DNA of 64,000 nt. Origin: Torpedo marmorata. Taxonomy: Eukaryota. The notes beneath the pieces were generated by a model that worked only from the letters and a program-made list of their open reading frames with translations, had not been told where the DNA came from and made no database searches. The translations under genes and the position numbers were made by a program. Below, piece by piece: positions 1 to 64,000 of this stretch. The stretch spans positions 44,764,001 to 44,828,000 of the forward strand of contig OZ360224.1 in assembly GCA_977017645.1 (NCBI GenBank). Reading direction: 5' to 3'. Numbering within the stretch: position 1 is the stretch's first letter; every line of letters begins with the position of its first letter.

Positions 1-1136
1 AGTGAACTTTTGTTTAATGCTTTTATGGCCACCAATAAACATAAAAGGGGCAACGGTTATATCAGATTTAACAGTACAACTTGTATCACATTAAAGTTTC
101 AGAAAGTTGATTCCAACCTGGATATAAAGGAAACGTAGATACGCACAGTATAAGTTCCCATTGCATTATTTTCTCCTTGAACGTTGCAGGATTGTGTGCG
201 AGCATGTTTATCTTTTCAAAAACCACTGTCGATGACTATACTTATTAAAAGCGACAACGACCAGACATTCCCAATCATTCCCATTCTTTCATGAATTGAA
301 TATTTGTTAAATCAGCCCTTGAAAAACTATCGCATTCCAGGTCGTTAGCAGCATGGCTATTTGATTAGAAAGATGTGATGGAAGTGTCGTGAATTGGGGG
401 AGGGTGGGAGGGTGGGGAGGGGGTTGTCAATTCTGTTACTTACTTGGACAATCTATTTACTTATTCATTAAATAACAAAATGATTGATAGATGAATAAAT
501 GTTCTAAAAGTCAAGAACGTAAAGTTACAAAATTGATTCATCTCATCTGTAGAACACGAATGTTACCGGTAGATCATTGTTTTAAATAGTAATATTTAAT
601 TTTTTATGGTGGTAGATTCTGCCAAACTAAGAAACAATTGGGTCGAACGGAAAGAGGTAAATCATTCAATATACTCCAATTGTAAGTTTAACTGAGATAC
701 TGTGCATCCAATGGGAGAGATAGATTGATGGAGAGGCAGGCGGAGGTGTGCCCTCCCATTGCACTCTGTACGCATATATTCTATCTCTAAATGTTTCAGA
801 AAGGTAGACATATAAACAGAAAACTAAACCGACAGACAGACAGATTTTACGTTTTGCATTATATATAGGCAGTTACAGGACTTCAAAATCCACCGCATTG
901 ATGGGATTTTCATTACAAGTTAATTCCTTGTCTATAGTTTATTATTTAGGATTAGAACTGAACTTTCAATGTTACTGTTGAATTAATAAATGTGTCTGTG
1001 TGGTACAGAGGCAGGGGTGTCGTCGTAGAGGGCTACAGCGATTCACGTCGGATTGAGCTTGTTTTCCCCAGTTAAACCCATCGGTGGAGAAAGAGGGAAG
1101 GGGAAAGAGAGGGAGAAGGAAGAAGGAGCGAGAGTG

Positions 1137-1150
1137 AGAGAAATAGATAG

Positions 1151-1191
<41 letters not shown>
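1137..1191 (+). repeat. (GA)n purine tract in the probable 5'UTR
   Basis: GA repeat directly upstream of exon 1a coding sequence. Confidence 0.9.
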
Positions 1192-1192
<1 letters not shown>

Positions 1193-1213
1193 AGACAGCT
1201 GCTCTTCACATGA

Positions 1214-1294
1214 ATGCACTCATCTTCTAAAGACCAGACTGCAAACATGCTCTGGAAACTTGTGGAAAATGTCAAATACGAGGACATCTACGAG
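1214..1294 (+). CDS. TFAP2B: Transcription factor AP-2 beta, coding exon 1a
   Basis: Translates as [27 protein letters not shown], matching the AP-2 beta N-terminus, followed by the donor GAG|gtgagc. 81 nt, phase 0. A second in-frame ATG lies at 1247. Confidence 0.95.
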
Positions 1295-4200
1295 GTGAGC
1301 AAACACGGAAATAGTTTTCTGTTTTATGGTCGAGTGAATTAATCGGGCTTCAGAGTTATGTCTGCCTTGAAATGTTCCAACACCAGGCTGGCAATTTTCT
1401 GCATTCAAGATATGAACCATTTATCATTAACGTCGTCAGATTTTTGTTTTTCGGAAATGTCAGACTTCGCTCTGTTACAAAGACAATTTCCATATTTTCA
1501 CAACATACAAAATGTTGAAGAAAATATGATATACGTTTATTCTTGTTTACGAATGGACGATTGCATCTTTTTTTGTTCGAATTTCGTTAAGGTGGCGATT
1601 TTATATACAGCTACTTAGTTTTGCGCGTCGATATTGCTACTGGAAAGGCAAATTGAAAATGATGGTTACCTTCCGATGTCAGGTCGTTATTATAATGTAA
1701 TTGGTTCCAAATTATAAAATGTATTTTTGGATACAGCTTAGGAGGTCGTATGTGTTCAAAGCTGGTGCACACAGCCGACGAAGTGAGACGGTGTCAGGCT
1801 AGGAATTGCGAGAGGTCACGATCAGTGAGCAAGTAATTCTAGAAGCCGGATAATGTTTTTTTTTAGTTGTAGTTCGCACTTTTCCGCATCGACATACTTT
1901 AAATATGGGGAAAGAATCAGAGAAAGGTGACATATGTAAAACAATGCGGGTGTAAATGTGAAAGAAAACGAGACTGGAGATAAATATTATTTGCGCTTAG
2001 AACCAGCGGTCCAGATATTGCCATTGTGCGAGAGAAACGGAAAAGGGGTCGTTGGTTTTTATAGAGCTCACTCTGACTAAAAGTTAAGGCAAATAGCACG
2101 CGTTTGAAAAAAGGTTTTATAATATGTTCCCGGAGTGGTCTGTTGGATTAAATAAATAGGATAACAATGTATAAAGAGCGCAGAAAATGGCTTATACAGG
2201 CTGATGAATTGCTGCCAACGTTCTGCTTTCAGACCCTTTAGAACGGCTCCGCGGGTAGCCGCCCTCTATAGAGCCACAAATGTCTCCGCTCTCAAGGTAC
2301 TCGTCAGGCTAATCGTCAACCGAAAGCTGGCAAAATCCAAGACATTTGCTTCAGAACTACAATACAATACAGCATAAATTAATGTAACCATCGCTTATTC
2401 CCCACCCAACCCTTTATTAGAAAACAGCGGTGTTAACTTCTGTTCTGAACGGTGCAGAATCATCGAAGATGGGATTTTTTTAAAATCTGCAGTGGACACG
2501 AAACTGTTTTACTTTAGTGTTCTTTTAAGCAAGTAACGAAAAGACAATTGGCTTATGTGTAATTTTATCTCCCAACGTTTTAATTATCAAGGGTATGTAC
2601 GGATTAGACCATGTTTCCTGGTTTGTTTAATGTCAAATAGTTAAAACGTCGAAACTGTTTAATGATTCATACATAATTAGATTAGCAAATGCATTTAAGC
2701 ATCTTAGCCTTGAATGTAAACTAACAGTATACTTATAATAGCAATAATAACATAATTCATTTAAATAGCAATTTATTTTTGACCTAGCTGTTGGTGCTAG
2801 CAAAGATAAGTTATCAATTATTTCCTTTAATTCGGTTGAAATGTAGTATTCACTCTGGGCTCTAATTACTCAAAATCGTAATGGTAAACTCCAAGTTAAA
2901 ATGTTAAATAAAGCTTAGCCATCTGTCTAAAATGTACACCACCAGTGATCAGTGGAACACGGTAGTGGATTTGGGCGCAAACGGGGTTCACTGGGAAATT
3001 TTCCGAGACATTTTAGATTCACTGTCTGCGGACCATTTCCAACTTTTTACGGTTGTTATCGGGACACGTTGGGTTTCAGGAACGAGATAAGGCAACTGAT
3101 GTCAGAAAAAGCGGTTGAACATTCAAGCAGACAGAGCAGACAAGCCAGTCCAACGGGTTCGACAATAACCCGGAACAAGTATTGCATAGCATCACGCCCC
3201 CACTTCCCTCCCCCAAAAAACCCCAAACTTGCCCCTCTGGCTTACATCAGCTCCGTAAACTTCAAGGGTCTTTACAGAAACCCTTGTAAATGTTTTACAG
3301 CTGGCGGCAGGAAAGGAGGACTTTATTTAAAAAAAAGTGAGATAACGCAAGGGACCGTGAGGTCTAGATTTGCAACGCCTTCGATCATGGGTGCTGATAA
3401 CAAAGAAAGCTTTTGGCGGTAGATTCTTCCAAAAGCAATTTGCCAAAATGTCTGGCGTCTCCCACACACACACATTGGCGTCGAGTCCTCTAAATTCCAT
3501 GCAGTTTATTTTATACTTTGAACACGTACTCTATTAAAAAGGGATCGGAGGCAGGCAATAATCTTTATAATCACAATCTTTAGCCTGTCGACCAACGAAG
3601 AAGGGGTTGTTTTCGTTTAACCTATTTGTTTCACTCTTTAATTTTCTTAGCAGTACCACGTGATAGGTCTTGTGAAATATTCAAGATGCCGGAGGTAATT
3701 TATTTAAGCGAATCTCTGGTAAGATCAACTTCATGTTGCCAAAGGGACAAGGTGGATTTGATCTTATCAGGGCTGGTATTCCCTAACATTATGCATTGCT
3801 TTTAACACAGTTCACTTGAATTGGTGATTGCTATTTTATGGGGATTCCAACATTATCCGGTTTGAGGGTCTTTCCATATGAAGCTCATAACATCTGATGG
3901 TTCAGAACTGAATAAAGCACTGTATTGATACTCCGATAAGAAGCGTTCCATCGCAGTAAAATGCACTTGTTTATGGTTCCACCGTTGCCGATAAAGAAAT
4001 TATTCCACAAAGATTATGCAACAAGGGCGTTGTACAATTGTACTATTTCTTGTTAGTTCTGTATAAAATGTGTAAAAAATAATATTTGCATGGCGAATGG
4101 CTACAAGAAGGCATTTACGTACAACCGCCCCGAAAGGCTGGGCTATGTTAAAGAAGGCACTTGGCCCCCACAGTTTTAAACGGAGCAAAGCTAAGTCGAG

Positions 4201-4741
4201 TGTTCTGTTTCTTTAAGACAGCCCATTCGCTGATCTGACTGGACTAGTTGACTACGATCGTTTGATTGTCTGGCTACATTACGACAAAACTTTTTTTTTG
4301 CGCCCAAAAGTCTGGCCACGGTGTTACCAGTAACACCCACCACCATCACCACCACCCCTCCCCCTACCCCTTGTCTGATTATACATCTAGTAATTCTCGT
4401 CTGAATGAACGTCATTTACAATAGTGAAGGAGCGCTGGCTGGCTGCTTCACGCTCGATTTGCCACCATTCTTCCTCTAAGTATTCGTGTAATATTAATAG
4501 TCATGAATATCAATTATTATGGGGCGGTGTAGAGTGGCAGAGAGGGGTGTGAACAGTCAGCATCTTGCCTTGGAGAGGGGAGCACTGGTTGTGAAGCTGG
4601 AGTTAAAAAAATCTACAGCATTTGTACTTTTTTGAGCGAATTTGATGGATATAGTGTTGGAGATACTTCAGGCAATCGGGCGTCTCTCCCTGCAGTCTCT
4701 CTTCCCTTCTGGTTGATGGTCTGTGATCAGATTTGCTACAG

Positions 4742-4768
4742 ATGTTAGTCCACACTTACACAGCTATG
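4742..4768 (+). CDS. TFAP2B: AP-2 beta alternative first coding exon (MLVHTYTAM)
   Basis: ATG TTA GTC CAC ACT TAC ACA GCT ATG followed by the consensus donor gtgagt. Phase 0, so compatible with exon 2. Resembles the MLVH.. alternative N-termini known in the AP-2 family. Confidence 0.85.
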
Positions 4769-5789
4769 GTGAGTTGGATCAGTGCTCGATGAAATCCCAT
4801 TTCGCCCCAAACGCCGGTGGCTTTGTAATTTAGTCCATAATTGCAGGCTTTTTCTCTCTTGTTTGTATTGTTATCTAATCGGGTTTCGCTGGACGCGTCA
4901 CTTGGCTAAAACTTTCAACTGCGTTCCATAGCTTTTGGCGATTTGAGGTTCAGTTTTAGTTAAATGTGTTATGAAGTTTACTTGACATTCGACTTCGAAC
5001 CCAGGATGTTTGTTTCTGTTGTGATCGACGCGATTTTCACGATACAGTTCGCCTTCAGTGATTTTCGTAATTTCTCATTTCCTTCCGACAACGCCTTAAT
5101 TTTACTTTTTTTTAACGTTTCGAGCGTTTTAAAATCTATCGGTGACTGTATTTTTCTTTCTCTGTGAACGTGCATGTGGAAAATGTGTGAGTGGGCGTTT
5201 GTGTGTTGGGGGTGCGATTAACTCATATTTCACATCATTTCATATTAATTATAATATAACTTAAAGTTCCATCATACAGGTCCTTCATTTCTTCCTTCCC
5301 TCCATTAACCTTGTATGGCATACCAAGAAATGCAACGCATGACTTTATCATATTTACATTTAAAGATTTTGTTGGATTTAATGTTTTCGAAGTCTCCCAT
5401 CAGACTCAACTTTCTTGTGTTAAATGTGCAACTCCAGTTGAGCATAAGAACGGATACCTAGAATTGGAGATCAAAAGTAAAGGCATACTTGAGACGTTGT
5501 TAATACTTCAAGGTTATTTATCTTCCATGTTACAGTTTACTTTATTGTTGTCAGGACGTTTAGCATTTTAATGCCCTTTGCTTGCGTCTTGTTCTGTTTC
5601 TATCAACAAAGATGCCTTCTTTGTTCATTTTTAAAATCTTTTATTTAATAATTAGACAATATTTAAGGACTTTTCTTGGTAACACCATACGTACACCCAC
5701 TGTTATGTGTTTGCGTGAATAAAGAGTACATCAGAAATGTATCATATTAAACAATATTTGGACTAAGACTTGCGATTTCTTCTTTGCAG

Positions 5790-6239
5790 GACCGACACGA
5801 TGGAGTTAACAGCCACAGTTCGAGGCTGTCCCAACTCGGGTCGGTCTCCCAGGGACACTATTCAACGGCTCCGCCGCTTTCTCACACCCCAACGTCGGAC
5901 TTCCAACCACCTTATTTCCCTCCTCCTTACCAACCTCTTCCATACCACCAGAGCCAGGATCCTTATACACACGTCAACGATCCCTACTCCCTGAATGCTC
6001 TGCACCAACCCCAGCAACATCCCTGGCAGCAAAGGCAGCGGCAGGACGTTGGTGCAGAGCCCAGCCTTCTACATCAGCCCCGGGTTCTGCCCCAGATCAC
6101 AGGGCTGGACCCTCGCCGGGATTATCCCGGCGTGCGGCGGCCAGACGTGCTTGTCCACTCTGCTCACGGATTAGATTCTGGAATGGGAGATAGTCTATCT
6201 CTTCACAGTATCAGCCATCAAGGAATGGAAGAAATCCAG
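5790..6239 (+). CDS. TFAP2B: AP-2 beta exon 2 (Pro/Gln-rich activation domain, PY motif)
   Basis: Acceptor tctttgcag|GAC; [22 protein letters not shown]...PPYFPPPY...MEEIQ; donor CAG|gtgagc; 450 nt. Confidence 0.97.
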
Positions 6240-9200
6240 GTGAGCCTATCCATATTAAAACGCAACTCTTAATGTCGCTTCCATTGTAAAGTTAAAATAA
6301 TTTATTTCGAGAGTGAAGTGATAGTTTGACTATAATATTAGAGCAGTAAGTCAAATAATTTGTCATCTTTTATTTGTGATATTCCAAATATTAGCAGGAA
6401 GAAACAGAATTGCAATATATTAACTTATATCGTTAGTAGATACAAACACTGTAACAATGTCTCAACAAACTTATTATTTTTAATAAAACAGAAGATTCAT
6501 TGGTACAACTTTGGATCGAGAAGTTTTTTTGTTGATAACATTGATGTAGTCTGACAAAGTCTCGCTCCTGTGAAAAAGTGAACCACAAAGTTTAGTGTAT
6601 GGTGCAAATAATTGGCTATCGTTTGACAGCCTATATACTTGAGCGAATACATATCTTCTACTATTAGTGCAGAACCTGATTCTGTTAAATAAATACTCTG
6701 TCGGCCACAAAATCGCTTATCAGAACTGCCCTCCAGAGAGGAAATCATATTTGATAATGAATGGTGGTGCTTCACAACACTATTTTATGATGTGCGTGAA
6801 ACGATTTTGTGCATCTAATCCATTTGAATTGTCATCTTATTTATTTTGGTGAATCGATTTCATAGATAAATAAATGCAATGATCTTGTAGTTGTACAATT
6901 ATATGAGATGAGATCGGATGCAGATTTTGAGGCAATGACAGAAAACCTCAAAACTTCTGCCATGCCTACATTAGGGGGTGGTGTGTGGAAATGCGAGGGT
7001 ATAGACTGACCACGCAAAGTAAGAACTACTGGACTTTCTCTTGTTTAATAGTCATTAGGGGTAGCATTCGGCGAATGGTTCTGTTTGGTCGTTCTAACAA
7101 TTATCTTATGAGATCATTTTTTATGAAATATACGTTATTTCGTTGGCAATACTCTACTGTATGTGAGCCTGGGTGTGGAATTTGGAGGGGATATAAACTA
7201 ACAGTTAGAAAATTACTTATTGGATGACCCTGAAAATCAGTACATAATCCATGAAAACCTGCTTATTAACTACACAGTCCTGTTACTGTTCTGTACCTGT
7301 ACTTACTTAATAGGTTGTCTATTTGTGTGTGAATAGTTACCAAGCAGTGGGGATGGATGCAAATGTTACCGATGTACCAGAATTGAAACATATTATCATT
7401 GTAGAAACAATTGGAAGTGGTATTTTTCTTAAATCATTTAAATAAGCTCATTTCAAAGGCAGACTTAGTTTGGGGAGAAAAAGTAAATTCTCTTAAACAA
7501 ATATGGCCGCTAAGGTCGGCAAATCCGCTCTCTAACGATTGTCTGTATAGCGTCCAGCATCATTCAGGCGAGTTTAATAACAATGAAGACTGTGCAAATT
7601 GAATTATTGATTTGCATTCGGTAAATGCGAGTATAAATGCCTTTATGGATCATATCTGTTGATCAAAGACATAGTTTGCAACCATCACAGTAGAATTGTA
7701 CGGATCTTTGGAATGAATAATATGTTTGGATTTGGATCACTCCAGTATTAGGTCACAGAGTCTATGTAGCTTTAATGGCCTGACCATTCTATTATATCTG
7801 CCAATCTGAATTTTGGGCACATTCGATTCCAGGTCCATTCGTGGAATATCTTCTTTTCCTTTCAAATAAAACAAACATATTTCAATTAACTACATTAATA
7901 AATAATCGAAATATGAAAACAGTATTTTACCAAGGTGCTTAACTCTCAATTGGGGTCAATCTTAACCATAATCTTGTTCCCAATACCTAAGAAATTTATT
8001 TGAATTTTTACTGGGATTTTTAGAAGGTGAAGTGGCAAAATAATATCCGATGTCGAATCCTGTGCTAATTTATGTTTTAAAAAAATAATATTATCGCTTC
8101 CAAATGTTCACAGGCGACAAATTTCATGTCGTTCTGGACATCTGTCCTTCTATAGCTCATTCACTTGGTAGCTGCTACCGTCTGAACAAATGAGGCGCTG
8201 ATGTAGATTTATTGATAGCTACAACACTTATTGTATTGCTGTCTTCTCCGTGAAATGTTTTGTACGCGTGTTCGACTACGCTTTTCAGCGGGGGGAACTA
8301 CATAAGTGAAACCAGGCTTAGATCTACGCACTTTAACCCCAGAGAGACTACATTTAACCACGCGTTTATACATTCACTATTTTTGTTTTAAGCGCGTGTA
8401 TTTTTTCATAACTATAATATTTTTTTGAAAATTTAAAATTATGGTTCCGTGATGGGACCACGTAAAGTCCCGCTTCTCTTTTCATACTTATCGTATTGTT
8501 TTGCGATTTCATTTCGAGACGAATGGCGTCAGTCATAAACTTAATCGGATAGCGCCATAATGATGCATCTGTCATAATTATTTTAGTGTGATTCCTCGTG
8601 AATCTAGGATAATAAATATCCTGTTCTATACGCATTGAGCTTCAGAACACTAGTAATATAATTCACTATTGCCAAGTTGATTCATTTGCAAAATATATGT
8701 TTACAGTAAAATTTGATTCGTTTTTTTCTCCAGAAACGACCCATGAGATTGTAACCATTGTGAATAGAATGGCAGTTCATATTTTATATGTAAAGTTAAA
8801 GGTAAAGGGTTCAGTTAAATTAAATATTTGTTCTATAGTTCACAATTGTTTCAAAATGAATATACAACAGGCAATTGCCTTAACAGATCAACAGCCACAA
8901 GGAACTAACTCTTAACTTCGACGCCACTTTGAAACATTAACAGTGGCTTAGTGGTGCATTATTTAGCTCCCCCGTTTTAAAACTTGACAGGCAAAAATGA
9001 CTAGTAAAAATGAAGAGTCTAGCACCTTTTTTTATTGACGAAACGTCAGATGTTCTGCCTAAAAACTACCAACTACGTGTTTCGGTCATTCAGATTTCTG
9101 AACCACAGTTTGTATTTTGGACATAATATTACGAAACAAGAAAGAACAGAAGGATTCCACCGAAAACACAAAGCATGTGGAGTACTGTTCGACATTTCCC

Positions 9201-10048
9201 ATGCCCAAAATTGCTCCAAATAAAACATATGTTGGTCAATTATAGAAGCGAATTGTGGATAATGTCAGTGGGCTTTATTTTTTTTGCTAAAAATGTACAC
9301 CCAAAAAGAGAAATCTGCATACTTAGATATGAAAGAGTGTGAAAGATACAGTTTACACCCACCAGTCTGAAATTGTCTGCTGAACTATTTCGCTGAATTT
9401 TACAAATTAAAATGAAAACATCTGTGATTAGCTGACGCAAAATAAGATTTGTAATATGCTTATTTCGGCACAAATGTTCAATACTTTAATCGCGCCTTTT
9501 CTGTGTCTATTCGTTTGATTTAAATTCCACTTTAATAATATTCGAGGACGCATCGTAAATCCACGCTGGTATCATTTAAAACATCAACAAGATGAAATTC
9601 ATATTGAATGATTAGAAGCATATCGTGAGAGTATTAGCACGTTTCAACTAATATTATCAATGGTGTTTAAATGACTGCAGTGCATATTTTCATTGATACA
9701 TTATAAATAGAGACATGCTGTTTAATCTGAAAGCTTTGAGCAAAGAGTTTGTGTCTGATTAATCTAAACGTTAGTTTGCAATAAAATATAAAATCGGAAT
9801 ATAGAATTGTGAAATTCGATGATAACTGACTATCAAGGCTTGTAAACATGAAAGCACGTTTCCATGATCGCTTGGAATCTTTCTATGAACATTTAAAAGC
9901 ATGAGCCCTTTGTTTCATCATTTGCATTCAGAACTCTTAGGCACTCACTGGAAAAACAATGTACCTGTCTGGAGTATTATATTGTTGGAGCCAACACTCC
10001 TCCCCCACTACTCCACCACCCACCCACCTCCACTGCCCCCAGTACTCT

Positions 10049-10122
<74 letters not shown>
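10049..10122. repeat. (CA)n microsatellite
   Basis: Seen directly, intron 2. Confidence 0.95.
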
Positions 10123-10123
<1 letters not shown>

Positions 10124-13100
10124 CCTAAAAAGATGTGATGTAGTCGAACGATTTCTATCCGTGCAAAAATGAGAAGGACTGGGTCTTCAATTTCCAGTTA
10201 TTTTACCACAATTCTTGTCATTTTACAACATTTATTGTGCTCAGTAAAGAAATGCAGGTATCTTAGACGAGGGAATACTAACAAACTGCGCCTTGGCTAT
10301 CCTCAGAGGCCCAGACTGGGCCGAGATGATTATATGACAGAGTTTATATGGGTTACTGAATAACATCAAAAGTATATTTTGCATTATCATGGCGGGATGA
10401 AAAAAGTAAAAGATAAACATGAAGCAAACACTAAGCGGTCCTCTTATCTTTGACCCTTCAGGAAAGTTTTGCATGCTTCTCATGTCATGTCTTTTAAACT
10501 GGATTCAATGGTTGGTTTGATTTTCGTCACTATTTGCGTGGGAACAATGCCAAGAAAAAAAAGACAATAAAATAGAACTTCCTCGGTAAAACCTCGTAAA
10601 ATATGCAAACGTCGGTATTTTCTGAAATAAAAATTAGATTAGGGTAAAGATGAAACGTGTCGGCATTTGTTGACAAAATTAAGACATTTAGATTACAACG
10701 GTTTTACCCTAAAATCTTATTACGACTTCAAACTACGGATTATTTGGTTAATTGAAAATGAAAACAACACTAAAGTCTGTCAGAATTAATCATAATTCGG
10801 CGAAAAGAATTTTACCCAGGAGGGGGAACGAGAGTAACGTGATTGATGTTCATTTACCATGATCCCGAACGATGCATTTCGGTCTTATAATCAAGTCCAT
10901 TATCATTTTCGATATCTTTGTCGATATTATCCTTTTCTTTTCAACATCAGTCTTATATAAGAACAGATTAGTTGTTTTTTTTTAGTCAATTACCAATTGA
11001 ATGAAACATTAAAAATAATATAATTATTATTTCGATGTTAAAATTTCCAGCGGATAACATCTAAAAGATAAGCACGATGCTGGTTGTTAAAGGTGAGCGG
11101 CAGTTTTTTACTAAGAGCAAAGGGAAGTGAATTTTAACCAAATAAGAATTTCTTGCCGTAGGCTGAGAAACGATGTTGATATGTTGAATTTTCGATCATT
11201 GAGCGCTTCAAGAGAACGGGGTCTAATTGTTTATCCCCACCCCACATTCCATGATCTTAAACACATGCTTGAATCAATCACTTGCCCCGCTTTTTATACG
11301 CTCCCAGCAATATCGACCAAACAGTGAACCAGATTTCTCGCTATGACGATTAATGTATATTACAGATACTCTAAGGTCTAAAATCACATAGATGCATCAC
11401 TTCAGTGCATGTTCGCACGGAAAGTCTAACTCCCGTGACAGTAGCGTAATGTAGATTCTATCTGCCGTCAAGTAATCCAGACTGATAAACATTGCCAAAC
11501 GTTTCTGTGCTGCTGACTCGTTTAAATTACAATGGCCGGATTAAATATGACGCATAGTTTTGTTTTTAACAACAGTAGCACTCCTTTCGAATCACCTGTG
11601 GATTTATACAAATAAACAACTTTTTTGCAACCAACCATGAACAACTGGCCCAAGTTCAGCACAGAGATTTTATGTCGCGATTTAAATGTGTGAAAACGCT
11701 CGTATAGGTCGTGCGAAAACATTATAAGACATTCACTGAGATATCTCTTCCCCCACCTGCCACACCCACCAAATTGCTATAACCACCTTGCTCTTCATCG
11801 AACATACATCAGAATCTGGCTAATTACAAACATAAAATATTAACACGCCACCTAGCAAATATGTCGATTTGGATTCAAGGATCCATGCCTATAGTTCGTT
11901 GAATTTGAAAGCGGGTAACTTGAAATATAGAGGGGGCAACGCTGCATGCACGGCGTAAAAAGACGAAATGCAAGGGGGATACGTTCCGTAAACTGTTTGT
12001 AAACGTACACGCGTTTCCTTTCGCAATTTGTTAAAATCCTGCTGTTCGCATCCCTTTAAAGCAAAGAGTCTGGTAATTAAAAGTGTGAGTTGTTTTTCCC
12101 TCATTTCCGCGTGCATTTCTAATTAAATCTTTATGATACTCTCTGTGACTATTAACTGCCAACATGCTGCGTGAATATCCTCAACAAAACCCAGCAGGCG
12201 CCGATAATTAGATAGAAAATCAAAGTAGACCTTTCTCATTAGCTACACAAACTTCTCCTGAACATTTTGCTGAAGTGGTTTACTCTAAAGCTCATCTCAA
12301 AATATTTTTCCAAAATTATTGCCTGAAGGAAACGCGCGCATCTTAAGTGATAAAAAATATGACTGATTAAATGCATGCGTGATAATTCATATTTCCATCT
12401 ATTTAACGCTAACATTAGTGATTCAAGCTATTTGAATTCGATGCCATGATATTTCTTTTCACTTTGCATGTTATCATCCCATTGTCTATTGTCTTTGAAA
12501 GACAAAAACACGTGTCCAAAGGACACGTGGATATCGCCACGCTCTGTTAACGTTGTTTCCGCCAAGTAATAATAAATCGCATGCACTGGATTTAAAATGT
12601 ATGCTGAAAAACAATTAATTTCTGTATGTAATAACGTAAAATATTATTGGTGGTTACACTTTGTAGACCGACTATGACCGCGACGCAAATATTTTAAAAT
12701 AGTGAAATAAAATGCAGTATTAAAGACATGGTGATAAACGAAACTCTTGCACGAAGTTTGAAGGGATAGTAAACTGACAACCCTCTATTTTCTTCATATA
12801 TCTCAGATCTTTGGGTAGGGAATCTCTTTTCGAAGTTCTTAAACTCTTGAGTATGTTCTTTTTTTATTATGACAAACGATTAAATTTATCAATCTAGGTT
12901 TTGGTCAGTTAAAACAGTTGTCGTGGGTGAAATATGCCTTTTCTCCAAAGCAAGTCTGGGTAAATGCCACAGTTGCAATTCGAATAAAACATCAGGTTAA
13001 AAGCCATTACATGAAGCATCTATGATTATTTGAAGAACATACAGGAGTTAAATGCTCAGATGGTTACATATTACTTATTTTGTTTAACCAATGTAGATGT

Positions 13101-14029
13101 AAATAACTAAAACAGAAACAAAGCTAATCATTTAAGAAATAATCGTGCGTGTCGTATGGTATTAACCGTCTGACGCTAAGGGTCAGATTATCACACGCAT
13201 CTGAACACAAGAACGCATAATAAGCTTTAGCAGTTGCACGATCACGATTTAATTAAAGATGTGGCAAGATTCTGTTCTGCCTTGTTCTAAATGGGTCAAT
13301 ATAGCATAAAGTAATTTCCAAAGTCTAGTCTCTAGCTGAGTGAATTTCTTCAGAATCTAATTTAAGCAAGGATACGTGCGCTTTTCCCAACATGATCAAC
13401 TTAAGGTTCATTGTCTAACAAATCGTGCAGAAATTTATGTTCCTGTTGAGAAATAAATAAATAAAATATCATAGATCTCCCAGCATATATTTACTTCAGT
13501 ACTGAATTAACATTTTAATTGCTCACTCCTTTAGTCAGTAACATTTACGTTGGGTAAAAAAAAATAACAGTGTAGAGAAATCCATATATGTGTATTGCGC
13601 TATTACAGTGAACATGTATCATGAATATACGTACGCATTATTGTATAATGCATGAAATATACATATGTTATTGCACTCGTATGTACGCGGTTGCATTTAA
13701 CTGGATAAATGCGCCACCTGGAAAATTATTAAATTCAATTACATTACAAATATATGCTTTTGTTCATGTATTTGTTCTGTACGTTCTCCGCCATAACAAA
13801 AAAAAAAGCGCTTGGGTCCCAGATGTTAGGCAGCTTATTTTCTGATAACATGTAATTTTCGCGAATTTGATTTCCTCTGGTAATTTCTTCTTAGAATAAT
13901 AAACCCTCAAACAGGTAATATAAATGGAAATAACAGATAGTCGATTTCGGTTGAGCTTGATTTATATACATGACTGTTTAATATCAAGTCAATTTGAATA
14001 GTGATATGACCTTTTTTATATATTAACAG

Positions 14030-14090
14030 GCTTTGGATGACACGGGTACCACTGGCATGAGTTTATTGGACCAATCCGTCATTAAAAAGG
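14030..14090 (+). CDS. TFAP2B: AP-2 beta exon 3
   Basis: Acceptor ttaacag|GCT; ALDDTGTTGMSLLDQSVIKK plus 1 nt; donor G|gtatgg; 61 nt. Too short to appear in the ORF track. Confidence 0.93.
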
Positions 14091-16683
14091 GTATGGAATA
14101 TATATAAAACAAATTAAAATGCATGGTTAAGTTGCTTCGTCAATATGTTGTATTCCACTAACCATGCAGAATGAGCCTTCTTAGGCATATATGTGTAACC
14201 TTATATTGATATTGTCTATTAAATTCATTGATTTCAGAACCATCAAGGAGTACCACTTCATAGATTGCGTAATTGTACTCGTGTTCGCTGAAAAAAAAAC
14301 ACCCACGTCTTGGTTTGGCAACAATATGCTGACTTTTTTAATTTAGTACATAAAATATTAGTTCAGATATTTTTTCTGGGTCTGGGGAACGGAGCGCAGG
14401 TAGCACAAGCGGAAACTGTACATTCTTTCTTTAGGGTCACAGAGCCCAATGCACTGACGTGTTTGTGTCTAGCCCTTGCACATACAGCAGGCAACGAGGC
14501 TTCTCTAATTTTTTGAGAAACATTTCCTAGTGAACCAACACAGGAGTTTATGGATATGATAATACACGTTAATTGGAACATTTTGCAGTTATTTACCAAA
14601 AATAACATAGCAACTTAAAATATATTATTCCATCAAAAAGTTTCAAATTACAAATGAAGCTCATCTTGGAGTGAAATATATAAACAAGGGGTTAGATTGG
14701 CTGATGGGCGAATTGGTGGCTGGATCGATGCAAGGTCAGATGGAACATTGCAAATGAGAGGAATTGGCAGGTTGACATTCATTAGACAGAATTATCTTAG
14801 TTTCCGTCGATAATTATCGGAGACTGATAATTTTAAAATCTGAAATAAAGTTTGGTTGAAAATCCGGGTGACTATAACTAATCTTTTCGGATCAATCTAA
14901 AAATGCATGCAGCTTTTGAATTAAGATTGAATGCATCGTGACATTGTCGTTTATTGGTATTATAATATAAATACTTATTGTTTACATTTTTGTTTGCTAC
15001 TTTATCGCATGCGATAACATTATTTTTTGAGTGAACAACTTGGTCGTGTTGTGTAATCCTGACATAACATTGCTGCAGATGACTTAGCAGCCACAACATT
15101 TTGAAATACTGTAACCAAAAAAAAAAGACGTTCCCATTGGAATCGAAAGTATCAACTTGTCTTGATGCAGTTTCATTGGGGTTGTTCATTGTACTATGTT
15201 TTGCTGGCTGTATTTGGAAAAGGGCTGGTGGCTACCTGTTTTGTTTTCATTTAGCTGTCAAAGATCTGTCCATGGGTGATTTGCTCCGCCTTCTTTGATG
15301 GTCTCATGCTCTCAGCATTGTATTTTGTTCTCTCTCTCTCTCTCTGACGGCGGTTTTTTTTTGTGTATGAGGCCGTTGATTTCCTGGTTGCATTCACACC
15401 GGAGTTTAAGTTCTGTTCTAATTTGTTCCTCACAGTTGTGCTTGAATCCCTTGAGTTATGCCACGCCGGTTTCCGGCACAAAGTTACCAACAGAGTCGTG
15501 CTTCCGTTTGATCTCCCCCTCCCCCTCTTCCATTTTGTTTTTGTCTCAGGTCTGTGTGTGGTAACCTGTTCCAATGTGTTGTGATTTTTCTGACATTCTC
15601 TGCACCTTGCTATCTCAATGCAAGCTCCATGAACCATGTACAGGAAAACTTCCCAATTTCTCCACGTCTGATCGATCAGCCTGCTCCAATCTCCGTTAGC
15701 AGGATAAAAACACACACACACACACACAACCACACAACCACGAGGGACAGAAACGGTATGTGCTCAGTTGTCATGGCACCAGGTGAATACAAAGAGACAC
15801 CATATCAGCTTAGGCTGCGTATATGATTTTCAAAGTGATGTGATGGCTGTAATTTCCGCTGAGCTTGAACTTGGTGTGATTGAGCGCATTTTTGCGGGCA
15901 ACATCCAGTCAAATACTTATTGAAAGTGTTCAAGGAAAATGCCAAATTTTAAAACGGCGATTGAGCATTATTTCTGCAACTTTTTGGATTTAAAATATGC
16001 TTTTGAATATACTGTAACTAGGTGATTTTAGGTTTTTAGATTTATTTTAATTCTGTATAAAGGCTGCAGTTACTGGGTTTGGAATCAGAAAAAAAGGTGA
16101 AATCTTCCCTTTGCAGCAAGAGTACTTTCCGGACATATTTCATTACCGCGGCTAAGCTCCAAAGTAGATTTTTAAAATATCCAATGCGCCCAGACTAAAG
16201 TCTGACGATTTTTTTTAAGAATGGTGATCTGTATCTCAACCTAACTGACGCAGATAAGTAACGACACAAAGACAGCTGCGAGTTATTACGGCTACTAAGT
16301 TCTTCCAGAGTTATCTTTTCTTGTACCATTAAGTTTCTTCAGAAGTACAGGTCATTACCAGTCCAATAATTTCCCCCCTTGACACGTTTTGTAACCGTTT
16401 TCTTTAGAAACAATGTCCTTAACCCAAAAAATGGCCTTTTAAGCAAAATTACAAGAAAGGCAACCAACTTCATTTGCTGAGGAAGTTGTTTTTAAACATT
16501 GAAAGGAAGATGAGCGATCAGTCAGAAAAAGTCCCCGAGGTAATTATAGCGTGGAGTAAACAAAGAAGTTCCAAAATATAGTAAAGTCCACTGCAGTACA
16601 ATCTTCACAAAGGTTACACTTTAGAAACTACCTCCTAGCTGAAACAGTGTTCGTCGTGAGAATGTTAAATTACCATCAGACTT

Positions 16684-16804
16684 AAAGGTAAAAAAAAGGT
16701 AAAGGTTCCATTATTGTCACGTAATACTACATTTAGAATGTAACATACATGAAATTCTTTAATATTGTCTACCGTAAGGAAGACAGAGTCGCCACTTTGT
16801 CCAG
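16684..16804 (-). mobile_element. 5'-truncated copy of the 5S-derived SINE (tail only)
   Basis: Nearly identical to 50561-50673 (aaaggtaaaggttccattattgtcacgtaatactac...actttgtccag). Confidence 0.9.
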
Positions 16805-17284
16805 ATATCCAAAAGTTCCCTTGTAGGACAGTGAAATAAGCTGAACTTCGTGTTATTTCACACTCTCGCTTAAGGATATTTCAATTTGCGGAGCATAAAG
16901 AAGAGAGTTACTTTCGACCTGAATAAATGCACATGAGTTTGTACGGCTATCTTTCTCTGTATCGAGGGGAGGTCTTCGCCGCCTTCCCCATTTCGATGCA
17001 ACAGTAATTCTTAACTAAGCATTGCCAAAAACAATCAAACATTTGAAGTAAAGATAGTTTCGCTATACGCAGAAATAAAGATACGTTCACAAGGTAGACT
17101 GGAAGGAATTCTATGGCACGATCACAATCATTTACGACGCGGTAGAAACCAGTCGGTCCTTCATGTCTGTATCTGTCCAAAAAAAAACCACCCAGACGAA
17201 TCCCCCTTTCACTTAGTCGGTAACCCTGAGCCCTGCAGGATACAGTATATCGTCACAAAAACAAGAGGATATAATAAATATTTC

Positions 17285-17990
17285 AATACACAAAAGAGCT
17301 GGAGAAACTCAGCAGGTCACGCAGCGTTCTTTGTGTAGCAAAGATATATAATCAACGTTTAGGGTATGAGCCTCTCCATTCAGAGGCTACACCCCCACCC
17401 ATATCCACCTATTGCCTCTTGCCTGTGGGCCTGTGCTCCTCCCCCTGCCCCCCACCATTTTATTCAGGAGCTTGTCTGCTGTTTGCTCATATGAGCAAAT
17501 AAAATGGTGGGGGGCAGGGGGGAGCACAGGCAAGAGGTAATAGTTGGATATGGGTGGGAGGGCAGAAGAGAAAAAAACTGGGAAGCGAAAGGGGGGGGTG
17601 TAGCCTCTGAATGGAGAGGGAAGGGAGCGGGGAGGGGGAGGAAAGGAAACAGAGGGATGAGAGAGAGAGAGAGAGAGAAAGAAAGAGAGAGAGAGAAGGA
17701 AGAGGGACCTAATGGAAATAGGAAAAGTCAATGTTAATGCCACCTGGTTGGAGAGCGCCCAGACAGAATATCAGGTGCAGAATTGAAATGGTTGACCACT
17801 GGGATATCCACGCTATTGCAGCAGACCGAGCAAAGGTGCTCAATGAAGCGATCTCCCAGTCTGCGTCCAGTCTCACTGATGCGGAGGAGGTCACAACCGG
17901 AGCATCGGATGCAGCAGATGACCCCTGTAGATTCACAAGTGAAGTGTTGCTTCACTTGGAAGGACTGTTTGGGCCCCAAATGGTGGTGAG
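17285..17990 (-). mobile_element. Penelope-like element 3' fragment (GIY-YIG endonuclease remnant and terminus)
   Basis: ORF 17734-17979 reads GPKQSFQVKQHFTCESTGVICCIRC...ISETGRRLGDRFIEHL. The terminus ctggagaaactcagcaggtc is shared with the other copies. Confidence 0.88.
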
Positions 17991-18984
17991 AAATATATTA
18001 TAATATATTACATTAAATATATTGATATATATTATAATAAATAAATTGATTGTGTGCATTCATGTTTTTAATGCAGCATACAACATTCATGGTTTATATT
18101 TCACGTTTGGATAACATTAATGTAATGGGTATTTTTGATAAATTTAGTTCCCCTCTGGTGGCTTCATTTAGTTTTACACAAATGCTGTTTGATTATGTGA
18201 TCAACATTTCAGGAAATCTACTCTTCCATACAAACTTTATCCATAACCCGAGATTGTCTTATCAAAGAACTAGTTAAATCCTGTGTTTTGAAGGGTTATC
18301 TCTAAATTTACCAGGCCTGACTTTAGCTTAGCAGATGAGGTAAAAGTTCCTCAAAGCTGGTTGGACAGGTGACATGAGTTAAGTGGCACAGAAGGAGATA
18401 TTCCTATGAGGCACATCAATGTTCTGAATTATGCTAATTGAGCAAAAGTTTAAACATTTTCCCAAACTCCAAAGCAAAACTATATCTTCACCAAAACACA
18501 GAATTTTGGTCTGCCTGGTTTGCCACACCGACAGGGATACAAGTGACAGTTGTTACTTTAATTGGTTAACAATGATCAAATAATTGAAGGATGTTCATGC
18601 GCAAACACATACCCACCCCCACCCCCCTCCCACCACCGCCCCACATCTGTCATCTAAGAAGCTTGTTAAATAAAGAAAGGACCAGTAGTGAAAGAGAAAG
18701 TGGGAAATAGCTAGAAAATGATTGACAGGAAATAAAGAGTCAGGAAAATGCTGGAGCCAAGTTGAAAGTGGTGTGCCACAGACTGCATGGATACTATTCT
18801 TTTATTCCCAGTGTACAAAAAAATACATCAATCATGAATGTAACGAAAATAAAGAAAAGTAGATTGTGCTTGTTTTTTATGTGCAAAACTGGTAATATGC
18901 ACTTCTCAAAAGAATTTGGTCAAAATGACTAAGAAAAAGGTTATTTAGCACCTCAAATCTATTTTGTTATTCAATGAGACCATG

Positions 18985-21900
18985 GGTCACTGTTACCATT
19001 GCTTATATTTCTTCAGATAACAGAAATGTATCCATTTAAGATTTGAGAATAACAGTTGACCCAGCATATATTCTATTTGCAGAAGAGAACTGCAATATTT
19101 TACACCCTTTTGCTTACAGAAGTATTTCCTTAGTTTACTCCTGTGAGAGCTGGCTCCATTTTGGCAATGCTTCCCAGTCTGAGACCAGCCAGAGAGTGGA
19201 ATGAGTTTTGCTTTAAGCACTCCATCAGTTTCAATCGACAACTTGAAACTGATCAGAGCACTTCTTGAATTTCTATGATCCAGAGAAGGCAAACCTTCAT
19301 TTTCTAAGCTTTCTTTATAATTATAACACCAGAGTTCAAGTACAACTACCCTCTCTCGAAAGCTAATATTTTATTCTTTAGGCATTCTGCATAGAGCTGT
19401 TCACAATTCTTCAGGTGTGCTCTAACAAAAGCTTTATACAGCCAAAGCTTACTCCTTTGTAAACCCAGTTTTTATATTCTGCAGTCTTCTTGATGTAAAG
19501 ATTAGAATTGCACTTGACTGTTTATCAATACATATGAATCCAAGTGCCTTTGGGCATCCCATTTTTTCGAGATTTTCAGTATTTATAAGACACTGTTACA
19601 CATTTTTAAAGTCCATGGTAGATGACTTAAAATTGTTTCACCTGAAATGCATTTGCAAAACATTTGTCCTTTCACTTAATGTTTTCACAAGGTATTCATG
19701 ATACTACCCATCTTTATTTCATTGGACAACTTAAATAATACAGCTCACTCTCTCATCAGCTACGTTGTGCATGAAGACAGTGTGCTCTTGAGGGTCCCTA
19801 TAGATCCCATGAATAGTACTAGTTGCATACTGCAAATTAGAAAAGTATGATCATGTCACTGTCTCCTAGCACTTAGCCAATTTCTGGACAGGGTCAAAAC
19901 CTTGCATCAATTTCAAATGTTTCATCCAGATGATCATCTGTTTTCATGTACTTTTTGAAATTCCTCTGGAAACCTAGATAAATAAGATTTCCTGGAATTC
20001 CCTTATCCAATAATTTAGTTGTCATTCCAAATTTTTAATCAGATATGTCAGTCATGATTTATCATTTATAAATTCAGTCTAGCTGAAAATGTTCAAGGTG
20101 TTCATTCACTTCATCCTTAATTATTGATTCACAACAGAAGTAAGTCAAACTGATCAATAATTCCCTCTGTCATCTTTAAGATCAAGAGGGATTCAAGGTT
20201 TTGCAATTCAAAGGAATGGATCCCAGATCATGAAACTCTGTTAGATTATACCAACACCATCCATGATATGTTCAACTAATCCTGTTAAATCCCTTCAATG
20301 GAAATCCTCCAGACATTGATAGATTATAGCATAGATTTGCTTTATTTGCTTCTTTCCTTTCTATAAATTTTAGCAGCAAGAAAAGACTTAAAAATAATAT
20401 TTTATGGGAAAATTCTAGAGTCTGTTAAAGAAATTGTTTTCTTTTAGTAGCACAGCTGCAAGACGTGAGAACCAAGGCCATGCTGTTCTCGAAACTCATG
20501 CTAGATGTTTTGCTGAAGTCTGCAGAATACAGGTCATGTGAATAGTCATGAACAGGCTGTAGAATGGGAAGCTAAACCATATAAAAAGGCTTGTGCCCAT
20601 CTGCGTATGGGCTTTCTTGCAGAAAGACACTGTTGTAGGTTACAACAGGTCTTCTCGTGTAACAGAGCACCCGCTTTGCAAAGCTAATAAAATTGTGTTG
20701 TACTCTCATTAGTTGTCATACACTTCTTTATATTTGATTTAAGTTAACAACATCTTTGAGTGTCATTATTTTACTTATTATTCTTGCTTTCTTTAAAATA
20801 ATTTTGGGAAGACATATTCCCTGGTTTAAAATCACTTTAATAAAAACTGAAAATGCTGGAAAGCAAAACAGACAAAATTATTTGAAAGAGAAACAGTTAT
20901 TGTTTCAGATCTGTTTTATCAGATCCTGGTGTCTTAAGTGTCAAAATCAAAATAAAATCTGTGGAAATCTGAACTCTGTTCATTAAATTCTCTCCACAGA
21001 TGCTGCCTGTCCTGCTGAATATTTCCAAATTTGTTTGTTTCTATTCCACATACATCTGACTGATCTTGCTCTTCCATTAATTGTTCCCATTGGATGTTTG
21101 GAATGCTATGCTCTTTTTCTACTCTAAATGCTAACATAAAGCATTTCATCCATAATATTGTTAATAATTTTCAAGTGGCTCATATTGGTCTTGTCTACTA
21201 TCTTTTCCTGAATATAATTGTAAAAACATGTTTTTATTTTGACATTCTTTGCAATTTATTTTCAAAGTTTGTTTGAGGGCATTTTGCCCTGTAAAAAGGC
21301 GCTATATCCTTTGAAAAATTTAATACATTACTGATATGACCAAAGTAATTTGTAATAGACCCACCAGCACTTTTCTCCTAACAATTGTCTTGCTGGTTAC
21401 CATTCTCCACATACTGCAATGCAGATGTACAACATTTTCCACCTACTCTCAATCTACATAATCTTATTACATTGCTGTGTTAATGTAATTAAGATTTACT
21501 GAAATGCAAATCACCCATTAAAACTGCTTTGGAATTTTTGCATGTGTCTCTCTTCTCTACACATATATATACTGTATATATATTATAAACTTTGTGCCTG
21601 CTGCCAGGGAGTCTGTACATAACTCACTCTTTCACGTATACTTTTCTATTTCTTAATTCTACCCATAACATTTCCATTTCTTGAGGGGGTTACCACTTGT
21701 TACATCATCTTTCATTATGAGTGTCTTTATTCTTAACCATAAATGCAAAGGCTTACTCACCATTACTTTCTCCAATTGCCCCTTAAACGTCAAATTCTGG
21801 GATAATTAGTTCCTAGCCCTGGCTATCTTACACCTGTATTTCAATATTGACTTAGTTGTCAGGGCAATAGTTATATTTCAAATGTTGTTAGAACAAGCAC

Positions 21901-22000
21901 TTATTTGTACCACAGTCCTAGACTTATGCTTCTGGTCTAATATGTTGCTCAGATAATTTTTAAATTATTTCTTCTGGTTTACTTATGTTACACCTTTTAG
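18985..22000 (-). mobile_element. Highly decayed CR1-type LINE relic
   Basis: Patches resemble the reverse of CR1 ORF2, for example aattcttcaggtgtgctctaacaaaagctttata, tcattggacaactt (FADD region) and gaaattcctctggaaacctagata. No ORF survives and the boundaries are approximate. Confidence 0.5.
20840..21045. mobile_element. Old palindromic Penelope-terminus-derived repeat
   Basis: Degenerate inverted arms: aaaactgaaaatgctggaaa...gagaaacagtt and ctctccacagatgctgcctgtcctgctgaatatttcca. Confidence 0.6.
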
Positions 22001-24924
22001 ATTTTCCTTTATCTTTAATGCTTAAATTATTATTTCCAATAAACAACGTATATATTTTGTTTGCTTTAGAAAAATATTTTTTTATAATTTTTCCACCCTG
22101 CCTTCTCTCCCTCTTCCACCCCATTATGTATTGTCCTCTTGACCATCTTAGTTATCTTATCCACTAGGACTCTGTGCCCACCCCAATCATACATGTCCTT
22201 CTAGTCCCTGTACTGCTCCCAGTCCATTCTTGTATTCCTTGTTGATATCCCTACTTTATTCACTGATACGTCAATGTATATATGACACAAGAATGTGATT
22301 TTTGAAGTTCTTTTCTTTATTTCCTTGTTCCTGATATTCTTCACATAAATAATCTTGATTAACTCTTTCTCTGTGTTGTTCAGGTCACATCTATATCTCC
22401 TCTCCAAATATCTTTGACTCCCTTGATAAAGGTAATTTCCCTTTCCAAGTATCATTATGCTGAAACAAATATAAATGTGCCTTATATTTTAATGCCATTT
22501 CTAATATGAAAAGGGGAAACTACAATTGTATACTAACTGTGACATAATAAATATTTTCATGAATTTATCGTTGCATTTTTATTCTTTAACATGTGCCATT
22601 ATTGATAAAATGTAACATTACACTGAAGTTCTTGTGGTTAATATATCAACACTGGCAATTAAAATGAATCATGTATAAGTACTCTTTGATTGTTTTCTTT
22701 TCTTTTAACTAACTGCATGCATTCATTTCTTGTTTATCCTCTCATTATGTACTGCTTCATATGTATTTATTTTAAATTTCTTCTGACATCTGTCTGCCAT
22801 TCTGTTCAACATCTGCCTGACATTCTTATCAACTATCTACGTTTCCTTTGCCAAATCTAGTTTTGTTTTGTCAACAAGCTCTGAGTTGAGCAGGATGTCC
22901 TTCATTGGTAAAAATGGATACATTTAAGATTAGTTATGGTGTTAATTTTCAGGTCACTTCATAGACATTCAACCAATTATTGGGTGAGTGACACATTTAG
23001 TCATTGTGTGGCTAACAAAAACAGACCATTGGTATTTTGATTTTGTTACTATTGAGCACCTATTTCAGGAGCTTCCTGCATAGTTTTGTCTTCCTGGGCA
23101 GATCAGCTGTGATCCCTGCTCTGCTCAATTTATGTTAGAATGGACAAAGCCAAAAATCTGAAGCTAAAGAAACTTGACAGAGACTGAATTTGTGGACATG
23201 CTGGGAGAGACTGGCGTAACAAAACAGGGTGCTCTGAGAGATGGTGCTGGCTTGTCTTTGACTTTCTCTAATTTTGTTCTCTCCAGCACAAACAAGAGAG
23301 CTTCTACTGATGAGATAGTGGGATTGAAATTGCTTGATCTCTATTGGCATGTATGACTACAAGAGATGGGGTGCGGTGTAAACTTTTAATAGCAGTTCAT
23401 TTATTTTGACAGAAGCTCAGCAAAAAAAAGTTATAGAAACAGTGCAAATATACACAAATATCACCTTTTTTAACACTGATATTCCTGCAAATTGCAGTTG
23501 GCAATCAGACCTCTCAACAATGGACTTTCTCAAACTGGCCCACGTTTACTGGGTTCGTATGGGTAGGGGGGCTTTGAGAAACAGTTTGAATGAATTTATT
23601 GAATGGACAGGAAAAATGGATTTTTCTGGTTGGGAACCATTAATAAAAAACATATCAGAAGAAATGATTGGGAAGACTCTGAGACAAGAGATGATGACAA
23701 AAGCCTTTATGCAACAGATGAAATGTTCTATTTTAGGAAGTCCTTGAGACAGACCATTATATATTTTAAAGAAAAATGGATAAATAGTCAGCAAGATAAT
23801 GGAGAATTGACTTCGGAGAAATTAGTTTTTGGATAATTCCAGCAAAAGTCGTTCTCATGTGAAGGACAGTATTATCAATATTTATAATGCTCTGTAGGAG
23901 CAATATTATGTATCCACATGGTGTCTTCAAAGAAACAACATATCTCGGTACATTAGAAGACTGTTCCTAAAGATGGGAGGTATTAAAGCAGATGACCCAA
24001 TCTCATCTCATGAGTTAAATTTAAAGATTGACTTAAAGATGAAAAGAAAGTTAGAGAGACATGACTATATAAGGAGGGATTTACAAAACATGGGATTTTG
24101 GCAGCTGAGGGCCCACACCAAGTCCAGGAACAATTAAATTTGTGGATGATCAAGAGGCCAGAATAGAAGGAGGAGTACTGATATTGCAGAGCAGGGCCTG
24201 GTAAAGATGACAAAGAACAGTAAGGAGCTTTAAAAAAAATAGGAATTTTACAACAATGGTGACAATTTGAAAATTATGTTGTTGATTCACTTAGTGTCCA
24301 GTGGAAATGACACAAGTTATGGCACACCCCACAAAGTTTTAATTGTGAGGTTAGAATGAGGGTGGTCAATGATTGTTGGAAAATGGAAATTTGTTTCATT
24401 GTAATCATCAAACTACAACAATTTTAAAAGTTATTTTAGGCTAGTAATGAGATTGTTTCCTGTTTAGCTGGCAAAACTGTAACATGTTATTAAGGTATTC
24501 ATATGTCTCAAAAAAGAAACAAAATGAAGTAAACAGTGAATGCTTTCACTGCACATGTGAATATTCTCCAATCTACTCAAGTCATTCCACAGTTAAATCC
24601 TCAATAGAAGTTGTGGATTAAACATCTGGAAAAGCCAAGTTATAGAATAGAAATACTGTGATAATGCATAAACTGTGATTCTTCATGATTTTTTACAGCT
24701 TGAAGATAATGAAACATCTTAGTTAGAATTCTACAGAAAGCACACACTACTTGTAACAGTGTTATATAATGTTGTTTCATAGTGGGAGGGTTCAAATGTT
24801 TTTTTGGGCACCACCCATACTAATACACAATATGTGTCTATGCACCAACACACACAAGAAAGCATTCACAATGTCTGAATTATTTGTTTCTCTTTACCAT
24901 ATTTATTCAGATAATTTTGATGAT

Positions 24925-25566
24925 TTTGAATCAGAATCAGAATTTATTGTCATGAACAAGTCACGAAATTTGTTGTTTTGCGGCAGCATCACAGTGCAAA
25001 CATTCATATAAACCACCTTACAAAAAATAAATAAAAATAGTGCACGAAAAGTCAAAGTAAGGCTGTGTCTTTGGTTCATTGATCATTCAGGAATCTGATG
25101 GAAGTGGGGAAGAAGCTGTCCTTATGCTGCTGAGTGCTCGTCTTCAGGCTGCTGTACCTATTTTCCCGATGCTAGCAGAGTGAAGAGGGCATGGCCTGGG
25201 TGGTGGGGTCCTTGAGGATAGGGGCTGCTTTATTAAGACACCGCCTCTTGTAGATGTCCTCAATGGAGTGAGGTCTGGTGCCCGTGATGTCGCAGGCCAA
25301 GTTAACAATCCTCTGGAGTTTTTTCTTGTCCTAAGCGTTGGCACCTCCGTACCAGGCAGTGATGCAACCAGCCAGAATGCTCTCCACGGTACACCTGTAG
25401 AAGTTTACGAGAGTCTTCGGTGACATACCAAATCTCCTCAGACACCTCACAAAGTATAGCCGCTGGTGAGCCTTCTTCGTGTTTGTATCAACATGGAGGC
25501 TCCAGGACAGATCCTCAGAGATGTTGACACCCAGGAATTTGAAGTTCTTGACCCTCTCCACTACTG
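24925..25566 (-). mobile_element. Rex1/Babar-type LINE 3' fragment
   Basis: ORF 25331-25561 reads ERVKNFKFLGVNISEDLSWS...KAHQRLYF...NFYRCTVESILAGCITAWYG. The tail is tgacaataaa(ttctga)n. Confidence 0.88.
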
Positions 25567-28500
25567 AGTATTTATTAATTTAAACATGGTTATTATTATT
25601 TTTAATTATTATTATTAATATTAATTTAAGCATAGTTAGAAAGTGCAGGTTTCACTTTTATTTATTAAAGGTCAAATTTTCATTCTATTATTGTGGTTAA
25701 TATTCAGATACACATCAGCAGTTTTGCTAATGTGTGTGCACATGTGTGGGGAAAGGGTAAACCTTTACATATTTGGAATGGTTGCATGATTCCCTTTCTG
25801 TAGGTGGCATTGCTTTAATGGTTATTGTCTTTAATGCTGGATTGGGTATTCTTGGTCTTCATGGAAACTTTTACTCATGGGAAATCTCAGATATTAGGTT
25901 ATCAGAAAAACTGTTCCTAAAGATTAGAAAATATATTTTGTATTTTGACTTCAATAAGGCAAATCATTTTATTTTAAATAGAAAACAAATGGTTATTTCC
26001 TATTAACAGTCATGTTAAATTGATTACAATATCTGCCGTGGACTCTCAAACATTTGGGAATGAATAATAGTTCAACCCCCATTGCACAATGGGTATCGAT
26101 TATATAAACACTTTTTCAATAAAAAAATAGAACAGGGAATAACTAGCCCAGCAACTAATTGAAAAAAAGAGCAATGTGTTGACCTTGGTCAATGTTAGAT
26201 AACATAACTATAAAATAATAATCTTTAGAGAAATTTAATTTCATTAATGGATTATCACCATAATCATATTGTAACATTCACGGATGTATTTTAAGTCTTC
26301 ATTGGAAATTACTTCCACCCATTAATTTACTCAATATTTCATATTCGTTATGCAATTATTATTCCCATTTTGCATTTCTGTGACGAAGGATTAAACTTGT
26401 TTGACATTAGAGAGATTTTGTTGCAGGAAAATAAAAATATATGTGCCTTCATTGTTTTGGAATTAAATAAAGTGCTAGCCAACCGAGAAAAGTTGCAGCT
26501 AATGCTTAATGGTAAAATATAGAATGGCTCCGTTTCCAAAGTGAGGTTAACGAGATGGTCAAGAGTCATTGTGCCGTATTTTGTGTGGGAATAGCTGCCT
26601 GGGACTTTTTAAAGTAATTTACTTAACAGGAAATGAGTTGGTCCCAGAAGAGAGAGCAAACGAGGAGAGTTAAAGTAGCCAGCGTGATAAATGACGCTTT
26701 CATTTAGGGATCTCTAGAGCTCGTTTAAGTCTAATTTTCCGTATTAGCCCCTGTTGAGCTATTAATATAGTACTCAGGGACCGTGGCTTCTGTCTGGGCA
26801 GAGACATTACAGCTAACATTAAAACACTCTCTTGATTTCAATGTGGAGATAATGGAAGGTGTTTAAAATGTTTTGTTTTACTAATACAGATTGACAGAGG
26901 GATGTACATATGATTTGCAGAGTTTGGTCAATGAACAATCAATAAAGAGATAATGGGAATTTTGTACGACTTTAATCGATTAAAGTCGAGGAAAACGGGG
27001 GTAGGTAGTGCTTATAAAAATAGTTGTTAAAACGTTTTTATTTGATTATCTTGGCAGAATTTTCATGTCGAACGGGAATTTTATAAAGACTGAATTGATT
27101 GTCTAGTTATGCACTTGGTCTAAAGGTAATGGGGCTAAGTATGTATCGATGACCGCATTATTGCAAAATATTGTATCACACAGAATTATTGAATGTTAAT
27201 GTGCATTGAATTTTCACTCAAAATGGACAAGAAAATTCCCTTAAAACTTTTGTCGATGTTATTTTCGTACACACTTCTAGTCTCATCAGTAGAAATATCC
27301 ATTCCCAGATTTTCACATGCTCTGTGTCATCCAGATATTCCAAGCGTACAAGCCCAACTCCAGAAATATTTGAGGATAAATAAATCCTGATAATTACGGA
27401 GGAAATGCATCTGCATCAGGATTGCTATTGAGTAGCTGTTGTGTTGTTTGGAATCTGCGGGATAAATTCGCGCCTTTGCTACATTAAATGTTCAGTCATT
27501 CTGGGTTATTATTATTACATTAACTCCATAACGATTGCATATACGCTTGTAACATATTTACACATTGCATTACAAAATCACACTGAAGGAGTGCAAGCTG
27601 AACATTCTGAACACGTTAGGAACTGAGGGCTTCAAGCTGCGTTTTGGTCGTGGTCCATTGGTTTGCGATTTCTTCTAGTCGTTTGAACGCTATCAAGTTT
27701 GTTGTCGAATTACATTTCAAAGCACAATCTGCTCATAATTATTAACAAATGAAGCAAGTATTATTTTCCATATTGATGATCTGTAAGAGAAATTAACGTG
27801 ACAACGTGCCTTAGAGATATTCTAAAACCAAATTAGCAACGTAATATTACAAGACTAATAAATATGATTGAAAGCACTTAAACCGAACCAGTGCAATAGT
27901 GGTTTATGGTTCATTTCGGTATGTTAATCATTAGGCGAGGGTATTTATAAAACGACAGTGTATTTCTGTTTATTGGATTAATGTTTGTCATTTCTTCTGA
28001 AAATAATTATAATAAATAAGCAGTCAGAGATACAAATAGATTACTGGGCTTGTAGTTCCTTATTTATACCTAATGTGGGGATATTTACCATCCAATTTAT
28101 GAATATTTATTTTCGCAGATGTTGTGTGGCTCATTTTAAGAACATTGCAATTCAGAGCTGATTAGTCCCAAAAGCCCTCTGCCTTATATTTGCCAGCACC
28201 TGCAGCAAATTGTAGATTGTGGACAATTCTTCCAGCTTTTAACACCAGGACAACTTCCTGGGAGCACTAACCCTACCATGCTTATGAACAAAAAAATAAA
28301 AATAAAGTAGTAGCTTCAGTAGGTCACTTGTTACAGATATTGGAGTGGTCTGAGCTTACAGTGACTGTGTCCAGCATTTAGTTTTAACATGCTTCGAAAA
28401 CATCTGACAGATTCAGGAATGTCTGCACTTCCAATAGAACCAGCCACCACTAGAATTTCAGATCTCTGTTGGTTTTAAACATATTGCAGCACAATTTGCT

Positions 28501-29764
28501 TTGATTTGGAAAATTCGTGTTCGAATTTATGATGTTATATTTTGGAGCACAGGGAAAAGCGGTTAATTAAGAAATGCTTTAGGATTTTTAAAAAAAATAT
28601 TTCCCACTTGTGTCCAACAAACGATTATGTAATTTACACTTTTAAAACTTTTACATGGTCTCACGATGATAGTATTCCTGCATTTTACCTCGCAAAAATA
28701 AAGCAAGCAACTGGTACTTGACTAAGCCAATTTTCTACGCCGAGGTTCACTGACAAGATGTTTTAATTTGGCGAGGGGAGGAGGATGGGTGGAAGTGAAT
28801 TCATAATGGCTACGTTTGGCAAGTGAGTGGATGCGTGCCCATACATCATTGTGCCCAGACATACTCCAATCGAATGGTAATGAGTGTGATCGAACAATAA
28901 ACATTTCGTTGGCAGTATTTTTAGTATGGATCAACTGTAAGGCCAACTCACACCGAAAATGCAGCCGTAAATAATTCGTTATCTTGCCTAATGATTCAAA
29001 ATTGGCCAGATATCCAACTTTACAATTAAAAATTGTTGTTGTTCGATACTCGTTCTCGAGTAAAGCCGTCGTAGCGATGTATACGAAGCTCTGGTGATAA
29101 ACTTGTATAACGTCCACTCTCTGGAGTCAAACACAGTCACCAGGGTTAATCTCAAAAGTGAAGAAGCAAAAATCAGGAGATTTAAATTGAACTGGGATTA
29201 TTAGCGGTAGCAACACCATTACCGGTTCACAAGCCGCAGTTCCACATAATATGGAAACACATAAGGACTGGAAGAGTAGAACCCAGCAGCAAAAAAACAA
29301 AACGTTACCTGACGTGGAAATTGATACGTGGCCCGAGCGTGGATTTGTAGGAGAAATCTTAGCACAGTTTGCCTTATGCTCATTGAAAAGTAAAGTTGTG
29401 GCTAAATATCGAAAGGATCCAAATTCACTGTTATATATTCAGTTCTTAGTTTAAAACCTGTTTGGCGAATTGCAAGGGGGAAATATCAAGATCGGAGTTA
29501 AGGGACCAGTCATTAAAAACAATAATTTTGAAACATCTTATTCTAAATCATCTAAATCTATAAAATTTTCTCAACACATTTTCTATGCCAATTGAAGGAA
29601 AATGCTCAGTAAGGTACAACTGAGCCTCATAATGTGAACAAGCTGAATTACTATGACGTCAGAATGACTATCTCTTGCAGCTGCGTATTTGAATTCTCTT
29701 GCTTCACACTCCAATAACCACAGAACCAACAGCACAGAAACATCCTGTCTGCGCTGAACTATTT

Positions 29765-31482
29765 TCAGGCCAAGTCCCATGGAGCTGCACCCGGACCATA
29801 GCCCTCTATACCCCTCCCATTCATGTATCTACCAAATTTCTCTTAAATGTTGAAATTGAACCGGCATCCACCACATGGGCTGGGGGCTCGTTCCACACTC
29901 TCACCACGCTCTGAGTGATGAAGCTTCTCCAAATGTTCCACCGAAACATTCCACCTTACACCGTTAACCCATGTCCTCTAGTTCTTGTCTCACCCAACTC
30001 CAGTGGGGAAAAAATCTGCTTGAATTCACTCTATTTATACCCCTCATAATTTTGAATACCTCTATCAATTCTCCCCTCATTTTTGGATGCTCCAGGGAAC
30101 AACGTCCCAACCTATTCAACTATTCATCTCTTCAAGTCCCAGCAACATCCTAGTAAAATTTCTCTGCACTCTTTCAATCTTATTCATTGCATAGAATATA
30201 GGAGTTGGGAAGTGATGTTGAGATTATATAAGGCTTTGGTGCGGCCTAATTTGGAGTTCTGTGTGCAGTTCTGGTCGCCAAATTATAGGAAGGATATCAA
30301 CAAGGTGGAGAGAGTGCAGAGAAGGTTTACCAGAATGTTACCTGGGTTTAAGTATCTAGAGTACAAGGAGAGATTGAGCATATTAGGTCTTTATTCTTTG
30401 GAGCGTAGAAGGTTGAGAGGGAATTTGATAGAGCTATTTAAAATTATGAAAGGGATAGACAGAGTGGATGTGGATAGACTATTTCCATTAAGAGTAGGAG
30501 AGATTGAAACAAGAGGACATGAGCTAAGAGTTAAGGGGCAGAGGTTTAGAGGTAACATGAGGGGGAACTTCTTTACTCAGAGAGTGGTAGCGGTGTGGAA
30601 TGAGCTTCCGGGAGAAGTAGTGGTGGCAGAGTCAATTTTATTATTTAAGAAAAAGTTGGACAAGTATATGGATGAGAAGGAGGTGGAGGGTTATGGGCAG
30701 GGTGCAGGTAGGTGGGACTAGATAGGAATGTTTGGTTCGGTGCGGACTGGAAGGGCCTAATGGCCTGTTTCCGTGCTGTAATTGTTATATTGTTATATGG
30801 TTATTGATATATTTTCTGTAGTTAGGTCACCAAAGCTGCACACAATACTCCAAATTTGGCCTCACTGCTGTTTTCTACAACTTCAACATAACATGCCAAC
30901 CCCTGCACTCAATTATTTGATTTATTCATGCCTAAGTGCCAAACCTTTCTTTACAACTCAATCTAACTATGGTACCACTTTCAATGAATTCCCAGTTCCC
31001 TCTATTCTACTGCACTCCTCAGTGCGCTGCCATTTACCGTGTATGTCCTACCTCTTTTTGTCCTTCCAAAATTCAACACTTTCACACTTGTTTGCATTAA
31101 ATTCCATCTGACAGTTTGCAGCCCATTTTTCCAGCTGGTCCAGATCCCTCTGCAAGCTTTGAAAGCCTTCCCCACTGTCCACTACTCCTCCAATCTTTGC
31201 ATCATCTGGAAACTTGCTGATCCAGTTTACCACATTATTATCCAGATCACTGATATAGATGACAAACAACAATCTGACCAGCACCAAATCCTAAGGCACA
31301 GCACTAGTCACAGGCCTCCAGTCAGAGAGACAATCATGCACTACCACTCTCTGGGTTTTCATCCAAAGCCAATGTCTTATTCAATTTCCTACTTCACCCT
31401 GGATACCAAGCTACTGAACCTTCTTGACCAACCTCCCATGCGGGATCTTTTCAAATGTCTTACTGAAGTCCATGTGAACAAC
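29765..31482 (-). mobile_element. CR1 LINE 3' part, interrupted by a nested CR1
   Basis: ORF 31048-31287 reads LFVIYISDLD..ISKFPDDAKIGG..LQRDLDQLEKWA..QMEFNANKC. The host sequence rejoins across the insertion as tcaatc|ttattgatat. Confidence 0.88.
30185..30805 (+). mobile_element. CR1 LINE 3' fragment nested in the opposite orientation
   Basis: Open CR1 ORF2 C-terminus (EYRSWEVMLRLYKALVRPNLEFCVQFWSP...ERVQRRFTRM...FFTQRVVAVWNELP), then a 3'UTR and a (ttgttata)-like tail. Confidence 0.92.
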
Positions 31483-32704
31483 GATATTACATCCTGGGCT
31501 ATAATAACTCTTCAATACAGCCTCAACAAATATATATTTAAAATGATCAGGGAGGGTGAGAAAAGGAACAACTAACAACAAATCTTAATCATGATTATTT
31601 GAGTCATTTGGATAGGAAAGGAAGGCAGAATTTTTTTAAACCAATTAAACCAGTGGAAGTCTATGTCCACAATTGGGGAAAGTCTTCTGTGTTTTCACTG
31701 TCTGTTGATTAAATAATTTAATCTACAAATTCCTAACGTAAACATTTTCTGGGCAAAAGGGCACAGTTTCTTAAATTGGAAAATCGAGATTTTACGCATC
31801 ACTTCGATTGCAGGGCTGCGAAGACAAAATTAATTTGATACATCTGCAAAATGAAACAAGAACCATTTGAAACCATGGAAAGCCTTTTTAATGCAGTGAC
31901 CAAAATCAAACCAGAATATGCTATATTTACGAAGTTAAATATATGGAGGAATATGCTGTATTTGCATTTATGTGAATTGTGAATCCTTGGCCTGTATTTA
32001 TCGTTGATTGTTGTTGGTTGGCAAACGTTTATCTTGAGAACTAACTAATATGTTTGGAAAGAATGAATCCAAGTATCTTCTTTGGATCCTTGCTATTTCA
32101 AAAGTAAATGCTATTCATAAAAGGCATATGCAAGACAAGTACAAAAAACATTACATGGCTTTTTTACATCAATGGCGTCATCCAGTCTCTTCATTCTTGA
32201 TGTTATCAGTTCTATGCATTTGTAATATTAACATCTTCTGTGGTCTCATTCGATGACACAGATTTCAAATGTTTGAGAAGTTTTTTTTTTACGCAGGGAT
32301 TCCCAGCTCAATATCTAGTGTCAGCAGGGCCGCAGACTCCAGTCCTTCCCTATAAAACCTTTGCGTTGACTTGGCCAAGCTTCAGCGCCTCGCCTAGCAC
32401 ATGTCCCTGCAGCCTGCAAAGTGCTTCTGAGTCTTTAGATTTTACTCATGCCAGTGTTCGCTTTTCATTACACTTCGGTAGCAAGCAAAATTACCCAGGT
32501 GACAATAATATTAAGGTCATCACGATTTTCTCTTTCCTGTGCTTTAATCTGAATAATTCCCAAATTATGAAAATAACACATCTGGAATGTATACGTCATA
32601 GATTCTATCAAATCAACTGCAATTAATATAACTTTTCAGAGATCGGGCGATCCTTTTATTTCTTTGCACGTTTAACCAATTATTTATGACCGTTTCAGTA
32701 CTAT

Positions 32705-33090
32705 ATAGAACATAGAACAGTTTTGCACAATGCAGACCCTTCAGCCCACAATGTTGTGCCGACCGACTCCCCCACAGCCAATAACCTATTTTACTCACCC
32801 ACGCGCCTGTCTAATAGTCTTTTAAATGTCCCTATTGTATTACTACAACCCCGGCAATAAATTCCAGGCACCCACCACCCTGCGGTAAATAAACTACCTG
32901 TGACGTCTCAATGAAGTTTCCTTCATTCACCTTATACAGACGTCCTCTGGTATTGGCTATTGCCGCACTTGGGAAAAAAGGTGCTGGCTGTCCACCCTTT
33001 CGATGCCTCCTATAATCTTATATAAATATTAAATCGCCTCTCACCCTCAGTTGCTTCAGCGAGAAATGCCCTAGCTCGCTCAACCTTTCA
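32705..33090 (-). mobile_element. CR1 LINE 3' fragment
   Basis: atagaacatagaacag tail followed by cccttcagcccacaatgttgtgccgacc and decayed ORF2 end motifs. Confidence 0.7.

Positions 33091-33094
<4 letters not shown>

Positions 33095-33146
<52 letters not shown>
33095..33146. repeat. (TA)n microsatellite
   Basis: Seen directly. Confidence 0.95.
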
Positions 33147-33150
<4 letters not shown>

Positions 33151-33932
33151 ATTGACAAATAACAAGGAAAATTGAGTGTAGAAACAATTATGTAATCAAA
33201 ATGTGAGATTTTGTTTTATTTTGCTTGAGACCGGATTAATCCACAAAATAATTGTACAGAATTCCGGTATTTTAGTAAATACACCGCTTCCCCTCACAAT
33301 AACATTAACTTGCCCTTAACTTCTGTGCAGCCCTATTCTAGTCCAGATAGCAGGATAAAACACGGACCAACCCATTCTTGAGAAATGATTTGAAATCATA
33401 GCGCAGCCTTTCACTTACTTTGCTCTGAAGAAGATATTTATTGATTTGCAAGATTTTGTTTCGCAACTTGGACACTTGTTCTCATTTACGAGATCCCACT
33501 TAAAGGTTACATGATTCCTCCACACCTAGTTTTCCCCTTCTAAATGAATTAGAACTCAATAAGTTACGATCCTGCCACCAGACCCAGAAGCTGGAGGATA
33601 TCACCTCAAACAAGTATCTTGTTTTATTTTAAAGATCAATACGCTATCTTCCCATAATGCACAGCAAAGTATTTTTACAGAATTCGAGTTTATTATCGAC
33701 ACGCCTCCTTTTCCATTTAAAGTGACTAGGATTGTTTTTCATTACAATGCCCCAGCAGTATAATATTTCTGTTCTCTGACAAAATGTTCCATTTCAACCG
33801 ATCCCAAGAGGGTGGCATGATGTCCTCCTATGCCCTAAGCTTCATTCAACAGGTCTTGCGTTCAGCAGCGGATAACACACGAACCTACGGTAATGCAGCG
33901 CTGATCTTTGTCATTATGTCCTTTTCTTTCAG

Positions 33933-34149
33933 TCCCACTTCCGCAGAAGAACATCACATCCTTGATGATGAACAAAGACAATCTACTTGGTGGAATTGCT
34001 AACCATAACGAGGTATTCTGCTCGGTGCCAGGACGCTTATCCCTTCTTAGTTCCACATCCAAGTACAAGGTGACTGTGGGAGAAGTCCAAAGGCGCCTGT
34101 CCCCACCAGAATGCCTGAACGCGTCACTATTGGGGGGAGTGCTGAGAAG
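33933..34149 (+). CDS. TFAP2B: AP-2 beta exon 4 (start of the basic DNA-binding region)
   Basis: Acceptor cttttctttcag|TC; (V)[15 protein letters not shown]...[46 protein letters not shown]; donor AG|gtaagt; 217 nt. Confidence 0.97.
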
Positions 34150-34240
34150 GTAAGTAGTCAACGCAGGAAAGCGATTACAAAAACTCAACGTGGAAACTAT
34201 TGCATAATAACGTATGACTAATGCTAAAGCGCATTGCTTA

Positions 34241-34450
34241 TCATTGCCTATATCCCCCAACAGTTTTGCATTAAGCTGGTGAATGTCATTGCGTATATCC
34301 CTCAACAGTTGTTCATCCATCCATTGAGCGTTATTGACTGTACCCCCTACAGTTGTCCATTTCCTGTGTCATTGCCTGTATTCCCAACATTGTCCATTCG
34401 TCCATTAAGTGTCATTGCCTGTATCCCACAACAGTTGTCCATCCATCTAT
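34241..34450. repeat. Degenerate minisatellite, 5 units of about 38-45 bp
   Basis: Core tcattgcctgtatccc.caacagttgtccat recurs at 34241, 34286, 34331, 34369 and 34412. Confidence 0.85.
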
Positions 34451-34899
34451 CTACATTTACGGCCATGAACAAATCTCACAGATTGTTTCTCCACAGTGCA
34501 ATATTTCAATTAATATTTCTGCGAGTTGGTCGCAAGGGAATTCAGAACACATTAATAACCATTAAAACGCGAACATAGAAGCCACTGGGTATGAAGGAAA
34601 GGATAACAATTGCATCCTTGCAGGTCTATTGACTCATAGATTGGTCCACATTGCACACTCAGACGCAGGTCTGAGTGATAGTTATTCTAACTGTTTCTGC
34701 CGCCGGGGCTAGTGATCAAGTACCTGTATATGTGGTTGTAAGCAGGCCGACCCCCTCCGCCCAGTGTTCCATGTGGCAGCTGTACCATCGGTCTCGGCAC
34801 CATATTAAAAAAGCATGGAAACAACCATTGCCTCCCCCTCCCCACCCGTGCCCCATTGATCATGTGAGGGGAATGCAGCCAGGAGTTTCACGTTCTCCA

Positions 34900-34988
34900 G
34901 CATTATGAGATTCAATTTGCGGATGCAATGAGCGGGCGGGCGCATTATGAGATTCAATTTGCGGATGCAATGAGCGGGCGGGCGCATT
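34900..34988. repeat. Perfect 42-bp tandem duplication
   Basis: gcattatgagattcaatttgcggatgcaatgagcgggcgggc twice, followed by gcatt. Confidence 0.95.
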
Positions 34989-35689
34989 TAATGAAATAAG
35001 TTTCTTGTTAAAATGCTAAAGGCCCAGAAAAAAATCTAAAACTATTGTGACACTATCTAGTTGAAAATATTTAAAACCAACAGGCTTTAACGTTCTTGAA
35101 AATCTCACTCCATAACACCCCCCACCTTCCCTGGGTCAGTGGGTGATTGAAAGCAAACGTAGCCCTAGATGTTCCCTTGGGCTGCAGTTTTATTCTAACT
35201 GCCAATGCTGGACTGATATCTATGGAGGGGATAGTGGGCTTTCCCTCCCAACTCTGCCCCCCCCCCCAATCTGATGTAATTTCATGTTCTAGCGGTCTCG
35301 ATTTCAATGAAAATAATCCCATTAATTTCAGAATTTAAAATATCGCATCGTAAATATATGTCGTGTCCAATTGATGGTGTCCGTCAGTGTCTGATGATGA
35401 CATTTCCCGACTTTCACACACTTTGGGTATTACTACTCCATTACAGTTCCCCTTTCGAGCTCATATGCAGCTAATTTATATGAATGCAATGACATTGTTT
35501 CAAGTTTAAGCCATAGCATGAACATTTTAATAAACCCGTTGGAATATTGGGGAATGAAGTGTTTAAATAAAATTTATAAAATAAGGAACATATGAAAATT
35601 ATTGTTTCAAATCAAATTATCCGCACCCTTCCCCACAAACGGGGTCGTGGTGTGTTGCAGTTTAAAAATGTATCGTGTATTGGTTTCAG

Positions 35690-35808
35690 AGCAAAGTCGA
35701 AAAATGGTGGAAGGTCGTTAAGAGAAAAGCTAGAGAAGATCGGATTAAATTTACCCGCAGGCAGACGTAAAGCTGCGAACGTCACTTTACTGACCTCGCT
35801 AGTAGAAG
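35690..35808 (+). CDS. TFAP2B: AP-2 beta exon 5 (basic region)
   Basis: Acceptor tttcag|A; (R)[39 protein letters not shown]; donor G|gtaaag; 119 nt. Confidence 0.97.
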
Positions 35809-36273
35809 GTAAAGATTTGGGAACACTTTTCTGATTGTATTGATACTTTAAATACATAATTACCTCAATAAGTTTACCACCGACAAAAAAAACTGTTTAA
35901 CAATGGTACGAAGAAGGAAATAGCGACAGGAGGTCTATTTGTCAACTGTTTATATATTACATTGAGGGGATTCAAAGCTATTCTGTTTTGCTTTGCTTGT
36001 CTGTGTTGCCATTCATTGTGGTAACGCCTGCTGAAAAATTGCTGACCACTGTCAATTTTTATCTACTTTCACGAATATTCGCTATTTTCTTTGAACTTTC
36101 AAGAGAAATTACGTTAATTGTGTAATTAAAGTACCGATGTACTTTGTGCATAAATAATGATACTAAATATTATAAATGCATTTATCCCATAGCCGTAAGG
36201 ACTCTTGGCTAACCTTTATGAATAATTTATAATTGCATTCACATTTTCATATGTAGCAGGTTCAATCAGTTGA

Positions 36274-36401
36274 NNNNNNNNNNNNNNNNNNNNNNNNNNN
36301 NNNNNNNNNNNNNNNNNNNNNNNNNNNNNNNNNNNNNNNNNNNNNNNNNNNNNNNNNNNNNNNNNNNNNNNNNNNNNNNNNNNNNNNNNNNNNNNNNNNN
36401 N
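36274..36401. other. Assembly gap (N run) in intron 5
   Basis: 128 Ns. Confidence 1.
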
Positions 36402-38534
36402 ACAAACAAGAAGGTACCTGTTACTTCCATTCATGATCACTCTATATCTGCATCAAAGGCAGACAGACATCTATTGTTCACAAAATGGCCTGTAATGTAC
36501 GTACATATATGGAGAGAGTGAAAGAGGAGAGTTTTTTAAAAAAAAAGCTTTTTAAATAGCAGAATTTAAAAAAAAACATGTTTAGTAGAATATGGATGTG
36601 GATGATTGTGAACACATTTCATTTTACTGTTGCATGACGTTGGACGTTCGCCAAACCCTTGAAACACCTTGCTGATTGGAACATATTTTGTGTTCTTTCT
36701 CAAACAATAATAGTGCCGGGGATTGTATGCATTCTTCGTTAATAAACTGAAATTGTCCGTGATGTTGTTGAAAGGTAAATTGGCTCGATTATTAGTCACG
36801 CGGTTATGTGAAACATCAAGATATTCACCTTTTTTATTTCCTGTTCACTGCTACCTCTGCCTCCTTCACCTATATACCGTTTATCCCTACATCTATGAAC
36901 AATTGTCTTTGCTACAAGGATCACCGTGACAATTATTTAATTTTAGTCTGCGAGATAACTTCAGCTCAGCTAATGATGTTTTATTTTTGAAAGATGTAAC
37001 ACCAGTTGTAAAGTTGCCCTTCATGAATTTTATATTTTAATGGTAACACCCTTATTAACGTTAAATGGTTAAAAAGTCAGAAAATAATTAGATTGATCAT
37101 TAGCAGTACAGTATATGGTTGAATTCTTTAATGCTAATGTTAATTTCATGTGCAGTGTCTAAGCTACCGTCTGCAAAGTACTTTGAAAAGATTCATTGCT
37201 GGAGGGGTGAAGCATTATCTACTTGAACCCCCCCCCTCCACCCTCCCCCCCCCCAGAGCTTGGCTTTGTAGTGTTACCCACCTTTCCCTGCTCTCTGAAA
37301 CATCAGCATAAGGCGGGAAGGTTGATGGCATGGAACTCCCTGCAGGGTGTTCTCAATAAATACACATACATACTCACAATAGCTATATAGGGAATAGGCA
37401 TTTTCTTGCTGCTTTATGCTATTTAAACTGTATTTTAAAATCTCTCCTCTTTCAGTCTCACCATACATATATGTATATGGTGAATTGGAGAGTACTTACC
37501 CATTTTCAGCAATCTAATTGTTCTTGCGAGGATTTAGTATTTTTAGCTGTTCCTAGTTGATTCACAACGTTGGTATAAAACAGTTCTTATTAGTATTTTG
37601 TTCTATATTAAAGTATTTGATTTATTGTATTTCAGTTTATTGAATATGATTTGTAGTATTTAGTTGCCTTTGACAACGTCGTTTACACTAAAATACTAAT
37701 ATATATTATTAAATGGTAGTGGAATTTAGTGAGCAACTTCCCAGCAATTTATGTGGGCAATATATTATACAGTCTTCGGGAAACGTACCTTTTATTAGAC
37801 ATTCACTCAGATAGATCATATGATGTGGATCATAGGATCATTAACATATGATATATTGTTTATGCATTCTCTGGTAGATAAACAAGGGTTATTAGAATTA
37901 ATTTTCTTTACTCTTTTTATGACGACCATTAGACTTCACAGATTAATTGTGAATACCCCCTCGGAACTTTTGCTATTTGTTATTGTGGTAAATAACGCTT
38001 AGTTATCCTCTGTTATAAACTTCAGGGCAGAGGATCATTTGTTTATTTACAATATTCCTATTCTCACGAATAAATGTACAATAATCAATTCCTTCATAAC
38101 AGTCGCGAAACACAAAAGTTGCAGATGCTGGAATCTTGAGCAGGGAAAGAATTTCTGGCGAGACTCATCAGAATTCATAACAGTCAGTTATTTTGCAATA
38201 CACACTCCAGTTGGTAATTGTTTACAATAAGGACATCATGATACTCTTAACCGCCATGATACTCACAAACCAATCCATTGCATTACTGTATCTTACCTTA
38301 TATCTAATAATACTTATCTAACAACTAAATGCAGAATAACACTGTTAACGTCGCGAATGAGTTCGATTCTTACAAGTTTTCTTTTGTGTGGCGGTGCGGG
38401 GGAAACATGCATTATCTATTGGTCACTTCTCCTTATCCAGCTGAGTATTAGTTTCTGGGCTCTAATTTTGTATGCAAAATGTTAGCCAACCATCGATTTA
38501 AATCATCTCATTTACGCGATTGAATCTGTGCATA

Positions 38535-38767
38535 AAAATTAAAACACGAAAATCTGTAGACACCGTGGTTGAAGTAAAAAACACAAATGCTGGAGAAACT
38601 CAGCAGGTCAAACAGTGTCTTTTATGTAGTAAAGGTAGAAATACATAACCGACGATTCGGGCTTGAGCCCAAGGGCTCAAGCCCGAATCGTCGGTTATGT
38701 ATTTCTACCTTTGCTACATAAAAGACACTGTTTGACCTGCTGAATTTCTCCAGCATTTGTGTTTTTT
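38535..38767. mobile_element. Hairpin (inverted-terminus) Penelope-derived insertion with target-site duplication
   Basis: Arms 38576-38670 and 38673-38767 are reverse complements with 2 mismatches. The insertion is flanked by gaatctgtgcata at 38522-38534 and 38768-38780. Its sequence matches the Penelope terminus at 62064-62187. Confidence 0.93.
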
Positions 38768-39521
38768 GAATCTGTGCATATGCTGGTTTCGCAATGAAGT
38801 ATCTACTCTCATCCATTAGATTAAAATATTGCATTTTTTTGCCCCTTCATAATGAGCAATCACTTTACAATAAATTGGCCTTTTATTTCGATGACTCAAA
38901 ATGAAGAACTTAAATCGAGACCCAAGATAATCAATGAACTCCTTATCCACCATGATTCATCGTTACTTGTTTGAAAAAGCAATGTGACTTTGCAACTTTT
39001 TTTTTAACTGGGAAGAAATTGCATAATGTATAATTTGTCAAATAACTTTTTTTATTCCCCCCCCCACCCCAAGTGCCCCCTTTCCTTCCCATTGTCGCCA
39101 ACGGGGATGACTTAAAATTTATACCTCATATGAGCGTTGAATTTTGTGAATGTCAGCGTTTATCTTCTGAACAGCGCGTTAAAGTCGAGAATCCATCCTA
39201 ATTCCCCATATGGAACCGCTCTTGGGTTCTCAAAGGGATGCACGGTGAAGCATTGGTGCTACATTGAAAAGGAAAGCCTCCTGATAAGAATATAAACAAC
39301 GAGCAGCAGAATGGTCTCACAATAATTCTAAATGTTACTGAAAAAGAACGAGTAAATGCTATTGAAACGTTGTTTTGGCCCCTCCGTACATTTTTGACTT
39401 CACTTTATCTTTCTGGCGAATATGAACGTCATTATTGATTTGCGTAGATTTAAAAGTTGCACACAATCTCGCCTGCCTCTTTGTGAAAACAATTAGTTTG
39501 GAATGTGATCTTGTCTTCCAG

Positions 39522-39663
39522 GCGAGGCCGTACATTTAGCACGGGACTTTGGGTATATCTGTGAGACGGAATTCCCTGCCAAAGCTGCAGCTGACTACCT
39601 GAACAGGCAGCACACAGACCCCAGCGAGCTGCACTCCAGAAAGAACATGATACTGGCCACAAA
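39522..39663 (+). CDS. TFAP2B: AP-2 beta exon 6 (helix-span-helix)
   Basis: Acceptor tcttccag|GC; (G)[46 protein letters not shown]; donor AA|gtgagt; 142 nt. Confidence 0.96.
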
Positions 39664-42360
39664 GTGAGTCATTAACTTACTCCTACATGCCCTTTGAAGT
39701 CTGCAGGGGGAAAAAAGAGAACCGGTTAATACTTTAGATGCTTTATAATGATAAGTTGAATATTAAGCAATGTTAGAAAATAGGTGGTATGTTTAACATT
39801 GGATGAACACAACATAACCTTTGTTTGATTGAAGGCTTCAGAGTTTTGATTTTCAATTCTTTAACACAAGGCAACAACATATAGATACGGTCGAGAGATA
39901 AATTACATACCCTGGTTGGTCATTTTTATGTCGTTTAAATATTGTAATTGATTGAGTCCACAGAGCCTATATAAAATCATTCTTTGCATTCAAAAAGGCG
40001 AGTGGTTTATTTAAACGACCAAATCACATTTTAAGTTAACTAGGCATTCTAAGATGAAGATCCTTTTTTAAAGATAATTTAAAGAGGGGAATTTCCGAAC
40101 TTATAATTAACTCAAGCATTTTCAACCAGATCTGACTTTAAAATATGCGCCCGTATCTGCCTTTAATATTGAGGAAAATCCTCGCAATTCCCACCAAAGA
40201 TTAAAAAAAAAGGCTGAAAAATCATTTGCTGAAATTTGTCCAGATGTTCGCTAGACGTGATTTGAATTTAATTGTTTCTTTCCGCCGGGTCAGAAGATAT
40301 TACAATCTCAGAAGTTTAATTGCTTGCAGGCGATTCTTTTTCTTTGAAGACAAGAAGCGCTTGACTTCCCTGCCATTAATCCTTCATGGTGGACGTTTTC
40401 TACTTTGCATAGAAAAAAAAATACAAGGGCGATGAATGCAGGCGTTTAGAATGTTCCCATAGCAATTTCCTCTGCGTCTCTATTATGCGAGCTACCACAC
40501 ACGCGGAAGAAATAGATATGGTGCAAAACAAAAGCAACTCCAGTAGATATGGATGGCGTAAAAACGAAACAAAGGTGTATTTTCCAAACATGTTTCATTA
40601 TTTCTGAATGCAGAGGTTGCCACAATTTGCCGCAATCTGATTATTTCTCTAATTCTGTTGACGTAAAATTAGTGCAGCTAAATTGTCTTCCATTTAGAGG
40701 AGCTAATTTTTTCTATAGAATTGCATCTTTTGTTCTTGTCATCAGGTTTACCAGGAAGTTCAAACTTAGATGTACAACAGGACATTTCATAACCTTGTTC
40801 ACAAAAGACCAGGCCATCCAGACAGACATCCACTTATAATAATTCTGATAATGATAATGGGAAATATTTTTGGCCACGTCCCTTAAACCTTTCCCTCAAT
40901 GACAGTTCGACGTTTGATTAAACGCATTATTTACATACACGTATTTCAAGGTTGTTTAACGTAAACTGCGCCCAAAATTATTTTCAAGAAAGTCGAATTT
41001 TACGAGACAATGAAGATAGCGTTGTTCCCCAAAAATGTATAATCACCCGCATCTCTCATTCTCTGATTACTCATCAAATTAAGTTCACATTTAACAAAGA
41101 AAGCTTGATCAGTCACTGCAATGCTGCAGTCTTTACTCCATGTCAACAACGTTGTCATTAAAGCCCGCTTGGACACAAAATTGAATTGGTCGAAAATGAA
41201 AATTTAGGTACCATGTCGGTCATCCCGAAAATAAAAATTCTCGGTAAATTGTTAACCCAGATTCTAACTGGATGATTGCCGAGGTCTGTCGAACTTCAGA
41301 AGTTTATTTTTGTTCATTGTTGAACAATACTTCAATGAAAGTGTGCGTTTTTAAGGGGTTGAGGGATAACGTTGAGAAACGGGACACATTTCCACTTCGA
41401 CAGTCAATGGGAATATTAATTATTTCCAGGTCAGGTACAGCTCCATTACGTTGCAATTATCCAGTAGCTATCGGTGAAGTACAACATTGTACTGCAGATT
41501 CCAGCTACACGGGAACTAATTTGTAATCTTTGACTGGAGTTGCAAGTTTTGGGCTTCTGGTCACCCTCAAAATAGTACTTAAAGGCCTTACTGCTTGCTG
41601 ATGTGGCGCCTTCAAGGTCTGGAACCCCTTCCCTAAAAGCGTGTCTCTTTAATTAAACACTTGTGTTAAAATACATTTATGTACAAATTGTTGTTGCCAT
41701 TGCTGTCACTGTTCCCATGCCCACTACTCCCTTACGCTTTATACCCTACCTTTCAGCTTCACCAATTTCGGATCCAACCTATAGTTAGAGTGCGTGCCCC
41801 CCTTAGAGTTGCAGTAATTCGCCATTTGTACCAAGGAGGACGGGGTTCGAGGTAAGAGATGGCGAATTTCCTAAGGTCTCCAAAATCCAACATCTTAATT
41901 CATTCGCCATAAGTCGGTGGAAACCTCGGTAAACCCCAATACAGCATTTATTCACGATTCCCCAACTTTTTATCGAACTTGCGTGGAGGAACCACTGCTG
42001 AAACAAACCGCACCATGTCCTCCAACGCCGTTTCCATCGCTCTACTCCATCCTGGGAAACCAAATTATGATAAATTTGCAGAATAAACTGTCATCTTTTT
42101 GAAGTCAAATAATCCAATAAGAGTAAACTACCAGCGAGTTGATTCAATGCGCCACGAGCCCCTCATTACTTAAAGAAAGACAATGTTATTACCTGCAGGT
42201 TGTCTCTCTCCTTGTATGAGAAATGAACCTAACGCCCCAAAAATGTCAGTTTTTGGGTGAAGTTTGTAAGTGCAATGGCCATGGCCGATATATCTTTAAC
42301 ATAACTCTTTTTAGGTATTAACTCCCTTGGGGATTTAATTCTCCCTCCCCGCCCCCCATT

Positions 42361-42375
42361 CTCTCTCTCTCTCTT

Positions 42376-42412
<37 letters not shown>
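42361..42412. repeat. (CT)n microsatellite
   Basis: Seen directly. Confidence 0.95.
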
Positions 42413-42970
42413 AAATGCTTGATTTTATTTTAATGACTATGTAATTTTTGAATGATTTCTGATTTAGTAAATCTCTAAGGTAGATTTTTCTCTCTTAAGG
42501 AGCAAAATATTCCGCTAACCCTCACATGTGTTATTGGTTGAAAAATTAGCCCACTAAACATGTAACCTAACCTTAACTCTTTCACCTTCATGAACTCGTG
42601 CTGCTTTTAACAGAATTCTTTCGCGATGAGATTAATCTATATTTAGGTTTTGCGCTGCTTCATTCATTCTTTAGAAAATTAAAGAAAGACTCACATCCGT
42701 GGGTCATTATAAGAATTGAGACCATATGAGATTCCATTAAAAACATCCGGAATTATTTCACTATTGTAGTTCTATTATAAGTAAAGTAAATCTTAAATAG
42801 AAATTCGGATAGATTGGAAGAAAGCTATGCAGCCGGCTTTTCGGTAATCATGACGTGCGGGTTGAGGGGGTTAAACCAATTTCCATAGCAACCGGATAAT
42901 GTGCCATTCCATACATCTGATTTGTGTTATCTGACGGCAACATTCATTGTCTTATTTTCTTAACCCCCAG

Positions 42971-43268
42971 GCAACTTTGCAAAGAATTCACAGATCTGCT
43001 GGCACAGGATAGGAGTCCTTTGGGGAACACCAGGCCCAACCCGATACTAGACCCAGGCATCCAGAGCTGTTTGACTCACTTTAGCCTCATTACGCATGGT
43101 TTTGGCTCTCCTGCCATTTGCGCTGCTCTCACAGCTGTCCAGAACTACCTGACGGAAGCATTAAAGGGACTGGACAAGATGTTCTTAAACAACAACCCTA
43201 ATAGACACACATCTGGAGGGGAGGCGGGCACCAAAACTGGAGACAAGGAGGAAAAGAACAGGAAATGA
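42971..43268 (+). CDS. TFAP2B: AP-2 beta exon 7, coding part to the stop codon
   Basis: Acceptor cccccag|G; (K)[22 protein letters not shown]...[18 protein letters not shown]...[12 protein letters not shown]. The beta-type C-terminus and N-terminus support the paralogue call. Confidence 0.97.
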
Positions 43269-46200
43269 GAAACATTCCTCCAAACTTTTTATTTTGTGTA
43301 GCTTTATATAAAAAAAAATCTTCTATTGACTTGGAAATAACAACGCACACATAAAGGAGCAACACTGGGTCAACTGTTTGCAGCCAATATGGACCTGGAT
43401 GCAAGGCTTCAAGAGCATTTTTATTGGTATTTTTCCAATTTTGCAACACGTTAACTTCCATTTTATGTCAGAATGGCAGGTGATTTCAAGATTCACCCGA
43501 GTAACTGCAAATTGATTTTTTTTTATTATCAAATTCTTTGGTCCACGCTCATTCCAGATCTGATTTCTGTGCATAGCTCTGCATGTTATGAGGATGGAAA
43601 CATTCCACCAAAAATATAATGACTATCGGGTAACGTGATAGCTTAATCGTATCTCTTCACCTATGAATACGTTAACTTTGATACAGAGCTCGTGATCTCA
43701 TGATTAGCACACAGATTCCAATATACGGTGACAATAATGACATGAACCTACTCATTTTAACTCCAAACACAACCTTGCAGTCTGCGGTATGACTAACCAT
43801 AATTTTCAACACGACGTGAATCTAAACGGAACCCAACCTAGATGATTATTCACCCTGGATTGCAGTTGTCAGATCAAGTTCAAGGTGAACACCCCCACTT
43901 GCGAAAATTAAAAACTGCGAAAAGAGTGTAGCCAGGCAGAGAACAAGTTTGGAATCCAACGAGATAAACGAGGAGGACACATGAAATAATAAAAACGAAC
44001 AATAAATATTCCCTTAATATGGCATCTTCATTTTCATTATTGGTACGTTTTGACAAGTCATTAAATTAGACTGGTCTTCTCAATAACTGGTCTCCGCTTG
44101 GCAGCAGCTTCAAAATAGATCAGATAATTCCCCTTAAGAACACATTGGCATTTTGTTCGGTGATCTTTTTCTTGTATCTTTTATTTTACAATTGACCTCA
44201 TCTCTGAAAGGACTCGGACCATTATGCAACTTTAAACGTAGATAAGTGAGCAAGATTTCTAACCAAACCAATGCACATTTGACCTCAACTGTTAGGCAAT
44301 TTGCTTCTTTTGGGTTGAGACAGAATTCGACAATGAACACCCCAAGACTCAGCAATAATACCACGTAGTGACCCATTGGAGGATGGATGATGATTCATTA
44401 CAGATAGCAAACAATTCTACGTACTGAAAACTAGGTCTTAGGCCACGAAGGAAATGGATAGGCAGAGTAGCTTATTGACATGGGCGAGGGAGTATAAATA
44501 AGCTATTAAGTGTTTGCAAACCAGAAACTCCTCTTTTCACTGTTGTGCAATCCCTTAAAAACATTGTCCGGATATAGATTAATGCTTTTCTTTATAAATA
44601 TAGAACTTCAAGATTACATCAATTGTAGTCAAACATTAAAATCACGGCCCATTACACCACATCACTCAAATCGACTGCTTGCCTGAACGTTGAAAAATAC
44701 ACGAAGAAAATATTTAAAGAAGTAGAGGGGTCCTTGCAGGTCGGACGTCACGCCATCCTGTAAGCCACGCATTAAGAATAATATGCAAATTCTTGTAACA
44801 GGGTTGTCCAGAGGTTAAGGGACTCTCCAGACTAAATGGGTGGCAAAATTTTTTTTTTTAATTTATACTGTGCTTGTTGTCTCTGCTCCTAAAAGGCACA
44901 CCAAACTCTGCCCTCGTGGTTGGGAGATATTAATTCATGTGAACACATTTAAAATGTCTTACCATTTTTTTTTCCATTGAAACCTCGCCACAATTATTTA
45001 TCCCGCCCGCTGAAGAGTTTTAAACAAAATCAAGCAACAATTCAAGGAGAACACCGTGACTGTGGCGTGTTAGCATGCATGCAATATGTGTGTAGGTTGG
45101 GGAGGAGGAGGAGTGGTGCTGACTGCGATGAATACATCAGTTTCCCCACAGTTAATGAACCAAACACCGAGTGATACGCACTCTAGGGAGACAAACTGTC
45201 CTCCTTTGATTCCCGTTTCCAGTTCTGATATTCTAGCAGGGCACATTTGTTGTGCATACCCAAATATAATAATTATCCATTTAGAAACTGAGTACATTAT
45301 TGTAAGATTCAACAATTTAGACCATATGGCGGTTATAACTACCGGATATACTACTTATTTGTCAGTATTGAGTTGTTTATCTTACTACTCGTGCGCTCAA
45401 CATTTTTATCGCTCCTGAATTTGTGGTTGGCCATATAATAATATTTCTTTATAACTTCTCTTACAGTTATAACATCCTTTTAAATGAACCATTAAAAAAA
45501 AATAATCACCGAGACATTGCACAGAATTCAATGCTCCTTTGAGAAAGAGCTTCCTTTTCACATTTTTTCCACTTTTTCGCCCCAGGCCATGCACTTCAAC
45601 GGAAGAGTTATCACAAGCCGAACCTGTGCAGCTCGGTGAGTCCACAGGTGGTATGTGGCGGATGGAGTGTTTTCCCCGTGGCGACACAAAACAAACCCAA
45701 CACCAGAACTGACTAAATCTATTAGACATATTGGCAGGAAAGTTAGTATGCTGGGTGGACACAGGTGTGAAAGGAATGCTTCACCATTAAAAAAAAAACG
45801 CTTTAATGTCTTGACGAATACACCGGACCTATTTGTTTTGAACGTTTATTTCTAACCAGTAGGTCCCTCGCGGGAATAAAAAAAAACTATAGTTACTGCA
45901 TTCTGCTGACTTTTATTTTAATTATGTGGTGTTTAAAATGAAATAGTTGAACGGGATTGTTTTGCAGAATGAAGTCTGCTTTTATCGTCACTGAATCAAG
46001 GGAACTATGCAATGCAAAAAAAAAAAAAAAGAGAATGGCATGAACAAATCTCGATCAGTTTCAAATTGATAGAAGAAATCGCTTGATTAACGTTATTTTT
46101 AACCCGGGTTAACACGTTCCAACCATGCTTGTGTATTGCGGATTTTCCTGTACCTTAATTGGAGTTTCATCACCCTTTGATAATACCCTTCTAGCTTCCC

Positions 46201-46407
46201 TGAATTTGATGCAGATTTGGTATTTTGAAATCTAAAATATTCTATTTAACCTGGCCCAATGTTTAGCATTCACGGAAATTCCAGAACAACACGGCATCCA
46301 TTTTATTCACTGAAGGTGACCCGGACAAATGTAAGCAACAATCGCCATTGCCCGAGATGAGTTGAGGAATCTACATTTTCATTTTCCTGCTAACTCCAAA
46401 ACACGGC

Positions 46408-46492
46408 AGTCTCTCTCATACACACACACACTCTCTCCCTCTCTCTCACACACACAAACACACGCGCACACGCACACACTCACACACACACA
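46408..46492. repeat. Imperfect (CA)/(CT) microsatellite
   Basis: Seen directly. Confidence 0.85.
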
Positions 46493-49085
46493 CGCTTCCT
46501 TGCGCTCCTCTCCACACCTCACTCCCCACCTCATCCATACCACCCACCGATATGACCAGATGACCATTTACACACAAATAAATATTTTCTGCAGATCACC
46601 CAACACACCTGATGACAACTTTGTCCTAGTCTCTAAACAAGGAAGCGTAGAAGTCCACAAAATGATATCTATCGGGAACTTTGTCTTTGAGCGAAATCAA
46701 AACTCAATAATTTCTCAACCTTCCTCTCCCGTTCCCCAGGATTAACTTGGTCAAATGTAAAATTCAATTTACCATCGTATATGTCTCGGAATTTCTGAAG
46801 TCAAAAGATTTACATTGGTCAAAAACAGGGCTGGCTGGGGTGCTCCGTTTTGATGTAAAATAAATAAGCTCGGTCTTAAAATATTTTATTTGCAGGGATT
46901 GAAAATGACAGAAAGTCGGAAACAGTGCACTTATAGTCCAATTTGGCACTAACCTAGACAGAACGATCAACCAGAAATATGTCCTTTTCCATTACCATAG
47001 GTTAGCATGAACATAAATATTTTAGCTGAAGAATTCGATGTACATCCAACTAAAACTTATGACGTTAAGAAAGAGGGGTCCTCATTAATCATAACGTTTG
47101 ACGAATCCACTGGCAAATCCACCAGCAAATTACAATGAAGTGGAAGTGTTGCCAATGTCAATACACCCAATATCTGGGTTATCTACGCTTCCATGGAAGT
47201 CTGTTCATTTTTTTTCTTTGGGGGGATATAATACAACTTGCCCAGATATGGGGTGCCGTGTATTTAGATGCCAATGAATATGGGAAATTCAAAATTTGCA
47301 CCAATTTTATTCTTCAATCAATTCATGCTGTCATTTCAACCATATATTTTTAAAAACGTCCCACACAAATAATATGTTTCTGAAAACGACAAATGCTCAA
47401 ATATCTTCACAAGCTTTTTATCCTTTGAAACGGAATTCCGCCTTTTCAAATAATAAACACGAACTCTTATCCCCGTATGCCAAAAGTACGCAAGGACAGG
47501 GGTGAAGAGTTTGGATTGTTCCCATCCGTGTCACATGCTACCAAAAGAATGCTTTGACTCCAGTAATTAGGTAACCCGATTTCTTTCATAAAACATTTCC
47601 AAACAAATATACAACTTGGAACACAAGTTCCTCTGGATCTCCACGGAGATTCAGCTTGGAGGGGGTGGGCGGGTTATCATTGTCCATGTTTGTATATATT
47701 TATTTAATGTTAATTTAATGGGATTGTAAATATGGTGAGCCAGTAGCGGGGTATTTATCTATGATTCCATACCTCTGTGAGTGGGTTGAAAATGCTTGAT
47801 GCTAGATAGTCCACTATCTGATCTCTGTTCACTAGACACATTGTAAAGGTGATGGGTAGAACTTGTTTATTGTCCAGTTGTGGTCTCATTTTAAGAGAAA
47901 AAAAGAGTTGAGTACCTTGTGATTTTGTTGTATTTTATTACGTTTAAATGTGATGCTGCTTCACTTTTCAGACAGATTTTGTTGCTAGGTCTGTCCATCT
48001 ACTGGTTGTTTGAATGGAAACCAATCTGTCTTCAAGAAACAAACGAACACATAATAAACCTTTCTTCCGAAATGTACTGTTCCTTTCTCTCTCTCTTTTA
48101 CTAAAGCAATGAAGTGCAACCATAACATTTTACTGTTCATTTGTCCCTGGGAGATTTCTAATGGCACGAGGCAATGGTTTGGGAAATCTTATCAAGCAAA
48201 CCTGCTGGATTTCACAATGTTTCAACTTTGGGAAGGTGTATACATTTTTTTTATTGTACACTCTAAATGTTACATTTTTGTCATGTGGGGAATCCCTTGC
48301 AATTGAAAATAGGGCATTGACCTGCAAATTTGGCTAAAGAAAGTTGTGTGGTTGGGGAATCTATGGTGTTTCAGTATTCTTGAAATTACACTGTGCAAAT
48401 ACTCTCAGCATGCTGTGTGTGAGACTACTCCACAAATACATAGCAAGGAATCTAAATTGTTGGTAATGCAGATCAGAGAGCTTGAGTGTCTATTGAGTCA
48501 AGGTTCCAACTGGGAAAATGCTTTCATACAAACATGTCTTGTTGGCTTCAAAGCCTATCCTGATTCTCATCTATCTTATTTTTCTTTATGTTTGCAAGAA
48601 AATGCATGCATCGTTTCTTTATAGTAAGGGGCTCAGCCTCACTCCAACCTTTTGTTTTAAGACTTTAACCTGTCTAACAATCAAGTCATTCCTCAAAACT
48701 ATGTCCTTTTTTAATACCACTTCTGTTCCATATTTGTTGATCATTGAAATCAATACTATAATTATAATTGCAACAGGGACAGGGCATCGTATGCAAGTAT
48801 AATTATAGTATCTATTTCAATGTTCAACATCGCATGCATCATATGTAGAATATTTATATAAGAGTCATATTTCATACACCAGCTAAAATGAAAACTATCC
48901 AAAATACTAAATTTATGCTTTCGCAGAAATATTGTGGTCCACAATATAAGGTGTTCATGTATATTGTGTAAACTTTAAACATTACTTTTGTTAATAGATT
49001 ATACAATTCTTAAAGCCAACATGTAAGTAGAGTTTGATTCATATGACCTATCACTAGATAGTAGCATATATAACTATATATTAAG

Positions 49086-49124
49086 AATAAAGAAGCAATC
49101 ATAAATAATAAGTGTTTGTTGTTG
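49086..49124 (+). terminator. Candidate distal polyadenylation signal of TFAP2B
   Basis: AATAAA at 49086-49091 with GT-rich agtgtttgttgttg about 20 nt downstream and TGTA motifs upstream. Transposon relics begin shortly after. Other AATAAA hexamers lie upstream. Confidence 0.5.
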
Positions 49125-49734
49125 AAGATGAAATCAATTTTATTCCTTCATGGAGATATTGATTTTTCAAGTTTATATTTCTGATAAATTCTTAAATTAT
49201 GAAGATAATGGTTATCAGTTCGAGATGATTATGGCTTTTCACTGATTCCGTGTCATTTTTGTTTTGCCAATTTTGAAAGAACACCACCATATTTCCATCA
49301 ACAAATGGGATCATCACAAATTTTCCATTTCACTACACCCATTTTTGGCCTCTCTGATTGACATGAGCAAACAGTTTCCTATTTTGAATTATGTTTATCA
49401 GTTGCTGTTAATCTCTATTGATTCAGAACTTTGTTCAGCTGGACCAAGCTTCCAAAGAATCATTATGCACACTGAAGAGAAACATTTTATCCATTTATTG
49501 TCGGTGGGCATAAATCCTGGCTGAACTAACATGTTGACATATTATCACTTATAAACATCTGAATGCTTGTGCTGCAAAATTGACTTGAGAAACATCAAAT
49601 TTTGTTTGTTAAAAAAATACATACGATTATCAAAACATACCAGTCCTTTAAGGTAGAATTCAATGTGAGCTGTGATGCAAAATGAATGGTGCAATATTGG
49701 CCATTGATTGCTGAACAAGCCCTGTTTTTGCATA

Positions 49735-49865
49735 GTAAAAGACAATGCTGGGAAAATAGCATCCGTGGAAAGAGAACTCCAGGATCTTGACATGAAATAT
49801 TAGCTAGTTCCTCTTTCCACATATACTGCTTGACTGGTTCAGTTCTTCCAACATTTCTGTTCTTG
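49735..49865. mobile_element. Old palindromic Penelope-terminus-derived repeat
   Basis: gtggaaagagaact and agttcctctttccac are inverted matches. Flanking aatgctgg and ccaacatttctg resemble the same family. Confidence 0.55.
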
Positions 49866-50560
49866 TGCAAATAGTTTAATTTGTTTTCCAATATTTTTGG
49901 CAGCTGATCTGGCACTGTTTTGCACCACTGCTAAATATAATTTACTTGAATTTTGAGAAAACTTGTCTTTTTATCAGTGAGTTTTTCCTGGTCTCATGCC
50001 TGTCAATGATATGCATTTATTTTGTTGAAAAAAAACCAAGGTAAAGGCTGAGATACATGGTGCTGGCACTACGTGTTGAGTATATGCATGAAATGAGTCA
50101 GTAATGGTGAGTAAGCAACACCCACTTTGCTGTAAAAGTGAATGATCACTGAAAGTTTATGAAACTTAAGAGTTAATGGTTTTGATGGCCAAGAAAAAAA
50201 GCCCAGATAACCTCAATAGACCCAACATATTGGCTTAATGTAAGGAAAGGTGACAAGAAAGATAAAGTGAAGTTCTCTATATCTAAATGCAAATAGTATT
50301 CCAAACAAAGTTAATGAGCAGCACACAAAAGGTCAACAGGTATGATCTGATAGATATTACAGTAACATGGTTACATGGAATTCAAAGCTTGGAACTCGAC
50401 ATTCAGAGGAGTTGACTTTTGGGAGTGATGGTCGGAAAGGAAAGGTTCATGGGGTGGCTCTGCTAATAAGAGATAAAATACGTACAACTGTGAGAGATGA
50501 CTGAGGCTCAGAAGTACAGTTCAGTTGGTTGGAGGTAAAAAGTAACAAGTCAGAGAATAT

Positions 50561-50798
50561 AAAGGTAAAGGTTCCATTATTGTCACGTAATACTACATTT
50601 AGAATGTAACATACATGAAATTCTTTAATTTTTGTCTACCGTAAGGCAGACAAAGGGTCGCTACTTTGTCCAGCGCCCCTCACAGAAACCTACAGCACCT
50701 GGTGTTCCTTGATGGTCTCCCCTCCAAGTACTGACCAGTCCTGTGCCTGCTTAGCTTCCGAGATCAGACAATCCCAGTCATATTCAGGCTATTGGTGC
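50561..50798 (-). mobile_element. 5S rRNA-derived SINE, near full length
   Basis: The reverse complement contains gtctgatctcggaagctaagcagg...tggtcagtacttggaggggagacc...ggtgctgtagg (5S-like), then a unique body and a (tttacc)n tail. Confidence 0.92.
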
Positions 50799-51702
50799 AT
50801 GGCAGATATGGTGTGTAGATCCAAACAGTAGCTACATCATAGAAAGAGTATAAATCAAGAAATAATGGGCACTAGGTTAATTGGAAATTGGAAATGGTGC
50901 ATATTGGATAATTTCCTGGAGCAATATGTTATAGAGCCAAACCAGGAAAAAGGTTATTTTGAAACTGATAATCTGTAACAAGGCAGGTAGAATAAATGAT
51001 TTCAGACTGAAAGATCCCCGAGGAAACAGAGATCACAGCATGATAGCATTCAGCTTTAGAGTTAGAAACATGATTATGAATCAACTGTGTGAAACTTACA
51101 CAAGTGGAATTACAAAGTATTGAAGAGAAGGTTGTCTAAAATGGTCAAGGCAAATAGATTAACAAATAAAACAATAGATAAGCAGTAATAGATATTCAAG
51201 GAAATTTTTCATGATTCCCAGCAAAAATATAGCCCAATGAGAAGGAAAGATTTCTAGGGGTGCATGAACGAACCAGAGACCATCCGGGAAGTTAAGGAAG
51301 AGATTAATTTGAGAGAGAAAGAATATGGGGGTAAAGTCTGTGATAGGCACAAAGATTGGTATAGATTCAAAAATCAGTAAAGAAAGATTAGAGTACATCA
51401 AGAAAGAGAAAATAAACTATGAGAACAAACCAGGGAGAAATACAGAAAGTGACAATCAGATTTTTTTTAAGGAAGTGATGGTCAAAGTAAATATAGGATC
51501 CTTAGAGAACGAGGCCATGAAATAGTAATGGGAACAAGGAATTAGCAGAGGAGTTAAACAGATATTTTGCACCAGTTTTCATGGGAGAAGATACAATGAA
51601 TATTCTATTACTTCTGACAAAAAACAGGGGAGGAAGTCAAATCCATCACTGCCACTAAAGAATTAGTATTCAGCAAACTAATAGAGTCATTGGGTCATAG
51701 AG

Positions 51703-54060
51703 TTTCAAGTTCATGTTCAAGTTTATTATCATCTGACTGTACATATACAACGAAACAAAACTTTGTTTCTCCAGACCACGGTGCACACATATACACACAC
51801 AATACACAGTACGTAATAATCACATACAAACATAAAGATACCATTTAAAATGAATGTATATAAATATTTTGGGATGGGTTACTTGGTTATAGGATGCTGC
51901 TCATCAATCTCAAACCCTGTGGGAAGAAGCTATTTCCCAGCCTGGCAGTCCTGATTTTGATGCTCCTGTACCTCCTTGTTGATGGTACTGGGTCAAAGAT
52001 ACTGTGTGCTGGATGGAAAGGGTCTTCGATAATTCTTTGAGCCATATTTAAGCAATGCTTCTGGTAAACATCACTAATAGAGGAAAGGGAGGCCCCAGTG
52101 ATCTTCTTGGCCTTTTTGATGATTCTCTGTATTGACTTATGGTCCGATGCTTTGCAGCTAGCATACCATATAATGATGCAGCCAGACAGGACACTCTCAG
52201 TTGTGCTCCTGTCACAATTTGTCAAGATAAGGGCCAGTAGCCTTGCCCTACTAACCCTCCTTAGGAAGTGGGTCCAGGATAGTTATCCTTTATATGCACA
52301 CCAAGGAATTCTGTTCTCTCCATTCTCTCCACTCTCTCATTGATGTACAATGAAGAGTAGTCGACCTTCATCCTCATTAAGTCCACAATCATCTCCTTTG
52401 TCTTGTCAATGTTGGGACTCAAGTTGTTGTTCTTGCACCATTTTACCAACCTCCTCTCGATAAGACAACTCATCATTGTTGACGATGAGGCCAACTATTG
52501 TTGTATCATCTGCAAATTTGATGATTCTGTTGGAACTGAATTTGGCAGTGCAGTCGTGAGTCAGCAGCGTGAACAGTAGTGGGCTGAGCATACAGCCCTG
52601 AGGTGCGCCAGTGCTCAACGTGATGGGGCTTGAGTTTTTGCTGCCAACCTGGACTGACTTTGGTGTTTCGGTCAAGAGGTCGTGAACCCAGTTGCAGAGA
52701 GGAGTGTTGTCCCAGCGAGGACAGTTTATTAGTTTAACCTCTGACGTATGATCGTGTTGAATGCCGAGCTGAAGTCAATGAACAACAGCCTGGGTGGTTC
52801 TGGACAGAGGGGAGGTCAAGGCTATTGTATCGTCTGTGGATTGGATTGGTTCCAATATCACTGGAAGTTATAACTTGATGCGTTCTATTACCATTTGCTC
52901 AAAGCACTTCATAATCGGAGAGCCACTGGGCAGTAGCTATTTAGTCTGGTTACTCTCGCTCCCTTGGGCACTGGGATCATGGTGGCTGCTTTGAATCCTG
53001 CAGGGACAGTGGACTGCTGCAGTGAGATGCTGAAGATGTCCATTGGGACCTCTGTCAGCTCGGCTATACAGTTCTTCAGCACCTGACCAGGTATGTTGTC
53101 TGGTCCTGTTGCTTTCTGTGGGTTTATTATGGATAGGATCCTCCTCACCTCAGCCGTGGCTATGCAGGGGGCCTGCTCTTCAGTGGGAGATGAGGCTTTC
53201 TTTGGTGTTACATTCTTTTATTCATTAAACTGTGCGTGGAAGGTATTCAACCTGTCAGGAACCGCAGAGTTGTCTTATAGTCAGTTATGGTTTGAATACC
53301 CCTGCCACCAGCGTCTTGTGTTACTGGTGTCACACAGGTGTCTGGATTCTCAGTGTATACCCATGCTTTCCCTTCCTGATTGCATGGGATAGCTCAGCCC
53401 TTATTGATCTTAATGTTATCTTGTCACTCAAGCTGAAGGCAGCGTCACGAGCTCTGAGTAATGGACAAACCTCCGCGTCTAGCCATGGTTTCTGATTTGG
53501 CCTGGCTGTATGGTGTTTGATCACCTTAACATCCTCAATGCACTTGGCTATGTAGCTAGTCACTGAACTCAGGTCCTGATCTCACTGTGAACTTGTTTGA
53601 CTTGTTTTAACTGTGGTCTATTTATACAGGGATTGGCAGAATGGATACATAGTCTCAATATCCAAGCTGGGGGCAGGAGGTGGGGTAGACTTGAATGCTC
53701 CAGGGACATTTGTGTAGACAAGATCTAAGATATTCTCTCCTCTGGTTGCAAAGTTTAAATGTTGTTGGAACTTTGGCAGGACTGTTGTTAAGTTGACGGG
53801 ATTGAAGTCACCAGCAACAATCATACAGTGAGTTGCCTGGACTTCACAGATGGCCGTGTAAAGCTCTCTCAGTGCTTCACCAGCATTTGCTGAAGGAGGA
53901 ACATAAACCACTGTAATTTGAGGGGCTGTGAATTCCCTGGTAAGTAGAAGTGCCTGCACTTCACCATTAAGAACTCTAGCTCTGGTGAGCAGTAGGCCTT
54001 TACTGTGGAAACATTTGTACACCAGTCCTTGTTGATGTGGATGCACAAACCCCCTCTTAC
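51703..54060 (-). mobile_element. Rex1/Babar-type LINE, frameshifted endonuclease and RT
   Basis: ORF pieces include VVYVPPSAN...IVAGDFN (endonuclease), [30 protein letters not shown]...[12 protein letters not shown] (RT) and ESVLSGCIIIWY. The tail is (tgaact)n. Confidence 0.9.
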
Positions 54061-54079
54061 CGAACGGCAGCATTTCTAT

Positions 54080-54530
54080 CTGCTCTAGAGGAGATAACAG
54101 GCCTTTCAACCCAACGTATTCATACCAACCACGTTGTCCACCTAAGTTAGTCCCATTTGCCTGCATTTGTACCTTTTCATCTTGTTGTTTCATATCCATG
54201 CCCCCGTCTAAATGAATTTTAAATCTTCCTGCTTCTACTACTTCCTCTGATAGCTCATTCCATCTCCCTGATGTCCTGTGTGTGAAGAAAATGTGGGCCA
54301 CAGGTCCCTTTTAAATCTTTCCTCTCTCATTTTAAATCCATGCCATTAATTTTAGTCTTTTTCCCAGGGTAGGTGAATCTAAAACTAATGATCATTTATC
54401 TTATATTTGTCCCCTCATGATTTTATAAACCTCTATTTTGACCTTCCTTAGCTTCCCAAGTTCTAAGGAAAAAGTCCCAGCTTATCCAGTATCTCCTTAT
54501 AATTGAAGCTCAACATTCCCAGTCACATTC
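54080..54530 (-). mobile_element. CR1 LINE 3' fragment
   Basis: Reads FFTHR..GRWNELSEEVVEAG.FKIHLD. Its probable tail (atagagtcattgggtcatagag) lies at about 51681-51702, beyond the Rex1 insertion. Confidence 0.75.
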
Positions 54531-54614
54531 CTCTAATGGAGTTAATGTCTGATTAAGACCATAAGACCCGATAGTGTGCATCCCAGGAATCATAAAAGAG
54601 GAAGTGACAACAAC

Positions 54615-54875
54615 CGTGGGCAGCGTGGTTAGCGCAACACTATTAAAACGTCTGCGGCCCGGGTTCAAATCTGGTGCTGTCTGTAAGGATTTTGTATGCC
54701 CTCCCTGTGTCTGCGTGGGTTTTCCCTGAGTGCTCCAGTTTTCCTCTACCCTCCAAAACATATGGGGTTTGCAGTTTGATTGGTTTACTTTGGCAGCGTG
54801 GGCTTATGTGCTGGAAGGGCCTTGTTGCCATGCTGTACGTCTAATATAATTTAATTTAATTTTATTTTATTTTAT
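54615..54875 (+). mobile_element. tRNA-derived SINE (HE1/V-SINE-like)
   Basis: A-box-like gtggttagcg, B-box-like gggttcaaatc, core tccctgtgtctgcgtgggttttccc...gtgctccagtttt, CR1-like 3' end and AT-rich tail. Confidence 0.8.
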
Positions 54876-55382
54876 TTAACGATAGTGGATGCAGGGCTTG
54901 CAATTTTTGAAATGCTCTTTGGGTCTGGAGAAGCACTGGAGGACGAGAAGGTTGTCAGTGTTATACCTGCATTCAAAAAGGAAAGGCAGCAAATACTAAG
55001 TAACTGTCAGCCTTTTAGATTAATTTCTGTTGTTGGAAAAATGTTAGCATTAATTTTTGAGGAAGTAGTAGCAGCACACACCTGAAATATCATAATCTAA
55101 TTAAGTAGAGTCAGCACAGCTTCATGAAGGGGAAATTATGTCGTGCAAATTTATTAGCATTCTTTGAGGAAGTGTCAGCCGGTGAAAAAACTCAACAATC
55201 TATTATAAATTGATTGACTAACCAACTTTATTTTGAGATATGTACTCTGGGAGCTGGAATTGCAGACACGGTAAGGTATGGCCATGGCAGGAACAAGGAA
55301 GCTGGAGGAAGCCGGTGAAGTAGTATGAGAATTGGCAGGATCCCTTATACAGATGGCAGCATACCATAACCGTAAGTTGATA

Positions 55383-55738
55383 GAGTAAAAGTCCAAAAAT
55401 CCGGATGCCAGAAATCCGGACCATCCGAGAATCCAGCCTTCTCGAAAACTCTCAAACTTTTAAAATTTAGCGGGCTTTTGTGTGTGTGAGTGCATGTGTA
55501 AGCACCGCAGATGCACAGAGGTTGTGGAAATTGATGAATAAATATTGATTTGTTTTTTGTACTTTGTATTTTATATGAAAAAATGTTTTGTTAATAAACT
55601 ATCAAAATTTACCTGTTCATCTATCTCTTCTTTATTCTCTTTAAATTTGAATTTTTAAAGTACTGCCCGAGAATCCGGAAAATCTAAAAATCGGACCGAC
55701 CCAATCCCCGAGCAGTCCAGACTTTAGGACTTTTACTG
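55383..55738. mobile_element. MITE, Tc1/mariner-pogo-like
   Basis: TA|gagtaaaagtcc...ggacttttactg|TA gives terminal inverted repeats with a TA duplication. Subterminal aatccgga repeats are present. Confidence 0.8.
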
Positions 55739-56289
55739 TATATTTGAATTTTCAAAAGGCATTGGGCAAGTTGTCACACCAAAAGTTATTTTGCACGATA
55801 GTATTAGTGGTAATAGATCAGCCTGGATGGAGGACTATCTAAATGGCAGGAAGCAATGCCTAGGCATAAGAAGATAATTTTCAGGTTGGCAAACTGTAAC
55901 CAATAGGTCATCAGAGAGATCAGCTTTGGCTGCAGCTGTTTACAAATATATTACTAATTTTGAGAAAGGAGGTTAAAGAACTGAAGCCACATTTGCAAAT
56001 GTAAATTTTGCGGCAAGTTGTGAGGAGGACACAGACAGTTACCAGAGAGAAATGGATAGATTAAATATGTGGGCATTAGCTGGCAATTGAGCAAAATGTG
56101 AGAACAAAATGTGGTTGACTTTGGAATGAAGAATGATTATTGCTTCAGTGGAGAATGTCTGCAAAAAGATGGAGGATGAAGGATTTGGGAGTCTGTGTAC
56201 ATGAAACACAGAAATCTACTATACTGGTGCAGCAGATAATTAGGAAAACTATAATACTTGCTTTTTATCAGCATCAATAGCCTGAAGCA

Positions 56290-56533
56290 GCACCAATAGC
56301 CTGAATACGACTGGGATTGTCTGATCTTGGAAGCTAAGCAGGCACAGGACTGGTCAGTACTTGGAGGGGAGACCGCCAAGGAACACCAGGTGCTGTAGGT
56401 TTCTGTGAGGGGCGCTGGACAAAGTAGCGACCCTCTGTCTGCCTTACGGTAGACAAAAATTAAAGAATTTCATGTATGTTACATTCTAAATGTAGTATTA
56501 CGTGACAATAATGGAACCTTTACCTTTACCTTT
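56290..56533 (+). mobile_element. 5S rRNA-derived SINE, near full length
   Basis: 5S-like head to about 56402, body, and (tttacc)n tail. I count 5 differences from the copy at 50561-50798. Confidence 0.92.
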
Positions 56534-56800
56534 ATTTCAAGAAGATTTATGTCTAAATGTAGGAAAATCCCACGACTACCATACAAGATACTAATTAGGC
56601 CATACCTTAGTGACTGTGAACAGTCTTGTTTAAATAAATATATTTTATCTATAGAGGCAGCTTAGACAAGGCTCACTTGGATGATGCCAAGGGGGCAAGG
56701 ATCATCTTAGGACCAAAGATGAGTAGGGATCAAAAAATTATTTTCAGGTTGGCAGTCTGTAACCAACAGGAGATCACAGGGCTCCGTTTTGGCTGCAGCT

Positions 56801-56803
<3 letters not shown>

Positions 56804-56844
<41 letters not shown>
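56804..56844. repeat. (TA)n microsatellite
   Basis: Seen directly. Confidence 0.95.
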
Positions 56845-56848
<4 letters not shown>

Positions 56849-57299
56849 GATTTTGAGGAAGGAAGTGAATGAAAATAAACCACATTTACAAATGTAGATT
56901 TTGAAGTAAGTTGTGAGGATATGAAGAGTTAATAGGTTGGGTCAAAACTCACTGGAGTTTAGGAAGGAGAGATGATCTTTATTTAATCTTAAGATTCTTA
57001 GGAGGCTGGACAGGGTAAATGGTGGGGTATTTTGGCTTGTGATAGAGCCTGGAATCAGAGGCCATTGTCTAAGAACATAGGGTTGCATGTTTAAGATTGA
57101 GGTAAAGGAGAATTTTTTCTCTCAAAAGGATGTGGGCTTTAAGAATTCCCTTGCTCTGTAAAGCTTTGGGGACTGTATCCTTGAATATACCGTATTCAAA
57201 GCTGAGATAATTAGGTTTTTATTCAGTGAGGGAATTATGGGGACAAGGTGAAATAAATACTCAAGAAAGTTGGATTAGCAATCATTTAAAAAATCTTTT

Positions 57300-57555
57300 A
57301 AAATTTAATTTTTTTTTAGACATACAGCACAGTAACAGGCCCTTCCGGCCCATGAGCCTGTGCCACCCAATTACACCCAAATGACCTACAACCACCGGTA
57401 CGTTTTGAAAGGTGGGAGGAAACCAGAGCACCCAGAGGAAACTCACATAGACACAGGGAGAAAATCCAAACTCCTTACAGATAGCGCCGGATTCGAACCT
57501 GGGTCGTTAGCACTGTAACAGCATTGCACTAACAACTTCGCTAACCGTGCCACCC
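57300..57555 (-). mobile_element. tRNA-derived SINE (HE1/V-SINE-like)
   Basis: The reverse complement has ggtggcacggttagcg and the B-box ggttcgaatcc, with the same core and tail as 54615-54875. Confidence 0.85.
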
Positions 57556-57964
57556 TTAATCTTATTGAACGGCAGAATAGGTTTAAGGGGACAAATTGAT
57601 TGGTTCTGTTCTTATATTTTAATGATCTTATGGTCTAATCAAAGTTAGTAAATTCTCCTAACTTTTACAAATTGCTCCAGCCACTATCAGCAGAGATTCC
57701 AAAAAGTAAATTAATATCTTTTGAGCTTGGGAACAAGAAGAGCATCACCTTAGGCTCCATAAAACTTGATTCAGTTATCAACTTTCTAGTTAACCCCGTA
57801 AGCAACCTAACATTCTCAGAAAGCCAAGTAGAGCAACTGATAATGTTATGATTTGGAGTTATCCGCAGAGTAACTGATTTACAGTTGCCAAATGTGAACT
57901 TGAGTATAATTGGTCACTGTTCAAAATGGCTCTCTGCAGGATCTATTGAATAGCCACCTGGAGT

Positions 57965-58705
57965 TAAACAAGAAAGTTTGTAGACACTTTGATTGTAGTT
58001 TAATACACAAAAGTGTTGGAGAAACTCAGTACAGGCCTCACAACATCCATAGAAATCAAAGATATATAACCAACGTTTCGGGCCTGAGCCCTTCTTCAAG
58101 GTATGAGCAAAAAGCAGGCAGGCACCTGAATAAAAAGGAGGGAGGAGAAGTAAAAAGGGGGCAGGGGGAGGAGCACAGTCCAACAGGCAAGAGGTCATAG
58201 GTGGATATGGGTGGGAGGGCAGAAGAGATAAAAATCTGGGAAGTGATAGGGGGAGTGGGTAGCTGTCTGAATGCAGAGGGAAGGGCGTGAGGAGCTGGAA
58301 GAAAGGAGAGATAGGGAAAGGGAAAGAGAGAGGGAGACACTGGAGAGTCCAAATGGAAACTGGAGAAGTTGATGTTAATGCTATCTGGTTGGAGAGTGCC
58401 CAGACGGAATATTACGTGTTGTTCCTCCAATTTGGGGGTGGCCTCTGTTTGGCTGTGCATGAGGCCATGGACAGACATGTCGCTGTTGGAATGGGGCACG
58501 GAATTGAAATAATTGGCCACTGGGAAGTCCCTGCTATTGCAGTGGACAGAGTGAAGGTGCTCAACGAAATGATCTCCCAGTCTGCGTCCAATCTCTCCGA
58601 AATAGAGGAGGCCACAACATGCACACCTGATGCAGTAGATGACCCCTGCAGAGTTGCTTCATTTGGAAGGACTGTTTGGGGCCCAGAATGGTGGTGAGGA
58701 AGGGC
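57965..58705 (-). mobile_element. Penelope-like element 3' fragment
   Basis: ORF 58056-58520 reads ANYFNSVPHSNSDMSVHGLMH...KLEEQHVIFRLGTLQPDSININFSSF. The shared terminus carries a hammerhead-like motif. Confidence 0.88.
58063..58106 (-). ncRNA. Minimal type I hammerhead-like motif in a Penelope terminus
   Basis: Minus strand reads AUACC UUGAAGA A GGGC UCAG GCCC GAAAC GUU GGUUAU. Confidence 0.6.
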
Positions 58706-59044
58706 CCAAAATGTTGGTTCCTATGCAGTGATAACAGATGAAAGAGGGAAAACAAGTACCTATCACTGATGTCCTTACTGAGAAAATTACTATCTGCCTT
58801 TTGATCTCTTCAATTAATTCTGCTTCATTAGTTTTATAAACAATGTTTCCTGGGTTCATTTTTACAGTGTCAATTCTAATTCAAAATATATGGGGATAAC
58901 TCTAACAAATGAGATTTTTCACCTGATCATTAAATGCCCCACTAATTTTCACTTCTGCTGCTTATGCTCATACTCACTTAAATGTCATTCAACATCTTTA
59001 ATTGGGCTAGATTCTCCAGTTAGAGGAGTTCCTTATCAGACCTA

Positions 59045-59575
59045 AGTGATCCCACCAAGAGACATATTCCCCTCTCCTCCCCTCTCCGCTCCCTCCATGA
59101 CTCCCTTGTCCACTCCTCCATCCCCACCAATCGACCCCTTGACACCTACCCCTGTGACGGCAGGAGATTCTCCACTTGCGTCCACATGTCCTCCTTCACC
59201 ACCATTCAGGGCCCCAAACAGTCCTTCCAAGTGAAGAAACAATTCACTTGTGAATCTGCAGGGGTCATCTACTGCATCCGGTGCTTCCTTTGTGGTTTCC
59301 TCTACATCGGAGAGACTGGGTGCAGACTGGGAGATCACTTTGTTGAGCACCTCAGCTTTATCCACCACAATAGCATGGATCTCCCAGTGGCCACCCATTT
59401 CAATTCCCTGTCCCATTCCCTTGCTGACATGTCTCTCCATGTTCTCGTTCATTGCCAGACTGAGACTGAGTAACAACACTTCATCTTCTGCCTGGGCACC
59501 CTTCAGCTGGATGACATTAATATCGACTTCTCCGGCTTCTGTTAACCCCCTCCCCACATTTTTCTTCCTCCTTTG

Positions 59576-59623
<48 letters not shown>

Positions 59624-59905
59624 CTTTTCCCCCTGTCTCCTTTCACAGAGCCAAAATCAATTCTCACCACTCCCCTTACATTATCCAATTAACAACTTTC
59701 GTTGGCCTGGACTCCTCCCCCAGCCAGTCTTGTCTTTATTCTGATGCCTTCCTGTTCTTTGCTTATTCCTTGAAGAAGGGCTCAGGCCCGAAACGTCGGT
59801 AATATATCTTTACCTCGTATGGACGCTGAGAGACCAACCGAGTTCCTCCAGCATTTCTGTGTGTTTTTACTACAATCACAGCGACTGCAGACTTTCGTGT
59901 TTCAC
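59045..59905 (+). mobile_element. Penelope-like element 3' fragment
   Basis: ORF 59186-59473 reads QGPKQSFQVKKQFTCESAGVIYCIRC..CGFLYIGETGCRLGDHFVEHL (GIY-YIG). It includes (CT)n at 59577-59618 and the shared terminus. Confidence 0.9.
59763..59806 (+). ncRNA. Minimal type I hammerhead-like motif in a Penelope terminus
   Basis: UAUUCC UUGAAGA A GGGC UCAG GCCC GAAAC GUC GGUAAUA. Confidence 0.65.
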
Positions 59906-60844
59906 TTTTTCTCCCCTCCCTCATCAGACCTCCCTTAACTTCATCTTCAAGGGCCATAGCTTAGCCATTTCATACCAGAGATCCAAATGAGTTACATTTG
60001 GACACCTTTTTAAACCACTGCGATAAGGTGGAACACCCTAAAACGCAATATAATTTTCCAAATTAAGTTTTCTCCCAGTACAAGGTTTGCCCATGGACTT
60101 TTCCTTGGCACGTCAATTTGTTATATTAAAGCACAGGAAAATGATCAGTGCAAGGAGAACAATATCTAGGGAAGGAGTCCTTGCTGTTAAGAAAAAAAGG
60201 AGGGAACCTTACTAAATGGCAAAGATAAAATATGGGCCAAAAATACACCAGCAATTTCTTTTATTCATGATTGTTATATTTATAATTCAGTAAGAGAATA
60301 AAATATGATCAGTACAAAACAAATTACAAGGTAATTAGAGGCTAGTTATTATAATAGTGTTTTTTGTTTATTGGCCATTTTGGATTTAAAATGTTGATCT
60401 TAACACCCGCATCCACCCCCTCACCTCGCACTCCAAGTCAAATGAAACACATTCCTCAATGCTACTAAAGTTGCTAAAATTATGCCTTGAGGTATTCAGT
60501 GCTGTCACTAAAATCTGGTCACATCTAATTGACCACAATGTAAATCCCACAGCCCTGATGAATGAAGTACATATTTAGCATTTGATCTCATCTCAACATC
60601 TGACATTGTCAGTTCATGTATATCAGGAATTAGGAGGAGGCAAAGACTACTTTGTCCAAACCACGCATTTTAAGCAAATTTCAGAAGATTATCAAGGTGA
60701 GCTTGTGCCATCTCTACATGCATACTTACCATCAACTGTTCCTTGAATAGAATTGTCCAACTGGCAAGTATACCTATTAGTACATTTAAAAGGATCTCAA
60801 CACAAATTTTAAGAAAATGCACAAAATATTTCATTATTTGATTG

Positions 60845-60925
60845 TATACCATGCACTGTGATGCTGCCACAAAACAACAAATTTTGTGACTTGTTCATGA
60901 CAATAAATTCTGATTCTGATTCAGA
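60845..60925 (+). mobile_element. Rex1/Babar-type LINE extreme 3' end
   Basis: gcactgtgatgctgccacaaaacaacaaattttgtgacttgttcatgacaataaattctgattctgattc matches the reverse complement of about 24925-24998. Confidence 0.85.
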
Positions 60926-61139
60926 TTTGGATTCAATCTGAGGCAATCACACTAGAGTTTCTGCATTGGGAAGATTACAGCACCCCATTAAATTTAAAAT
61001 AATGTATGTGGCAATGTTTACCAGCACTAAAATATCACTGTGTTCTGCTCATTTTCCATTGGTTTAACATACAGTTTTGCTTCTCACTTTGCTCTCCCCT
61101 TTACCCTGCAAACTATAGTTTAAATGTGACAATTCGAGA

Positions 61140-61400
61140 AGTAGCAGTGGCTCCATTGGTGGTCATTTTGTTTCATCTGTGAACTTCGACAGGCTTTTAC
61201 ACAATGAAGTAGGGTCACAGCTGAGGCCAATTCAGTCCTCACGAGACGCACACATTCCTAACAGAGGTCATTGGATAGTTATCAGAACCAGAAACAGTGC
61301 TTCAGTTTGCCCCTCTCTACCGCTGGGTTACTGAATCTAATTATGTTATTCCCACTGCCTTCTCAGCTAAGATCAATTAGTTCACCATAGATCAAGTATT
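61140..61400 (-). mobile_element. Ancient SINE relic (AmnSINE2-like)
   Basis: The minus strand tgaactaattgatcttagctgagaaggcagtggg...ctgataactatccaatgacctctg...gtgaggactgaattggcctcagctgtga resembles my recollection of that consensus. Unverified. Confidence 0.45.
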
Positions 61401-61573
61401 TATGATTAAATATCAACTTGTGTATAGAATTTTCTTGTAATTTACTTGGACGTCTGACCATTTCCTTATCTGGAAATATTCTACCAAGTATATTTAATTC
61501 TTTTGCTAAATTAAGGAAAATGATGACAATGATTGTAATCTCATCATTTTAGTTCTGTATATAAACATTCAGT

Positions 61574-61574
61574 C

Positions 61575-61646
<72 letters not shown>
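61574..61646. repeat. Compound (AT)n(AC)n(GT)n microsatellite
   Basis: Seen directly. Confidence 0.95.
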
Positions 61647-61649
<3 letters not shown>

Positions 61650-61775
61650 TCATTATCAGAATTAATGCAGAATTTATTGCTGTCAATCAGCTTATCAGCA
61701 ATCTCCGGCACATTGGATCTTCACTTGTCCCCCATGCATAGTTGCATAGTAACTAAAAGTTTTTGTTCAGACAGC

Positions 61776-61950
61776 TTCTTGGCTTGGCTTCGCGAACGAA
61801 GATTTAGGAAGGATCGTAGACATGGGCATGTCCTTCGAGCCTGCGCAATGGATTTTTTAGGTAGAGTGCAGTGTGCGCAGTACTGGCCCCACCCTTTACA
61901 CCCGGGGTTTATCTGCCACGGCCTAGCAAGCTGGGACGGTGACCAGTGCT
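61776..61950 (-). mobile_element. Short RTE-related element
   Basis: The minus strand ends cttcgttcgcgaagccaagccaagaag (RTE-like 3' end) and is joined to a GC-rich segment. Confidence 0.45.
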
Positions 61951-62061
61951 GGACTAACGTAGTAGCAAAAGTAGCATAAGCTACGGGCCCCGCATTTTGA
62001 AGGGCTTTAAATGCTTGCTCTATTACTATAGTACAGGTGCCTAACCTTTTATCCGAAAAAA

Positions 62062-63515
62062 ACCGAAAATCTGTAGACACTGTGGTTGGAGCAAAAAACA
62101 CAAATGCTGGAGAAACTCAGCAGGTCAAACAGTGTCTTTTATGTAGCAAAGGTAGAAATACATAACCGATGTTTCGGGCTTGAGCCCTTCATCAAAGTAT
62201 GAGAAAATGCCGGCAGGCGTCCGAACAAAAGAGTGAGGGGAGAAAGGGGGTGGCGAAGGCAGGAGATGATAAGTGGATAAAGGAGGGAGAGGACAGCAGC
62301 AAAGAGAGGGAGGAGGGATGGCTGGGTGGGTGGAAAAAACAGGAAGGACAGGTGAGGGGGGAGGGGAAGGAAAAGACAAGCAGGTTTAGTGGAAAGCAGA
62401 AAAGTCAATGTTAATGCCATCTGGCTGGAGAGTGCCCAGATGGAAAATGAGATGTTGTTCCTCCAATTTGCAGGTAGTCTGGGTGGGATAGTACATAAGG
62501 CCATGGACAGACATGTGAGTGTGGGAGTGTGACTCGGAATTGAAATGGCTGGCTAGTGGGAGGTCGCTGTTGTTGTGGACGGAGAGGAGGTGCTCAGCAA
62601 AGCGATCTCCCAATCTACAACCGGTCTCTCCGATATAGAGAAAGCCACAAAGGGAGCACTGGATGCAGTAAATATGTTCTCTGGATGTACAAGTGAAGTG
62701 TAGTTTCACTTGAAAGGCCTGTTTGGGGCCCCGGACCGTGGTGAGGGGGGAGGTGTGGGCGCAGGTGTTGCACCTCCTGCGGGCACAGGGGAAGGTGCCG
62801 GGGGTGCGATGGGTGGGGAGGGATGAGTGCATGAGGGAATCGTGGAGGAAGCGGTCCCTGCGGAAGGCCGAGAGGGGAGGAGAAGGAAAAATGTGTCTGG
62901 TGGTGGGATCCTGTAGTAAGTGCCGGAAATTCCGGCAGATAATGTGTTGGATGCGGAGGCTGGTGGGGTGATAGGTGAGGATGAGGGGGATTCTATGTTT
63001 GTTGCATCTGGGGGCAGAGGGGGCCTGGGCAGATGAGCGGGAAATGGAGGAGATGCGGGTGAAGGCTGAGTTGATGGTGGTGGAGGGGAAGCCACATTTG
63101 TGGAAGAAGGCAGACATTTCAGAAGATCTGGACTGGAAGACCTCATCTTGGGAACAGATGAGGCAGAGACGGAGAAATTGAGAGAAGGGGATGGAATCCT
63201 AGGGTGTGAGGAAGTGTAGTCCAGATAGTTGTGGGAGTTGGAGGGTTTGTAGTAAATGTCGGTGGAAAGCTTGTCTCCTGAGATGGAGACAGAGAGATCC
63301 AGGAAGGGGAGAGTATTATCGGAGATGGACCAGGTGAGTTTGAGATCGTGGTGGAAGTTCGATGCGAAGTGGATGAAGTTGACAAGCTCATCACGGGTGC
63401 ATGAGGCAGCCCCGATGTAGTCGCCGATATAACTGAGGAAGAGATGAGGGGTCTTGCCTGTGTAGGCTTGCAGCATGGATTGCTCCACAAAGCCCACAAA
63501 CAGGCAGGCGTAGTG
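62062..63515 (-). mobile_element. Penelope-like element, 5'-truncated (RT C-terminal part, GIY-YIG, terminus)
   Basis: RT motifs YACLFVGFVEQ, YIGDYIG (decayed YIDD) and LPFLDLSV..DIYYKP, then a frameshift into ORF 62386-63117 with C..C, HIYCIQC..CGFLYIGETG and EQHLIFHLGTLQPDGIN. Confidence 0.93.
62161..62201 (-). ncRNA. Minimal type I hammerhead-like motif in a Penelope terminus
   Basis: Minus strand reads CAUACU UUGAUGA A GGGC UCAA GCCC GAAAC AUC GGUUAUG. Confidence 0.6.
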
Positions 63516-64000
63516 ATCTGGAACGATGAATTTGTTTCTGACCTGCCGGGAGGCCGACGATGTCTCTGTTCCTGACCTGCCGGGAGGCCGACACCAGCAC
63601 CGCTCCTGCGTTGTGATTTGGAACACATGCGCAGATTTCCGTCGCTCTCTCTCCCTCTTCAGTCTCTCTCCCTCCCCAGCAATGGCAATCTGCACATGTG
63701 TTCCAAATAGGAGGTGCTGGACAAGGGGGGGTTGCGGCGGCGCTGGACAGGCAGGGGGTGGGGGTTGCAGCGGCCTCCGTAACTGTATGACGACTCCGCT
63801 GCTGCCGGTAGGTTGACGTCCCCGACGTTCCACTAACTACCGATGAAACCGACACGGGATTTTCAAGTGTGAGTTAAGTATAGGTCGCGTCGGGTCATGT
63901 ATGGTGAACGCAAGACATCCATGAAAAAAAGTTTGGTTTTTAGAAGCTTTCCGGTTTTCGGAATTCCATATAAAAGGTTAGGCACCTATACTGCACTTGC

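What the first reader, a model, noticed from the sequence alone, without database searches (positions are those of the whole stretch)
38520..38780. Near-perfect 95-bp hairpin insertion made from a Penelope terminus, folding back at the hammerhead motif
Seen: the arms 38576-38670 and 38673-38767 have a 2-nt loop and 2 mismatches. There is a 41-bp extension on the left only and a 13-15 bp target duplication ((tt)gaatctgtgcata). The arms match the Penelope end at 62064-62187. The inversion point falls at hammerhead stem II (GGGC UCAA GCCC), removing the UUGAUGA core, and both arms share the same GAAA-to-GAAT change, so they were copied from one template. Established: Penelope-like elements produce inverted terminal repeats with a one-sided tail. 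Inference: ribozyme structure may determine where reverse transcription folds back, creating non-coding hairpin elements. In TFAP2B pre-mRNA this would form long dsRNA, a possible ADAR or Dicer substrate, about 750 nt before exon 6.
Basis: partly seen in the sequence, partly recalled or inferred. Interest (0 to 1): 0.7.

Follow-up and report, generated by a model that had tools for sequence, protein, structure and literature searches.

The report
Head-to-head Penelope retroelement stub insertion
This hairpin in an intron of the TFAP2B gene is one of thousands of short mirror-image leftovers of a Penelope-type jumping gene in this genome, an already described kind of insertion, and the copies taken together suggest it is likely two separately made DNA copies joined head to head rather than one copy folding back at the ribozyme.

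Summary
The hairpin is real and ordinary in kind: a 246-bp insertion of the 3' end of an abundant Neptune-type Penelope-like element (PLE), with one-sided tail and 15-nt target duplication. A related organism's contig shows the empty site. About 5,000 such short hairpins lie in this genome; the scan has noted the same kind in at least 17 other genomes. Arm ends are not random, but stem II is not the focus: they crowd from the hammerhead to about 35 nt upstream of it, with a sharp mode at the 5' edge of helix I and none at the cleavage site. Fold-back of one cDNA is contradicted: the tail-less arm is longer than the tailed arm in 24 of 48 hairpins, and 106 copies join a tail-only stub to an arm it shares almost no sequence with. 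Best reading: both nicked target strands prime reverse transcription at two RNA start sites, both cDNAs run off a template whose 5' end lies at the hammerhead's edge, and their ends are trimmed and joined. This copy has no catalytic core. The ADAR/Dicer idea could not be tested.

The parts
38520..38534 (+). Left copy of the 15-nt target-site duplication
   Evidence: single copy at the empty site in X2; 14-15 nt in 32 of 50 sister hairpins
38535..38575 (-). PLE 'tail': extreme 3' end of the element RNA, between the two inferred RT start sites; present on one side only
   Evidence: matches 62059-62092; tail = interval between RT starts in PMC11167929
38576..38670 (-). Tailed arm: antisense copy of the pLTR, ending at element position 133 (5' base of hammerhead stem II); includes the uncut GUC site; GAAA changed to GAAT
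38671..38767 (+). Tail-less arm: sense copy from element position 135 to about 39; the central AA is templated; no UUGAUGA core
   Evidence: match to 62189-62092
38766..38780 (+). Right copy of the target-site duplication (first 2 nt shared with the arm's T run)
39522..39663 (+). Host exon, AP-2 beta (TFAP2B)-like; the insertion lies in the upstream intron
62059..63520 (-). 5'-truncated, frameshifted copy of the same PLE family (end of RT, CX4CX2C linker, GIY-YIG region, 3' pLTR with minimal hammerhead core at 62195-62189, tail); reference for comparison, not shown to be the source

Best explanation
This is a dead-end insertion of the 3' end of a Penelope-like retroelement, likely made when both nicked strands of the target primed reverse transcription separately and the two short cDNAs were joined head to head. 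Shown: staggered-cut signature (15-nt duplication), empty site in relatives, two alternative outer ends about 35 nt apart (tailed and tail-less), inner ends that differ between the arms with either arm longer, junctions with 0-6 nt overlap or 1-9 extra bases. Inferred: one strand primes at the tail end and the other at the inner start site of the same RNA or of RNA from the same source copy; both cDNAs run off a template whose 5' end lies at about element position 143-147, the 5' edge of hammerhead helix I (a transcription start is the likeliest cause); the free ends are trimmed by a few to 30 nt and ligated by end joining. In this copy trimming left ends at 133 and 135, which removed the core. 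The hammerhead marks the place because the RNA begins there, not because it cuts or turns the polymerase round.
For: Either arm longer: 23 tailed, 24 tail-less, 1 equal of 48; 20 against 10 of 31 in an unselected sample, 13 by more than 100 nt. 106 copies join a tail stub to a sense arm; in 22 of 30 read the stub ends within the tail so the two parts share no sequence, 18 of 30 have a duplication of 10 nt or more. One-armed copies with duplications exist both with and without the tail (L242, L243, L262 against L246, L265), so the tail-less end is a start site in its own right; it lies at 29-39 in 23 of 31. In vitro a lizard PLE cuts and extends both strands, starts at two sites that bound the tail, and does not need hammerhead cleavage (PMC11167929). 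Defined template end: ends at 146 number 947 against 191 at the cleavage site and 107 at a control position (30 of 30 and 23 of 30 read were true truncations); 23 of 30 arms start at 142-147; tailed and tail-less arms end at the same element positions, so the stop is set by position, not distance; arm lengths are correlated (13,3;2,13, p 2e-4); no stop on second passage (0 of 52 against 11 of 94, p 0.008). Shared source: a diagnostic site agrees in both arms 15 times and disagrees 0 times in 52 hairpins; rare shared changes 3 against 0.3 expected.
Against: No RNA data: the 5' end is inferred from DNA only. No cap signature: G precedes position 146 in 26 of 100 listed ends, counted by eye, as background would give. 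Ends also spread over 150-180, which a single start does not explain. No tandem copy begins at 139-150 (0 of 52), so long copies need a different, longer template; this is an added assumption. Most rare changes are in one arm only (38 single against 3 shared; 6 of 7 GAAT hairpins), and agreement at subfamily sites could reflect subfamilies active at different times; the shared GAAT could also be later conversion between the arms. One-sided deletions from once-longer palindromes could mimic some asymmetry. The in vitro element is of another clade (Poseidon).
Confidence: 0.65

Rival explanations
1. Fold-back or self-priming: one cDNA turns at a hammerhead stem and copies itself (first reader; close to the self-priming proposal for palindromic inverted junctions in PMC3846280).
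For: Both arms share GAAT, expected by chance far less than once among about 2,200 hairpins. Many junctions sit on short palindromes (AGTACT, GTATAC, TGCCGGCA in the list). Arm lengths are correlated.
Against: Predicts tailed arm at least as long as the other: broken in 24 of 48 and 20 of 31. Cannot make the tail-stub class or explain why the second arm stops at a site also used by one-armed copies. Only 23 of 100 ends are in stem II. Short palindromes serve equally as microhomology between two identical cDNA ends.
Confidence: 0.1
2. Two primings as above, but the short ends come from the RT falling off after the hammerhead (cDNA hairpin plus weak rU:dA tract) or from exonuclease trimming of RNA back to the protein-bound hammerhead, not from a transcription start.
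For: Broad zone 121-180 (27 of 94 ends); no cap G; the mode is exactly the base of helix I.
Against: Intrinsic fall-off should also act on second passage: 0 of 52 at 139-150, 7 of 52 at 121-180. Exonuclease trimming is not excluded by anything here.
Confidence: 0.15
3. Long symmetrical palindromes formed first and were later shortened by central or one-sided deletions, so present junctions record decay, not insertion.
For: Long close hairpins are rare (52 at position about 222 against 2,212 and 2,184); long palindromes are unstable (recalled).
Against: The same end zone appears in one-armed copies, 12 of 63; the sharp 142-147 mode and the paucity of ends at 59-120 (1 of 94) are not expected from decay.
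Confidence: 0.07
4. Hammerhead self-cleavage sets the template's 5' end.
For: 191 ends at the cleavage site against 107 at a control three bases away; an earlier scan note on another genome reads it so (e1-9820663).
Against: 7 of 30 of those are not truncations, leaving about 146 against 107 (control not read); 0 of 92 arms at risk end at 91-120; this copy and most others run through the uncut site. A small contribution is not excluded.
Confidence: 0.03

Closest known systems
Insertions of endonuclease-bearing PLEs with inverted 5'-truncated pLTR, 30-40 bp one-sided tail and target duplication (PMC3846280, passages and Discussion read; PMC8557442, passages read)
   Same: Head-to-head inverted copy, one-sided tail, duplication, palindromes at the junction, microhomology joins.
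   Different: Here both parts are cut down to about 100 nt so the whole insertion is a hairpin; the population data argue against the self-priming model offered in PMC3846280.
PAc (Poseidon of Anolis) in vitro (PMC11167929, main text read, parts 1-2 of 4; supplements not seen)
   Same: Two RT start sites bounding the tail, both strands cut and extended, hammerhead a short way upstream, cleavage not required.
   Different: The paper reports no inverted or hairpin products in the parts read; this family has the CX4CX2C linker of Neptune type and its ATG lies about 40 nt downstream of the tail.
Twin priming of L1 (recalled; not read here)
   Same: Both target ends prime cDNA; products joined by microhomology; inversion within one insertion.
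   Different: In L1 the two cDNAs copy different parts of the RNA; here the two starts are about 35 nt apart and the copies overlap, giving a palindrome. Only the tail-stub class has the L1 geometry.
Minimal hammerheads of metazoan PLEs (PMC4209133, parts 1-2 of 4 read)
   Same: Extra base between 9 and 10.1, G10.1-C11.1, palindromic 15.2-16.2, no real helix III.
   Different: U rather than C at position 3 in this family; the window's hairpin keeps no core at all.
Non-LTR retrozymes (bioRxiv 10.64898/2026.07.22.740005, abstract and passages read)
   Same: Short non-coding PLE-derived sequence with hammerhead origin.
   Different: Those are tandem arrays with intact ribozymes; this is an inverted single insertion without one.

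Membership tests
EN+ Penelope-like element (parent family) | Single ORF with RT and C-terminal GIY-YIG endonuclease | tested here: met
   845-aa open frame in copy L112: RVT_1 E 5e-5 and GIY-YIG E 1e-3, both under Pfam's curated cut-offs, in that order; CC between the GIY and YIG-like motifs in the window copy
EN+ Penelope-like element (parent family) | Partial-tandem pLTR structure: 3' end followed by ORF start | tested here: met
   569 exact tail-to-5'UTR junctions; ORF continues 400 nt or more in 55 of 90 read
EN+ PLE insertion | Inverted truncated pLTR, one-sided 30-40 bp tail, target duplication | tested here: met
   31 of 94 unselected copies are two-armed
Neptune (or Nematis) clade | CX2-5CxxC linker before the GIY-YIG motif (PMC8557442) | tested here: met
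   CX4CX2C upstream of the endonuclease motifs in the window copy
Neptune clade | RT phylogeny | not tested
   no tree was built; Neptune against Nematis not separated
Minimal type I hammerhead (parent pLTR) | Core boxes, helix II, unpaired base at 9/10.1, palindromic helix III | tested here: met
   pattern scan of window and loci, with U3 instead of C3; Rfam hammerhead models do not hit
Minimal type I hammerhead (parent pLTR) | Self-cleavage | not testable with these tools
   no clear excess of ends at the cleavage site
Hammerhead ribozyme (this hairpin) | Intact YUGANGA and GAAA boxes | tested here: not met
   core absent and GAAA changed in both arms
MITE or self-propagating hairpin element | Many copies of one unit with the same junction and shared diagnostic changes | tested here: not met
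   junctions differ widely; this exact junction is in 0 of 50 unselected hairpins and recurs in two different subfamilies (L001, L002 against L022, L028); some whole-unit copying elsewhere is not excluded
ADAR or Dicer substrate | Editing or small RNAs from the intronic duplex | not testable with these tools
   only the predicted fold is available

The most novel reading that the evidence does not exclude
PLE integration is double-ended by design: a dimer primes both target strands at two RNA start sites about 35 nt apart, and the element's own mRNA, starting at the 5' edge of the hammerhead, is a template that can only yield short run-off stubs and hairpins, whereas long and tandem copies come from longer read-through RNAs. 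The thousands of hairpins would then be a fossil map of the RNA's 5' end and would replace the published self-priming explanation of inverted pLTRs.
Probability: 0.4. Interest if true: 0.55.

Novelty: new member of a known kind. Interest (0 to 1): 0.3.

Why it matters
The single insertion matters little: it is young, lineage-restricted, non-coding and one of thousands. The value is in the family. How PLEs form inverted pLTRs and tails is called open in PMC8557442 and PMC11167929, and this genome holds enough young copies to discriminate models: it speaks against self-priming and for two primings on a template with a defined 5' end, with predictions that the existing in vitro system can test. 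Thousands of near-perfect 100-170 bp duplexes, some in introns, could also load RNA editing and dsRNA sensing, but nothing here shows it.

Tried and rejected
Rfam at gathering and at E up to 10 finds no hammerhead in the window or in the reference pLTR; the motif rests on a pattern scan; the minimum-energy fold of the pLTR shows stem II but not the ribozyme fold, z -0.67. No RNA holder listed, so editing, small RNAs and RNA 5' ends were not examined. No contig spans the hairpin or its right junction in X1; X3 and X8 gave nothing in the second lay: absence of cover only. The first 30 hits of the DNA search were chosen by likeness to this junction and were not used for distributions. Cap-derived G at position 146: not seen. 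My first guess that full-length copies begin at 146: rejected (0 of 52). A splice or branch-point origin of the ends was considered (an intron ends at helix I in Drosophila virilis Penelope, PMC4209133) but no copy with a matching deletion was noticed; not tested further. Private shared changes over positions 46-97: 0 shared, 35 single in 63 copies. Literature searches for a twin-priming or double-primer model of PLEs, or for such hairpins in sharks and skates, listed no paper whose title or abstract start reports it; the library lacks most subscription papers and supplements were not read.

Full report
Observation. The central AA is not a loop of new sequence but the first two bases of the right arm. 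The downstream exon is AP-2 beta-like. The insertion is not an assembly artefact as far as can be seen: a 4,123-nt contig of run X2 goes from 38519 directly to 38766 and so holds one copy of the duplicated target, X3 is short by about 247 nt at the same place, and a contig of X1 enters the tail from the left flank for 28 nt. No record spans the whole hairpin.

Parent element. Positions below count from the tail end of a real copy, L112: tail 1-38, cleavage site 113|114, stem II 122-133, core 135-141, 5' strand of helix I 142-147; window position = element position + 38537 on the left arm. The family has an RT followed by a GIY-YIG domain (both below curated cut-offs), a CX4CX2C linker of Neptune type, partial tandems and a minimal hammerhead pattern with U3 (features as in PMC4209133). 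An exact 51-mer of the tailed end occurs 16,758 times in the 6.2-Gb genome.

How common the hairpin is. With 15-nt anchors and up to 60 nt between them, hairpin centres number 596 for anchors ending at position 82, 2,212 at 112, 2,184 at 142 and 52 at about 222. These are lower bounds, and a few loci are counted twice; together about 5,000. Target duplications of 10 nt or more were found in 42 of 50 read, 14-15 nt in 32.

Where arms end. I took the first 100 exact tailed ends on contig C1, dropped 6 (duplicated flanks or tandem junctions) and corrected one end by hand (L081, internal deletion). Of 94, 1 ends at 59-120, 27 at 121-180, 61 at 181-3046 and 5 run past the reference; rates per 100 nt at risk 0.017, 0.56 and 0.095 (p 9e-9 and 3e-11). 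The zone is also seen in one-armed copies (12 of 63). But stem II is not the focus: in the first 50 of the 2,212 hairpins, 16 of 100 ends are at 113-121, 23 in stem II, 35 in the core and 26 at 142-148 (this class is capped by the 60-nt window), and the other large class has both ends at 142 or beyond. Ends exactly at 146 number 947, at the cleavage site 191 (23 of 30 read were true truncations) and at 110 107 (filters of similar stringency, but only these three positions were counted). This copy, with ends at 133 and 135, is on the short shoulder; its exact junction is in 0 of those 50.

Fold-back or two cDNAs. A cDNA that starts in the tail and folds back must leave the tailed arm at least as long as the other. 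In 48 of the 50 hairpins with one clear tail, the tailed arm is longer in 23, the tail-less in 24, equal in 1; junctions overlap by 0-6 nt in 36 of 50 and carry 1-9 extra bases in 14. In the unselected sample 31 of 94 have an inverted part; it reaches further in 20, by more than 100 nt in 13 (in 7 of the 31 the inverted part does not reach the terminus, some because the locus was cut). 106 copies join a stub of the tail to a sense arm; of 30 read, 22 stubs end within the tail, 23 arms start at 142-147 (the pattern favours short extensions), 18 have duplications. One-armed copies with duplications occur with and without the tail. This fits the in vitro result that a lizard PLE cuts and extends both strands and starts at two sites bounding the tail, without needing cleavage (PMC11167929), and it does not fit the self-priming proposal of PMC3846280 as the general route.

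Shared template. Across copies the signal is modest: a subfamily site agrees 15 times and disagrees 0 times in 52, an indel site disagrees 3 times in 52 and 3 in 11 long pairs; a copy's own partner ranks at the 0.25 and 0.24 quantile among other arms for long and short pairs, against 0.5 expected; rare shared changes 3 against 0.3 expected, single 38. Same source copy is likely; same molecule, or later conversion, cannot be told apart.

Why the ends lie there. Arm lengths are correlated (both short 13, mixed 3 and 2, both long 13; p 2e-4), and tailed and tail-less arms stop at the same element positions, which points to a limit in the template. cDNAs crossing the region a second time in tandem copies do not stop at 139-150 (0 of 52 against 11 of 94, p 0.008; at 121-180 7 of 52 against 27 of 94, p 0.04; a few of the 52 apparent ends are internal deletions). 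This argues against the structure halting the RT and for a class of RNAs whose 5' end is at the edge of helix I. The sense sequence there fits the initiator consensus (recalled), and the Drosophila Penelope promoter lies inside the pLTR (PMC2377424, passages). Against: no cap-derived G (26 of 100, by eye), ends up to 180, and no long copy starting there. A transcription start is therefore my best guess, not a result.

Host effect. The pre-mRNA would hold a 95-bp duplex about 750 nt before the exon. It has no ribozyme core. Its absence in organisms B and C shows it is recent; nothing here shows a function.

Comparison with what is known. The anatomy is the described inverted-pLTR-plus-tail insertion (PMC3846280, PMC8557442). 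The scan has 92 notes on such hairpins in at least 17 genomes, several reaching the same RNA-start reading; none near this window or by sequence. My RNA-start idea was noted before that look-up; the cleavage-site test was prompted by it. Searches found no paper stating the two-primer origin of PLE hairpins, within the limits of the library. Verdict: real, new member of a known kind, interest 0.3; the modest gain is population evidence on mechanism.

Noticed in passing
window 50560-50798 and 56290-56528; part at 16695-16766: Two 98% identical copies of a 239-nt repeat in opposite orientation, 5.5 kb apart, with a 5S rRNA-like head (Rfam 38.4 bits): probably a young 5S-derived SINE.
   Followed up: no
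window 57966-58699 and 59048-59910: Two older PLE ends of related subfamilies facing each other about 350 nt apart, each with a minimal hammerhead pattern; may be one old two-armed insertion.
   Followed up: no
window 38108-38160 and 17282-17990: Further stubs of other PLE subfamilies, one 400 nt left of the finding in the same intron region.
   Followed up: no
G000:C1:83038148-83038194: A hairpin whose centre holds about two units of the vertebrate telomeric repeat between the arms: possible telomerase or telomere-templated filler at the join.
   Followed up: no
element positions about 630-670 (L058, L088, L089, L144, L147, L149, L150): A possible second cluster of 5' ends: 3 of 94 terminal arms and 5 of 52 upstream tandem parts.
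   Followed up: partly
L048, L145, L162: Inverted copies in which both arms carry the tail, attached to tandem junctions.
   Followed up: no
L034, L038, L196: Several insertions share the same flanking sequence, which is itself a repeat: repeated targeting or copying inside another element.
   Followed up: no
G000:C2:199274870, 199278711, 199282514: Three tail-to-ORF junctions about 3.8 kb apart on one strand: a multi-unit tandem array of the family.
   Followed up: no
window 36274-36401: Run of 128 N, 2.1 kb left of the finding; not part of it.
   Followed up: no

What the first reader, a model, noticed from the sequence alone, without database searches (positions are those of the whole stretch)
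59763..59806. Minimal hammerhead ribozyme motifs with a shared non-canonical core in Penelope termini
Seen in three copies (59763-59806 +, 58063-58106 -, 62161-62201 -; decayed at about 17350-17385): stem I strand, UUGA(A/U)GA, an extra A, stem II GGGC-UCAR-GCCC, GAAAC, then GUC, GUU or AUC, and the stem I partner with one bulge. Established: Penelope-like elements carry minimal type I hammerheads with a tiny palindromic stem III (ACGU) thought to cleave as dimers; the canonical core is CUGANGA. All three copies here have U in place of C3 while G8 is kept, so it is a family-level variant. Inference: self-cleaving or attenuated ribozymes dispersed at high copy number, able to process element RNA and perhaps host read-through transcripts.
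Basis: partly seen in the sequence, partly recalled or inferred. Interest (0 to 1): 0.7.

Follow-up and report, generated by a model that had tools for sequence, protein, structure and literature searches.

The report
Wobble-core hammerhead in Penelope retrotransposon ends
The repeated motif is the small hammerhead RNA element that Penelope-type jumping genes are known to carry; in this genome about 98% of its roughly 100,000 copies share one altered core base that has appeared in print before, and the motif likely works as a slow self-cutting RNA, although cutting is untested.

Summary
The three motifs are minimal type I hammerheads in the 3' pseudo-LTRs of truncated Penelope-like elements. 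U3 with G8 is the norm: 97,939 of 99,697 genome matches, and the consensus of 6 of 7 subfamilies spanning 2.5-23% divergence. No U3-A8 subfamily has amplified.

Across five U3 subfamilies the other ten core bases are invariant while N7 and the flanks vary, and the stems covary, so the fold is still constrained. The GUU and AUC triplets are CpG decay of GUC, and the 'decayed' fourth copy is truncated inside stem II.

The DNA shows no trace of cutting. Copy ends do not pile up at the cleavage site (40 versus 43 at a control position; 0 of 40 ORF-start copies), and nearly all copies span it. Ends pile up 30-33 nt upstream instead.

Best reading: a slow, probably dimer-dependent ribozyme whose templates are mostly uncut or re-ligated. 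Host-transcript processing has no support. A U3-G8 Penelope hammerhead is already in Cervera and de la Pena 2014 (Fig. S3), and this scan noted the same family on other pieces of this genome.

The parts
59763..59806 (+). Minimal type I hammerhead motif: U3 59770, G8 59775, stem II 59778-59789, ACGU palindrome 59793-59796, predicted cut after C17 59797
   Evidence: predicted MFE is the stem I + stem II fold, -9.8 kcal/mol
59048..59907 (+). 5'-truncated older Penelope-like copy (B/C subfamily): linker and GIY-YIG remnant, pyrimidine tract, hammerhead, long tail
   Evidence: 68% identical to full-length copy L108; translation
58063..58106 (-). Hammerhead motif, U3 at 58099, position 17 is U by CpG decay
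57962..58699 (-). 5'-truncated older Penelope-like copy, head to head with the 59048 copy across about 350 bp of unrelated DNA
   Evidence: 68% identical to L108; gap sequence
62161..62201 (-). Hammerhead motif of the youngest subfamily, U3 at 62195, G16.2 changed to A by CpG decay (palindrome broken)
62059..63513 (-). 5'-truncated young copy: RT C-terminal part, C-X4-CxxC linker, GIY-YIG, pLTR, long tail
   Evidence: 96% identical to L108; 91% protein identity to an ORF with weak RVT_1 and GIY-YIG hits
17285..17372 (-). Core-less 3' end of an older copy that starts inside stem II; belongs to a rearranged insertion reaching 17977
38537..38767 (.). Two young stubs head to head, joined inside stem II, one long tail and one short tail; no core

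Best explanation
The motif is the minimal hammerhead in the pseudo-LTR of an abundant Penelope-like retrotransposon, with a U3-G8 wobble as the lineage norm, and it likely still acts as a slow, dimer-dependent self-cutting RNA that leaves most templates uncut. Shown by sequence: it lies about 200 nt after the RT/GIY-YIG stop codon and 153 nt before the start codon of the next unit; copies end at two fixed points 75-80 or 110-120 nt past the predicted cut; almost all copies span the cut site. Inferred: reverse transcription starts at those two points and copies through an intact hammerhead. Inferred: two motifs pair through ACGU to build stem III and cut after GUC only rarely, because a U3-G8 wobble would hold the general acid G8 poorly and a competing hairpin would bury the core in the youngest subfamily. 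Inferred: rare cutting, perhaps with re-ligation to circles, would be what selection keeps.
For: In five U3 subfamilies 10 of 10 other core bases are invariant, N7 takes three states, and stem II varies only in its loop, against 40 of 62 variable flank columns (Fisher p=2e-6). Stems show two-sided changes between subfamilies: 10.4-11.4 C-G versus U-A, 2.2-1.2 C-G versus U-A, 2.3-1.3 A-U versus U-A versus G-C. Position 3 is always a pyrimidine opposite G8 (U in 6 consensuses, C in 1), as expected if a 3-8 pair still matters. The extra base after A9, G10.1-C11.1 and the 15.2-16.2 palindrome match the published family traits. The Anolis Penelope hammerhead cleaves in vitro and depends on the 3-8 pair. 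A natural U3...G8 core with a 2-nt insertion exists in haloviruses, with a mapped 5' end near its cut site.
Against: No cleavage was measured and no cleavage scar was found: 40 of 65,584 young copies have foreign bases just before +1, versus 43 at +3, and 0 of 40 ORF-start copies begin at +1. The youngest subfamily folds in silico into a rod that pairs the core with the cleavage strand (-12.5 versus -8.4 kcal/mol), as do Y2, B2, D and F. The dimer MFE is a stem II duplex, 5-9 kcal/mol below the hammerhead dimer for the B and C types. Against the quieter downstream block (9 of 30 variable) the conservation excess is not significant (p=0.11). C3U without G8A is recalled to slow cleavage strongly; the primary papers were not held. 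In Anolis, catalytic mutants did not impair insertion in vitro and no RNA ends mapped to the cut.
Confidence: 0.55

Rival explanations
1. The motif is catalytically dead but kept as a structure or sequence for another job: RT binding or pausing, translation control of the ORF 153 nt downstream, or an internal promoter.
For: Templates are intact at the site. Naiad elements thrive without hammerheads and Anolis insertion does not need cleavage in vitro. 5' ends pile up at -30 to -33 (497 matches at -33 versus 40 at +1), at the base of the hairpin and on an initiator-like TCATAC (consensus recalled). The wobble was never repaired by an amplified G8A: 2,486 non-G8 matches, 2.5%, close to the 1.8% with C3.
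Against: The pattern of constraint is the catalytic one: N7 free, G5, G8, G12 and H17 fixed, stems covarying. In Anolis the core was dispensable for protein-dependent insertion (RNA starting at +20 still worked), so binding does not obviously explain the conservation.
Confidence: 0.3
2. The motif is a neutral relic inactivated by C3U and carried along by the master elements.
For: Only 7 subfamily consensuses, some from 7-8 copies; the excess over the quieter flank block is not significant; the youngest subfamily also weakened pair 2.1-1.1 to U-G.
Against: U3 is already present in 88 of the first 100 matches of the oldest subfamily, about 23% diverged, yet no other core base changed in any consensus while the stems changed in compensating pairs.
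Confidence: 0.1
3. Dispersed copies cut host read-through or intronic transcripts and so shape host gene output.
For: About 100,000 exact copies. The 59763 copy lies on the same strand as, and about 16 kb downstream of, a TFAP2-family terminal exon.
Against: Lone copies lack a dimer partner; published minimal hammerheads showed no monomer cleavage; two of the three window copies carry CpG decay at the cleavage triplet; copies mutate through the core after insertion.
Confidence: 0.05

Closest known systems
Minimal type I hammerheads (min-HHR) in pLTRs of metazoan Penelope-like elements (Cervera and de la Pena 2014, PMC4209133; parts 1-2 of 4 of the text and parts 1-2 of 3 of the supplement read)
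   Same: Position in the pLTR, extra base after A9, G10.1-C11.1, C-G palindrome in place of stem III, short stem I, mostly lone truncated copies. Fig. S3 row Saccoglossus kowalevskii(1), marked as PLE-associated, has U3 with G8.
   Different: The published consensus is C3-G8 and the text discusses only U3-A8. Here U3-G8 is the consensus of 6 of 7 subfamilies and about 98,000 exact copies. No cartilaginous fish is listed in the 56-row alignment. Stem I has a one-base bulge in five subfamilies.
Poseidon element PAc of Anolis carolinensis (Frangieh et al. 2024, PMC11167929; part 1 of 4 and passages read)
   Same: Hammerhead at the pLTR-ORF junction, two internal RT start sites giving an optional tail, uncleaved RNA as template.
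   Different: PAc has C3-G8 and its ORF starts inside the hammerhead. Here the ORF starts at +153 and the protein has the CX2-5CxxC linker described for Neptune.
U3-A8 min-HHR of Schistosoma mansoni Cercyon elements (PMC4209133) and other U3-A8 hammerheads (Perreault et al. 2011, PMC3088659; section 8 and passages read)
   Same: U at position 3.
   Different: Those restore a Watson-Crick pair with A8; here G8 is kept and non-G8 copies are only 2.5%.
Halovirus and saltern hammerhead variants with U3...G8 and a 2-nt insertion (PMC3088659 passages; PMC7151607 section 3 read)
   Same: Natural U3 with G8; the related saltern variant HHmeta is slow unless Mg2+ is very high.
   Different: They carry two inserted bases and belong to archaeal viruses, not to retrotransposons.

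Membership tests
Penelope minimal type I hammerhead | Lies in the pLTRs flanking an RT + GIY-YIG ORF | tested here: met
   L108 has two motifs 4,014 bp apart around the coding region; weak RVT_1 and GIY-YIG hits below Pfam cut-offs
Penelope minimal type I hammerhead | U4 G5 A6, G8 A9, G12 A13 A14, A15.1-U16.1 and H17 | tested here: met
   Invariant in 7 of 7 subfamily consensuses
Penelope minimal type I hammerhead | Watson-Crick pair at 3-8 (C-G consensus, U-A variant) | tested here: not met
   U-G in 97,939 of 99,697 matches; the family's own published alignment also holds a U-G row, so this does not exclude it from the family as published
Penelope minimal type I hammerhead | Extra base between 9 and 10.1, G10.1-C11.1, palindromic 15.2-16.2 | tested here: met
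   after allowing for CpG decay
Penelope minimal type I hammerhead | Stems I and II supported by compensatory changes | tested here: met
   Three pairs change on both sides between subfamily consensuses; few independent events
Penelope minimal type I hammerhead | Self-cleavage after H17 as a dimer | not testable with these tools
   No assay; folding models disfavour the active dimer
Neptune-type EN+ Penelope-like element | C-terminal GIY-YIG with CX2-5CxxC linker | tested here: met
   C-X4-CxxC precedes the GIY-YIG motif; feature taken from PMC8557442
Neptune-type EN+ Penelope-like element | Partial-tandem pLTRs, inverted 5' ends and optional 30-40 bp tail | tested here: met
   3' ends: 46 short and 62 long of 114; partial tandems; head-to-head stubs
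Neptune-type EN+ Penelope-like element | RT phylogeny places it with Neptune | not tested
   No reference RT set was on hand
U3-A8 hammerhead variant | A at position 8 | tested here: not met
   G8 in all consensuses; 2,486 non-G8 matches in all
Animal non-LTR retrozyme | Non-coding tandem repeats of about 170-400 nt, each with a hammerhead | tested here: not met
   Window copies are lone 3' ends of a 4-kb coding element

The most novel reading that the evidence does not exclude
The U3-G8 wobble is a selected throttle. This Penelope lineage has kept a deliberately slow ribozyme across subfamilies up to 23% diverged, never fixing the one-transition U3-A8 repair, because it needs mostly uncut RNA as mRNA and template and only rare cut-and-ligate events to make the circular templates behind its partial-tandem insertions. 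The C3 subfamily in the same genome is a natural control for whether Penelope transposition needs cleavage at all.
Probability: 0.22. Interest if true: 0.6.

Novelty: new member of a known kind. Interest (0 to 1): 0.3.

Why it matters
What Penelope hammerheads do is openly unresolved (PMC8557442 suggests they may even parasitise the elements). A very successful young family with a weakened core pair, beside a C3 subfamily in the same genome, gives a ready comparison for whether cleavage is needed. The motif class, its place and the U3-G8 core are already in print, so the gain is a good test case and not a new system.

Tried and rejected
Rfam: no hammerhead family among 38 matches.

Expression: no RNA holder listed on record. 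Laid runs were contigs only, which cannot show RNA ends. Position 3 in other organisms could not be read: one search hid 17 rows and one search listed none.

Alternative register with C3 plus an inserted U: possible for CC|UUGA subfamilies, but rejected because the youngest (CU|UUGA) offers no such C and stem I pairs better in the U3 register.

Transcription start at -33 as a hard 5' end of the template: not supported, since 1 of 40 ORF-start copies ends at -30 to -33 and 21 run further upstream; a copying stop at the hairpin base fits as well.

U3 as a guard against misfolding: it weakens the inactive rod by 0.6-2.4 kcal/mol in 5 subfamilies, but makes no difference in F, and published C3 motifs with G at 1.2 exist. 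Left as a weak idea.

Direction of the C/U change: the 54-copy tree has 22 of 51 inner branches open, so two origins of U3 and one origin with a reversion cannot be told apart.

A second CUGAAGA at +160 has no GAAA partner and lies in coding sequence.

Papers not held: Lunse 2017, Przybilski and Hammann 2007 (32), Nelson and Uhlenbeck 2008 (33), Martick and Scott 2006 (81), Lee and York 2008 (86). Searches found no paper that discusses U3-G8 Penelope hammerheads or measures their rate; Lunse 2017 and bioRxiv supplements that I could not see may cover it.

Full report
OBSERVATION. A 25-letter pattern has 3 exact matches in the window and none in 100 shuffles. In the 6.2-Gb genome it has 99,697 matches with C or U at position 3 and 0 for the reversed control. 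Only 1,758 have C, so U3 holds 98.2%. The fourth copy lacks the 5' half of the core because it starts inside stem II. GUU and AUC are CpG decay: in 73 young copies spanning the motif, the CpG positions at -9, -4, -3, -1 and +1 carry 3-12 changes each, while core positions carry 0-2.

WHAT IT BELONGS TO. Upstream of each motif lie remnants of an RT thumb, a C-X4-CxxC linker and a GIY-YIG nuclease (Pfam hits weak and below cut-off). Locus L108 holds a full-length copy with two motifs 4,014 bp apart. The likely start codon is at +153 from the predicted cut. A 34-letter pattern over this start has 1,879 exact matches, so most copies are 5'-truncated. Of 114 young copies with readable 3' ends, 46 end at +73 to +81 and 62 at +109 to +122, the optional tail described for these elements. 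The linker points to the Neptune type; no RT tree was built.

IS U3-G8 A FAMILY TRAIT? I searched 97 evenly spaced 10-kb stretches with a profile of the downstream flank only and got 99 hits. All loci then held gave 278 distinct hits; 192 remained after dropping core-selected centres and poor matches. They sort into seven subfamilies with mean divergence 2.5% (Y1), 8.5% (Y2), 8.7% (C), 11.5% (B), 12.4% (B2), 16% (D) and 23% (F). Among copies whose motif could be anchored, position 3 is U in 74 of 76 Y1, 14 of 14 Y2, 17 of 19 B, 4 of 5 B2, 5 of 6 C and 4 of 5 F, and C in 6 of 9 D. A genome search for F with position 3 free gave 179 matches; of the 100 listed, 88 have U, 10 C and 2 A (counted by eye). 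U3 with a base other than G at 8 has 2,486 matches, 2.5%, the level of post-insertion mutation, so no U3-A8 subfamily amplified. The tree is too weak to say whether U3 arose twice or D reverted.

IS IT STILL CONSTRAINED? Across the five related U3 subfamilies, 10 of 10 other core bases, the extra A, the ACGU palindrome and all paired bases of stem II are invariant. N7 reads U, U, A, C, A and one loop base varies. Flanks vary at 16 of 24 and 24 of 38 columns, and at 9 of 30 in a quieter block. Fisher's test gives p=2e-6 against the first two and p=0.11 against the last; gaps and small samples inflate the flank counts. Three stem pairs change on both sides between subfamilies. The free positions are the ones a hammerhead tolerates, which argues for selection on the fold after U3 was in place.

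DOES IT CUT? Not shown. A template cut at its 3' motif would give stubs starting at +1. Of 65,584 young copies with +1 to +32 exact, 40 have three foreign bases before +1 (15 of them look like a G insertion), against 43 at the matched control +3. In the 100 listed rows one starts at +1, and it is an internal deletion (by eye). Of 116 young copies, 114 span the site. Of 40 copies carrying the ORF start, none begins at +1, 12 stop downstream and 28 pass it. Templates were therefore uncut or re-ligated. A circle joined at the cut rebuilds the motif, so this does not exclude the published cut-and-ligate model. Ends pile up at -30 to -33 instead: 497 matches at -33 (about five-fold over +1 after rough correction for pattern looseness), 8 versus 2 ends in 4 versus 24 positions in the list (my offset was wrong, which made that list a near-unselected sample; p=6e-6, or 3e-5 without one duplicate), and 13 of 20 F copies start within a few bases of stem I (by eye). 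In folding models the 59763 copy and the B and C consensuses adopt stems I and II as their lowest-energy form, while Y1, Y2, B2, D and F prefer a rod that pairs the core with the cleavage strand. The hammerhead dimer is not the lowest-energy dimer. No RNA end data were available.

MECHANISM. Shown: position, anatomy, U3-G8 as norm, constraint, intact templates, two 3' ends. From the literature: minimal Penelope hammerheads cut weakly and only as dimers (review); the Anolis motif cuts, needs the 3-8 pair and is not needed for insertion in vitro. Recalled, not checked: C3U alone slows cleavage strongly. Inferred: a slow dimer-dependent ribozyme, most RNAs uncut, rare cutting kept by selection (0.55). 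Rivals: dead but kept as a structure or promoter (0.30), neutral relic (0.10), host-RNA cutter (0.05). For the last, the only link is that the 59763 copy is sense to and about 16 kb downstream of a TFAP2-family terminal exon.

KNOWN OR NEW. The class is known (PMC4209133). Its Fig. S3 includes a PLE-associated Saccoglossus motif with U3 and G8, and a halovirus variant has U3...G8 with a 2-nt insertion. Searches found no paper that discusses or measures U3-G8 Penelope hammerheads, but Lunse 2017 and the mutagenesis papers were not held. Also seen: PMC8557442, PMC6765202, PMC2377424 and PMC7229834 (passages), bioRxiv 10.64898/2026.07.22.740005 (part 1 of 5 and passages), PMC6257768 (one reference line). 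The scan's own notes describe this family on other pieces of the genome. Verdict: a real, well-conserved new member of a known kind, useful as a test case; interest 0.3.

Noticed in passing
genome-wide; e.g. L010, L029, L107, L174, L208-L227: 5' ends of truncated copies pile up 30-33 nt upstream of the predicted cut, at the base of stem I and on an initiator-like TCATAC or TCAGTC (consensus recalled); much stronger in the oldest subfamily (13 of 20). Cause unresolved: copying stop at the hairpin, transcription start or junction microhomology.
   Followed up: partly
L233-L259, L113: Among 28 ORF-start copies that pass the cut site, 4 end at -5 to -8, on or next to the ACGU palindrome.
   Followed up: no
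window 42921-43268 +: Exon encoding the C-terminal end of a TFAP2-family transcription factor (PF03299, E=1.7e-15); the window holds the 3' part of that gene.
   Followed up: no
window 50560-50798, 56290-56528, 16690-16766: Two 239-nt copies, 98% complementary, each with a 5S rRNA-like part (38.4 and 36.4 bits), plus a fragment of the other end: probably a young 5S-derived SINE.
   Followed up: no
window 38537-38767: Head-to-head pair of young stubs joined inside stem II, with one long and one short tail; similar pairs in L010, L014, L020, L033, L167.
   Followed up: partly
window 51887-54310 -: Broken LINE remnant with RVT_1 and endonuclease hits.
   Followed up: no
L108 about 7230-6750 (- strand): The N-terminal part of the ORF holds a variable-length array of roughly 57-bp GC-rich repeats followed by a proline-rich stretch.
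   Followed up: no
window 58075-58134, 59735-59770; subfamilies Y2, B, B2, D: Older subfamilies have a pyrimidine tract ending in TTCAG about 30 nt upstream of stem I, like a 3' splice site; the youngest subfamily has lost the AG.
   Followed up: no
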